63,616 bases of DNA, filler included, from Globobulimina sp. (GCA_003354225.1; 18 parts of 18 records of this genome joined end to end with filler, not necessarily neighbours in it), one strand, 5' to 3'. Numbered from the whole stretch's first letter, positions 1-63,616 are shown. The notes: generated by a model not told the origin, from the sequence alone. Translations and numbers: made by a program.

Positions 1-42
1 CAAGATCAGTACTTATCGGAGAGCCCTATTGCAATATCAGTC

Positions 43-1401
43 ATGTTCCCAATGTCAGCTGCTCAATTTGTTGCAATTGGTTGTTGTGTAATTGCTTTAC
101 CACTCTTTATTATCCTCACTATACTTTTATACAAACACCAACATTTAATTCATTATGAAAAGCGAGGTAAAAAATTGATTTGGGGATCACACATTCAAGC
201 AATGCTATTATTCGGTTATATGAATATTTTTACATTGCTTCGAAATGTTGATACGACATACAATACAATGTGGCCAATATGTATGTTAATGGGTTGCTCA
301 ACACTCGAAATATTTGGTGCGGGTCGCTACTGCTTTCAATTCGTAAATATTCGAAAACAACAAGACTTATCAGAGTGGAAATTACATTTAAATCCGCAAT
401 ATAAATCTAAATTATTTGTAATGAAACATATCAATTTATTTGGTAATAATAAAACAATTACATTCATTTGTTGCATTTTTACTTTATTACTATTCGCAAT
501 ATATATCATTGGCTTTTTATTATTACCCAATGGCTCATATAAAACGTATACGATAATTGTTGGTATTACCACATATTTTATCAGCGGAATATTAAATTTC
601 TTTTTTACGCGATTTGGTAAATTATTCAAATTTGTTGATTTTTGGGGGATATCACAACAACATAAAAATGGCGCAATTTTCTCCATGATATTAGCGTTAT
701 TTTTATTTGTTATCATATGGATTGACATGGCATATGAAACAATATTAGTTTTATCAAACTCTTTTTGTTCGTTTCTGTTGTTATGTTTTATAACTCAAAA
801 TATAATAATTCCATATAAATTATATAAAGAACATGAAAAACAGAGAGCATTGGAACAGCAAATAAATACAGGTTCAAAGAGAAAGCTTAAAGTATTGGAT
901 ACAATTCGTGACAATGAGGGTTATGTGTTATTTATGACGCATTTATATAAAGAGTTTGCTGCTGAAAATCTGCTTTATTTGACTGTATTGATTCAATTTG
1001 AACAGTTTTTAATAAAACATAATTTTATTGACGGCGATAATCTGTCGTTATTAAATGGACGTCATTATGTGCTGCCTGATTGTGTTCCAATTTCAGAATT
1101 CTTTAAATATGACCAACTTTCATCGGATATACAAGAAAAAGTCGCTATTTCATTTATAGCTATTTATGAAAAGTTTATTCAACCGTTTCGTGCTGAATTT
1201 GAAATTAATATTTCCTATGAACTTAGCAATGAATTATTGAAATGTTATGCGAGGATAAAACCAAATGGAAGCACCAATAAAACAGATTTCAATGTTGATG
1301 TTTGGCCGAAATTGCAACTTACAGCACAACAAGCATTTGCATATTTAACTGACTCTCATCAAAGATTTAAATACTATGCAATGCAAATTAGAATCCAGTG
1401 A
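43..1401 (+). CDS. Multi-pass (7TM-like) membrane protein with C-terminal RGS domain
   Basis: About 7 hydrophobic segments in the first ~260 aa, then RGS motifs FMTHLYKEFAAENLLYL and IYEKFIQPFRAEFEINIS. Confidence 0.8.
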   Translation: MFPMSAAQFVAIGCCVIALPLFIILTILLYKHQHLIHYEKRGKKLIWGSHIQAMLLFGYMNIFTLLRNVDTTYNTMWPICMLMGCSTLEIFGAGRYCFQFVNIRKQQDLSEWKLHLNPQYKSKLFVMKHINLFGNNKTITFICCIFTLLLFAIYIIGFLLLPNGSYKTYTIIVGITTYFISGILNFFFTRFGKLFKFVDFWGISQQHKNGAIFSMILALFLFVIIWIDMAYETILVLSNSFCSFLLLCFITQNIIIPYKLYKEHEKQRALEQQINTGSKRKLKVLDTIRDNEGYVLFMTHLYKEFAAENLLYLTVLIQFEQFLIKHNFIDGDNLSLLNGRHYVLPDCVPISEFFKYDQLSSDIQEKVAISFIAIYEKFIQPFRAEFEINISYELSNELLKCYARIKPNGSTNKTDFNVDVWPKLQLTAQQAFAYLTDSHQRFKYYAMQIRIQ

Positions 1402-1817
1402 ATTATTCTCAATTTGTTTGATCACGGTTTGCGAGATCACTTTGCGTGTTTTTGCATGCGTTTTTCACAGTTGTTTTTGTGTTTGTCATTTTTTGTTTGT
1501 GGAACTATTATGTCATTTTCCTTTGCATTTACTTTAGAACATGAATAATTTGATACATTATCCTCGCACACACGGAAGATGGTGATCACTTCCTCTTTAG
1601 TTTATTCACAATTTGTTGTGAGATTGCTAGGATTACTTAAACGATATATTCGTCGAAACGAAACTTCTTCAAAACTTCGATCAAGAAATCAATTCTCCAC
1701 GCGTTCACCATGCATATCTGTTGATTCTCGCATGAAAACGTACGTTTTTTTCAAGAAACAAAAATAAAAACTAAATTTCTTAAAACAATATTACAATAAA
1801 ACAAGACTATATAATAA

Positions 1818-3442
1818 TTAATTAATACAAATAAAATCAATACTTTCATCATCCACATCGCTAACCGGCGTATTTATATCCTCCAATGTTGTATCCAATA
1901 CATGTTGAAACTCCATAGATTCACTGCCATCTTCCAACTCTTCTTCAATATTACTGGCCAACCACTGTTTGCTCGGAATAATAATATCCTCTCTGTTATT
2001 ACTATTATTCTGTCGCTGCATTATCGACGGCAGATTGCTATAACTTTGCTCTACTTTGCTATAATCAATGTCACTGTTCGTATACTGTATATTTAATAAT
2101 TTAATCCATTTGCTCAATATCTCATTATTCTCCACATTAAAATACCAACATCGATCTTGTATCTTTATCTCAAACGAAAACTGTCCATAAACAGATTTAA
2201 AATTCTGTACAACATCGGCATCTTTCAAGGGAATACAGATACAGTTTTTATTCCGTACGTAATCCCGAAAAATAGTATCACTGAAAAATGTCATCTTTCG
2301 TATATTATTTAATTTAGTTTTGTCGCGGAATATAATCAGCCATCCTTTCAACAAAGCGGCATATCTATTTTTAAGGTTTTGTCCCATATGAATTATTTCA
2401 ATATGACACGGCGAATCAAAATAGATTTTTAATATCAATTTATCATAAAATAAGTCGCGTATCTGTGCATACCACGTATTACGAACATTTTCATTCTCTG
2501 CACAAAATATCCACGTTCGATTCGGAGTGGCAATCTCAAATAAAAAACACTCATTTTTCCTACTTTTTTCCTCCTTTTTCCCCCATGAGAATGATTTGTA
2601 ATGTATGCGAGACGCATTTCCTTTGGACCTCTGGTTCAAATCCACCGCAATCGCTGCTTTTAGCACTGGCGCAACAAAGGGTTTTGCCTGAAATTGTTTA
2701 TTTTTTTTGTGTTTCCTCCGATTTAATATAGAAACACTTCTCCTTTTACTGTTCATTGGTGGTTTGTTGTTGAAAAAATCATCAATATTCGGGATGGATT
2801 TAAATTCATTATCAATATTACCAAACATTCTTAACATAGCACAAGAATTAAATTATACATTAACGCAATGTCAAGATACAAACTTATCGCATATTATATA
2901 TTTATTTAATTCATGCGCTACGTACGTACCTTAACCACATTGTATGCCGCAAATCGATATCGCCAATCAACGCACCTTTATCATCAATATTTTTGTTATG
3001 ATAATAATTCAACACTTTATTCTCAAACAAGACAAAAAATCGTTTCTTCCAAGATTTAATATTTTTGCCTCGTTTGATTAAATAGCCAGAAAACACGTGT
3101 TTTCCTTGAACTAATTTGTTAAATAAAGCCACCCATTTTTTGCAATCACTCTCTTTCTCCGCGCTTAATATCCAATTTCTATTCGGTTGAATCAGTGCAA
3201 AGGCATACCTCCGACCGGCGGATAAATTCGATTTTGTGTTTTCAATGATGGACGAATATAAACTGAAAGATTGCGATAATTCCTCGTCATTACTGTTCTG
3301 CCGGTTAAATTTGCGAATATTATCACTGACAATAATGTCTTTATTTCTTTTTTTGTTTCGTCTCCGATGATATTTGGCAATGTGAATATTTTTCAACTCC
3401 ATTCCTCTCTCTTTCTCCTCGCTAATTCCATGCAAATCTGTA
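1818..3442 (-). CDS. Multi-PH-domain protein, 5'-partial; predicted intron 2929-2830
   Basis: SGYLIKRGKNIKSWKKRFFVL plus repeated PH C-terminal signatures (NRNWILSAEKESDCKKWV, NRTWIFCAENENVRNTWY, DRCWYFNVENNEILSKWI); a GT..AG intron joins the two ORFs in frame (WLR|MFG). Confidence 0.8.
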
Positions 3443-3542
3443 NNNNNNNNNNNNNNNNNNNNNNNNNNNNNNNNNNNNNNNNNNNNTTAATTAATTAANN
3501 NNNNNNNNNNNNNNNNNNNNNNNNNNNNNNNNNNNNNNNNNN
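3443..3542. other. Artificial contig-joining spacer (44 N + TTAATTAATTAA + 44 N), first of 17; the others start at 6985, 10527, 14068, 17609, 21150, 24691, 28231, 31771, 35311, 38850, 42389, 45928, 49467, 53005, 56543 and 60080
   Basis: Identical 100-nt spacer with a linker that has stops in all six frames; the intervening segments shrink steadily from 3442 to 3437 bp (size-sorted concatenation). Confidence 0.98.
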
Positions 3543-5481
3543 AACTTGCATAAAAGCATTGGGGCTTGGAACGTATTGCTATTTTCAATGCAGCAATATC
3601 GCATTATGCCGAGTGTCTTTATGGTCCTCTTCTCAATCAGTCGAATGCCCATATTTACAATCTCGCACTGTCTCTCTTTTGCTAACTCAATCGCAACTTT
3701 TAGCAAATACTGTTTATCCACACTTAACGCATCGTAGCCATAAAAGAAATTGCTTTGCCACGCACTGTCGTCGAACACCAGAGACTCTTTTTTCTCTTTG
3801 TTTTCCTCGCTAAGAATCTTTTGGTTTTGGTTCTGATTGACTCGAAAATCACTCTCCAACACCGCAGTAATCGCATACACCATATCCGACGCACTGATAC
3901 TTTGATGGCCGCCATGCTGTTTCGTAAACGATCCAAATGTTAAATTGTCATCCAAACCACCACCACCATGTTGTATATTATCCGCAAATAATTGTGGTAA
4001 CCGGCGTTTATATTCCCTCTTCATTGAATTGTAAGGTTGTTTCGCTTCATTTAATGGCAACGCCATCTTCGCCAACATATATTTTAAGTTATCTTTGCCT
4101 CTTTGCTTCCACACACCCAACGAAGTCGCAACATAACGCGAATAATACATTGAATCATATAACGTCCAAAAGCGCATTAATGTGAATCGAAATTCTGTGC
4201 TGAATTGAATATGAGAGATGTCGCGATGTGTTATAATGGAGGAATTCTCAATATTTGCACCTGCAGAATCTAAATTATATTTGCATTCTGCATCCATGGT
4301 AGAAATATTATTATAAGTCTTATTGCGGCGACTCACTTCGTCACAATAAATGGACACAGATTCGTTGTATTTGTCTCTGTCTATTTTCTCATAAATAAAA
4401 GACTCGGTCAAACCTAATATGGTCATCCATAGCATGGCGTTATCATCTTTTTGAATGCTGCGCGCCATTAAATACATAATGGAGCTACTGTTCAAAGAGT
4501 AATATTGATACTTATAATATTCATCCTGTTCCCGTTGTAAACGTATTAATTCACGCTGTTTATCTGAAATATTATTCTTCTTTTTTACAGTTGTATTGTT
4601 ATTTAATTTCCTTTTCTTTCGGGATGGTTCCCCAAAATCTTCCAAATCAAAATCATCATCGAAGTCATCATCAAACTCATTTTCTTTGTTATTATGTGTG
4701 TTATCAAATTCTTCATCTTCGAAATCAATTAAACGCGGAAAAGCGTCCAAGCTCTGTTCATCCTCACCCTGCAATAAATATATCTGAATAGTTATTTATT
4801 TATTTATTTGTGTATGTTTCACCGAATACAAACAATATCAAATTAATTTATTTAACTCTGGAGTCATTGTGGACATTCATTAAATTGAAGGGACGATGCG
4901 AATCAACCACATAGATTCTGAAATTGTTGTTGATTTCTTGTAAATTGTTATCAATATAAATATTTAATTTTTCATCGTCATCGTCATTGTCTATATTCTC
5001 CATTTCGTCTAAGTCGCTGTCTTCGTCATTATTGTGATTGTTTTTGTTTTTGTCTTCATCATTGTTGTCTTGCTTGTTTTGCCGATATTGGTCGATGATT
5101 GGCCTTACAAATAATAAATCGTTTAGGTCAACAATGGCGCCACAATTGATCATAATCACTGTATGTAGTTCACCAGCACGTATTTGCTGCTGTAAGGAGG
5201 TATCATTATGTCTGGCAATATGTTCATATGATAAGACTGGTTGGATGGTATAACTAATCATTTCCGTTGCGAGTAAGGACTGTGTTGTGTGTTATTGTTT
5301 GTGTGTGGTGTATTATTATTATTATTATTATGTGTGTGGGTCATTTAACTGTAAGTATTTTGGTGGTGCAAATTGAGTCACAATCAGCTGCAGATAGGAT
5401 AACCACAGTGGTTCGTGTTTGGATCCAAACATTATGGATTTTATCAAATATTTCACCCAATTCATCCTTTGGAATAATCAT
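3543..5481 (-). CDS. CDC45: DNA replication initiation factor CDC45, 3'-partial; exons 5481-5350, 5279-4857, 4783-3543
   Basis: VVILSAADCDSICTTKIL, VIMINCGAIVDL, IYVVDSHRPFNLMNV, LMRFWTLYDSMYYSRY, LAKMALPL, SASDMVYAITAVLE; two phase-0 GT-AG introns. Confidence 0.92.
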
Positions 5482-5622
5482 ATTTAATTTAAGTCGCAAG
5501 GAGGAAGGTAGGATTTGTACTGAGCAAAGTTTTTCAATCAAACGAATATAATTATGTTAAACGCAGAAACACGGAGATTATGCAAAACAATTCAATGGAT
5601 TCAATGTTCTAAATTTTGTGTT

Positions 5623-6138
5623 ATGGTTACAAAACTGCAAAACGTTCGATATCGGCATACAAATATAGTTGCAAAAGATTGGAGAAAAGTTGCTTCATTT
5701 TATGAGGGTGTTTTTGGAATGAAAATAGTTGGGCCAGAAAGGAATTTAAAGGGTGATTTTCTTGATAAAGGCCTTGGTTACGAAAATGCCACAATTTGTG
5801 GTGTCCATATGTTAATGCCTGGTTTTGATGAAAGTGATTGTAATGCATTAACGTTGGAAATTTTCGAATATGGAGGAAATATAATAAGTGAGGATACAAA
5901 TTTTATGGATAAAGCAGTGAACCGACAGGGACTGGGACATTTAGCGTTTGAAGTTGACAACATTCATAATGCTATAACACTGATTGAAAAACATGGTGGA
6001 TCAATGTTATCGGAGAAAAATAAAATATCAGCACATAATGTTAAAGGACAAGGATTCTTGGAATGGGTTTATGTTCGAGATAATGAAGGAAACATCATTG
6101 AGCTGCAGCAATGGGGAAAATGTCAATTTTCTGATTGA
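5623..6138 (+). CDS. VOC/glyoxalase-superfamily protein, bacterial-like and intronless (alternative ATG at 5554)
   Basis: HTNIVAKDWRKVASFYEGVFG ... LEIFEY ... GLGHLAFEVDNI ... YVRDNEGNIIELQQW gives the H/E/H/E metal-ligand pattern of paired VOC modules. Confidence 0.85.
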   Translation: MVTKLQNVRYRHTNIVAKDWRKVASFYEGVFGMKIVGPERNLKGDFLDKGLGYENATICGVHMLMPGFDESDCNALTLEIFEYGGNIISEDTNFMDKAVNRQGLGHLAFEVDNIHNAITLIEKHGGSMLSEKNKISAHNVKGQGFLEWVYVRDNEGNIIELQQWGKCQFSD

Positions 6139-6498
6139 TATTGATTTGATTTATTTTGTATTATTAATTTATTATGGATATCGTGCATAGTATTTTATCA
6201 TATCATATACAGAATCGTTTAAAAAAAAAACACTTTTATGAAGTGCAAGGATAATATACGTTGTCGAAAAAAAATTAATTTAATAAAGACACTAACTTTT
6301 CAAAAATGAATAATTAATACAAATTAACAATAAATCAAATGACAAAAAAATAAGTTTTGATTGTTATAAACAGAGAAAATGTAACAATAAAACAATGAAA
6401 AAATATAAAATAATACAAATAACAAACACACTCACTTTTAACACAGTAAAACACAATTTCACAAACAATGCATTGAATGCAAAATATTCATAAACCAA

Positions 6499-6945
6499 TC
6501 AATAAAATGCTTTAACTTTACCAGTGTCTAATTGTTCTCCAATTTGGTGCTCTTTAATAGCTTTTCTTGATGAATGTTTACCTTTTTTTTTCTTCTTACC
6601 GGTATATGGTCCTATAACTGGAAGCATTGTAAGTGTTGGCACGGGAACTGTTGTAGGTGGTGGCATGGGAGGTGCTGTAGGTGCTGGCACGGGGAGTGCT
6701 GTAGGTGCTGGAACTGGAAGTACTGAATCTAGTCCATTGGTGTTAGGAATTGAAATAGGAACGGCATCCATTGTTTTACTTTTTGGTGCATCCACTTGAT
6801 TTAATCTTGAAATGGTTAGACCTTGAGTTTGCACAGCATTCTCCTCCTTGTTTGAATGCACATCACCTCGAAATATTAATGTACTACCATTACCCATACA
6901 CACTGCCACACAAATGGTAATCATTAAAAACAATAAAGTTGACAT
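6499..6945 (-). CDS. Small secreted Pro/Thr-rich protein with a Lys-rich tail
   Basis: N-terminal signal-like segment MSTLLFLMITICVAVCMG; PVPAPTA-type repeats; KKKKKGK. Confidence 0.55.
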   Translation of the reverse strand: MSTLLFLMITICVAVCMGNGSTLIFRGDVHSNKEENAVQTQGLTISRLNQVDAPKSKTMDAVPISIPNTNGLDSVLPVPAPTALPVPAPTAPPMPPPTTVPVPTLTMLPVIGPYTGKKKKKGKHSSRKAIKEHQIGEQLDTGKVKAFY

Positions 6946-7084
6946 GGCTGTAACTAAATAACCTTTTTAAAATTTACAATTTCANNNNNNNNNNNNNNNN
7001 NNNNNNNNNNNNNNNNNNNNNNNNNNNNTTAATTAATTAANNNNNNNNNNNNNNNNNNNNNNNNNNNNNNNNNNNNNNNNNNNN

Positions 7085-8567
7085 GATTATACGTTTTACA
7101 GCACCAACCGCAGCATTACCGGTCCAGCACTGTCCGGGAAAAAACTAAGAACCAAACAAAGTAATCCCGATTTGCTGCAGCAAAGTTTAGATTGTATGCA
7201 TATCTTTTTTTTTTGTACGTAATTGTGTATAATATGCAGTAGTTTATGTTGATGATGCATATGACAGCCAATATTATCATAGTTTGGAGGATGAAGACGA
7301 GAATCTATTGAATCAACCCACGCCGCGCGATGAGACTATAAATTATTTAACTATTTGCGAGCCGGCACCACAAAAAGTATATTTTGCAGATTCCATTCGT
7401 CGTAATCCCGGCGAGAACCGTGGTGCTATGGATCGGTTTAATATAGAAATACCTGGCTCCCATTTGTCCGATGATTATGTGGAGCCCGTTCCGTTTACGG
7501 ATTTTGCACCCCACGTTTTTCGATATTTGCGCGGATTTTGCTATGGTGTGACGGATATAAACTACTTAGAGTCGATACTACCAAATAAATTGTCGGAGGG
7601 CATTATTGGTGATATAGTGGCCAAATTTAGTGAAGGTAGAAGTGGGGCGTTTTTTTTCTATACCAAAGACAATAAATATTTGATCAAAACCTTAAATACC
7701 GATGAAGCTCAATTATTGTTGCAAATATTGCCAAATTATTTAGAATATTTTAAGTCGAATCCAGGCTCGTATTTGACCAAATTCTTTGGTTTACATTCGA
7801 TCAAATTATATTCATTGGTGATTTATTTTGTGGTGATGGAGAATGTGTTTCCATCCAACACGGAGCCGCAAGAAACCTACGACCTGAAAGGAAGTTGGAT
7901 TGCGAGGCATACCAATCACCATCAGGACGAAGGCAAATTGATGAAAGATGAGGATTTGCACAAACAATTGTTGCTAAACAAGGCAATGTCTTCCAACATC
8001 TATGCACAATTATATGCCGATACGCAATTCCTTGAGAATGAAATGATTATGGACTATTCGCTATTGCTGGGCATATATTATATGGGAATAGACCCAGAAA
8101 GCATTGAAAACACAAAAAAGGAACCTAAGGAACCTAAGGAGGAGCAAGAGGACTCAGAGGAGGACGAAGCAAAAGCAAAAGCAAAAGAAAAAGGAAAAGT
8201 GCAAGTAAAAGAAGAGAGGAAATGGGATGCTATCATATCGACGGCGTGCGACAAACATTTTTATCGATCGCGTGCTGGGACTTACCACACTGTCACCAAA
8301 CATGTTGGCAATACAAAAACGGCAATAAAAGCAAAGGTGATTGAAGGGCCTGGCATTTATTATATCGCAGTGATTGATATCTTGCAAAAATGGAATGCGT
8401 CGAAAAGGTTAGAAAAATTGTTTAAAGTTTATTTTCGGTGCATGAATAAAGACGGTGTGTCTTGTGTTGAGCCTAGTTATTACAGACGCCGATTTCTACG
8501 GAAAATGCAATATATTGGCATTCGACCACAAATATCAACAAACAAGAACTTTTTCAAAAAAAAATAA
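7085..8567 (+). CDS. Phosphatidylinositol-phosphate kinase (PIP5K/PIP4K family), 5'-partial; predicted intron 7194-7239
   Basis: FTDFAPHVFRYLR, SEGRSGAFFFYTKDNKYLIKT, VVMENVF, YDLKGS, KDED, IMDYSLLLGI, IDILQKW, YYRRRF. Confidence 0.92.
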
Positions 8568-8720
8568 ATGTGTTTATATAGTGTTGGTGTATTATAAAAA
8601 GTATAATGGTTTGTTGTGTGCAATAATGATTAAAACCGCTTAAAATCCTAAATCTTTCTGTTCGGCACGGAATCCGACAATTTATATTAACTTACATTTG
8701 AAGTAGTTTTGTCATCTGAC

Positions 8721-10502
8721 ATGGCGACTGCAGAAATACCGACATATAACGATAATGACAATGGCTCTCCACCATCGCAATCTCATTCACGTTCAAATGC
8801 ATCATTAATAAATAAATATAAAACATCATCTGATTTATTTGGCACGCCTTTATTTGAGACCTTAGAAACAACCTTTGCTGATATTGATGATTCAGAAGAT
8901 GATTTTTTAGACGACGATGAAGTGGATGATGATGATTATGAATATAACACCGATGAAGATTGGAAAGATGAGGATGAAATTGATAATGACATTGATAATG
9001 GGATTATAAGCCGAGCAGTAACTTTTGCTGTTGGTACAAACAAAGCAAAGGCAAAGCCACCAAATATACCAAAACCACAACAGATATCACTTAAAGCAAA
9101 ATCATATGGCGAATCATTACAAGATTATAAGCACTTTAACATTCGAAGTGTTACCATTTACGGCAATTTGTTTAATAGAAAGCGGACAATAAAGGTAAAA
9201 AAATCAAGCATAAAATTAAAAAAATATAAAAGGATAAAAGAATTGGATGAAGATGAGGTAAATGAAGAGGAAGAGGAAGAGGAAGAGCAGAAAGACGAAT
9301 TATTAAAACGTGAATATATAAAAACGGAGATCATTGAGACTGAGAAGTCGTATCTAAAGGGATTGCAATGTTTATTGAATGAATTTATTAAACCAATATT
9401 TGGCCAGAAAATGATACCTCGCAAATACGAAAAAGAGGTGACATCCATCATACCAATGATTATTAAGTTTCATATTGAATTTTTACACGAATTAACCTGC
9501 GAATACAATAAGGCCGATGCTGGAAACATAAGCAGTGTATTTATAAAATGTGCGGCATTCATGAAGTTATACATTGACTACATCATGAAATATCAGACTA
9601 TTTTGGACATATTCGGTAAACACAATAAATCAAAGAAATTGAAGAAATATCTGAAAAAAAAGAGGAAAGAAAGGAAACCTTTGACCAATCACTTAATTCT
9701 ACCAATACAGAGAGTGCCTCGCTATATGTTGTTATTGCAAGATTTGAAAAAAAACACACCCGCAAAACACAAAAATTATGGCACCATTTGCCGTGCATTG
9801 GATATTGTGGATCGTGTCGCTGTCTCTATCAATGAAAGAAAACGCGAAATTGAGAATATGTCGCAATGTTTGCAAGTAATGGAGACTTTGCGTGAATTGA
9901 ATAGAAACATTGTCGAGCCACACCGTAAGTTTTTAGCTCAGTTTTTATTTCTAAAGAAAGACAATCAACGACCTCGGCAATTTTTTGTATTTAGTGATTT
10001 GATAATTATATGCAACTTAAAAATGAAAGTTAAGATGATATTGGAAATGAGGACCATTGAATTGAAAAAGCAGAACTCGTCATTGAGCTCAACATCCGGA
10101 TCCGCAACAAATACAAATGACAAAATGATCATTTCCTATATAAATGATGCAAAAGACAATGAATTTACACTGTACACAGCAAAGGGAAAACCAATTGAAT
10201 ATGAGACAGATATGGATAAAATTGATGATATAATCGAGTTAAATGAGCTGATAATTAAGTCCCGTTTGCAAGTATGGGATGGTGATCTGTCGCGCCTTGG
10301 GAGTAACGATGGTAAATCTAAGACGAGAGATGCGTTAAAAAAATGTGGTGTGTCACAAGCACAGCAATATAGGAATCAGTTAGAAACACTTCAAAGATTA
10401 AGAGAGAAAAAAGACCAATCCCTGATGAATGTTTTTAGAAAGTCGGCTCTTATCAAAGGCAAAAAAAATAAAGTCTTAGAAATGTTGGGTGCTGATCAGT
10501 AA
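8721..10502 (+). CDS. Dbl-family RhoGEF (DH-PH) with acidic N-terminus
   Basis: EIIETEKSYLKGL, LILPIQRVPRYMLLLQDLKKNTP, INERKR, then PH-like RQFFVFSDLIIIC. Confidence 0.9.
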   Translation: MATAEIPTYNDNDNGSPPSQSHSRSNASLINKYKTSSDLFGTPLFETLETTFADIDDSEDDFLDDDEVDDDDYEYNTDEDWKDEDEIDNDIDNGIISRAVTFAVGTNKAKAKPPNIPKPQQISLKAKSYGESLQDYKHFNIRSVTIYGNLFNRKRTIKVKKSSIKLKKYKRIKELDEDEVNEEEEEEEEQKDELLKREYIKTEIIETEKSYLKGLQCLLNEFIKPIFGQKMIPRKYEKEVTSIIPMIIKFHIEFLHELTCEYNKADAGNISSVFIKCAAFMKLYIDYIMKYQTILDIFGKHNKSKKLKKYLKKKRKERKPLTNHLILPIQRVPRYMLLLQDLKKNTPAKHKNYGTICRALDIVDRVAVSINERKREIENMSQCLQVMETLRELNRNIVEPHRKFLAQFLFLKKDNQRPRQFFVFSDLIIICNLKMKVKMILEMRTIELKKQNSSLSSTSGSATNTNDKMIISYINDAKDNEFTLYTAKGKPIEYETDMDKIDDIIELNELIIKSRLQVWDGDLSRLGSNDGKSKTRDALKKCGVSQAQQYRNQLETLQRLREKKDQSLMNVFRKSALIKGKKNKVLEMLGADQ

Positions 10503-10626
10503 ATTGTGTCAAATTAAATTACAAAANNNNNNNNNNNNNNNNNNNNNNNNNNNNNNNNNNNNNNNNNNNNTTAATTAATTAANNNNNNNNNNNNNNNNNN
10601 NNNNNNNNNNNNNNNNNNNNNNNNNN

Positions 10627-11655
10627 TGACGGCCCAGACATATCAGGCCATTTATCCTCTGCAGGCAATACAAAATAAAACATGCACAACACATCAACTA
10701 ACTCGCTGGGAATAATTATACCAAACTCTTTTGCACAATATTTACTATATCCATTCATAAAAACTAGTGTTTCCCGTCTTATCGCTTCTTGATACAACCT
10801 AAAATCCCACGAAACACAGTCATTGTCCTTCAAATCCTGTATTACATCTCCTTCATCAATAAAATAGAAATGCTCATCCATGGCATTTTGATCAGTCATA
10901 TTATTATGACCCAACACTTTCCCTCTCGTAAACCCTGCACATTCCACATAATAATTCGCAAAATGCGCCATATGAGTATGCCACACAAAATCCATCATTC
11001 TGGTCGGCGATATGGTTTTAGGTAACAACCAACCGCAAGCAACTAAAAACTGTTTGTATTTGAGTATATAAAAATTTCTTCGTTTATCTGGTTTAATGTA
11101 CTCAATCCATACTCTTTCATCACTGTATATGTCATATATAAAATTAAATTGTACTTTGATACTTTTCTCTAAATCCATTGCAGTGAATAGCTTTACATTA
11201 TGCTCATTATGATCGGGTGGAATATTATAATAATTATATACAGCATCTTTGCCAAAGTCACTAATTAACTCATTTGGAGGACACAATATTTGCCCGAAGT
11301 GCTTCATGCAATCAGTAATGTATTGCAGTGGGTGCAGCAAATGTATCCTCCACACAAATTGTATGGAAGGGTCAAGTTTAGTGTTGCTACATATATATGC
11401 ACGGTAGTTTTGTTTTAAATGTATCATAAAATGTTGATATAAGTGTATCATTGTATGTATATTTGGAGAGATATCGTTAAACATTGGCTGAAGGCCTCCC
11501 AATCCAAATGCAGCCAAAATGTTTCCGTAAAGTTGATATTCGTTCAATAAAATTGTCGCAAAGTCTTTGCCAGAATGTAGCTCATTATCTGTTAATAACG
11601 GCGTGGTCACTAATAATGATAAGTTGTCCATATCTGGTGCTTTCTGTTCCGTCAT
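10627..11655 (-). CDS. DUF1399/GRDP-like protein, 3'-partial
   Basis: Two repeats, IQFVWRIHLLHPLQYITDC and MDFVWHTHMAHFANYYVEC; C-terminal NGYSK..IIPSELVDVLCMFYF motif. Confidence 0.65.
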
Positions 11656-11834
11656 TTAAATATGTTCCAATATGCAGTTATAAGAACAAGTACCTGTTGG
11701 TTTGACAAACTTATGTCTCAATTTTGCATCATCACTGCTGCTGCAAAGAGAACCCATTATTCAAAAAAAGAAATTAAAGAAAAAACGTTTTGCTCGAACA
11801 TAAATAAACAGTCTGAAAAAAAACTTTTTTTTTG

Positions 11835-12878
11835 ATGAGCTTCCATATCCACGAACACGCAGCAGGGTTACGAATTAATTTTAGTTTAAATCCATGCGAT
11901 TGGATTCTTGTGATGGGGATATTCGTATTAATGACATTTCTGATTTGTTTAAATATCTCATTAATAAAACCATTTCAGAAATATATATATAAAATTAAAA
12001 AGTCAAAGTCAAAGACAACATTAATTTGTAGTTTGGCGACAATTTTTACATTTACATTGTCAACAATCTGTATTTTCGTCGGTATTATTCTGTGTATGAT
12101 CTCAAATGATTTCAATCATTATTTTCTTATAAACGACATATTTTCTAAAATTGGGGTTGGCCTTTTTTTATTATCCCAAACATTAATGATATTTCTATGT
12201 ATTAAGCGAATTGACTGTGCATTCAAAAATTCTCACCTTGCATATTCCCAATGTATTATTAATTTGCTGCATGTTTTATTAATTATATTTGTAACGTTTT
12301 ACATTTTTGTTTCAGTATTTTTAATCTTAGAAAGATGGAAAATGTTATTACTTTTAACATTGATTTGGATTATTTTATATTTTATCATTTCTTCAATTTT
12401 ATGTTTTTTATTTATTCGCAAAATGGAACAATTACTGCTGTCTACAAATTGCGTCGATTCCGACTTTCTTAATTTTGTGATAAAACATGCGATTTTAATC
12501 CCAATTGCGATCTGTTCCTCTTTTACATGTTTGATAACAACGGTCTTTGTGTCTATTACGAGTGGAAATTCATTACAAATGGCACCAATTGCAATATTTT
12601 GGATCGTTATGGATTGCGCCATAAGTACATTAAGCATTTATTTGTTATTTAGTTGGAATCAGCTGCATTATAATAAATATTGTTCTTATTTACACAAAAA
12701 ATGTGAAAAAAGGAAAATGTCGCGTTTCGCAGAAAACGAACTAAGTGATTCGACAACGACTAATTCTGTGACTGAAACGAAGGAAGAAAACATTAATTCA
12801 GAAACAACAAACGTCGCTATTGATGTTACGGAAACAAAAAAAAATGATAAAAGTGATGTCGATCCGCATATATTATAA
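11835..12878 (+). CDS. 7TM (GPCR-like) membrane protein
   Basis: About 7 hydrophobic helices followed by a hydrophilic Ser/Thr/Glu-rich tail. Confidence 0.65.
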   Translation: MSFHIHEHAAGLRINFSLNPCDWILVMGIFVLMTFLICLNISLIKPFQKYIYKIKKSKSKTTLICSLATIFTFTLSTICIFVGIILCMISNDFNHYFLINDIFSKIGVGLFLLSQTLMIFLCIKRIDCAFKNSHLAYSQCIINLLHVLLIIFVTFYIFVSVFLILERWKMLLLLTLIWIILYFIISSILCFLFIRKMEQLLLSTNCVDSDFLNFVIKHAILIPIAICSSFTCLITTVFVSITSGNSLQMAPIAIFWIVMDCAISTLSIYLLFSWNQLHYNKYCSYLHKKCEKRKMSRFAENELSDSTTTNSVTETKEENINSETTNVAIDVTETKKNDKSDVDPHIL

Positions 12879-13166
12879 TATTGGCTGTGATTTCCGTCTT
12901 TGTAAGTATTTTACTGCGAGTTGAGGGAAATTGTGTGTGGTCTGTCTTCGTTTGGGGAATTCCAATTAATTTCAATAAATTTTTTGCATTGTACTATTGC
13001 ATATATTGTATTGTTACCTGTATTTTTATCAAAATTCGACAACTGCTATCGTCCGAACTCAGAATAAATTAAAACACCCTGTGAGAAAAATAAATCTTGA
13101 AAGTTTTCTTCACTAAAAAAAAACAATTAACACTTTCTCATTTTTAACTCGATCACTTTCATCTAA

Positions 13167-13760
<594 letters not shown>

Positions 13761-14167
13761 TAATTATATTTTGCAACAACACATATTGTTATTAATTTTT
13801 TTTTGATTGTGAGTTCATCGGACTTCAACCTAAATTATGTCTGATTTTTTTTCAGAATTAAAGCACAGTTCGTCAGTGCAATTCGAGCTTGTTTAACGAG
13901 CATAATTACAATCGGATGTTTCTAGTAAATCTGTGTTTGTGGCAAAAACGCCAATATCCGTTTTGTTAATCACTGCAACAACATCACTATCACCTTGATT
14001 CTGTATGGTGTCAATATCAATTTTATCCACAACATTAATATTGGAATTCATATCCACAGTGTCTACANNNNNNNNNNNNNNNNNNNNNNNNNNNNNNNNN
14101 NNNNNNNNNNNTTAATTAATTAANNNNNNNNNNNNNNNNNNNNNNNNNNNNNNNNNNNNNNNNNNNN

Positions 14168-15348
14168 GGAAGAATGTAAAACATTCGGTTCAAATTAATA
14201 ATTATATTATAAATGAAAATATTCCACAAGGCTTGGAAACTGCTGTTCCGCTTCAAACAGCTCAACCATACGAAGAAAGTGTGCATTTATTTAATAAAAG
14301 AACAAACTTTATTGCTGTGCGCAGAGTCACTACTCCAATGCCGCCGGAATCGGATGAGGAAGATGCTGACGTAGAGGATGATATTATTTCTGTGAGCAGA
14401 CCTGAACATTCTTTATCTTTCCCGAGAAACAAATATTTATATCATAGTTATGCGGATAATGACAAGACACCGAAACTTCCAAAAAGAAAACTTTCAACCA
14501 AACTGATCAAATACCACTTGCGTTCCAACAGTGCAGTGAGAGATTCTGTGATTGTGGCACATGCGGCAAAACATAACAGAAAGTCGCATGTTTACCATTA
14601 TAATGCTTCAAGTTAACAAATAATATGCATTGGCCATTAACATTAATTGTGAGAATTTTTTGTTTTCTGTTCTATAGAATCTGAACCTGAACTAAAGTTT
14701 GTGTCAGATATCGACATAAAATCAGCTGAAATGACGACATTGCACTTAAAGAGTAACGAGGCATTTCCAATGGAACAGTGCTCGAGTTCCATTGATTCGG
14801 AATGTAGTTTTTCATCATCTTCTACACAATCGAGTTGCGATGGGAATGATAACTTGTACACAAAAACTGGATCAAAGAGACACACAAAGTTTAAAAAAAC
14901 AACTAAGAAAAAAAGGAAAGTTGGCATTGGCCCTGGTTCATTTAGGAAAGTTGCAGGAGCTGTCAATAGAAATGAACGAATGTATGAGCAAAAACATAGT
15001 AAAGGGAAAGTTAATGAGGAGGAGTGGTCCATTGATGAATCAGTATTATTGGATGCATTGCAAAGCAAAAATAATAATGAGAGAGAGAAAAAATGTACAC
15101 CGCAAAAAGTTGACGCAAATATTGAACATAAAGTGGATGATGCAAAATATGTGTCAGGTAATAAAAGTACCAATGGTGGAGCTATACGTTTGTTTATGCC
15201 AACGATTCAAAGTGAACAAGAATTGTATACAAATGTTGAAGTTGAACATGAAGCGACAATTATGGAAGAAAATGAAAGTGAGGCTGGATTTAATGTGTTT
15301 GGTGATGATGAAACGGAAGCAATTTCTCAAAAAATGAATACTAAATAA
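14168..15348 (+). CDS. Hypothetical low-complexity protein, probably 5'-partial; predicted intron 14612-14677
   Basis: ORFs 14233-14616 and 14701-15348 join in frame through GTTAAC..TAG; no recognisable domain. Confidence 0.5.
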
Positions 15349-15458
15349 GCATGCAAAGAGATGAAATAATTGGGGGAAATAATAACAAATTTTTGAATTT
15401 TTTGAATTGTTGTCCAACTCGTTTAGATCGAGTCATGTACTTGAAATCCATAAATCAC

Positions 15459-17057
15459 TTAGACCGCAATTTCAAAACACTTACCATTTGGATAACCATC
15501 ATAATCTAAGATAATCCTCACAATGTCCACGATGCCAAGTGTTTTTGTAGCAATTTGTTGAATATAATCATATCTTTGTTTTCTGCCAATAGAATGCGCA
15601 TAATATAAATCATCATTATTAAATGAAGCAAATACTTGATTAGAAAGCAAACTCGGTCCAATTATGCTTGAAATCCATGTTACAAATTGCATGTCATCAT
15701 TATAATTATTAGGATTTCCTTTCGGCGTTGAACTTGCAGCAAAAATATTCCTTGTAGCATTTCTGTTAATTTTAAATTTTGTATAATATAATTGTTTTAA
15801 TAATATTTTTATATAGCTTTGAAATATACCACTTTCTTCTAACGATTCACAAACAAATGACAACCAGATAAATAAAATATATTTTATACATTTTCGACTT
15901 TGATATTTTAATGCTTTACTAAAATAATAACACAAACAATTTATAGTTCGTGATCTATTGATTGCATTGGATTCATTATTTTGTAATTCTTTAATAACAT
16001 TTGCCGCTTTAAATATAGCATTTAAACATAGATTTTTATCAAATTGTACTGCATTTTCAATACTTTGTATAATATATCCAACTATGTGTTTACTATAATG
16101 ATTAGACGGAGTGCCGAGGTATCCCACTGTTTCTGCAACCTGTTGGTATGTCCAAAATGGTATTTTGAGTGTTTTTATAATTGACGTAATTTGTCGAATA
16201 TCTTCGCATTTTATCGCCATTTCTAAATTTGTTTTCCATTGATTTCGTGCAAAATGTATTTCTAATGAATATTCATTCTGCAACTGATTCTTTTGTCTAT
16301 CAACAGACAAATATGATCCTAATGTTGTATTAAGTTGTGATGACAAAATGCAATGCATATTTGATATGCCACGCGTTGTTGGACCACTACAATTTGAATT
16401 TGTGTCAAAATCAAAGTGTAGCAAGGAACAATTTGTTGTTTTTGAAGAAGTATCTTTAGTATGCGGGTTTATTACAGCTGGTTTGGCATAAATCCAACAT
16501 TCGCAGTCGTGTACAATATGAATGCCTCTATGACTTAAAATATTTATGATATCTTTAATTGTGTTTAATTCCGACATTATAAATGTTAATAATGTATTTG
16601 ACGAGAAATCAGTTGGACCCATAGTTGTACGCATTTTTTTACAATCGTGTATTGATGAATTGTCACGAGACAATATCGATGTTGCTGGTGTCGGCAACCC
16701 AGACAAATAAGTATTGACAGGTTGCAGTCGTAAAGGTGATATCGATGGTATTGATGATAAAGCACCACTTGAATGAATAGGTGATGTATATAAAACTGAT
16801 TTGGGTGATTGTGATTGTGACTGTGCAGATGTTAAAAAGCTGAGTTTGGGTGAAATAGGCAATGATTGTGATTGGTTCACATTAACGTTATTCGGTGTTG
16901 TTGTACACGTAGTTGCGTGAATCAGTGTTGTTGCAGTATATTGCTTTTGAGGTTGTGATGCTAAAGAAACATCGATACGGATAAGGCATGGTCCATCCAC
17001 GTGCATATGTTTCGGTACAATGTAGTTAGGTCTGTATGGATGAATATAGTATGACAT
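15459..17057 (-). CDS. Hypothetical protein (Ser/Pro-rich N-terminus, helical C-terminus)
   Basis: Uninterrupted 532-aa ORF in AT-rich DNA; no family recognised. Confidence 0.6.
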   Translation of the reverse strand: MSYYIHPYRPNYIVPKHMHVDGPCLIRIDVSLASQPQKQYTATTLIHATTCTTTPNNVNVNQSQSLPISPKLSFLTSAQSQSQSPKSVLYTSPIHSSGALSSIPSISPLRLQPVNTYLSGLPTPATSILSRDNSSIHDCKKMRTTMGPTDFSSNTLLTFIMSELNTIKDIINILSHRGIHIVHDCECWIYAKPAVINPHTKDTSSKTTNCSLLHFDFDTNSNCSGPTTRGISNMHCILSSQLNTTLGSYLSVDRQKNQLQNEYSLEIHFARNQWKTNLEMAIKCEDIRQITSIIKTLKIPFWTYQQVAETVGYLGTPSNHYSKHIVGYIIQSIENAVQFDKNLCLNAIFKAANVIKELQNNESNAINRSRTINCLCYYFSKALKYQSRKCIKYILFIWLSFVCESLEESGIFQSYIKILLKQLYYTKFKINRNATRNIFAASSTPKGNPNNYNDDMQFVTWISSIIGPSLLSNQVFASFNNDDLYYAHSIGRKQRYDYIQQIATKTLGIVDIVRIILDYDGYPNGKCFEIAV

Positions 17058-17273
17058 AGTGCTGTTTTAGTTGATGTATAATACACTCATAAATTGCAAT
17101 TATTAATCTAAAATGTTATCAACAAATTATGATATATGTACGAGATTTGGCATCGCAAATTGGTTTGGTGCATCATTGCGAATTTTTGCGCTGATTCTTT
17201 GTTGGGTCGAAGTGTCTGTGTTTGTTTTTGTCAATGGCGGAAGAACTCCAGTTTTCCATTTGCATTTTTAAGC

Positions 17274-17608
17274 ATGCCGTTGTATGCAGGTCGGATTTTA
17301 GGCGGTAGTGATGGTTCAAATATTATTCTGGGTGCTAACACAATAAAAAAGATGCCTCAAAATACCCAAATTGCAGGCAATTGGAGGATATATGAATCGC
17401 AAGCTACACCATTGTATAACACGCCAAAATATGTATTACTATCATTATATTTATTGGATGGATACGGTGAGCCAGAGGAAAATGGTGATTTTAATAAAAA
17501 AAAATTATTACAAGCAAGAATATGGTCACATCCAAAATCCGAAAAAATTCCGCAAAAAGATGACGTTTTGGTTGTTGAAGATAGGAAAGCAATTATTAAA
17601 AATTTCAA
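17274..17608 (+). CDS. Hypothetical protein, 3'-partial (start uncertain)
   Basis: Open frame running to the contig end, divergent from the 17057 gene. Confidence 0.35.
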
Positions 17609-17708
17609 NNNNNNNNNNNNNNNNNNNNNNNNNNNNNNNNNNNNNNNNNNNNTTAATTAATTAANNNNNNNNNNNNNNNNNNNNNNNNNNNNNNNNNNNN
17701 NNNNNNNN

Positions 17709-17850
17709 TTTCTACACCAAATCCAATGTTTGGGATGGTTTGTATATTTGCACCACGGCCAAGTTTTAGTCGGTAGAGTATCGTGGTTTTGCCTGCAAAA
17801 TTCAATCCAACCATAAGAACCCTTCTTTCTTTGGTGAATGATGAACCCAT
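17709..17850 (-). CDS. ARF/ARL small GTPase, N-terminal fragment (3'-partial)
   Basis: MGSSF myristoylation-type start, [23 protein letters not shown]-loop, [10 protein letters not shown]. Confidence 0.85.
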
Positions 17851-18977
17851 TATTCAGTTAGTAGTTAGTAGCTGACTGCTGACTAAAACTCAAGAAAATC
17901 TTTTAGATTTTTTCTTCTTGCACCATCCTTCCGTTGCTGTTGGAATTTTATTTCAAAAACATGAATGAACAGACACCCAATGAGAATTCACAGGTTTGTA
18001 AAAAAACAAAATAAATTTAAATACATTTCCAAATCACATCGCAAACCAAATTGATTATTATTTCAAAATGAGATCTGTTCCAATTGTAATTAAGCATTAA
18101 ATGGATTTGTTATTCAACAACAACTCTGATTTAAAGTGCAAGGATTAAAATAAAAAATGAATAAAATTCATCATCCAATCCAGTGATACAATGAAACAAC
18201 ACACAAAATTAAAAGACAACAATTCAAAATCAAATCAAATCAAATCAAAAAATGACAGATTTGTGTATTTTGATGTTACAATTTGTAAAATTTGTGAATA
18301 TTTATCAGTTTATTATCTTATTTACATGATTGCAATATTTCTTATCTGATGAAGGGATGAACCACAACAAAGTGGAAAAAACAAAACTAAATCAAATGAT
18401 GCATGAAATTATGAAATTAGGAATTATGAATTATTGGAGGTTTTTTGTCAGTTTTTAAATGTTTTTGTAGTTTGTGGACAAAAACATGTCAACTGTCAAC
18501 ATGACACGTCGAGTCTTGTAGTCACTCATCGTAAACACCTCTCGATAGCACACAGACACTGACAGTCATATTCTATTTCTATTCTAATCATAAAAGCAAT
18601 CTGCTATCAATGGCCGGACCGGACCGCATAATGGATATTAAAGACAATAAAATTTATTTGATAATACAATTTATGGAATTAATTTTTTATTAAAAATTAA
18701 ATATTTAATCCATTCAATCAAACAAAAATAAAATAATAAGCTAGACTTTTGTTAATTATTTTTTTTTTGATTGAAGCTTAAGAGATTGAATCGGAACAGT
18801 TGTCATATGAAATATTAATATTTTGAATTTATTTTATTTTAATGTTTCTTATAAAACTATGACAATTTTTGTATATGATATCATACACAGACAAAATCCA
18901 ACGATGATAAGCTAGAGAATGATATTGAGATTCATGATAATACCAATAATTCAAATAAAGTACAACCAAAATCAACA

Positions 18978-21149
18978 ATGGATATCGATATTGATTCAAA
19001 TCAACAAACAAATGAAGAAAATGATAACGATAATGCGAATAAAATGGATATTGATGTTGATAATGACAATATAAACACTAACCAAAATACGCGCAAACTT
19101 CGGCATCATAAAAAGAGAGAAAAAGACCAATCACAAAGTCCAGACGAAGAGGAAGAGGGAAAGGAAAAGGAAAAGAAAGATGCAACCAACAAAACGCCGA
19201 CATTCCCCGTTGCTAAAGAGCTTAAATTAAATGCATTAAAACGTGTATTCAATGGAACTAATAAGAAATTTGTAGAAAACACTAACAACACCGACATAAA
19301 TCAACGTTGTACAGAGCCTAAGGAGCCGTCAGAACCATTGTATTGTGTTTGCCGTGGTGCGTATCGCGAGGACGATTTTATGATAATGTGCGATTTGTGC
19401 GAGGAATGGTACCATGGCTTTTGCATTGATATACAAGAAGACGACGCGGAGGACATCGAAGAATATGATTGTTTCTTATGCTGTGGACATAGAATACCGT
19501 CCAAAGGCCTATCATATCACAAATCCGATCCCAGAACACCCATAAATGACAGGTTCAAATTAGCGAGAAAAAATCGAGAAACTCTTTCTCGGCAAATTCA
19601 AATCGAAACTCCGACTCCAACCAATCCGACACCGTCACCGATAACTCAGAGTCGCACAAAACAACCTCAAACCAAACATAATCCCAAACGCAAACCTATG
19701 GCAAAACCCGCCCCTTTACAGTTACAGATCGAACCTGAGCCTGAACCTGAAACTGCAAAAAGTGCCATAATAATCCCCAAAAAAACCATAAAAGCGCCGT
19801 TATCCTCCAATGTTAACCCAAACAGTACGCGAAGAGCGGTCCGCAGACCCAAGGGATTGCCACAGAAACGCAGCCGCGACAAATTGGAGAACACCGATCG
19901 CGACACACATTGCAGCAGTAAGCCAGCACGCAAAAAACAAAAATTACAGCCACGCAAAACGTTACGTGGTCCACCGCCGCCATTGCAACCCGTGCCGCCC
20001 TTAGAAATGCCCAATTTAAATAGCAGTGCGCAGGCCGTTGCCATTGTCATTGCGCATGCACCGGCACCGCGGCCCTCTGTGGCGGTGACACCCACCAAAC
20101 GACCTCACGAAAATTATGTGCCACCGCATATGCGAGGAAGGTATAAATATGGCTCAGATTCGCCATACAATGGAGCGCCGTCGACTGGCCATGCCCCGCC
20201 GCCATTGCCCAATAAAAAAAGTGGCCAGAACCACCACTCGCAGTCGCCTCGGAGTCGGGACATGTTTCGCAGGGAAAGAGAGCGGAAACGAGCCAAAAAG
20301 AAGGTTGTTGGCAGACAGCTGAGTCCGACTGAATGGAGAAGCAAAATACGCGACAAAGTGGCGTTGACTTTTAAGGCGAAAATGGGTGTGATTAAAGGCA
20401 AAGAATTGGAGAGTTATTTGTTTAGTACGTACGGCGGAGGCAGTAAGGTGTGGACCGGCGGGGTGTTGCAGGATATCGCACATTTTCGAGCCATGCCCAG
20501 TAACAAAAGGAAGCAAAGCGCACATTTTGATGGCAATATGTATGTGAATAAAATGTATGACTTTTTGGATAAAATCGAAGAGTATTATGAGATTTTGCGG
20601 ATTATCAAAATTGGGGGCATTCAGGCCAAGGATATTTTGTACATCGGGGACAACAAAATCCGAGAAGCGATCCGGAAATCCGACCCAAATTATAAAATGT
20701 TGGCGAAATTACGCGATTTGTTGAGGAAAAAAACAAAATCAAAGAAGGAGACTGCTGGCAATGATGAGTGCGATATGAAATTAGCGGAGAGTATCATAGC
20801 TGCGGCGAAAAAATGGAGCCGTAATGACAAGAAACAATATGTGAATAAGATGCGGGATTTGATGTATAATTTGAAGAAAAACGACAAGTTATTGGGCAAT
20901 GTGGTGAGTGGCGACTTATCGCCAAAGAAGTTGGTGAATGCGACCAGCGATCAATTGGCAAACGATGAGATCTTAAATAAACGGAAAGAAATTCAGGAAA
21001 ATACATTAAAATATCGCGTCTTAACCGAGAATTTAGATAAATTGAAACGGGATTCGTATCACATCGAAAAGAGTAAAATATTGAATTGTGAAGTTAAAAA
21101 AAGCAATAATTTCGAGACGGATTATGATATCACAACCGATGTTGTCTTA
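18978..21149 (+). CDS. PHD finger + TFIIS central-domain protein (Bye1/DIDO1/PHF3-like), 3'-partial
   Basis: LYCVCRGAY..FMIMCDLCEEWYHGFCI..YDCFLC; YVNKMRDLMYNLKKNDKLLGNVVSGDLSPKKLVNATSDQLA. Confidence 0.82.
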
Positions 21150-21546
21150 NNNNNNNNNNNNNNNNNNNNNNNNNNNNNNNNNNNNNNNNNNNNTTAATTA
21201 ATTAANNNNNNNNNNNNNNNNNNNNNNNNNNNNNNNNNNNNNNNNNNNNATTCCCATTTAAATTTTATTTGGTGTGTACACATTTAATTGTACGATTAGG
21301 TGCATGCGTTTATTTTTGTACATTGCCAACTCGCTCAGGTTTAAATTCAATCATTTTATCTTCACTTATTTTATCGTAGCCTTTCTTTTCTCTTTTTGCT
21401 GTGTTGGGTGACGGAAAATCGCAATTGCAAATTAAATTCATTTCGTTTTTATGTTATGTTAGGTTTGGGGCAAACAAACGATCAACAAACTGTTTCTTTG
21501 ATGTTTTTTTGCAAAAAACATACTCTCATTTTTTTACTAAAGTATC

Positions 21547-24251
21547 ATGGCACAGAGGAAAGCCAGAAGTGCCTCTTTACAAAAACTCTCACATGATATC
21601 GATGTGAGACACTTACAAATTGACAATCACGATTCTGCCTTACACGAATGTTAACCAATAACGTACACAGATATTAAACATCAATCTAAATATATATTTA
21701 CACAGTCACCGCCAATCCACAATCAAATGTCTCCAAATCAGCCGACTTTGTCGATATATTAAAGCAATGGACGCGTATCAATGGCAAAAATTTTGATTTC
21801 GAGCAAATGAGAGCCGAATCAGAGATCAACAGCAACTGCAAAGGATTTCGCACTTGCAACTGCATCAAAAGATTGATATTCATCATGCACTTTTATGACG
21901 AGTGGTGCCGCAAAAATGAGAAAAAAAAAGTCTGCAAAGGCTTATCCATCAACGACATCATCGAAGGTTTACCCCATTTTAATATCATTCAGCTGTGGAA
22001 TGATTTCATCCACGCCAAAAAATGCCATTTTATACAAACGCAAAACAACCAAAACATTCTTGAGACCATTCAAGTTTGGGAGTATATTGAGTCCAAATTA
22101 GGCGTGCGAGATCTCGACAAATGTGCCAAATTTGCACGTAATAATCGCAACCGTACGCTCTCCGGCACTGCGCCCCAACGCCAAGCCTTATATTTCGGCT
22201 TTACGCAGTCCGAAGAAATCATCACCATCCAATTCTGTGATATCATCTGGGAATTTTTTTTTCATTCTAAAATCTTGTTCAAAAACGAATTTGCAAATAA
22301 AATCTTGTATAACCCGCTCAATATCGAACAGAAAATCTCGCCCCCTCAACATAATGAACCTGCCACAGTTCCCCCGCAACGTAAGTCAAGTCGCGCTCAA
22401 AAACGGCAAAACTCCATAACTGGCACCATTGGCAAGCGCATTATGCAACGCCTTGAGAAGCAACGCTCGAAAGAGTCGCAAGTCCGCACAAAACCGTCCG
22501 TGTCCGATGAGACTGCGTTTGTGTACAACGAGGATGATAAGAAACAATTTGAGCAATATATTACAGTCAAAAACAACATTTTAAACTCTATTCACAGTCA
22601 AAGCGATATCGCGGATGGATTTATAAAATCTAAATTCGTGACCAATGTGTATGAGCATAATAATACCAACAATAGAAAATCCACACTGTGCTTTGGTGTC
22701 TCTTTCGTATATTGGGAGGGTTACAATTCATGGCATACATATATTAAATCGGCGACTTTTGCCAATTTGAAAGAGGAAATGTTGAAGAATCCGTATGCTA
22801 AAATCACTTTGTTCCAATGGACAGATACATTGATCAAAGCCATCAAATTGAATGCGAGCAACATTGGCTGTGCGTGGAAGGCGAAAAACGCCGGCATTTT
22901 GAACAAACGCTATTGTATTCGCGCCGGTTTACCGATCAGTATCGCTCATATTATGACGATTTTGTTTTATATCAATTTCAAGCATTTGCAATATGCGTTT
23001 AAGACGAATGGATGCAGGAAGTCGCAGCACGGCGAGAGTACGAATAGCGTTAAAAAACGGAACCAAAACATCGGACATTGGTATAAATTGTTCACGGAAT
23101 GTATCACTTTGTACGGACAGATCACTTGTAAGGATATGATCTTTTACCATGGCTTGAATCGGCAGATAGAATTCGATGCATTTAAGCCGGATTTTAATTG
23201 TATGATATCGACCACGAGCTCGCTATCCGTGGCACAGAGCATTATCTCAAACAATGCGGGGATTATTATAAAGTTGCAACAGAAACGTTCGTTGCCGTAC
23301 GGTTTTTTGGACGTGCATTGGCTCACTGACTTTCAGAACGAGTCTGAGAAAATATTTTCATTTTCGAAGCTGGACATTGTGGATATTTATCAGAATCAAC
23401 CTACGTTTGAATCGAACACTGTTTATGTAAAATGTATGTTGTTTTTTGTTTTGATATTCGCTGTTTTTTTTGATATGGTGTACATATAATAAATAGCTTT
23501 GATATTATTTCAATCGATTATGAAAGGACATTATTTCCAACATACATTGCATTCGGATTTGAGATATCAGAAAGTGATCATTTGTATGATTGAGAATTGG
23601 ATGGAATTGCATGAGAATGATGGGATGGATGGGAATGAGGAGAAAAATGAACGAGATATTGAGATACCGGCATATATGCAATCGCTTTTCAATGCATTTG
23701 TTAATAAAAAGCAGCAATTATTTATCATACGGTCGCAATATAATCATTTGTATGATGGCTTGAGGCGATATTTAATAGATTTTGACCAAGACAATAATTA
23801 TGAATTTGGCGTGTTTTTGTCTGCCATAAAAAATAGGAATAATAACCGATTGAAATTGTTATTAATGAATGAATTTAGATGGGAGATATCTGGGGATACA
23901 ATGGAGAAATTCCGGAGTTTGGCAATTAATTCGACGATAAAAGGTAAATATTTCCATGCTGGGAATGGTGTGGTTTTATATCCGCGATTGAGACGAAGTG
24001 ATCGTGATTTCCCGCAGCAATCAATGATGTTTTGTTATGTGGAAGATATGCCATCGGATTATCATCGTATTTCGCTTCAATGGGAACTATTTTGTAAACA
24101 AACAAAGTATCATTCATCGATTCAGACGCGATTCCTTAAAAAAAATGAGTTTGCTGGATATACAGTTTCAGACACAAAAGATTTATGTGAATTGGATTCG
24201 TTTACATTTCAAATTGCTGTGCAAATACTTGATATTGATAAAAAAGATTAA
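21547..24251 (+). CDS. Large protein with ADP-ribosyltransferase-like segment and C-terminal MATH-like beta domain; predicted introns 21650-21705 and 23434-23496
   Basis: FYHGL..ISTTSSLSVAQ..GIIIKL..DVHWLTDFQNESEKIF (ART-like H-STT-ExE); EFRWEISG...FTFQIAVQIL; both introns keep the frame. Confidence 0.55.
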
Positions 24252-25051
24252 TTACTAAAATTTAAAACACATTTATGCAGAATTCAAATTCATTTCATTT
24301 GAACTGTTGCATTTAATTTCCATTTTTGCACTTTTTATGTTTAAATGAATTGTATAGTTTTTTATCTAATTTTTTTTTTGTACATTTTTTGCTTGTTTTG
24401 TTTGGTCTTTTTTTTTATATTTTGATGAAAAAAACTTAGTTTAAGCATTTATATTTTGATGAAAAAAAGAACAATTAATTTTCAGGCAAAAAGATATTGA
24501 AATTAAGCTGTATCCACAGTGACAAAGGTGGTGTTACTATCATAATACACAGTATTACGGATTGAGTTGATATTATATTAAATATGTATATACACTCATG
24601 AAAATATTTCAGAAAATTCAAAACATTATTTTCCAACCATTATTGTTTAAAATATTTGATGAGTCGTATTCTTCCAACAGTTTATCATTGNNNNNNNNNN
24701 NNNNNNNNNNNNNNNNNNNNNNNNNNNNNNNNNNTTAATTAATTAANNNNNNNNNNNNNNNNNNNNNNNNNNNNNNNNNNNNNNNNNNNNAAATCATCAC
24801 AAATATATGGTTTATTAGAATTAATCATATTATGTATAAATTAAATTAAAATAAAAAACACGGTTGATACAAATAAACAGACATTTAAGCAAGAACTAAA
24901 TCCATTCATTCAATGGATTACAAGCGAGAAAGACACAATACATTAGAAATAAAACAACAATCAATCCACATCAACACATTTCCGTTTCTGACCCGTCAGA
25001 TTGCGTTTTTATATATTACATGAACAAACTAGTTCGCTTCAAATATCTGAC

Positions 25052-26164
25052 TCATTCACCTTCCACAATGCCCTTTGCTTCTATCATCACAGCATTTGTC
25101 CTATTCGGTGTTCTGTTGACATTGTCATACATTTCTTCATTGCTGTCATACAGACTGTCGCTGCTATCTTCCACCACAACATTCACATTCACCTCATCAT
25201 TCACCTCATTTATTGCAGAAATATCAGTCGGTATTTGTCTATGATTATGAACAACATTAATATTATATTGCTGCGAAGGGACCCGCGACAATATAGGATT
25301 TTCAACTGGTTGCCATTCATGAATCACATACTGCTTTTTCAAAATGCAAAAACATGCGCAAATACCTATGCTAATACATAATAAAGCCGTTGACAATGAA
25401 CCTATAATTATGTACAACATCCAATTCCTGTTTCCCGTTTTGTAAACAACCAATACTGGATCTGACGTTGGAGAGTCCTCAGTGGTCTCCGTAGTAAAAA
25501 TGGATGATGCTGTGCTCCTATTTGGTGCTGTAGTACTTGTAACTGATTTGATTGGTGTTTGTGTGGGGTGGTTAGTTGGGTATTTTGTAGGTTGTATAGT
25601 TGGGTTTTGAGTGGGTTCAGTTGTTGGTTCTAGTGTTGGTTGAGTTGTTGGTGATGATTTATCACATCCGTATTGACAAATAAATCCACGGATATTTGAG
25701 GATGAATCGCATTGTCTATCAAACCAAGTGTCTGTCCAGTCGGTGACCACTGCGCAATCTTCCTGTTCCTCAGTATTTGAGCTGTTACGTTCTGTCCCTT
25801 GCCACCAATTTGTGTAATCTGTCACTGAATTATCGCTCCATACATATGCGTCTTCTTCGACATGGTCAGTAAGTCCTATCCAACAGCAACAGTTGCTTCC
25901 AGTATCTGGATTGTTGTCTATGCCGTGTGTATCACATAATGTGTGTGCCAGCAGCGCTTCTGTGTGGTTATGGATGCTCATTAAATGTCCATTTTGTGTG
26001 GGATATAGTGATCTGCAGTAAAGTTCCGCTTCCCACCAATTCAATACTGCAGTTATTAAGTTATATTCACAGTTTCCTATGGTGGAATTAATTGTGGTCG
26101 ACCCGCTCATCGATATGAGTGTCTGTATGAGTATGACCAGTGTTGACATGCTTAGAGTTGACAT
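25052..26164 (-). CDS. Type I membrane C-type lectin-domain protein with PT-rich stalk
   Basis: Signal peptide; LNWWEAELYC, GHLMSIH, CWIGLTD, YVWSD, YTNW, EDCAVV, WFDRQC, FIC; TxxP repeats; TM segment WMLYIIIG..CACFCIL. Confidence 0.88.
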   Translation of the reverse strand: MSTLSMSTLVILIQTLISMSGSTTINSTIGNCEYNLITAVLNWWEAELYCRSLYPTQNGHLMSIHNHTEALLAHTLCDTHGIDNNPDTGSNCCCWIGLTDHVEEDAYVWSDNSVTDYTNWWQGTERNSSNTEEQEDCAVVTDWTDTWFDRQCDSSSNIRGFICQYGCDKSSPTTQPTLEPTTEPTQNPTIQPTKYPTNHPTQTPIKSVTSTTAPNRSTASSIFTTETTEDSPTSDPVLVVYKTGNRNWMLYIIIGSLSTALLCISIGICACFCILKKQYVIHEWQPVENPILSRVPSQQYNINVVHNHRQIPTDISAINEVNDEVNVNVVVEDSSDSLYDSNEEMYDNVNRTPNRTNAVMIEAKGIVEGE

Positions 26165-26199
26165 TAGAACCAGCTTTGATGATAACTTAAGTACATTGC

Positions 26200-27874
26200 A
26201 TGAAGCGAACATGGACAATACAACAAACAAATGAGACCATGGAAAGCAATGCAATAAAAAAAGAAAACATGAATCCTAAAAAAAGAAAATTATATGAATG
26301 TGGTGACTGTAATAACAATAAACCACTTCGAAAAAAGAGAAAATTCAACGCAAACAGCAGCATAACCAACGAACGCATAAATGCATTGATTGAATCAAAT
26401 AAATTATTAAAAGAAGAAATTAGCCAATTAAGAAAAGAAAGGGATCATTGTAAAGAAGGACGTAAAATTTATAGAAATGAACTTAAAAAATTGAAAGCAA
26501 AATACGATAAATTATAGTTACTTAAATTCACTTTTTATAAAAGTTGAATATTTTTATATATATACTAATTCTCAATTTTATATAGTTTACAACTTAAGCT
26601 TCAAAACGATACAAATTCAGATTACAATAATGAACCATCATTATCTCCAACACCACCGCCATCAAAATATTTCCATAAACCACAAAAGAACACAATTCAT
26701 GTTAAGTTATAATTAAATTATTCATAATTGTATTGATTACTACTTTAAACTAAAAACATTAAAGGATAACAATAATAATATGAATTATGAAGCAGTTCGA
26801 AATCGTTTATTGAAAATGGGATTTGATAAAAATAAAATTCTAAATAGAATATCATTGTACAATGGTTCGGGCGAAACACCACATTTTGTATTTGTTCAAT
26901 TATTGAATAGTTTCACTGATAATATTAACATGAAAACAAATGTAAACAAACTTGATAATTTAGAACAACATTCGGATAACTTTGGATGTAACAGTAATAA
27001 CAATGTGAACGAAGGAGCTGCCACCCTCAAATCTGTAGCGTTTGAAGACAGTTATTTTGTATCCGTAACCTGTTATATTTGCAAGCAAGATTTTGATGAT
27101 ATGACTAAATATAGCCATCATTTGGAACAACATTATAAAAATGATCTGACAAAAACGTGGTTAAAATGTAATTTTGGATGTAACAGGAAAGCATTTCAAA
27201 GTCGACGTTCATTTATTGAGCATATCGCAGCTCACACAAAGGACAAAGCATATAAATGCAAAATGGATGAATGTGGAGTGAGTTATCGGTACAAATCCAA
27301 TATAAAACGACATTGGAAATCTCATTTTAAAGCAAAACAAAAGGAGAACAAATGCAAGAAAAATAATTTGCTAAATCAAAGTGAAGCAAATATAAATAAA
27401 GATTCATCGGAGAGTAAGAGTGGAAATTCACATTCGAAATCGGAATATGATGAATTTGAAAACAGTTATTTTATATCGGTGGATTGTCATGTTTGTAATG
27501 CGCATTTTGCGGATTTTGGTGAGTATAGACATCATATTCGCAAACATTATATTAATGATCCAAATAAAAAATGGATGCACTGTGATTTTGGCTGCAAGGA
27601 TAGGAACAACAATGCGCACAAATATAACAATTTCATCTGTCATATTGCGTCACATACAAAGGTTTATCCATTTAATTGTAATGTATGTCCAGCCACTTCC
27701 GGGACAAAGAGCAATCTTAAAAGACATTGGAATGCACGGCATAATACAAAAAGGAAAATGTATGAATATATGTATAGCTCTGCAGAGGCTGATGATGAAA
27801 GTACCAGTTCGTCACAATCAGAATCAGAATCTGATGATAGTTATTTAAGGAAAAAATACAAGAAACATCCATGA
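26200..27874 (+). CDS. C2H2 zinc-finger protein with coiled-coil N-terminus; exons 26200-26516, 26586-26700, 26765-27874
   Basis: Duplicated three-finger blocks, each preceded by FE(D/N)SYF(V/I)SV (CYICK..H..H, CNFGC..HIAAH, CKMDEC..KRHWKSH and the second copy); introns keep the frame. Confidence 0.85.
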
Positions 27875-27910
27875 AATATTGGTTCTTATCTTTGCGGAAT
27901 TTTCACATGT

Positions 27911-27999
27911 TATAGATAACTCGAATTCAGATTGGGTATTCAGCGAAATGCCACATGTTTGTGTTAGTTTGGAATCTGAATTCGAGTGAATTATCTATA
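27911..27999. repeat. Short inverted repeat (hairpin) just downstream of the zinc-finger stop codon
   Basis: tatagataactcgaattcagatt ... aatctgaattcgagtgaattatctata (15-bp perfect core actcgaattcagatt). Confidence 0.7.
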
Positions 28000-28338
28000 A
28001 AATCTGAATATTATATTCAGCAAAAAAACTATTATTGTTTGTAGGTTCAATTTATTAGTATTATATTTCACAGTGGATTTGTAAAAATGAATTTGAAATA
28101 GTTTCACTGTTTGAGTGAAGTGACCTTTCTGGATTCGATTTGTATTTAAGCTGTGTAAATTAATCCTGTGGCAAGCGAAAGTCCATGGCAGAAAAAAACA
28201 TATACAGACCAACAAAATTGTACCATATATNNNNNNNNNNNNNNNNNNNNNNNNNNNNNNNNNNNNNNNNNNNNTTAATTAATTAANNNNNNNNNNNNNN
28301 NNNNNNNNNNNNNNNNNNNNNNNNNNNNNNGAAATAAA

Positions 28339-29874
28339 TTATTTTTGAATGTTATTAGTTGATTGCATCCATTTCCAAAATCTAATCCTCGGAGCCATGA
28401 TAGTTATTAAATGCATCAAATCAGTCTTATCCAAATCTTGTAACATTGTATCTGTCATTTTATTCTTTTTAAATTTTGCATAGCATTCCTTCCAATCACA
28501 ATCATCACCACAACACTCTTTCAATACATTCCGAATATTTGCATATTCGCCATCGATTATATTTGCATATTCATTATCCGAATTATTATAATTATTTGCA
28601 TAACGATTATCAAATATTGATCCAGCATCACCATCACGTAATTGATAATTTACAAAATTGTTTAATTTTCTTTTTTTTGGTGAAGGTTCATTTGTGTCTT
28701 CACCGTGTTCATCACTATCAAATATCAAATCATTTATATTGCGTTTTTTATATAATTTTTTATTATTTGATACATCAAAATCATCGCTGGAGTTATCACA
28801 ATGCTCATCATCACACTCATTACTACTTTCATACTCCGACTCCGATGATGAAATATCCATTGATTCTGCTTCAATGTCAGCAAAATATTTCGATATTTGT
28901 TGAAAATATATAGGATTTGCATCAGCAATTTCAGAGATATGTTTTGTGACATTTTCATTGTTAAATGTCCGCGATTCAATAATTCTGTCATTTTGTTGTT
29001 TATTTAAAAAAATGAATTGGCTATGCGATATATGCCAATTTGTAGATAAATTATCACCAAATAATATTTTTAATAATGGAAAACAATGTTTACTAATGAC
29101 ACGATGCGGATATTTGTCTTTGTAATAATAATATAATAATATTAATATAAAACAGAATTTATTACGTTTTGCTTTTGTTATTTCAGCCAAAGTCTAATTA
29201 TTATTATATATCAATACTTTTATTGTATGTGATACTAAAAACAATACAATAACTTAACTCCGGTTAAGAATAAATTTAAATTTGTTTGTTGTGTTTTAAT
29301 TAATTGTTTTTTACGTTTCTCTTCTTTACTAATTGCTGGTACTTGTTTTCGTTTGTTCAGTTGTTGTCGGATTATTCCATTCGGTTTATCCTAAAGTCGG
29401 TGTATATATATTTAATGAAAATGGAGAAATATGGAAAATAACTTTTGCTTTTTTCTTTTTTTTCTTTTTTTTTATTTTATTTTTTATTTTTTTATTTTTA
29501 TTTTTATTTTTTTTATTTGCTTTTTTGATTTTTTCTAATGCAAATTCATTATCATTCACTTTTTTTTCTACAATTTTTTCAGCCAATTTTTTGTAAGTTG
29601 TCGGTGATGACCAATATTTGGATATTAATTCTGCGTAAACTTGACCGATACCAGTGACATCCAAACATATTTCACAACAATTTTCTTGTGTTATAACGTT
29701 CGCATATTGTCGCATTGCCCATTTTAATCTTCGAAATATTGGCACATTTTTGTTCCATAAACGGTGTTTGTTAATTACTGTAAATTCATAAATGTAATCA
29801 GTAAATTGCACAAAGTCTGCATTTGCGTTATTTCTAATAATTGGTTCATCCTCTTCAGACGTGAAACCTTGCAT
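28339..29874 (-). CDS. Putative HhH (Mus81/PolX N-terminal-like) + Lys-rich + SAM-domain protein; exons 29874-29443, 29390-29259, 29193-28339
   Basis: LKWAMRQYANVIT..CLDVTGIGQVYAELI resembles the HHH_8 GIG motif; C-terminal YAKFKKNKMTDTMLQDLDKTDLMHLITIMAPRIRF is SAM-like; two phase-0 introns. Confidence 0.55.
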
Positions 29875-30090
29875 GTTTTCAAATGGAAATTACTGTGATT
29901 AGTTTACTTCAAGCCACTGCAAAACCTGTTTACAAAATACATCTTTTTTTAATTCAATTTGCTTTCATGCTTAGTGTGAATGATGATAGCTACGTTGCAC
30001 CCAAAGTTCTACATTTATATCTTTGTCTATCTATGGTACTGTGTGGCACAGCTATGTATTTAATATTTTGTGGATTGGCTCAGCCATCAC

Positions 30091-30243
30091 ATTAAAGCGG
30101 CGAATATAACTAGTTGATTATGCAAATCGTCAGCGAGATTATGCAAATCGTCAGCGAGATTATGAAAATCATCAGTGACAATTAATGCGGCGAATATAAA
30201 ACCTTTAAGTAACATCTTTAAACATGTTAGTAAGTAACATCTT
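30091..30243. repeat. Nested direct repeats: 3 x 21-bp tandem (30116-30178) inside 19-bp direct repeats (30091-30109, 30181-30199), plus a 13-bp direct repeat (30206-30218, 30231-30243)
   Basis: gattatgcaaatcgtcagcga x2 + gattatgaaaatcatcagtga; attaa(a/t)gcggcgaatataa x2; taagtaacatctt x2. Confidence 0.9.
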
Positions 30244-30420
30244 CGTTGCAAACTAAAGAGAAAAATATTTTATTAAAATGGCAAAAAGATGAGAGGTGGC
30301 ACACGTCCTTCCTGGCTAAGGAATTTCACCCAGCATGTTGTTAAACTCTCACCGCCATATATTGAATTGAATTAATATCATAATGGATAAAAATAAAATG
30401 AAAAATCAATTGTTTTATTT

Positions 30421-31770
30421 TTATTGAAGACATAAAAACATTTTCACCTCTGCTTCAGATTTTAATTGTTGACCTTTTTTAATCCATTGTAAAACAATAT
30501 TTTGATACACTTGATTATAACTCCAATGTTTATGTTGCTGCATACTATTTATATGTTTTCTCATTGTGCGATTACTACACCGCTCAAATAATAACACATT
30601 TTTTTCTTGAGCAAAGTTCAACATGCTATTTTTTAACACATCTCTTGTAATTGATATATCATTTATAAATGATTTTAATTTTGATATTAATGGAGTTATT
30701 AATTGAGCAATTTGTTTTTCTTTCTCAGCTAATTCATAAAATCCTCTTCTTTTTTTATATCCTGCTGCAATTACTAAACTTTTATTGACATCCTGTGCTA
30801 ATTTTAATTTTGATGCTGTAAATAAAATAATCATTCTTTGTTCCATATATTTTTTCACAGTGTCAGTATAATCACTCAAACTGTTTGTTGCATTTTTACG
30901 TCCTACGATTACTCTACGATATCCATTTGCTTTTTCAGCTCTACCGTTATTAATTGTTGCTTTCCCAAATCTTCCATATATTTTTTTGGAATATGATCCA
31001 ACAAATTTCCAAAAAATGTTGAACGGATAAGTGAAAACATTTTTTGTTTCAAGTATAAATTTGATTTTATCTTTTTGTGGTGATATATCATGATCAATTG
31101 AGGTTTGACTTAACCCAAATCCAACAACAACGGATGTTGCATCAGCTTCTAATGCAATATAAATATTTCTTGATGTTTTAACAGGATATATTACTCTCGC
31201 TGCAATGTTTGTCACATCATATTGTTCAATTTCATCTAAATATTCTTGACGTTGTTCATATGAAATATAAAAATCTTTTTCATTTTCTGTTTTATTTTTA
31301 TATTTTTTTTTTTTATGTTTTTTTTTATATTTTGCCGTAGCTTTCCGATGTTCTTCATTTATATCATATTTAACATTTTTAAATGGATCAATTATTGGTA
31401 TACAATCATTTTGCATTGGAATATAATCATTATTTTCAATGAAATGCATAAATGATATTACTTCTAACCAATGTCCATGATCAGCAGTTTGTCGTAATGT
31501 ATCCCATGCGTTTTTAACTAACTGTTTACAGTTTGGAGCATCACTATAATATTCAGCGAGATCATGACTGGTATGGCCTTGACATTTTGCGACTAAAGTA
31601 CGCGGTAATGTATTAATCAATCCTTTTATAAATGATAAACAATGTTCATAATATTGATGTACTGTCATCTTATTTCTCACTTGAATTATATATTTAATAA
31701 ATCCAACATAATTATCAGTCACAAAAACAATTACATTGGATGATGAAATTGATGGTACCATACCTTCTCT
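30421..31770 (-). mobile_element. Candidate Mutator/IS256-like DDE transposase, 5'-partial
   Basis: VIVFVTDNYVGFIKYI (second Asp), KCQGH (CxxH), a long insertion, then TINNGRAEKANG (resembles the TNNxxExxN catalytic Glu motif). Confidence 0.5.
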
Positions 31771-32483
31771 NNNNNNNNNNNNNNNNNNNNNNNNNNNNNN
31801 NNNNNNNNNNNNNNTTAATTAATTAANNNNNNNNNNNNNNNNNNNNNNNNNNNNNNNNNNNNNNNNNNNNACGTGAACAAAAAAGGAGGGAAAATAAAAA
31901 AAAGGAAGGTGTTTTATCTCCGTAATTAACATTTTTTTTTAACCTAAAAAACATTTTTTGTACCTTTTATAATACTTATTCCATTATGTTGTTGTTCGAA
32001 TTTATTATTTTGCATAATTTGTAGCTCACTGCTTTTTTTTTTCGTTTTTGTTTGTCTTTTAGCTTCATTTTTGAATTATTTCTATTATTCTATATAGTGA
32101 GTGTTATGTTTTCTGGTCATCTGTTTGTTGTAAATATAAATTCGACAACAAGGTGTTGATTTTGTTCAGCTTTTTTCAATTATTAAATCTTATATTTTTT
32201 TGTATTGATAATGTTGTGCAAGGATATAATGCGAAGATAACAAATAGAATCGGTTGTGTTTCTCACTGTTTTTTGGTGACTAGTTCACTAAAAAAAACTC
32301 TTGGCATCGATGATGTCAACGTTAAAATGTAGATATAAATAGTATAATTATAATCGTAAAACACAGCACAGTCAATCAGAAGAAAAAAAAAACAGCGGAA
32401 AAATAGATATTTTGATAAAGCAGGATATCTCCACAGAGAACCCAACGGGAAAAATGAAAGCAATTTGCAAAATTCGATATGTC

Positions 32484-33757
32484 TCATAACCATTCATCTG
32501 TGTCAATCAGTGGTTCTTCCTCTTTATTTGATTTCTTTTTACAATTTTCATAACATATTTGACATCCAGCAAATGTCCACAAAGGTACAGTTTTCCAAAA
32601 TCCAAGTTGAGGGAAATTCGCTTTAACATCATAACATTGTCGACGATCTCTATTCGTCCAGGCATTAAACATATATCCACCACAAAAATACGCAAATGAT
32701 AATATAAACACAATCAGTAAAAAAGCAGAACCGCCACTCATTGCCGCGCCAGCTCCGATATCTCTGCGTAAATAATAACATATTAATTTAAATTATATCG
32801 TATTATATATTTGTTACTTAACGGAAGGTCAATATATTGATATGAATCTACAAAATCAGCACCACGGTAACCACCAAATGCATATATTCTTTGCCCTACG
32901 ATAACGACGCCAGCTAATGACACACTGTACGCTAATGAGCCACGTATAGAAATTCTATTTGCAGAGGTGTCAATTACAGGAATCGTTACGGGATATATAT
33001 CATCGTCAGATCTGCCACCAACTATTATAATATCATTGCCATAATTCACTGCGGCTAATCCTCTCAATGTAGTGGATAAATGACCATTTACATATTGCCA
33101 TTGTTGCGAATCAATATGAGTTATATCCGCAATATTTATCCATTCGATACTGTCTGATTCTATGCCAGCAACGACATATAACCGATTATTATTAATTATG
33201 CAGCCAGAAACAGCGCGTGATTCCTGCATTAATGGGACATTGCTAATCCATGTTTCCTGCGAGAAATCATAAACTTGCACAGTTTGCTGCTTTTGATTGT
33301 TATTCAAGCCACCCACAACAAATAAATAATTATCATGTGATGCTAAACAAGCATGCTGGGACACTGTTGTTGGAAATACTGTTGGTGGTATCTGGGTGTT
33401 ACGGGTTTTGGTATCCATTTTAATGAAAGCGGAACCCGCAGCGTTTATCATCCATAACATATTGTTAATGTTTGTGTGCTGCGTATAATGTGAGCATCCC
33501 GTTGTGCTGTCATACATATAATTGAGACCTAAATTGTTAAATTTGTTCTCTTTGATATTAAATGTCACTGCTTGTTTGTTATGGTTACCACCTAATCTTA
33601 GGGCACTATTTGTGCTTTTGTCATATCCAACTGCTTGAGAGTTGGACGGTTGTGGTAGTACTGCTGGATACGAACCTGTGACGGCAACAGCTTTGAATGC
33701 GTTTGATAATGATGATAAACTCAATAATACGCATATAGTTATATGTAACGATGACAT
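32484..33757 (-). CDS. Type I membrane Kelch beta-propeller protein with ATG27/M6PR-like TM and tail; predicted intron 32822-32764
   Basis: Signal peptide; Kelch repeats (YLFVVGG, RLYVVAG, IIIVGG, IYAFGG); tail AYFCGGYMFN..FPQLGFWKTVPLWTFAGC. Confidence 0.75.
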
Positions 33758-33852
33758 AATGTATTCCGAACCTGGATAATGACTATTTTGAAGTTGTGAT
33801 TGCCAGTAACAAGTTTTCTAGAAAAAAAGATCTATTTAATCTGTTTTTTTAT

Positions 33853-35310
33853 CTAACACCAATAACTTTTATTTTGAAATCTAAATCGCTTTGCATTATC
33901 ACACCACGGACTGTACATTGAGTGAAATGGTGGATAATATTGTTTATTATTTAACATTAATTCATACGCTATTCGAGAAATAGCAGATGTAAAATCACCA
34001 ATGAAAAAATCGCATTTTGCCATTATCCAAATATCTTTTAATAATTCCTCAACGATAGAAACGCGTAACACATTCGGATTATTATCAAAATATCCGTATT
34101 TTGAGTCAAATTGTTCCCGGTTTAGTTCTTTTTGATATCGAAATTGAAAATGCGCAAACTTATTCTGCACATTCCTTGTTTCTTTAATTACATTTTCATC
34201 ATCAGTTGAAATATAAATATAATACACTTCACCAACATAATTGTGATATTTGCTGTACATTTTATGTGCAATATTCAGATACTCCGTCAATGTGAAACAT
34301 TTCCGTAACAATTCATTCTCGATTCTGTCGCATGAGTCTCCTCTCCGAATATGCATTGCAATCCATTTTGCATGATCACCAATCATCATTTTATTTGCAT
34401 ATACATCCAATATATGTCTCTTTGGACTGTCCTTCAGCAAAAACCAGACAATTTGTGATGAGTAATATAACGGACCATAGACAGTTTCATAGTAAGTTAA
34501 GTCCAAAGAGCGTGCAATGCAATTATGTGCATCCAATGTATGTTCGCCAGGTTCGTCATACATATTTGTCATATAATCCTTATCAATGTTATATTTATCA
34601 AAATCATTTGGGTATAAAAGACATTCCCCTCTAACCACACGATATGAATTACTTACACTGCCACCAAAACATTCACATTTACCGTTTGATATGTTATATT
34701 TTCCGTTTTTCCCGCATATTGATTCATATTCCAATAATTGATCATGATTATAATTATTGATACTTTTAAAATTGCGTTTGTTTAAATTCCCATTGTCGAA
34801 CGGTGAGAAAAAACATGACCAGCCAGTACCGCAACTATTATCTGAATATTTCCATTGTAAATTGGCGTATATAACACTGATGTTATGAGCATAATGTCTA
34901 CCAATCATTTTTGTCACATGTTTTATGATGGAGCCAATGCCCCATTGCGGCAATTTGATTAAATGCGATGCTGCGTTAGAGTTAAATTGAATATTATGGA
35001 ATGCTGTTTGTATGTTTCTTGAAATTGACGCATCAAAATAGCGACGTAGCAGATGCTTATCGGGAAAATATGATGTTAAAATTGTGTATGATTCATTACA
35101 AAGGAGTTTAATCTTTTTATTGTCAATGTGTATATGTGTTGGAATAAATGATGGTTCGCAATCCCGATGAAATGCGTTTGTCAATGTAGACAAATCAAAT
35201 GTTGATAGAGGTGCTTCTATTATTTTGGAATTAAATGATGAAACGTGCGTATAAAATATACTAAATTGGATGCACAATGAAATAAATATTAGTAATAAAA
35301 CAATAAATAT
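33853..35310 (-). CDS. Alpha-1,6-fucosyltransferase-like (GT23, FUT8/NodZ family), 5'-partial
   Basis: IAMHIRRGD, IYISTDD, DIWIMAKCDFFIGDFTSAISRIAYEL; WGIGS and WSCFFSPF upstream. Confidence 0.85.
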   Translation of the reverse strand: MFIVLLLIFISLCIQFSIFYTHVSSFNSKIIEAPLSTFDLSTLTNAFHRDCEPSFIPTHIHIDNKKIKLLCNESYTILTSYFPDKHLLRRYFDASISRNIQTAFHNIQFNSNAASHLIKLPQWGIGSIIKHVTKMIGRHYAHNISVIYANLQWKYSDNSCGTGWSCFFSPFDNGNLNKRNFKSINNYNHDQLLEYESICGKNGKYNISNGKCECFGGSVSNSYRVVRGECLLYPNDFDKYNIDKDYMTNMYDEPGEHTLDAHNCIARSLDLTYYETVYGPLYYSSQIVWFLLKDSPKRHILDVYANKMMIGDHAKWIAMHIRRGDSCDRIENELLRKCFTLTEYLNIAHKMYSKYHNYVGEVYYIYISTDDENVIKETRNVQNKFAHFQFRYQKELNREQFDSKYGYFDNNPNVLRVSIVEELLKDIWIMAKCDFFIGDFTSAISRIAYELMLNNKQYYPPFHSMYSPWCDNAKRFRFQNKSYWC

Positions 35311-35410
35311 NNNNNNNNNNNNNNNNNNNNNNNNNNNNNNNNNNNNNNNNNNNNTTAATTAATTAANNNNNNNNNNNNNNNNNNNNNNNNNNNNNNNNNN
35401 NNNNNNNNNN

Positions 35411-35776
35411 AATCAAAGATATCAAATGGCACAAAAATAAATTAAATTCTTTTTTATTATTACCAGACGATATAAATTGAGTTAAACCGATAATTTTGGC
35501 ACATTCCACATCAATAAATACAATATCATTAACATCATTTGCTTTACTCACGATATTATCTAAAATATTAATGATTAGTTGTATAATGGCAGCAAAATCA
35601 ATGAATTCGTCATGTATTTGAGAATGTACTTCATGAGATGTTAAATATTCATTTACATCGTTATCATTCGTCAGTTCGATTTGCTTTGTCAACGGACGAA
35701 TACCGACATGATTACACGTTAGAGATTGATACCAACGACACAAACGTGCAGTGGTAGCGGTATAAAGTGTTAGCAT
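35411..35776 (-). CDS. Hypothetical protein, 3'-partial
   Basis: Open frame from an ATG to the contig edge; N-terminus resembles an Arg-containing presequence. Confidence 0.35.
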
Positions 35777-35867
35777 TAACGTTATTTAGTATTCTTGACC
35801 CAGTCACACAGCCCAGGTGTCAGGTAATACAATTTATACATAGAAAAAACGTTGTTTGAGCTCGACA

Positions 35868-37355
35868 ATGTCAACCCCATTTTTCGGTAGGTCGCAATAT
35901 GGAGAAAGACTGGATTTTTCCACTCGAAGATGCCAAGATCCATTTTGTGCCGTTGTATACATCACTCACGTAATTGGCTTAATTTATTCCATATTTCATA
36001 TTTACATCATTGATTACAATGAGATAGATTCATCCCAATGGTCCACAGACGATGATGATCCAAATAGCATGGATTGGACCGGGTGTTTCATTGTAATACC
36101 AGTTTGCATCCTATCTGGTTTAATATGTGGCACAATCTGGCTACTTTGCATTCGAAAATTGAGCAAATACGTGATTCAAAGCATGATGATATTAAATATT
36201 CTTGTCTGGATTGCATGTTTTATAATTGGTTTATCAACGTTTAATTTAGCATTACTAATATCTGGTATTATCATTGCTGTATTCTATTGCATATACTATG
36301 CATGTTTTGCATTGTTTCACGTGTCGTTCAGCAAACAAATATTATCACTCGCCAGCTATATTATTGATGATTATTTTAGTAAAAGAGACAGAACAATTTC
36401 ATTAATTATTTGCATGACAATGTTGTTGGATATCGGATGGTTTTTTATTTGGGGTTCTTCGTTTTATGGATATATTATTATTTCGACCGAATCAGATGAT
36501 CAAAATCCATTGGGATGGATTATTTTTTTATATATTTTATCATTGTTTTGGGGGTTAGCTGTAAATTCAAACATAAATCATAGCATATTGTGCAGTGTTA
36601 TTGCTTCCTGGTATTATTCACTTAAAAACGAACATTATAATATCTCAAGTAAAGCAATATGCAATGCATTAACAAAACAGTTTGGGTCAATATGTTTGGG
36701 TTCATGTCTTGTGCCATTTGTGTGTGTAATAAAAACGTTTTTTGAAACATTTATAAATGATGACGAACAGTCTGTGGTTGGTTGTCTTTGTTTGTGTTGT
36801 TCCAACTGTTTGCTTTATTTATTTACTTATTTCAATACGTATTCGTTTGAATTTATGTCAATTTATGGTGATAAGTTCATTAAATCTTCGCAAACCATTC
36901 ATAAATTAATGCAAGAAAGAGGTTTAAATAAGATATTGATTGATGATATTACGGGTATTGCAATATTTTGTGCATGTTTAGCTTCTGGCGGTATTACGTC
37001 CTGTGTTGCCTATGGAATTGGATTTATTTATTATGGAGAGGATAGCGATAAAAATATCAGGGATTATGTCACAAATGATTTAGCAATATTTGGTGGAGTT
37101 ATTGGATTAATATTATGTTTTTCCATTTTAAGGAGCGTCCGCTCTGCAATTATTTGTATGTGGATATGTTTTGCCGATAATCCTTTATTTCTACGAAGAA
37201 ACAGACCAATGCTTTTTAATAAATTAATTCAGTCACATGACAAAATGGCAACAGTAAACATGCAAATTATAAGTGATAACGATGACGAAGATAATACGGA
37301 CGTGGATACTGATACTGATTTTCAAACAGAAACTGCGCAAACTGCAAACATTTGA
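35868..37355 (+). CDS. Choline transporter-like (CTL/SLC44/Pns1) membrane protein
   Basis: RRCQDPFCA start, about 10 TM segments, VIASWYY, ALTKQFGSICLGS, YFNTYSF..IYGDKF, ICFADNP. Confidence 0.85.
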   Translation: MSTPFFGRSQYGERLDFSTRRCQDPFCAVVYITHVIGLIYSIFHIYIIDYNEIDSSQWSTDDDDPNSMDWTGCFIVIPVCILSGLICGTIWLLCIRKLSKYVIQSMMILNILVWIACFIIGLSTFNLALLISGIIIAVFYCIYYACFALFHVSFSKQILSLASYIIDDYFSKRDRTISLIICMTMLLDIGWFFIWGSSFYGYIIISTESDDQNPLGWIIFLYILSLFWGLAVNSNINHSILCSVIASWYYSLKNEHYNISSKAICNALTKQFGSICLGSCLVPFVCVIKTFFETFINDDEQSVVGCLCLCCSNCLLYLFTYFNTYSFEFMSIYGDKFIKSSQTIHKLMQERGLNKILIDDITGIAIFCACLASGGITSCVAYGIGFIYYGEDSDKNIRDYVTNDLAIFGGVIGLILCFSILRSVRSAIICMWICFADNPLFLRRNRPMLFNKLIQSHDKMATVNMQIISDNDDEDNTDVDTDTDFQTETAQTANI

Positions 37356-37410
37356 ACGACCTTTGTATAATATAAAATAGTTTTTTGCTTGAAAATCACC
37401 AACTTTTAGC

Positions 37411-38849
37411 ATGGCAAACTTAGGTAACTTCCGTGCGTACATCAATGCAGATTGCAAAGGCGATAAAATTAAATTGCCAGAATCGTCATCACAGCGATTG
37501 CTTTCAATTCCAAATATCACATACCCACTATGTTTTGAATTATCAGGTTATTATTTCCATTAAACAAACAAAACATATTTGAACATAACAAATACGAATA
37601 CCAAAAGTGCCAATATCTCGAGAAGACATATTAAATGCAATGCAAAATGGTTAACCCAAACCAGAACGTACCGCAATACATTGCGGCGTATTAGATTTCA
37701 CCGCCGGCGAAGGATGTATTTGTTTGCCACAGTGGATAATGGAGAATTTGCATATAAAAGAAGCAGATCTATTGAATGTATCCAATATCACGTTACCAAA
37801 GGGTCGCTTTGTGCGCTTGCAACCACATTCTGTCTTAAAAGATGTTAAAACTAAACAAAAATTGGAATCATCGTTAAGAAATTTTACGACTTTAACAGCA
37901 AACACAACGATTACCATCCAAAGTATGGACAATTTAAAATTGAATGTATTGCAAGTAAAACCCGATAAAAATAATCTAAATTCCATACAAATCATTGACA
38001 CTGATTTAGTGGTTGAATTTGAAGCGGCTGCGGATGGCACAACTGATACACATCAACACTTTGAGAGGAATTTACAAATAAATAATAGCGAACAGAAACA
38101 GGACATTGTTGATGATAAAGTTAAAAAAGGAGAATATAGATTTTATAAACTCGCATTAAGGTTTGCTACATCATTCAGTTTGAAACTGAAAAATGTAAAC
38201 GTTGGATCAGTTTGAAACTAAAAATAAAACTGTTTGCAGTTTCAAACTGTAAAAACTATAAATTTGCAGTTTGAAACTGTAAAAAAAAAGTCCTCGAAAA
38301 ATGTTTTTTTTTTCAGTTTGAACTGTTTTATATTTGTTTGTAATGTTTAAGTGAGGAAGGAATTGAAAATCTAAAAATCATAGTAACGCCAAGCGATGAT
38401 AAATATGATTTAGATTTATATGCTTCATGGGATAATTATGAACCAGGTACGAATACAGATAATTATGATTATCATTGTGTGGAGCATGGCGCGGCCCAAA
38501 TTATTGTAAACCTAAATGAAAATCACAACAATGACAGCAAATATTTGTATTTGAGTGTACATGGTTTTGAGGAGAACCACGATGACGAGAACAAACAGGA
38601 TGACATTTATATAAATTATACATTGAGTGTCGAGAACATTAGCATGAATGATATGGAAATAAAGGAATTATATCGAGCATCCTCCCTACAAACACACGAT
38701 GAAAAATTAGAGAACAATCAAGATTTACCAGTATCACCCGACGAAAATAAACAATTTTGCACCAATTGTCATCGTTTTGTGAATAAGTGGTCGTTTGATC
38801 GGCATTACCAACATTGTATTAAACAGTTTTGTTTTTGTAACTCCTGCAA
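37411..38849 (+). CDS. UFD1-domain protein with a C-terminal Cys/His zinc-finger region, 3'-partial; introns 37547-37664 (or -37607) and 38161-38351
   Basis: GDKIKLP, YPLCFEL, HCGVLDFTAGEGCICLPQWIMENL, LPKGRFVRLQP, LESSLRNFTTLT, IIDTDLVVEF; C-terminal CTNC..H..HC..C..C. Confidence 0.8.
38176..38325. repeat. Intronic array of palindromic CAGTTT[G/C]AAACT(G) motifs
   Basis: Copies at 38176, 38208, 38237 and 38267, plus a 1-nt-shorter copy at 38314. Confidence 0.88.
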
Positions 38850-38949
38850 NNNNNNNNNNNNNNNNNNNNNNNNNNNNNNNNNNNNNNNNNNNNTTAATTA
38901 ATTAANNNNNNNNNNNNNNNNNNNNNNNNNNNNNNNNNNNNNNNNNNNN

Positions 38950-41900
38950 ATAATGATTTCAGTTGTTCTGACGACAGTTGTTCAGTTTTATGCGGTACAG
39001 CGCATTTATGCATTGATACCACAATCAATTGTCCTCCAAACGTTTCCTGCAATGTCACATGCAATGTAAATTCATGTAAAAATTCAACAATCATCGCAAC
39101 ACATTCTTCATCGTTATATTTATACACATATGACCTGGAAACATCTGCTTTTAATATATATTCACCTCTTTCATCAAACAGTAAACCCAACACATTCATT
39201 CACAAATTATCATCCATCACACATAAAAACGAGAATATTAACCTACGGCATCTACCACCTTTGCAAATATATGCAATAAACGGATTTAATCATATCACCG
39301 TTTACGATGCAACCACACCTTTAAATTATCAAAGTTTCCCCGCTATCATGCATTGCCAATCGGGTTATTCTTCACATTGCGAATTCAGCACAGCAACGTG
39401 GTCCTGCATCGACGCTGAAAATATCTGCAATAAACCACCATTACCAACAAAACAGTTTCGTACTGTACATTTTACAGAAATAATACTATAAAAACACTTA
39501 TTAAATTATACTATAGAATTACAAGAAGACACTTACTCGCAACAGAAAGAGTAATCGCGACCATATGGAATGATGATTATGTGTTTGGATCGCCAGGATG
39601 GGCCACAACGCAATCTCCAGTAAGCACCGTAAGCTCTGCCACTGCCACCACGTATCATGGACCATACAACAACGCAGATTCCAATGCGAATACCTTCGAA
39701 CAATTTAATATCAGTCAAGAATTTTACTGCGCAAAATATTCAACAGTGGATATCTGGTACAAAATGGCAGTCTGTGGCACAGAGAATGGTGACCGTGTTA
39801 ACTTATATTTGAATGGCATTTTAGCACAATCCACAGCCGGGGATGTCGGAGGCAGTCAGTTGAATGATGCTGATCTGATTGCAATATGTCAAGAAAACAA
39901 TCCTGGGCTGCAATGGAGGCAAAAAGCGTATGGTCCTCTTAGTATTTCAGAAGTACAAATGCATGAATTATTTAAGGTACATTTCCAATTTCTAGTGACT
40001 CACTACAATGACGAGTTGGTGGTATGGGACGTTCAAATAACATGCAATCCGTTAGCTACGACAATCGATGTCACAGTTCCATGGGATGAAGGTAACTAAA
40101 TTCATATTATATATCTGTTGCAATTGCAAACAATCAAAATTAAATTAATTCTTTTTTTAAAAGATGCGATTTTAGGAACATTGCCCGGTTGGACAGTCGT
40201 TCCAGTTCCAGGTAAATTTACTATTCCCGCAACAGGATCCGGTGGCGGTGCAAACCTTCGATTCCATGGTCCGTATAATGGCGACAGCGATGCAGTCACA
40301 ATTGAACAATATCTCATTTCCCGGCAATTTTATTGCTCCCAAACGGCATCAGTCGCTGTGACTTATTGCAGTGCCACCTGTGGTACCATTGATGCTGCAG
40401 ATAATGTTCAATTATATTTGGATGACGTAGCACAAGTATCGAGTACGTTGACCGCTGCAGAAGCGAACCTAGGGCCGTTTGCAAATACAGACTTATCCGC
40501 TGCTGCTGGAGGGTGCAATCCGTGGTATTATCAGTGCCTCGGTGCTGGTTTAAATGGAATATCATTGGTACCATTTAATGCTTTATTTAAGGTGGATTTC
40601 AAAGTGAATGTGAATTTAAATACTGAATGGCTAACAATTGTCGCTATAGAAATAACGTGCACTGCAAATCCAACAGTTGACCCAACTACAGATCCAACGA
40701 TATCTCCCACACAAAATCCCACCAGAAACCCAACACAAACTCCATCAAAATATCCCACCATATCACCCACACAAATTCCCACTGCAAATCCATCACAAAA
40801 CCCATCAGAATCTCCATCACAACATCCAACCAGAAATCCAACGCAAATAACTTTAAATCCATCGCCAACGCCTACAGAAACACCGGTTGTTGCACCCACA
40901 CAAAGTCCAACCAAAAACCCTGCAATATCACCAACAATACATCCCAGTGATAACCCATCATTTTCACCTTCCGGAATTACATTAAGTCCATCCGAATCAC
41001 CAATAAATAATCCATCCACAGCTCCAGTAACAAGTGCTCCAACTCAATCTTCAATAAATCCCACCACAATGCCAACATTATCACCCACGACAACCATTTC
41101 ACCCACATCTATACCAATATGTGGTGTTTCTTGTCCACCCACAGATATTCCAACAGAATCGCCAACTGCAACACCTACAATTATAACAACCAGGAATCCA
41201 ACACAATCACCGACCAAAAGTATGTAAATTTGCTATTTTGTGCTATTTCTGGATAATATTGATAGCAAAATCATGTTTATTGATAGGACCAACAGTGGCT
41301 TGTTTTGACTGGGAAATGAAAATTGAACTTACACTTTTACGTTTTGTGGAGGTGGATAATTGGAGGCAACTTTTACAGCGATTATGTTTGCAATCATTTA
41401 AAGAGACAGTTATATTGTTATCGGCTCATATTTCTGTATGGAATGCTGTTGATTGGTGTGTTAATATTGAGGTAGAATTTGAATTTATTCCAGGTGGAGT
41501 TCGACGATTATTGTTACAAAATACAGTCGATATCGGTATTAAGGAAACTTTTACTATAAATAATATGTTATATGATGCTTACTTTGATGGTTATAATGCT
41601 ACAATGTTTACTATTGAATATCAACGCATTTTAGCAGCATTAATTGGACAGAAAGTAAATGAGATTGATATTGGTGAATTAGTTAATGTTGATGATGAAT
41701 CTGCAAATATTACACCAAAACCAACACATTCGCCGCAGGTACATATACATTCAATTTGCAATACGCAGACATTGATAAATATTGCATTGTGCTCAGGTAT
41801 GGCAGACCAAATCGAGTGCGGATGGTATCGGATTGTTGATTGCTGTGTTATTTGCGGTATTTGGTGCAATTTGTTGTGGCGTCATGTGTGTGACATGTCG

Positions 41901-42324
41901 ATTATTTTATAAATATGAAACAAAACATGAGGATACAATGGATACTAATTATAATGGGTCGTATGAAGTGTTTTTGTCTTCAAGTTCATTGCCGAATACT
42001 CCCATTGCAGATATGGAGGTTGCTGACTTGGAGAGGCATGCTCAGTTTGCTTGTTCTGTAGAAATGCAAAGAAGAGATAGCAAGAAAACAATGGAGATTT
42101 CAGAAGCGAGTGAAGATGCAGAGATTACAAGGAAATATTCCGAATTTGAAATGGCTTTAAATGATAATATATTTGCAACGAGTTTATTAATGGATAATAT
42201 TATCAATGATATAGTCTCTGGCGATGAGGCAGAAGATACGCAAACTCAATTAACCGATGACGATGATATCATTGATGATATTATTGATGTTGAGATGGAA
42301 AATTATGTCAAAACAATACGGTAA
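38950..42324 (+). CDS. Large cell-surface protein (Cys-rich region, two tandem ~170-aa domains, PT-repeat stalk, single TM), 5'-partial; predicted introns 39455-39516, 40092-40163, 41220-41286, 41739-41796
   Basis: Frame open from the contig edge (NDFSCSDDSCSVLC..); duplicated HGPYN..EQ..IS..FYC..CGT domain; TxxP/SxxP repeats; TM GLLIAVLFAVFGAICCGVM; all four introns keep the frame. Confidence 0.75.
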
Positions 42325-42507
42325 TATACAAGGAAAGGAATGGTGATTTATTTTGTGAATGAATAAACTTTAATAATTCGTAATTTCTNNNNNNNNNNNN
42401 NNNNNNNNNNNNNNNNNNNNNNNNNNNNNNNNTTAATTAATTAANNNNNNNNNNNNNNNNNNNNNNNNNNNNNNNNNNNNNNNNNNNNTTGTTTTTTTTT
42501 TTGATGT

Positions 42508-45466
42508 ATGTTAACTAGAATTGCAATTGCCACTTGTTTGCGAGCAAATAAGTTAACGCGATTATTGCCCATTATGTCGTCGCAACAATTACACGACTTT
42601 CAACGTCGTACCATAACGGCGGAAAATATGGTGAAATCATTACAAAGCCAACTAAACCATCTCACAAAGCAACGACAAACTGGAATTAATTATAATTATA
42701 ATTATAATGCGAATGAGAATGAGAATACATATCAACCGGATGATACCTATCCAGTTTGGTATACACCATACAACAAATCGCAAAGCATCAACACCAGCGA
42801 TACCATCATGGTCTTAAACTCATTGTGTCCGTCCGCCAAAGTTCCATTTATCCCAAAAAATGGCCGACTCAGTTAACCTTTTACTAAAATTAATATTCGA
42901 GATCTCTGGAAATTTCTGACACATTATATTATATTCTAAATATTAAACAGTTAAATGGTATACTTGCGGCCCCACCGTGTACGCACCGAGTCATATGGGA
43001 CATGCTCGAACCTATATCACTTTTGATATTATTCGCAATATCTTGGAAAATTACTTCAATTACAAAGTGAATCTGGTGATGAATATCACCGACGTCGATG
43101 ACAAAATTATTTTGCGAGCGCGCCAAAATTATTTATTCGCACAATACACAGCCACACAAAAGAATAATTTGCCAATACACCAACTCTTGGCTGACATTGA
43201 GAGCGCATTCAAACTCTCACTCCGCAAACACGAACAAGCCGTGCACGCCGCCACTGCCTCGGTGCAAAATGCAGTGGACAAACACAAGAAAGATCTGATT
43301 GAAAACCTGTTAGCTCAGCAAGTAAAGCGTGGCAATGTGCAGCGGGATTATCAAAAATATGAGCAATGCGAGAAAAGCCAAACCGCAATGGAGCAAATCC
43401 TCTCGATTTGCAAATCGGTGCTATCCGAATGGTTGGATTCGGAGAAAGGAGCTACGGTTTGCGACCAACGCATCTTTCGAGAACATGCGCAACTTTTCGA
43501 GAAGGAGTTTTTTGAGGATATGCGAGCGTTAAATGTGCGCGATCCCGATGTGTTGACTCGTGTCACTGAGTACGTGCCGCAGATCATAGCCTTTGTGGAG
43601 AGACTGGTGGCCAATGGCTATGGTTATGAGAGTAATGGCAGTGTGTATTTCGACATTGAGCGGTATCGGCAACATCATGATTATCCGAAACTGGATCCGA
43701 AGAAGTTGGACAATAAGTTGTTAATGGATGAAGGCGAAGGGAGCTTAGCTTCCAAGACTATCGACGCGGAGAGGAAATCGCATCGCGACTTTGCGCTGTG
43801 GAAAGCGTCCAAAGCTGGCGAACCGCAATGGGAAAGTCCATGGGGTTTAGGCCGACCGGGATGGCACATCGAGTGCTCCACGATGGCGAGTCAGGTGTTG
43901 GGCGATAACATGGATATCCATACAGGTATACATTTTGTTGGACAGTGTGGCCAAAGGCGACCTGTTGGCAGCTTGAGTGAGAGCAACATGTTTAGCTTAA
44001 AAAAGTTTTTGAGTTTTTGAGTAACATGCTTTGCAATGCTGACTTGACACACAGGTGGCGAAGATTTGAAATTCCCGCATCATGACAATGAGATGGCACA
44101 ATCGTCGGCATTTTATAGCGAGCCAAAGGATGATAACTACCATCAACAATGGGTCAATTATTGGTTTCATGCGGGACATTTACACATTGGTGGCTTGAAA
44201 ATGAGCAAATCATTGAAGAACTTCATTACCATTCGACAAGCACTCACCATGTGTAGCACGCGGCAGATCCGCTTATTATTTTTGTTGCAATCGTGGTTTG
44301 GTAAAATGAATTATAGCGACGATTCCATTGAGGAAACACAAGTCAAAGAACACCAAATCAGTGAATTTTTCTTGTTAATCAACGCATTAAATCGGAAATA
44401 TAATTCATCGGAAAGCATCTCGCAAACTCCGTATTTGGCCACCAATGCTTTGGACGCAGAGTTAAATGCAAAAATTATGGACAAACAGTTGTTGATTGAT
44501 GCCGCATTGCGGGATAATTTCGATTATGTGACTGCCACACAATTACTATTTGAGTTGATATCTGACATAAATATATACATTAAAAACCTGGCGACGATTC
44601 CAAACATATTATTATTAAATAAAACTGCCTCATTTATCAATAATATGCTGAAAATCTTTGGTGTGGTGCCGCAAAATGAAACTTTTTTTTTAGGAACCCA
44701 ACAAATTGAAAATGAGAAGTATTTGCAAGAGGTTTTGGACGTTATTACCGAATATAGAGCTGATTTGACGCAGTTATTTCGGAATAAAGCGGAGTGGGAA
44801 CGATATCATAAAGTTGTGCTGCAATATAAAGCGGAGATTGAGGCACTTTCTGGTGGTGATATGGAGGAAAAAGAGGAAAGAAAAGAAAGGGAATCTGAGA
44901 TTTTTGTGCGTAAAAATAATTTATTAGCGGCTTTGATTGAGTTTAATTCGAAAATAAGTAAATTAGCGTGCGAAATGGATGTTGATTCGTCGCGGAAATT
45001 GATTTTTATGACGGACGAATTGCGGGATAGTATTTTGCCAAAATATGGGGTGAAAATTGAAGATGTCGAAGGTGGGAAGGGAAGTATTTGGAAATTGTAT
45101 GAAGCCAAGGTTTTGTTGAAAATGTTGGAGGATGAGAACGAAAAGAAAAATAGTAAAAAATTGCGAAGTAAAATGAAACAAATAGAGAAAGATTTGGATG
45201 GATGGAGAAAGAAAGCAATTTCACCCTTGGAATATTTTAAAATAATGAGAGATAGCAATGGTAATTTGGTATATTCGCAGTTTGATGAAAGTGGATTACC
45301 AACACATGACGCTCAAAATAAACAGTTATCAAAGAAAAAAATGAAAAAATTACTAAAGTTATTAAAGAAACAACAGGAAAATTATCAGCAATATCAAGAC
45401 AAAATAAGTGAAAATCCGCATTTTTTAACAGATTTAGAAAATGTGTTAAAAGATTTAAAAGATTGA
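42508..45466 (+). CDS. CARS1: Cysteine--tRNA ligase (eukaryotic cytosolic type) with N-terminal extension; introns 42871-42950 and 43926-44054
   Basis: [63 protein letters not shown]. Confidence 0.95.
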
Positions 45467-46759
45467 TACAATAAACAAACAATATTCTTGTAACCGTTTC
45501 GTTGGTATCCTTGTAACAAACGAGTGGTTTATCTTATTTATTTCCGTCATATTTAGCCTGTTGTATGAATTCTAATGGAGAGCCTAATGACGGCAATAGA
45601 AACTGCTATTAATATCGCCATTATTATTCAATCATTTGCAAATCGTATACAAACGCATCCATAATTTAATATCTATTTATGAATACACATTGATCTCAGC
45701 TATGCTTCGATCAAATTATACATAAAAATAAAGAGACATATCTGAGCCGGGTTGCTCTCGAGCAAAGCTCTCGACGACGAAGGCAATAAATTGCCATTTG
45801 AAGACTTGCATTTTAAAACCAAACCTTACTCTTTGTTTTGTTTAACTTCCATCAAAATCATCAAGAACGTGCTTAACCACATTAAAACCAGTTGTTTAAT
45901 AAAGTTAAAACGGTGTTCTAAATATTTNNNNNNNNNNNNNNNNNNNNNNNNNNNNNNNNNNNNNNNNNNNNTTAATTAATTAANNNNNNNNNNNNNNNNN
46001 NNNNNNNNNNNNNNNNNNNNNNNNNNNGTTATTGAATATTTTACAATCAATGGATTATATGTCTTAAATAGGCCGCGTTTTGAGATTTATAAAGCAAAGT
46101 TATGAGAATATGAGACTGTATAATAAATTGCTGACAAGTTTCAAATGACTCGATCAAATCTCCCATGATTTTATCTACGTTTTTTCCTCATATATTACTC
46201 TGCATTAAAATTGTCTGTATTTTATAATAGTTTGCGACAGAATTGATCGTTGGTTCCACATTTATTAGTCCTACACCCAACACTGCAGACACAACTACTG
46301 AGCTAATTTATTGTGGTGACAGATTAACTCCAAAAGTTGAAGTCCGATCACGACAATGAAAATTAGCACAATAGTTGTGACTGCAGTGATTTCGGAAAAA
46401 ATATTCCAAAAATTGTAGGTTACATATTCTTCTATTTTAGTATTCTTCATCGGAAAGCCCTATTCTTTAAAGATTTTGACGCTCAGCTTTTGTTTCTTGA
46501 GCCATTTTGGCACCCTAAATAAAGAACTATTCTTTTGCGAGGAAGAACTACGTTTCAAATTTTAAATTCCATACTTTTTTAATCAAGCAATCACAACACA
46601 GAACATACGGAATAGAGTGAGAGTGCAAGGATATACAAATAGATACACCTTCAAAAAAAAATACACATAGAATGTTGTTATGGATGTTATGTCTGTTATA
46701 AAACAAAAACTGAATCCCTCAATATTGTAATTTTAAAAGTATCCTGGCACTTCATGACA

Positions 46760-48319
46760 TTATATACACTCATAATCATTATAATAATTACATTCATTTT
46801 TACGCCGATACATACCACACAAAAACACTACACTTATAATTATCACTACAAATATAATGATAATCCCATTTATCATATATGATTTCCCATTAACTTGAAT
46901 CTGCATTTCTTGTGTCAACACATCCGATATACCCATACCATCATCAATTTCTTCATGTTGACTAAATCTTAAGTCATCCACATAAACATGGGACGGATCC
47001 ACTGTACCTTGCACAAGACCGAAATTGCATTGTTGCGGACACCACTGAGGATCAGGCGAACTTGCAAAATACGCGACCGATGGGTCAGATATAATGCCTC
47101 CAATTTTAATCGATTGCCCGCCGGGCTCAATCACCCAGAGTCCAAAGGTATATTCGCCATCATATTGCACCAAATCCAATTCATATTTTGTATGAACAGA
47201 GGACAGTTTGTATACATTCTTACCAACTTTATATAGCTGATTGTAATGATTTAAATTAAAATATATCTTATCCATCAAACCAGGAATAGTCCACGTCGAA
47301 TATGCATAGTGATTATCCATCCATCGGTCTTGTCCGCAATAAGGCGATGTCATAATACTTTGATGCGTTTCCATCAACAAACTTTCATATTTATCCAATT
47401 TAAAGCCACCAAAAGTTTGTGACAGGGGTCGCTCAATAAATTGGATCTCGATATGTGTGCCAAGCAAATGCATAAATATTGTCTTTGAGTGAGGTGCATC
47501 ACTGGACTGTGCATAATATAATACGTCGGCGTCGAGAATATTAACATAGAAATCATGTAATTTATTGATATCTGTGGTGGCATGAGATATTCGAACAGGA
47601 ACAATGGTGGCTCCATCAGCTCTGTTCCATGGATATGGATTATTCATTGCAGCAAAACTACATCGTGGAATGCCATCCGTTATCCATTTGATATTATTAT
47701 AAAAATCGATTGCTGGTTTCGTATATGATATAAATTCAAAGTTGATGGCAGACGACGGAGAATGAACTAAAATTGAATAAAATTTGTTATCCACAAAGTC
47801 ATGGTCATCGATATTTATGTCATAAAAATACCATTCAATGCCAACATATTCTAAATTTAAATTTGTGTTTGCTTTCCAATGAGATATATATTCATCTAAT
47901 GATTTGACCCAAAAACCCATATTAAAATCAAAAAATGCATCGTAATTTAAAGGATGGCTGTCAGTTAATGCATATTTCCATTTTTCACTCATTATTTTTT
48001 CAAACGTATCAATGTATAACAATCCAGCATCGTATTGATAGGTTTGTGGTGCATGAATATTAAAACAAGTGTAAGGGAGTTGCAACTTACATTGATACGC
48101 ACACTCTCCGTCATGAAATTTATCTGCTCCTTCATCATGTATATTTGGGAAGATGTTGTATGCATTTTCACATTCACGTTTTGAATCTGATGTTGCTACG
48201 GTATGCTTGAAAATGAGAAACTCTGAGATATCGCATGCACCAGATTCTGTACTGTCAGCTGCAAGTTTACTAATCAGGTGCATCAATGCGATCAAACATA
48301 TTTCAAAAGATGTTGACAT
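46760..48319 (-). CDS. Type I membrane protein with VOC-like lumenal modules (hypothetical)
   Basis: Signal peptide, C-terminal TM; VRISHATTDINKLHDFYVNIL, IQFIER and LWVIEPGGQSIKI resemble VOC beta-alpha-beta-beta-beta elements. Confidence 0.5.
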   Translation of the reverse strand: MSTSFEICLIALMHLISKLAADSTESGACDISEFLIFKHTVATSDSKRECENAYNIFPNIHDEGADKFHDGECAYQCKLQLPYTCFNIHAPQTYQYDAGLLYIDTFEKIMSEKWKYALTDSHPLNYDAFFDFNMGFWVKSLDEYISHWKANTNLNLEYVGIEWYFYDINIDDHDFVDNKFYSILVHSPSSAINFEFISYTKPAIDFYNNIKWITDGIPRCSFAAMNNPYPWNRADGATIVPVRISHATTDINKLHDFYVNILDADVLYYAQSSDAPHSKTIFMHLLGTHIEIQFIERPLSQTFGGFKLDKYESLLMETHQSIMTSPYCGQDRWMDNHYAYSTWTIPGLMDKIYFNLNHYNQLYKVGKNVYKLSSVHTKYELDLVQYDGEYTFGLWVIEPGGQSIKIGGIISDPSVAYFASSPDPQWCPQQCNFGLVQGTVDPSHVYVDDLRFSQHEEIDDGMGISDVLTQEMQIQVNGKSYMINGIIIIFVVIIISVVFLCGMYRRKNECNYYNDYECI

Positions 48320-48372
48320 GATTCAGAGGGAAAATATACTACAAAGTTTTTACTTTGGTATTTTTGTAAAGA

Positions 48373-49366
48373 ATGGAGCCAGATGTGTCGGCAAACTTAA
48401 AATTGTGGGTTGGTGCAGTAATCACCATTATCTTTGAATGTTGCTGTGGTCATATTTTAGAAATATTTAAAATCAGCAAACAGACAACAAATAAACCAGT
48501 AGGCGAAATCTATCATTTATTAACCGATCAAAAAGGAATAGTTGGACTGTGGGATGGATTTGTACCATGGGGGTTGTTAATGGCATTAAGTAAAGGCGCA
48601 TCATTCTCGTATGGGCACCAAATGGCATATAATACGCTTTGCTCATCATTCATATTCACATCCGGATTATTATCGAAAAAAACGATTGATATTATATCTA
48701 GGTATGATATGATGCAAATTAACCTATATATGATGTTGCATTTTTTTATAATTATGTGACATATGTAGTGGATTAGGTGGATTTTTCCAAGGTTTACTAA
48801 TGTCGCCATTATTATTATTAAAGACGAGAGTTGTGACCCATGTGAAGTTCCGTAATATTTGCGGTGGTTTGTGTGCTACGATAATAGCTTCATTCAAGAT
48901 TGGATATGAAATAATAACAGAACATGGACCACTGGCTTTATGTAAGGGAATGCATATTTTCTCATTTAAAAGGTTTTGTGATTGGCTTACAAGATTTTTA
49001 TTTGTGGAACTCACAATCAGTGCATTGTTAATGTTTGGTGTGGATTGCAAACAAAGTGTTATTTTATTGACATTGGCCGGATTGTGTGGTGGTACATTGT
49101 CTTCATTGGCTACGACTGGTTTGGATGTTATGACCTCAATGATTCAGGATCACACAAAGGCGGAAGATCAGAAAATAGGATTCATCACTCTCGTTACGAT
49201 GATGTGTAAAGATAGAAAAGGTTTGCGTATGGCAACCAGAGGAATATATTTACGAATATCGCATGTTGCGTTGACAACTGTGGTTATGAAGAATTCGGTG
49301 CCATTTGCATGTCAGCTCTATATGCAATGGCAATCAGTATCAGTTGCTGCAAAAATTGAAATTTGA
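48373..49366 (+). CDS. Mitochondrial carrier (SLC25) family protein; intron 48702-48768
   Basis: Three repeats with degenerate Px[D/E]xxK motifs (HILEIFK, SPLLLLKTR, GLDVMTS), plus GLWDG, ALCKG and ATRG. Confidence 0.75.
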
Positions 49367-49790
49367 TCCGTAAATATGCTTAATTTTAACACTTGTGCTA
49401 GGCTCTATGTATTATTATAATATTTACATCAATAACAACTGGATTAATCAGAAAAAGCCTTGCAAANNNNNNNNNNNNNNNNNNNNNNNNNNNNNNNNNN
49501 NNNNNNNNNNTTAATTAATTAANNNNNNNNNNNNNNNNNNNNNNNNNNNNNNNNNNNNNNNNNNNNAATTGTATTTTTATTTTTGTTGGGAAATGGAGAT
49601 ACAAAATGTCGGTGTAAACCGTACTACATCAACATGGGTTCAAACGCCAATGTAAAAGTTTACTGTGGAATGTTCTGTATATTCGTGGTAGCCCCGAATA
49701 TCATTTTAATTATGCCATAATTTTAGAGTATCATTACTTTAACTCAACAATCTCAACATACCATTACCGTATGATGTGAAAGTTAAACTG

Positions 49791-51020
49791 TCATTTATCA
49801 GTATTTTCATTGTCATTTTCACTGTCAATTATGTCGGCAATTTGGTCTAGATCTTTTAACGAAAATTGAGCGGTACCTCTTTCCATTGGTTGCCTTTGTG
49901 TTGGAGAAGAAACCCAACTCATAAAATATATGACTTGTACAGTAGCATCAATACTTACATTATTTATATCCGTATCCGTATCCATATTCATATCCGTATT
50001 CGTATCCGGCTCCGGATCATTTGGTTCAATATTTTTATTCAAATATTGATTCAATTCGTTTCTAGTTTGATTTTCAATACTTTGCGAATCAGAATACATT
50101 GCATCATAAATTGCAGCAGCAGCAATAAACACATCCTTTGAGATTCCTTCATATCGCAAACCATTATTTGGTAATTGCGGTGCATGCTGATCTCCGCATC
50201 CATGCAAATGATTACATAAAACAAATAGATTTGGATACGGTATTTGTATTATTTCATTATCAACGGTAACCATTACAAACCCTGACTGAGATAACAAATT
50301 CCCAAAATCTGATACATTTATAGCTGGTGACACGTGTGAATTCATTCCACCTTTTCTTTCTTGGTCAGCTAATAACAGCGACGAGCGTAGTTCTTGCAAA
50401 CTTACGCCACCGCTCAATGCACCAATAAAACAGCCATCTGGCTTCGTTATACGTTGTATCTCATTAAATATGAAAGGGATATCATTGATCCATTGCAAGC
50501 TCATTCCACTCAGTACAATATCAAATGTATTATCCTCAAATGGTAATTTATTTTCCTTATTATTATCAAATGTATCAATATGGATTTTGTTACATGGAAT
50601 TAATTCTTGTTGCCAGTCTGGAATAATATCCCTATGTAATAGTTCTTTGCACGTTTCAATCTCATACAATTCTTTGATGCCAGCCGGAACTTTGTCTGTT
50701 GGATTTTGTCGGATAAAATTGATTAATGCTTTATAAAGTGAACCGGAATGACTCCCTAAATCGAGTGCTTTGGGATATAAACCATCCAAATCTAATATAC
50801 GTGAAATTAAACGAGTGGCAATCTCAGACCGAAAATAATCGTATTCATAAGAATTAGATGACAAAGACGCATGTTTTTTGTTCAAATTATGTAATGATGA
50901 ATCGAACACGGACTTAGATTCCGGTACGGTCATTGTGGATGAATTGGAATATTTGGAACAATAATATTTATTGTTATTTATAATGATTCTGGAAAGGCGT
51001 GACGTGAGAATGCGTGACAT
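49791..51020 (-). CDS. NDUFAF5: NDUFAF5-like SAM-dependent complex I assembly factor
   Basis: YDYFRSEIATRL, ALDLGS, LPFEDNTFDIVLS..LQWINDIP, KPDGCF, LQELRSSLLLADQERKGG..HVSP, QPMERGTAQFSLKDL; mitochondrial-type presequence. Confidence 0.9.
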   Translation of the reverse strand: MSRILTSRLSRIIINNNKYYCSKYSNSSTMTVPESKSVFDSSLHNLNKKHASLSSNSYEYDYFRSEIATRLISRILDLDGLYPKALDLGSHSGSLYKALINFIRQNPTDKVPAGIKELYEIETCKELLHRDIIPDWQQELIPCNKIHIDTFDNNKENKLPFEDNTFDIVLSGMSLQWINDIPFIFNEIQRITKPDGCFIGALSGGVSLQELRSSLLLADQERKGGMNSHVSPAINVSDFGNLLSQSGFVMVTVDNEIIQIPYPNLFVLCNHLHGCGDQHAPQLPNNGLRYEGISKDVFIAAAAIYDAMYSDSQSIENQTRNELNQYLNKNIEPNDPEPDTNTDMNMDTDTDINNVSIDATVQVIYFMSWVSSPTQRQPMERGTAQFSLKDLDQIADIIDSENDNENTDK

Positions 51021-51041
51021 GACCGAGAGTAGCAAAAGAAA

Positions 51042-52613
51042 ATGCTGCTTCGCACTCTATTTTATCGAACCCGCCATGTCTACAAATACTGTTCTATTTT
51101 ATATCATTACAAAAGGTCATTTGCGTTTGCATCTGAAGTTGAGTCGCAAATACTTATCATATTCGGATTGTAAATATATGTTCAAAATAAAAAGGCATCG
51201 CCATCACAACGATATAATGTATTGGTGAAATCATTTACATTGAAATATGATGAACGGCAAGCAATTGTTGCCACTAAATTGGATGAACTATATGATAGAA
51301 TGGAACATTATCAGCCACCGAAACTTCCAAACGAGCCAGACACGCAATCTTCTCAATCCATGGGCACTTTTGATTTGCCATCATCATCCAACAAAAAGCA
51401 AACACAAAACAAATCCTCAAAAGGAATTTTTAAACGTTTCTTCGGTGGCAATGAGCAAAAAGGACAGACAAACGGCAAAACAGTCACTTTGAATAACATA
51501 AACGTACCAAATGGGTTATATATTTACGGGACAACAGGTACATATAAAATACTTTATATCCTTGCACTCCCTGTTTTTAATTGCAATAATATATAATATA
51601 AACCAATAGGAACTGGAAAGACATTGCTAATGGATTTATTTTATGATAGTATCAATGTTACAAAGCATAGCAAACAAAGAGTACATTTCAATAGATTTAT
51701 GTTAGAAATCCACGATGAAATCCACCGCAACACTCAAAAATTGAAAGATTCCGGTTTATCGGCACAAGAGATGAGGAATTATGATCCCATACCAACTTTA
51801 TCATTATCCATAGCAAAGCAATCCACTGTTTTATGTTTCGATGAATTCCAAGTGACCGATATTGTCGATGCAGTACTATTGAATCGCTTATTTACGTCGT
51901 TATTTTACTATGGCATTATTTGTGTGGCCACTTCAAACAGGGAACCAAACCAATTATATTTAAATGGATTGCAAAGACAACAAGTTTTTTTACCGTTTTT
52001 AAAATTATTTACACAAAGAATGGATATAATCGATTTGAATTCAATTGATTACAGAGATCAGGGCTCAAATTTAAAAAATATCTACTTTCTTTCCACAAAT
52101 AATGAGGACATATCGTTATATGAAGAAGCATGGAACCGCATTATGATTGAAAACGGTGATAATGAAGAAAATAAAAGTATCCATGTAATGGCTGGCCGAC
52201 AGCTCAATTGTCCGAAATGTATACATTTGAAAGCAACGCGTTTTACTTTCGAACAACTATGTGCATCAAACCTCGGCTCCGCTGATTATTTGGCACTCAG
52301 CAAGTCATTCAGTACAATATTCATTGAAAAGATCCCTTTATTTGGTTTTGAAAATAGAAATGAAATGAAAAGATTCATATTATTAATTGACGAATTGTAT
52401 AATAGTAAAAACAGAGTAGTTTGTTTAGCAATTGATACACCGGATAAATTATTAAATATTGACAAGCTTGAAAAAGAAAAAAATCAAGCAATATTTGAAG
52501 ATATCTTCCAATTTGATCGTTGTTCATCACGTTTGAATGAAATGCAGTCTATTGAATACTTAGATGATTTCAAAAATTATTGGCGAGATCAAGAATCTGC
52601 ACACGTTGACTGA
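51042..52613 (+). CDS. AFG1L: AFG1/LACE1 (ZapE-like) ATPase; exons 51042-51137, 51195-51537, 51610-52613
   Basis: GLYIYGTTG|TGKTLLMDLFY, RVHFNRFM, LCFDEFQVTDIVDA, TSNREP, LGSADY, RFILLIDELY, FDRCSSRLNEM; Arg-rich presequence MLLRTLFYRTR. Confidence 0.92.
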
Positions 52614-52684
52614 ACTATATTTAAAATCATTGTCGTAAAACTATTTGTTTTTGTTGCACTCATTTAACTCAGACTCTGTACGTA

Positions 52685-53004
52685 ATGGCATCCAAAAACA
52701 CTTACACTCAAATTGCGAATGAGGATGAATCAGAAAACGAGGATGAAATAAAACAAATTGAAACGCAACAAGAAGAAAATAACACCATCACTGCAGGAAA
52801 TGTAACACAATCAACAGTCAAAACAGAACCACAAAAACTTCAAACAGCGCTAAAAACGGTAACCGATACAGCAACAACAACCGAAACAGAGATAATATAC
52901 AAAGCAAATGATAATGATGCATTGGGGCCATTGAAACCATTTGAAGTTCAAATTAAGAATGAAGATGAATCAGAAAACGAGGATGAAATAAAACAACTTG
53001 AAAC
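52685..53004 (+). CDS. Acidic hypothetical protein, 3'-partial, with an internal duplication
   Basis: QI(A/K)NEDESENEDEIKQ(I/L)E occurs twice and is near-identical at the DNA level. Confidence 0.5.
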
Positions 53005-53228
53005 NNNNNNNNNNNNNNNNNNNNNNNNNNNNNNNNNNNNNNNNNNNNTTAATTAATTAANNNNNNNNNNNNNNNNNNNNNNNNNNNNNNNNNNNNNNNN
53101 NNNNATCTGAGGAACATGAAAACGTTTCTCTTATTGTTTATTTTTTATGGTTTATGATGGAGTAATTCGTTTTTTTACAATGGATGAAACTAAAACATTC
53201 ACAGTCACATAAAGTTTAAACTTCGATA

Positions 53229-54549
53229 TCAAGCCAATAAAGATCTTGATTCCCATTTATGAGTAACATTACGTCCAGCAATACCAAATAAATTAGCAAT
53301 AGATTTATTATGTAAAATTTTAAATTTATTTGTATTTTCACGCAGATCACACCATTCGACATAACCTAATTTCCTTAACTGATCGTAACCTAATTTTCTT
53401 CCTGCAATATATACAACATTCAAGTTACAATTATCAACAAATAAACGTGAGTTCCATTCATGAAAATAGTTTGTTTCCTGTTTGCAAACAGTCCATTTAT
53501 CCTTCACAATATCAAATATTTCCAATGTTTTACACTCATCGTATCCTCCACCAACAATAAACTCCTTTCCACCACAACCATCGCAACCATCCAATGACAC
53601 ACAACTAAAATAGGATCGTTTATAATTCATATCACTCATTGAAATCATGCTTGTTTTATGCAAATTAATCATATTTACTTTATTTATCATATTCCGATTT
53701 ATATTCCTTCCGCCACACATCATCAGTACAACATCATTGTTATTCTTATTATGTATCATTGCCAAAGCAACACCAAATGTTTTCGATGATAATATTCCTG
53801 AATATCGTTTCCATTCTAACTGCAACTTATTTAAATTTAATTCATAAACATAATTTTTGCCAAATTCACATCTACCAATTGTATATATTGAATTTGTATT
53901 CTTATCCAAAATGGATGTCACACTCGTTAGTCCTTGGCCTAATGCTGCCATATTAAGATAATATCCTTCCGCTACATTGTCATGTCCATATTTATTGGCT
54001 GCGTTATATAGGACACAACTCGATGTATCTGATAAGCGCAAATTCTTTGAAAAAGCTCCACCAATTTTATAGATTATATTGTATCGACACGAACTGTTTA
54101 AGTCTTTGCAGTTTTTATTGACAATCCATGCTGGCAATGGTACATTTTGTTGCATACATTCACCATAAAACATTTTATCCCAATCTTCGTTTTGAAAAAT
54201 AGACTGACATTTACCATTTTCAATGTCAGTCAACATAAAATTAAGTCTTTGTCCAGATTTGATATTGATGCATTGGACTGAATTGAAATCCATTCGAGTG
54301 CAGCCCAAAGAACCTGTTGTAACAAACATATATAAATCCTTTTTTTTTTGTTAATAGTTATTTATTTGTAAGTAAGTACACATGATGAACAACATTAACT
54401 TGATAGTAAAAATCACAACATAATCTCTGAATGTCTACTGGAATTTCAGTTGAATTATCTGAATTGAACGTTTCTGTCCTAATATAACCAAATACAATCA
54501 GTTCATGGCGATTGTGTTGATATTTTGAAGAACCAAAACTATTTCCCAT
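53229..54549 (-). CDS. Kelch-like repeat protein with N-terminal MG start; intron 54399-54339
   Basis: MGNSFGSS; LIVFGYIR..IPVDIQRLCCDFYY; Kelch-like IYKIGG, LMMCGG, MNYKRS..FIVGGG..EIFDIVKDKW. Confidence 0.7.
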
Positions 54550-55014
54550 GTTTAAGACTTTAAGTAATCGGTGAGAATGTTTTTCCACTGCTACTCTTTT
54601 CAAATAATTTTGGCGATAATTATAATTTTACAGTGAAACACGTTCAGATTATACAACATATATAGTCAGCAAACTCGTTTTCACATTGCGTAATTGTTTG
54701 TGTTTGAGAGACTAATCAAATACTTTTCAAGTATAACATTGTATGACAACGTATTAACGCATCCGCAACAACTTGCGGACAAATAATAATAAAATAAGTA
54801 TAAGACATAATACACAGTCACACGGATAAGATATTAGGAAATTAGAATTTTAGAATATTACACTCGATTATTAATAAATATGCAAACATATTATTGTCCA
54901 TTACATAGCAAAGAACAGACATAATAATATTGCTATATCCTATATGTATACATCTACAAAGAAGATTAAAATATAATTAACATTTGATTTCCGTATTTTT
55001 CTTATAAGATTTAA

Positions 55015-56445
55015 TTAATTTCGTTTCTGTTTACCAACCAATGTCTTGATATGATGCATTAACCATTCTTGATCCCAATACGCTGTAATACCGATACGAG
55101 AGATATCGATCAATTTCAATTTCATCAAAGAGCATCCATCAATTTGTTGATTAATAATATTTGGAATAATCGCATGTTTATGTTTTAAATATCGGCCATT
55201 CTCAATCTTCAAAATCCAACAAATCACATCTTCCACACTCCATTGCTCCACATCTTCCTCATTCATATCCTGTTCTTTATCTTTCTCTTTCTTCAAATCA
55301 TCAAATTTTAAACTCTCTTCACTTACATTTAAATTTTTTAAATTTGCATATTTTGCAAATAATTCGTTATATTTGATATTTAATCGGATATTTACATTTT
55401 TTTGCTGCACAAATTCGTCAAAAATAACTGAGTGATTTGACGTTTGCAAAGCGGTCAATAATTGCTGTTGTTTCATGTATTGGTCATTCAATAATTTATT
55501 ATGAACCATCAGATTAATAATTAATTGTTCCTGTTCTGCTAATTTTGTGTTTAATAATATCCTCTCAACGCCACCGGCACTCCAATTCAATGCATAGTTT
55601 GCATTCAATGCACTCGGTATTAAAGGTATACAATTTGGCATATTTTGTATATTGTTTTGTATGCCTTTCTCCATTATTTTTGATGACGAATCATTAAGAT
55701 TTGCGTCGGATTTATTCATATTCATATTATTGGACCATTGGTAAAAATAAAACGGCCAATTTTTGAATTTGATATCTTCATTTTTAAGCAACCAATCTCT
55801 TGTAATCTCGTTGTTTAATTCGATGATAACTTTCTTATCAATCTCTGAGGGATTAAGTGGCGAACAAAAGGACTGAATGTTGCTGATATTCATCATGTTG
55901 TGGTTTTTGTCGTTGTTGTTATGACTATAAAACGAGGAATGGATCCATTCATTGAAAACACTGTCATTAATACACCAGTTTAGGTTTAAAATATGCACTA
56001 AATATTTCCGAGTATTTTTGTTATATTTGGAGGAATATGCTCTGATATTTCGACCATAGCATTTCACGATTTTGTTTTTGTTGCAAAGGGATACAAATCG
56101 GTCGGCAATTTGTCGGGAATTTGTTGTGAACATTCCAATGCGGATCCAATTAGGAATATAGATGTCATCTATGTCATCACCGAAATATTTCTGGAAAAAT
56201 TTTAATAACGCTTCAGTCTCTTTGCCCACAGAATTGGTACCACCGTCATTCCAATAACTCGGTAATGCTGCACAAGCGTAAAATTTGTCTAATTCGGTGG
56301 GCATGCAACTAATCTGTTTTATGAGTTTCGTAAACTCATCTTTGGGGGTTGTGTGGTGCCGTTTTTTCGATTTTTTGATTTTTTTTTTCTTATTGGATAG
56401 GGTGTTGGTTCGCTTATGCATTGATAATGTTGCTGCTGTTGCCAT
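55015..56445 (-). CDS. SAM-domain protein with coiled coil
   Basis: C-terminal VEQWSVEDVICWI..YLKH..QQIDGCSLMKL..DISRIGI..LMHHIKTL. Confidence 0.72.
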   Translation of the reverse strand: MATAATLSMHKRTNTLSNKKKKIKKSKKRHHTTPKDEFTKLIKQISCMPTELDKFYACAALPSYWNDGGTNSVGKETEALLKFFQKYFGDDIDDIYIPNWIRIGMFTTNSRQIADRFVSLCNKNKIVKCYGRNIRAYSSKYNKNTRKYLVHILNLNWCINDSVFNEWIHSSFYSHNNNDKNHNMMNISNIQSFCSPLNPSEIDKKVIIELNNEITRDWLLKNEDIKFKNWPFYFYQWSNNMNMNKSDANLNDSSSKIMEKGIQNNIQNMPNCIPLIPSALNANYALNWSAGGVERILLNTKLAEQEQLIINLMVHNKLLNDQYMKQQQLLTALQTSNHSVIFDEFVQQKNVNIRLNIKYNELFAKYANLKNLNVSEESLKFDDLKKEKDKEQDMNEEDVEQWSVEDVICWILKIENGRYLKHKHAIIPNIINQQIDGCSLMKLKLIDISRIGITAYWDQEWLMHHIKTLVGKQKRN

Positions 56446-56648
56446 CCTGAGATTGAGATTCGATGTTTTTGGAGTGTGTAAAACGTTTTTGGTGTGACAG
56501 AGTTTTTTTCACTTCACTTCATTTTAAAGAGTACGTAATGAANNNNNNNNNNNNNNNNNNNNNNNNNNNNNNNNNNNNNNNNNNNNTTAATTAATTAANN
56601 NNNNNNNNNNNNNNNNNNNNNNNNNNNNNNNNNNNNNNNNNNGCCTTA

Positions 56649-56699
56649 CACAAAGGCGCGCGGTCCGCGCGCAACGCGGCGGAGCCGCGTTTCTTTGGG
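56649..56699. repeat. T-shaped GC-rich hairpin core 1 (at the contig edge)
   Basis: Stem caaag/ctttg; arm gcgcgcgg-t-ccgcgcgc; arm aacgcggc-gga-gccgcgtt. Confidence 0.85.
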
Positions 56700-56789
56700 T
56701 CAGTTTAAAAGATTTTGTTTAAACTGATTTTAATGTTTCTGTTTCAAACTAGGTCTTTCTCCCAGTTTGAAACTAGAATATTTGCTCAG

Positions 56790-58573
56790 TTTCAAACTGT
56801 TTCAATATCCATACAATTTTCTATCTGCATTCGCCATACATCCAAATACCATCGCTTTGTCCATCGGATTTGAACCAAATAATGTAATAATATGTATCCT
56901 ATACTAATACTATCATACACTAATACTATCATTTACTAATACTATCATTTACTAATACTATCAGGTTCATTAAAGGCAGCTCGACCGCGGGCGCAACATC
57001 GATATGACAGGCATCGCGAGGCAGCGTTTATCTTCGACCAAGCAGAGGCGACAGAGTGTGATGAAGAAAAGCAGATAATTTTGGATGAAGAGTCTGGGAG
57101 GGATAATATTGAATCATTGGTGCAAAATATTAAACAAAAGCACAAAATGCAAGGCATTTGGGAATTATGGTACGCGAAGAGAGTAAATTTGTTGAAGGCG
57201 CAGGGGGGGAAAGAGAAAATACAGTACCCAATTATCACATTCCTTCAGATAATATGGAGTTTTTGATTATGTGGTTGGTGGCGGCATTATTAGTATTTGA
57301 ACAGGCGAGAGAATATCGCGTGTCGTTTGAAAGGGAGGGATTACTCAGCGCCGCGGTTCATCAAAGGGTTGCGCAAATATTTAATGTTTTGAGGGAGAAA
57401 TATTCGATCAGGGACTATGATCCCATTAATAAGACAATGTCACAGCGAATTTTTAAGAAATTATCCGCGGGGTGTGGGCATCAAGAAGATAAGACCCATC
57501 ACCTCAACGTCCTTTTTAATAAATTGCAGAATGATGTAAACACATTATTGGCATCAAAGAAACAACACGGAGATGATTTCACGCGGCTCACCATGAATGC
57601 CGCATCAAAGAAAATTAACCAATTGCAGCGGCGAAACGAAAAGTCCTCGAAAATGGAGGGCAATTTGGAGGCGACGGTGGCGTCATTACGGGAGATTGTG
57701 GATTTAGAAACGAAGAAATTAATGATTGAAAATAAGAAAAAGGTGGATGAGGAGAAGAGAAATATTGGCATTTTGGTTGGGCGGCAGAATAACAGTGATA
57801 TTGGTTTGTGGCGTTTTTATGCAGTATTTTGGATTAATAAATATTTCTGTGTTTGAAACTGCATTCAAACACACACATTTTAATGGTTTGAAACTGCAAA
57901 AATGCGGCAGTTTAAAATGTATCAAAGGGAGTAACAGTTTCAGTATCATTTTATTATAATAATGCAGTTTGAAACTGAAACTGTACTCTCAGCACACACC
58001 AAATCTATGAAAATACCACAAAGCGGCGCGCTGCGCGCGCCACGCCGCAAGCGGCGTCGCTTTGTGTTATATGCAGATATTTAGTTTGAAACTGAGAGTA
58101 CAGTTTCAGTTTCAAACTACATTATTATAATAAAATGATACTGAATCTGTTACTCCCTTTGATACATTTTAAACTGCTGCATTTTTGCAGTTTCAAACCA
58201 TTAAAATGTGTGTGTTTGAATGCAGTTTCAAACTCCGAAATATTTATTAATCCAAAATACTGCATAAAATGTGTGTTATGGCATTATTTTTGTTTTAGAT
58301 TTGGGGATAGGATATACATTTAATCGCAATCTCGACGAGTCAGTATTTTCGCATTCGTTGAAATATATCGATGACACTGAGGAATATGATGCAATTTCAT
58401 GGATTATTAATAACACCGATAAGATGCGCGAACGTTGTACTTTGCAACAACGCGTGAAATTTATGGAGAATGCAAATTTGAGTGAAAATAGTATCGCGGA
58501 GATGATTTTACGTGCATGTCGTCAATGGGGTGAGCAGGATAAAAATCGTGGAGATGCAACTAAAGAAAATTAA
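56790..58573 (+). CDS. Hypothetical spliced gene (coiled-coil C-terminal half), 5'-partial, with an apparent frameshift; predicted introns 56894-56964 and 57804-58298
   Basis: GT-AG joins keep the frame (VII-C-SLK; SDI-D-LGI); ORFs 57081-57266 and 57158-57856 overlap in different frames around a G7 run at 57203-57209. Confidence 0.5.
56901..56964 (+). repeat. 4 x 16-bp tandem repeat ending at a predicted splice acceptor
   Basis: atactaatactatcat / acactaatactatcat / ttactaatactatcat / ttactaatactatcag. Confidence 0.9.
57815..58269. mobile_element. Foldback element 2: 178-bp inverted arms around T-shaped GC core 2 (58017-58066)
   Basis: Arms 57815-57992 and 58092-58269 are reverse complements with ~5 mismatches; core cacaaagcg-[gcgcgc tgc gcgcgc]-c-[acgccgc aa gcggcgt]-cgctttgtg. 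The repeat is directly visible; mobility is inferred. Confidence 0.7.
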
Positions 58574-58990
58574 ATCTATTATGCAAATTTCTATTTTTTT
58601 AAAGTTTTTAAAAAATTAATAATGATACTTTTTGTATTTGTGAATGTTACCGGTGTCCTGTATTTTGTTCGCATTTCTATCATTATTTGTTTTTCTCGTT
58701 TTGAATATTTTTTTTTGTATTAGTTTGTTGTGTGACTTTGTGCTTTTTTTGGCTCGATTTATACCTATTATGTATGTAATTATTTGCTTTTTTTGTTGTT
58801 TTTATTTTTTATTTTTATATTTACGGATTCATTATGGATTTATGGCCTTTTCTCTCTTTTTTCTTTTTTTGTGATGTTAATTATGTAATTTACTTAAATT
58901 ATATACCAAATCATCTTATTTTTCTTAATAATGACTTTAGAAACGTTTCTACACAAAGTGCAAGGATAATTATTACGCAATTTCGCATTA

Positions 58991-59269
58991 AAATATTATT
59001 ACCAATTTGGCAGCATTAATAAACCCAAAAAGGGATCATTTTATGAGGTATTTGGTATTAAAACAGATGGATTAATATCAGTTTGAAAGAAATATATCCA
59101 GCCCTCACAAAGCAGCGCGCTGCGCGCGCAGCGCGCGCAGCGTGCTGCTTTGTGAGGGATTGCTACATTTCTTTCAAACTGATATTAATCCATCAGTTTT
59201 AATACCAAATACCTCATAAAATGATCCTTTTTTGGGTTTAATAATGCTGCCAAATTGGTAATAATATTT
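58991..59269. mobile_element. Foldback element 3: 103-bp inverted arms around GC core 3 (59102-59158)
   Basis: Arms 58991-59093 and 59167-59269 with ~3 mismatches; core ccctcacaaagca-[gcgcgc tgc gcgcgc]-a-[gcgcgc gca gcgtgc]-tgctttgtgaggg. Mobility is inferred. Confidence 0.7.
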
Positions 59270-59303
59270 ACAAAATCAAATCACATTCACAAATCAATCA
59301 AAT

Positions 59304-60079
59304 TTAATATCTTCGTAATGGTGCTTGATGCTTTAAAATCATTGCTAACATAAGAAATCCACACTGGATATATAAATCTAACCATTCCAGCGGATATCTC
59401 CAATGAAAAAAAATAGGAAATAATACTTTAAACCTTCCAAATAAGTTTTCAATAATAATTCTACAGCTGGACTGATAGTAATTAAATAATAACTGTTGCG
59501 GCGTTAATTGTTGGTATCCAGTATATGCTGTGAGTATTGGTGGCGGCTCAAATCTAAATATTCTATCTCCAACAATAAAATGTCCGTTTAATATCAAAAC
59601 ATCCAAATTTGCATATCCTACAATCCGATGCCATATAGTTCCATCTGGAATACGCCCCGCCATCGGCGCAGTACATAAACATGGTTGTCCAAATCCATTG
59701 CACATAACACCAACGCCAATGTTATGTTCATGGTGATGACCATCAAAATAATCACGCTGATTAACGCGTGGTTTGCGGATTTTAATTTTCATGATGTCCA
59801 ATGCATAAATAGTGGTTGGGAAATGCTCCCGAAATACTCCACCACCGAGCCATTCATTATATTCACGCGTGCCAGGTATCGCTAAATGTATATATTTTGA
59901 ATAATGTGTTTTAATTAATATCTCTGCTATGAATTTGCAATCTTTGTTGATGGTTTGTCTGCTTTGCCCGAATATTAATGTTAAAACTGATGTTTGAAAT
60001 CCTGAATATCGCATACAAAATCGAACCAATCTTAAATACTTTGATATTGCCTTACGACGGTGCCTTTGATGCACCCCAT
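59304..60079 (-). mobile_element. PIF/Harbinger (DDE_Tnp_4, HARBI1-like) transposase, 5'-partial
   Basis: HTH-like LIFGQSRQTINK; YALD; YFDGHHHEHN; GRIPD; IVGD; FNYYQSSCRIIIENLFGRFK. Confidence 0.88.
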
Positions 60080-60233
60080 NNNNNNNNNNNNNNNNNNNNN
60101 NNNNNNNNNNNNNNNNNNNNNNNTTAATTAATTAANNNNNNNNNNNNNNNNNNNNNNNNNNNNNNNNNNNNNNNNNNNNCATGAGTGAATTCAATTAATT
60201 TCCTTTCTTATATCAAAATCAATTAAAATAAGC

Positions 60234-62071
60234 ATGTCTTTGCAAAACAAAGAAACGCAACAACAACAAGGACAAACACAACAATCCCAACAACCACAGC
60301 AATTCCAACAAATGCAAGGTGTTCCACCACAAATGCAACAAATTCAAGGTGGTCCACCTATGCAACAAATCCAAGGTTTGCCGCAAAATCAACAAGTGCA
60401 AGGATTGGGATTTCAAGGCTATGCCCCGCAGCAACAACAACAACAAGTACCATCCATCAACAATTACCCACAAGGATTAAATAATAACAATTTTGTTGGT
60501 TATAATAACAATAACAATACCAATTTTGTTGTTCCTCCTTCTCATAGTCGTGCTGCTCACTCTGGAGTTGGATTTACATTGCTTAAGTTTGAAGAAGCTC
60601 CCACCACAAAACCAGACAAGACACTTGAAAAAATAACAGAAGACTCAGAAAAAAAAACAGAAACAGACGCAGACAAAAAAATAAAATTAGCAGCAATTAT
60701 AATCACATTATGCGATGGTTCAACGTATGATGCATTGTTTAGCTCTGTTGAGCAAGACGCGGGCGATGGGAGCCGAGTGGCTGTGTACAGCGCAAAGAAA
60801 ACAGATATTAAAGATTTAATTGATAATATTAAAGAATTTGATGCTGAAAAGGTGAGTGCGAGAAGCGATGATTTACATTTATTGCTGTCAGATTTGAAGG
60901 AAATCGAAGATGTTTCGTGCGTAGCGATTAATTATGAATGTTGCTCGGAATGCAGTGATACGGGTTTCAGCGGCATGTCTAATCAACAAATTATCAGCGA
61001 ATTACAATTTTTCTTGGAACGCGGCTATTTAGCAATGTATTCCGATTTCAGTTTAAAAGCTATCATTAATGCCTGGAATGCTATTGGCGACCGAACTGTT
61101 TTAGGTATTGGATAATATGTTATTTCATATGTGACAAACTATAGTTTTATTTGTGTTTGATGTTAGGGCCAAATCCATTTGTTCGAACTGGTGATTTTAG
61201 TGGTTCTGTAACAGTAAATTTTAATCCCTATACATTGAAAAATTGCATCAGTTCGCAATTGCAGGCAGTTGGAGAGCTATGTCCTGATCAAGATTTCTGT
61301 ACTGTTCATTGTATGGGCGGCACACTTCGCTATTCCATCAAAAAGAAATTCACCAAAAATGGCGTAGTCGCAGATTGCAGTAAATTGCCATATAATATCG
61401 AGATATTAACAATTGCGCAATTTGGCAAACATAGCAATTCGTGTTCTATACAAGTGCCTGATTTCCCTTCCAAGCATAAACAAAAAGATAAAGGGAAAGA
61501 TAAGAAGAAAAATAGTGGCTTTTTTAGCATGTTTGGATTCGGGAAAGGCGATCAAGACAAAGATAAAGATAAAGAGAAGGATGAAACGGAGAAACATAGT
61601 GAGACGAAAACGGATGAACAGGAAAATAAAAATGATGGCAGCAAGGAAGTGGATAAAGATGTGGAGGCCGCAAAGTTGCCAATGAAGAAATTATTTGGCG
61701 ATGCGGGGCATGTCGTGTTGGAATATGGTACGAAGAGTGATGGTGATAAAGAAGGTAAAACGGATAAAGGTGAGAAGGAATTGAGTGGTTCAATATTATT
61801 GTCAATGACGCATTGGTGCGAATTGGTGAAGTTAGGCGATCAGATAAATGATGATGTTTTGTTTAGAGTGGCAGCAAAGAATATGGGTGCGCGTAGCAAG
61901 GCGTATCAAGAGATGCAGACAACGTATAATGCGTTCGGTGGTAAGAATGCGACGGGGCAACAATATCAGCAACAACAAGCGTGGATATCTAAGACCGCCA
62001 ATAAGATGGTTCAGCAACAAGCACCGTGTAATAATATGATGAATAGTAGTTATAGCAAAGGAGGATATTAA
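60234..62071 (+). CDS. Hypothetical protein with Gln-rich N-terminus and globular core; intron 61105-61166
   Basis: Two ORFs join in frame (TVLG|PNPF); globular-looking motifs NYECCS, MYSDFSLKA, LSMTHWCEL; function not recognised. Confidence 0.7.
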
Positions 62072-62225
62072 TCGAGGAAAATAGCAAAATTTGTATCTTG
62101 TTAAATATAAAATCAATTTGTACTTGTCATCTATTTTTGTTAGACGCTAATTAATTTAGGTGATTGAATGTTGTTTGAAGTTTTTTTACGTGAATAGTCC
62201 CTCCCCAGCTCAATGTTTGTATATG

Positions 62226-62364
62226 CTTTAGAATAGGACCTGAAACACATTGTTTTTAAAATCCGCAAATTCGCAAGTCGTTTTGTTAGGAGATGGTGAT
62301 GACCTCTCCATAGGTTTTAAAATTTTTCTAAAACGCAGTGTTTCAAACAGGTCATATTCTAAAG
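62226..62364. repeat. Degenerate inverted repeat between convergent genes
   Basis: ctttagaataggacctgaaacac ... gtgtttcaaacaggtcatattctaaag. Confidence 0.55.
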
Positions 62365-62771
62365 TGGTTATAATATGAAATGGTGATGGGATTTATATAC
62401 GAAAAACCAGCCGTAAGTGTAAACAATAAAATTGTTTTTAACACACAAGACCGGGTCTAAACCCTTAAAAATAATAGTCAGACGGAACGTGTTCTAAAAT
62501 TCGGATATATACTTAGACTGTTTTTAATCTATACACAGCCGTTCAATTAATATAAGTTTAGTATGTTATATAAACAAACCAATAAAATGAATATACATAT
62601 ATGTGTTTTGAGCTACGCGTGAATACTATTAAAACACAAAACACATTTTACACACACAAGAATAATATATAGTATATATATCAAACAAATATATATACGT
62701 CAAACACGAGAGGAACACGAACAAGACACAGTATAATTGTACGAAATAGAGTAATATAATATGCTAAACAA

Positions 62772-63452
62772 TTAGATTGAAGTTATAGATAGATTATAAT
62801 ATGGAAAATGTGACATTTTTTCTGATTGATTGAATAATTCCTTTTTTTGTAATTTTGATTTTTTTTTGATTTGCGAACAATATTTTCGATAATACACAGC
62901 AAACCATTTATGTTTCAATACTTTTTCTGCATTTAACCTTTTTTTTTCATCCACATTCAACAAACCATTTAACAATGAGAATATCTTTGGGTTTACAAAT
63001 TTTAATAGATTATGAATCTTTAAAAATTGCTGCAATTTACCTTTATGAATACACCAATAACCACCATCCATACCATTGCAATCAATCAAAGGTTCATTAA
63101 AATATGTTTCTTGTATCAAATGAAATGGATACTCACCAAACATACAATATGCTAATATCATTCCATAGGACCACGTATCGGCATATCTAGCATCATAATA
63201 ATTTTGTTTTCGAATGTTCGGTGCTAAATACTGCTCATTTTCAATTGAAATATGTTTTTTCGCACATCTAAAATTGCACGAAATGGAGCCATCAGTGCCA
63301 GTTTCGACGGGTTTAAAGAGTTCACTTGCTCCAAAATCAACTATTTTTATTCCAATTAACGGATTTGTGGATATGGAGCCATCACTATGTTCGATAAACT
63401 CACCATTTTCTAGCATTATATTTTCAGGAACTAAATCTAAATGACAACCTGA
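62772..63452 (-). CDS. Ser/Thr protein kinase-like, C-terminal exon (5'-partial)
   Basis: CHLDLVPENIML, IKIVDFG, YLAPN, ADTWSYGMIL, KRLNAEKVLKHKWF. Confidence 0.8.
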   Translation of the reverse strand, partial: SGCHLDLVPENIMLENGEFIEHSDGSISTNPLIGIKIVDFGASELFKPVETGTDGSISCNFRCAKKHISIENEQYLAPNIRKQNYYDARYADTWSYGMILAYCMFGEYPFHLIQETYFNEPLIDCNGMDGGYWCIHKGKLQQFLKIHNLLKFVNPKIFSLLNGLLNVDEKKRLNAEKVLKHKWFAVYYRKYCSQIKKKSKLQKKELFNQSEKMSHFPYYNLSITSI

Positions 63453-63616
63453 GTAGTTTTTAAATATACATATATTTGTACATGTCACTACATTGCACAC
63501 ACAACAATCCGTCGGTTTACATGTCAAAAAAACAGATTTTTATGATAAATCTGGGCCTTAAAACAGAGGGAGGACAGAGAAAAACACATAGTCAGCATAC
63601 ATATACACATACATTT

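Follow-up and report, generated by a model that had tools for sequence, protein, structure and literature searches.

What kind of element carries a short, GC-rich hairpin at the centre of long AT-rich inverted arms, and is it closer to a transposon or to a replication origin? The question is raised by a locus in a 63,616-nt stretch of Globobulimina sp. DNA (GCA_003354225.1; the whole stretch analysed is hereafter the window), in which a first-pass annotation had described three GC islands folding into T-shaped structures beside a Harbinger transposase and had likened them to parvoviral terminal hairpins. The observation itself is real, but the strength with which it was put was overstated. The foldbacks resemble an unusual family of foldback-type transposons rather than a virus-like replication origin. 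More specifically, we hold with about even confidence that they are a non-autonomous foldback or MITE-like repeat family with a conserved centre module, in an AT-rich eukaryote. The features are presented in Table 1.

Table 1. Coordinates of the cores, foldback elements, genes and motif cluster, counted from the first letter of the window.
Feature	Position	Strand	Description
Core 1	56649..56699	.	CACAAAG...CTTTGGG, GC-rich, 6 nt from contig start
Core 2	58017..58066	.	CACAAAGCG...CGCTTTGTG
Core 3	59102..59158	.	Extended stem CCCTCACAAAG...CTTTGTGAGGG; plain hairpin from 9-nt repeats
Element 1, surviving right arm	56700..56894	.	Outer limit uncertain, set at start of 16-nt satellite
Element 2	57815..58269	.	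455-bp foldback around core 2
Element 3	58991..59269	.	279-bp near-perfect palindrome around core 3
Gene U, upstream coding part	56946..57803	+	Function-unknown family; frameshift near 57225
Gene U, intron	57804..58298	+	GT..AG, 495 nt, contains element 2, in-frame splice
Gene U, last exon	58299..58573	+	tblastn, P0007 residues 505-578, E 5.8e-11
PIF/Harbinger-type DDE transposase-like gene	59304..60074	-	C-terminal 256 aa, DDE_Tnp_4 4.7e-18
Motif cluster without GC core	38176..38322	.	4 exact or near-exact copies and 1 degenerate copy; another contig

The window and its coverage in sequencing runs

The window consists of 18 unrelated contigs of ~3.44 kb, joined by synthetic spacers of the form N44-TTAATTAATTAA-N44. 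All three GC islands are on a single contig (56643-60079), one of the 18, which is nuclear in character: it has a GT..AG spliceosomal-type intron and a DDE transposase gene. Core 1 does start next to the contig end, as had been noted, and the "break" at that point is a synthetic spacer. On the affinities of the genome, a bdelloid rotifer host was considered and rejected: relatives of the transposase come from a protist/eukaryote proteome set, and a CDC45 fragment in the window scores 116 bits with 650-aa chains, which we take to be yeast, and 84-102 bits with 566-aa "homolog" chains, presumably animal.

A word search of sequencing runs returned one run with a 0.49 share of the words and two sister runs with none, and no RNA run was listed as containing words of the contig. 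The run that contains the contig is possibly the source of the assembly, and is therefore not independent evidence. Its own contigs for the locus have a depth of 3.6-12.7x. One Logan contig spans 56703-56924, over the surviving arm of element 1, and others run from arm into flank at 57815 and 59269, perhaps from the same data as the assembly; no single read-derived piece in the run spans a whole element. Some run contigs hint at extra copies: four track the inner arm of element 1 to 56799 and then diverge, contigs at depth 25-48 carry variants over the arms, and one, at depth 26.6, has a core-1-like half fused to a core-2-like half from the opposite strand. Joints matching the loss of element 2 or 3 (i.e., empty sites) were not seen among the run contigs.

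Census and composition of the GC cores

Each core is ~50 nt long, is closed by CACAAAG/CTTTGTG, and has sharp borders with inverted ends of 7-9 nt. The inner cores reach 81-86% GC over 35-37 nt, and the arms 26-31%. The pattern CACAAAG-N30-55-CTTTG yielded five matches at three loci (two of them matched on both strands), where 0.33 matches are expected and none of 100 shuffles reached five, which confirms the three islands and their closure as first described. Spans of 24 nt with at least 21 G/C occur in the whole window only at the three cores; ten regions exceed 70% GC over 35 nt, and the seven others are ordinary exon sequence. A covariance model, run with filters off, scored the three cores at 66.6-78.1 bits and the next best match at 9.8 bits (E=2.2). 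Pattern, GC scan and covariance model alike returned no further core in the window.

The cores are 76-85% identical to one another, and core 3 has a lag-9 self-identity of 77%. Cores 1 and 2 are asymmetric, scoring 70.7 and 78.1 bits on the plus strand and 40.9 bits each on the minus strand, and they share one orientation. Flip/flop is thus not seen, in a test that two informative copies make a weak one. None of the three cores is solo, although the contig ends before the left side of core 1, and a reading of the sequence showed no flanking duplications around the cores. Rfam returned no matches at gathering scores, and no tRNA was found. Matches of core 3 to miRNA precursors, at 36.6 bits against a gathering score of 85 and 23.3 against 83, were rejected as reflecting hairpin shape only.

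Core folding and covariation

According to the first-pass annotation, every copy forms a three-way junction. With DNA parameters, core 1 favours two hairpins over one by 4.8 kcal/mol (-23.4 versus -18.6 kcal/mol; its 63-nt fold has -24.8 kcal/mol, z -5.9), whereas core 2 is a tie (-23.3 versus -22.7 kcal/mol) and core 3 is a plain hairpin of 23-27 bp (-33 to -40 kcal/mol), for which no two-hairpin form comes within 6 kcal/mol of the optimum. A T shape does not characterise the family.

It had also been argued that the hairpin sequences differ with pairing kept, hence that structure is under selection. In the alignment of the three cores, 92.9% of the 56 cells are paired, 13 of the 19 pairs are invariant and two change on both sides, a number matched by 82 of 500 shuffles, so that covariation argues little for selection.

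Foldback arms and the 11-nt motif

As had been claimed, cores 2 and 3 are centred in long inverted arms, and elements 2 and 3 are near-palindromic foldback structures. The arms of element 2 (57815-57992 and 58092-58269) are 178 nt long and 97% complementary, differing at 6 of 178 positions, and those of element 3 (58991-59129 and 59131-59269) are 139 nt long and 94% complementary, differing at ~8 of 139. The centre of element 2 (57993-58091), which contains core 2, has a weaker symmetry of 77%. In both elements an asymmetric stretch lies beside the core, the core-proximal 12-24 nt being the least symmetric part, and the outer limits are exactly symmetric. Folded as single-stranded DNA, element 2 has -216.6 kcal/mol (z -41); the fold of element 3 has -144 kcal/mol (z -30). 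Both are internal to chromosomal DNA, with a left flank that differs from the right. The left arm of element 1 is beyond the contig end.

The arms have in common a palindromic 11-nt motif, AGTTTSAAACT, at matching offsets from the core. Allowing one mismatch, the motif has 14 matches in comparison with 2.41 expected, a count reached by none of 100 shuffles, and all 14 fall in element 1, element 2 and a cluster in the intron of a UFD1-like gene. Element 1 has copies at 56740, 56764 and 56788 (40, 64 and 88 nt from the core), element 2 has seven (three and four in its two arms), and element 3 has a degenerate form with two mismatches, 15 nt from the core, once per arm. The offsets common to the elements are ~15-16 and ~40-41 nt, and the copies are interspersed rather than tandem, 24-117 nt apart. 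Once the motif is masked, arm alignments are no better than shuffles (z of -0.3 for elements 1 and 2; for elements 2 and 3, a score reached by 7 of 300). The earlier statement that the arms are largely unrelated therefore holds for the masked sequence, but not for the motif, which recurs at the same offsets. Hence the arms are composite, with 1-4 short-repeat copies per arm at offsets common to otherwise unalignable arms. Two likenesses picked out by eye did not reach significance: one of the end of element 2 to an inner stretch of element 3, the other of the end of element 1 to that of element 3.

No target-site duplication was found at elements 2 and 3: within 8 nt on either side of their limits there is no direct repeat of at least 8 nt, one mismatch allowed. 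The longest exact direct repeat at the limits is 6 nt long and lies 7 nt inside the arms on both sides, not flanking the element. The triplets beside element 2, TTA to the left and TAA to the right, belong to the inverted repeat and do not form a direct repeat; those beside element 3 are TTA and ACA, respectively. No outer end is common to different copies in the motif-masked arm comparison. The contrast drawn earlier with ordinary MITEs is accordingly upheld, as the best-conserved part is the centre and the copies share neither alignable outer arms nor a terminus.

Neighbouring genes

The elements are discrete insertion-like units: element 2 makes up 455 of the 495 nt of an intron of gene U, and the remaining 40 nt are of normal intron size, a CysRS control intron measuring 42-51 nt. 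The homolog P0007 is collinear with gene U across the site of element 2. The idea that element 2 is an introner was dropped because the splice sites lie outside it. On the contig, gene U is without the N-terminal ~370 residues found in homologs. It has no match in Pfam, PHROGs or the PDB and no Myb/SANT domain; four relatives were found among 1.84 billion representatives, and a profile search added none. Its Atlas leads are weak (0.82 for DUF6532, Basidiomycota, under the Atlas's meaningful level), and its AlphaFold model, with a mean pLDDT of 49 and a pTM of 0.27, is too poor for fold comparison.

The Harbinger-type transposase reported next to the islands is indeed there. The gene is cut by the contig end, with its 5' part and any Harbinger terminal repeats lying beyond, and it ends 35 nt from element 3. 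Its open reading frame is 73% identical to P0001 (341 aa), and its relatives come from a protist/eukaryote proteome set. The contig is TE-like, given this DDE_Tnp_4 gene and the diverged copies of both gene U and the DDE gene (~85-88% identical) that are present in the run at higher depth. Adjacency is the one link between the foldbacks and the transposase.

On another contig, the motif cluster without a GC core occupies a ~190-nt intron (38161-38351) of a UFD1-like gene (UFD1_N2 1.4e-17), and may be a core-less relative of the foldbacks. Among the 46 translated ORFs of the whole window, none matches Rep, HUH, NS1, resolvase or parvoviral families.

Relatives in other collections

In viral contigs, the core pattern has 12 loci, all in phage contigs of 59-71% GC and none with the build of the foldbacks; the motif-pair pattern has two. 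Metagenome contigs have at least 120 core-pattern loci. Among the matches listed, none is AT-rich with a GC core, the sole locus under 40% GC (L086) has an AT-rich interior, and the covariance model gives at most 27.2 bits. Prokaryote genomes have at least 121 motif-pair loci, and among the motif-pair matches listed (121 prokaryote and 2 viral), 0 of 123 combine less than 36% GC with a GC island, taken as a 20-nt span with at least 18 G/C. One candidate, L200, was rejected as an unrelated Bacteroidota tandem repeat. The literature search found no described family of this kind, in line with the first-pass annotation, and the core strings appear in no paper.

Comparison with known systems

The closest likeness is to foldback transposons such as Drosophila FB, Meloidogyne Tm1 and Drosophila virilis Tetris. 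These have long inverted arms of variable length with short internal repeats in variable number, arm likeness of ~93-97%, small non-coding MITE-like members, and insertion into non-coding DNA (PMC3169594; PMC4079207). The Tm1 description gives 1-9 units of ~14 bp, terminal inverted repeats (TIRs) of unequal length with a mean identity of 93%, MITE-like members under 0.5 kb, and a Tm1-HH subgroup with a conserved hairpin motif between the arms, namely a captured histone 3' hairpin (PMC3169594). In the locus studied here, inverted arms likewise form most of elements 2 and 3, and the number of internal short repeats varies between copies and between ends. However, the conserved termini and target-site duplications of 8-10 bp that define those families, and their tandem repeats, were not found in the foldbacks, whose best-conserved part is instead the GC-rich hairpin at the centre. 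Tetris and DAIBAM, for instance, share TIR termini (PMC4079207).

Like Tourist-like MITEs, which derive from PIF/Harbinger transposons, the foldbacks are small, AT-rich, non-coding, intronic and beside a DDE_Tnp_4 gene, but neither element 2 nor element 3 is flanked by an identical TWA duplication, and the partner gene U, unlike those of PIF/Harbinger systems, is without a Myb-like domain. With the T-shaped ITR of AAV, cores 1 and 2 share two short GC-rich hairpins closed by a stem. Unlike a parvoviral ITR, however, the foldbacks do not cap a linear genome, have no Rep/NS1 gene, show no flip/flop in the two informative copies, and include in core 3 a copy without the T shape. A Helitron 3' end has a CTRR terminus preceded, 10-12 nt upstream, by a GC-rich hairpin. 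Here, in contrast, neither strand has a CTRR in the 15 nt that follow a core, and the structures are symmetric.

The cores also resemble the GC clusters of yeast mitochondria and the double-hairpin elements of chytrids and Schizosaccharomyces, which are GC-rich palindromic or double-hairpin units of ~40-50 nt with sharp borders in AT-rich DNA. Their variants form when hairpin halves merge and are shuffled (PMC4478555; PMC10085805). Those elements are mitochondrial and solo, whereas the cores lie in a nuclear-type context and centre longer palindromes with phased motifs.

Interpretation

In the evenly balanced reading given at the outset, the centre module comprises the ~50-nt GC hairpin core and the copies of AGTTTSAAACT on either side at ~15-16 and ~40-41 nt; outside it lie AT-rich inverted arms that differ between copies, although the two arms of one copy are 94-97% complementary. 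A trans-acting protein might bind the repeated 11-mers as a dimer, candidates being the product of the DDE transposase-like gene 35 nt away or that of gene U. Introns and other non-coding DNA would have received the element in one piece, and the GC core could act as a stable nucleation point for a snap-back or cruciform form. On these terms the T shape is probably an accident of some copies, not a functional feature. Several results count against the foldback or MITE-like reading: no target-site duplication was found at elements 2 and 3, different copies do not share their outer ends (normally the most strongly conserved part of a cut-and-paste family), and no relatives appeared in any collection searched. 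Given that the three copies are all in one 3.4-kb contig of the 18, dispersal beyond one locus is left unsupported.

The confinement of all cores to one contig fits a different arrangement, in which the foldbacks are internal or terminal structures of a larger two-gene PIF/Harbinger-like unit (gene U and the DDE gene) and are copied only with it. Both genes do have diverged extra copies in the run, one of which (record 7, ~86-88% identical) starts at 59243 and carries the last 27 nt of the element 3 arm beside the 3' end of the transposase; since it does, the adjacency of element 3 and the transposase predates the divergence of these copies. The TTA directly to the left of element 3, with none to the right, would also fit a Harbinger end, a match that chance makes likely in AT-rich DNA. 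Nevertheless, element 2 resembles a later insertion, sitting in an intron whose remainder is of normal size, the motif is also found in the unrelated UFD1-like gene, gene U is without the Myb/SANT domain of Harbinger partner proteins, and the contig does not reach either end of the putative large unit. We regard this composite arrangement as unlikely. An amplification or assembly artefact, which would make the inverted arms spurious, is extremely improbable. The assembly is fragmentary and of low coverage, no single piece spans a whole element, and contigs break at palindromes, core 1 being an example. Chimeras are nonetheless disfavoured because the arms differ by 3-6% (at 6 of 178 and ~8 of 139 positions), their inner parts lack symmetry, and on either side of element 2 lies an in-frame exon of a single gene that is collinear with the homolog. 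The different left and right flanks of both elements, and the Logan contigs across the two junctions, with the caveat on their origin given above, also speak against an artefact.

Two further explanations turn on the GC core. The ~50-nt core might itself be a tiny mobile palindrome, a nuclear counterpart of the fungal mitochondrial elements, lodged at the tips of pre-existing AT-rich palindromes. Its sharp borders, inverted ends and GC contrast with the surroundings suit this, as do the double hairpins of two of the three copies and the existence of a motif cluster without a core; the cores also agree with the detection criterion for mitochondrial double-hairpin elements, i.e., a GC content above 75% across 35 nt plus the potential to form a double hairpin (PMC10085805), and the GC clusters of yeast are palindromes of ~42 nt that multiply, merge and shuffle (PMC4478555). 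With a contig that is nuclear in character, no solo core, no duplication flanking the cores, and fixed motif offsets arguing that core and motifs travel together, this is quite unlikely. Alternatively, the core could be a self-priming or a nicking/resolution site (rolling-hairpin, HUH or resolvase), with arms copied from the hairpin. Binding-site-like repeats at fixed distances around a GC hairpin are an origin-like layout, and palindromes of that type do flank the cores; the conserved centre with unconserved distal arms, the exactly symmetric outer limits lacking target-site duplications, and the asymmetric stretch beside the core in elements 2 and 3 agree with such a site. Yet arm copying predicts perfect symmetry up to the core, where the core-proximal nucleotides are in fact the least symmetric. 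Moreover, no Rep, HUH, NS1 or resolvase gene is among the 46 translations, elements 2 and 3 have chromosomal DNA on both sides and do not lie at the ends of a molecule, both asymmetric cores have the same orientation, and core 3 is without the T shape. We consider this very unlikely, and the parvovirus/HUH analogy of the first-pass annotation finds no support among the genes. Its companion proposal, that the site generates inverted duplications of flanking DNA, is improbable because the arms carry the family-specific motif at fixed offsets from the core. A further reading, in which a ~140-nt module (the GC hairpin core with its phased 11-mers), rather than the ends, is the inherited unit, propagates, and builds or maintains the arms, either by a hairpin-dependent route (self-primed copying or resolution, for example) or as a nuclear counterpart of the mitochondrial double-hairpin elements, appears doubtful.

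Implications

Should a single composite transposon turn out to contain all the elements, this would be an ordinary finding. If the family is dispersed, in contrast, it would be a foldback repeat conserved in a GC-rich hairpin centre with phased, protein-site-like motifs, and not in its termini. This would bear on the recognition and mobilisation of foldback elements, poorly understood in most cases, and on whether nuclei also harbour the GC-rich hairpin micro-elements known to date from mitochondria. Mobility or palindrome formation with the centre as the unit, if true, would be a mode not described for nuclear eukaryotic repeats. Hairpins of 280-455 nt in introns could also feed small-RNA pathways or stall replication. 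Finally, such elements break short-read assemblies, core 1 itself lying at a contig end.

GC cores and their distribution

The window's 63,616 bases comprise 18 contigs of 3,437-3,442 bases each, joined by synthetic N44-TTAATTAATTAA-N44 spacers, and features on separate contigs are therefore not genomic neighbours. All of the finding is confined to one contig, a real end of which is the contig break that the first-pass annotation had noticed beside core 1. The remaining contigs encode, according to ORF translations, ordinary eukaryotic proteins (CDC45, PIP5K, RhoGEF, Kelch, C-type lectin, CysRS and UFD1); the window has a GC content of about 32% and very short introns, as in the CysRS gene (42-51 nt).

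The three GC islands (cores 1 to 3), whose positions had been annotated correctly, are presented in the table with the repeats around them (elements 1 to 3). GC content is 81-86% in the innermost 35-37 nt of the cores and 26-31% in the arms; pairwise identity among the cores is 76-85%. The pattern CACAAAG-N30-55-CTTTG yielded five matches in the window, representing three loci, against 0.33 expected, a count reached by none of 100 shuffles. The proposed structure-aware search, run on the window as a covariance model with filters off, recovered the three known cores (66.6-78.1 bits; next best 9.8 bits) but no additional copy. Together with 24-nt and 35-nt GC scans, it revealed no further core in about 61.8 kb; the 35-nt scan returned ten regions, seven of which, besides the cores, are exon sequence. 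Three cores, all within one of 18 contigs, form a strong cluster.

Coordinates of the repeats and neighbouring features
Feature	Position	Strand	Description
Contig with the finding	56643-60079		
Core 1	56649-56699		
Core 2	58017-58066		
Core 3	59102-59158		
Element 1	56700-56894		Right arm only; outer limit approximate, placed at the satellite
Element 2	57815-58269		Outer 178 nt of arms 97% complementary
Element 3	58991-59269		Arms 94% complementary
Motif, 15-16 nt from core			Element 2, right arm; element 3, both arms (2 mismatches there)
Motif, 40-41 nt from core			Element 1; element 2, both arms
Motif, 64 and 88 nt from core			Element 1
Motif, 121-122 and 156-157 nt from core			Element 2
Satellite	56895-56960		Four 16-nt tandem copies
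Gene U	56946-58573	+	Coding parts 56946-57803 and 58299-58573
Gene U intron	57804-58298	+	495 nt, GT..AG
DDE gene	59304-60074	-	PIF/Harbinger-type ORF
UFD1-like gene, contig	35411-38849		
UFD1-like gene, intron	38161-38351		About 190 nt, no GC core

Fold of the cores

A three-way junction had been proposed for all copies. With DNA parameters, core 1 favours two hairpins plus the closing stem (-23.4 kcal/mol; its best one-hairpin fold reaches -18.6), core 2 presents a tie between two hairpins and one (-23.3 vs -22.7 kcal/mol on the + strand, -23.4 vs -20.9 on the - strand), and core 3, composed of 9-nt repeats (self-identity of 77% at lag 9), forms only a plain hairpin (-33.0 kcal/mol) within 6 kcal/mol. 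Hence, the T shape is not a common feature. What the cores have in common is a GC-rich self-complementary block and an identical 7-nt closing stem; computed with flanks, their folds present z values of -5.9, -4.2 and -10.0, respectively.

Kept pairing had also been read as a sign of structural selection. Imposed on the three-sequence alignment, the three-way structure pairs in 92.9% of 56 cells, yet 13 of 19 pairs are invariant and only two change on both sides, both in the second small hairpin, a number equalled by 82 of 500 shuffles. Template-switch correction within quasi-palindromes can yield such double changes without selection, so structural selection is not demonstrated.

Inverted arms and the palindromic motif

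Complementarity in element 2 drops to about 60-77% over some 24 nt on each side of the core, and the core stems pair again further inward; in element 3, mismatches are bunched in the roughly 12 nt adjoining the core stem. As single strands, the two elements fold at -216.6 and -144 kcal/mol, respectively.

The palindromic 11-mer AGTTTSAAACT occurs 14 times in the window with at most one mismatch, against 2.41 expected (0 of 100 shuffles reach 14), and all copies lie in element 1 (three), element 2 (seven) or an intron on another contig (four). With this motif masked, arm-to-arm alignment across elements gave local scores no better than shuffles (z of -0.3 for elements 1 and 2; 7 of 300 shuffles reaching the score of elements 2 and 3). 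The sole significant pair, elements 1 and 3 (1 of 300 shuffles), owes its match to a degenerate motif copy. Given the motif copies stand at matching offsets from the core while the arms cannot be aligned, the conserved part is a centre module that combines the core with phased palindromic 11-mers, leaving the distal arms free to vary. The anatomy of the first-pass annotation is borne out in part, in its conserved centre and unconserved arms; its reading of the fold was overstated.

Neighbouring genes and repeats

Element 2 lies inside an intron of gene U, the flanking exons of which join in frame, and the homologous protein P0007 aligns to both sides; the 40 nt of intron outside the element equal the normal intron size. 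This gene U copy has a frameshift near 57225 and is without the N-terminal ~370 residues present in homologs. Only four relatives were found among 1.84 billion representatives, no match was found in Pfam, PHROGs or PDB, and the structure model (pLDDT 49) is too poor for use. The family is very narrow, with proteins of about 420-670 aa without any known domain, and is repeated in the sequencing run at about 85% identity.

Element 3 sits between the stop codons of gene U and the convergent DDE ORF, the latter 35 nt away. This ORF is a DDE_Tnp_4 transposase, open across 256 codons and 73% identical to the 341-aa protein P0001; its relatives were drawn from a eukaryote proteome collection. These relatives (P0001-P0005, the only five found among proteins of similar length) are short, at 302-352 aa, and have a hydrophobic stretch at the start with basic residues next to it, an unusual arrangement among PIF/Harbinger transposases. 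Gene U may be the second gene of the DDE gene's transposon.

Element 1 is upstream of gene U and adjoins the 16-nt satellite (TATCMTAYACTAATAC-like), which lies directly outside its arm. In three sister runs, summed depths of the satellite bin are about 594,000, 124,000 and 488,000, two of these runs being without any other part of the contig; hence, the satellite is very abundant in the sample. Four to five copies of the motif, about 30 nt apart, fill the UFD1-like intron, and a small A/T-run hairpin stands at the intron's end. This cluster may be a family relative that lacks the core.

Evidence from the sequencing run

One public run, possibly the assembly's own source, contains a fraction of 0.49 of the contig's words. 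Aligned at 80% likeness, its contigs cover the finding's contig piecewise (depth 3.6-12.7) and cross arm/flank junctions (records 4 and 6), with none spanning a whole element. Both genes are repeated, as two diverged copies show. Record 5, at depth 22.5, corresponds to the last exon of gene U and differs from it at 57 of 383 nt; record 7, at depth 35.9, corresponds to the 3' part of the transposase, with 57 differences plus 14 gaps, and starts at 59243, within the final 27 nt of element 3. Four run contigs track element 1's inner arm up to 56799 and then diverge, others of depth 25-48 bear variants across the arms, and one unites a half resembling core 1 with a half resembling core 2, the two lying on opposite strands. 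These are only hints of more family members, since the assembly may derive from this run and each depth is a sum over all contigs aligned. No empty-site joint was found among the aligned run contigs.

The inverted arms are unlikely to be an artefact, given the arms are non-identical, their inner parts are asymmetric and the DNA to the left differs from that to the right; in element 2, the flanking sequences are collinear exons.

Classification of the repeats

The repeat family is real, non-random, unusual and small, and its mechanism can at most be inferred, as there are only three copies, in one low-coverage contig. A foldback-type non-autonomous family fits best, and we give it about even chances. 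Described foldback families present the anatomy seen here, arms of variable length that carry short repeats in varying number; Tm1 has 1-9 units of about 14 bp, a two-arm mean identity of 93% and MITE-like members below 0.5 kb (PMC3169594). The foldback build is accepted to arise in different superfamilies (PMC4079207). Simple membership is weakened, however, by the lack of a target-site duplication, which was looked for and not found, by the lack of common termini in the motif-masked arm alignment, and by copies coming from one contig only.

An alternative, which we consider unlikely, is that the foldbacks belong to a single composite unit of Harbinger-like type. The shared GC-rich block could instead be a separate micro-element, similar to the GC-cluster or double-hairpin elements (PMC4478555; PMC10085805), a reading we regard as quite doubtful. 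An element defined by its centre and dependent on the hairpin would accord with the conserved module, yet, the cores having no common T shape, this appears improbable. The parvovirus analogy fails in the testable features of Rep/HUH genes, viral contigs and T shape; the two informative cores have one orientation, which says little about flip and flop. A virus-like mechanism is unsupported.

Searches for relatives

No description of such an element was found in the literature searched, nor were the core strings found in the papers covered. When viral, metagenome and prokaryote collections were scanned by pattern, the matches listed were all due to chance or unrelated. There were at least 120 metagenome matches, and 25 of the 120 listed (e.g., L045, L071, L073 and L079) are another hairpin that recurs among them, in which CACAAAG, 0-3 nt and GCGCGC are followed by an AT-rich loop and then by GCGCGC, 0-3 nt and CTTTGTG. 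It has the same stem words because the search pattern selected for them. Among the matches listed, its contigs are 52-59% GC and come mostly from soil-type metagenomes; the hairpin resembles a REP-like element, presumably bacterial or archaeal.
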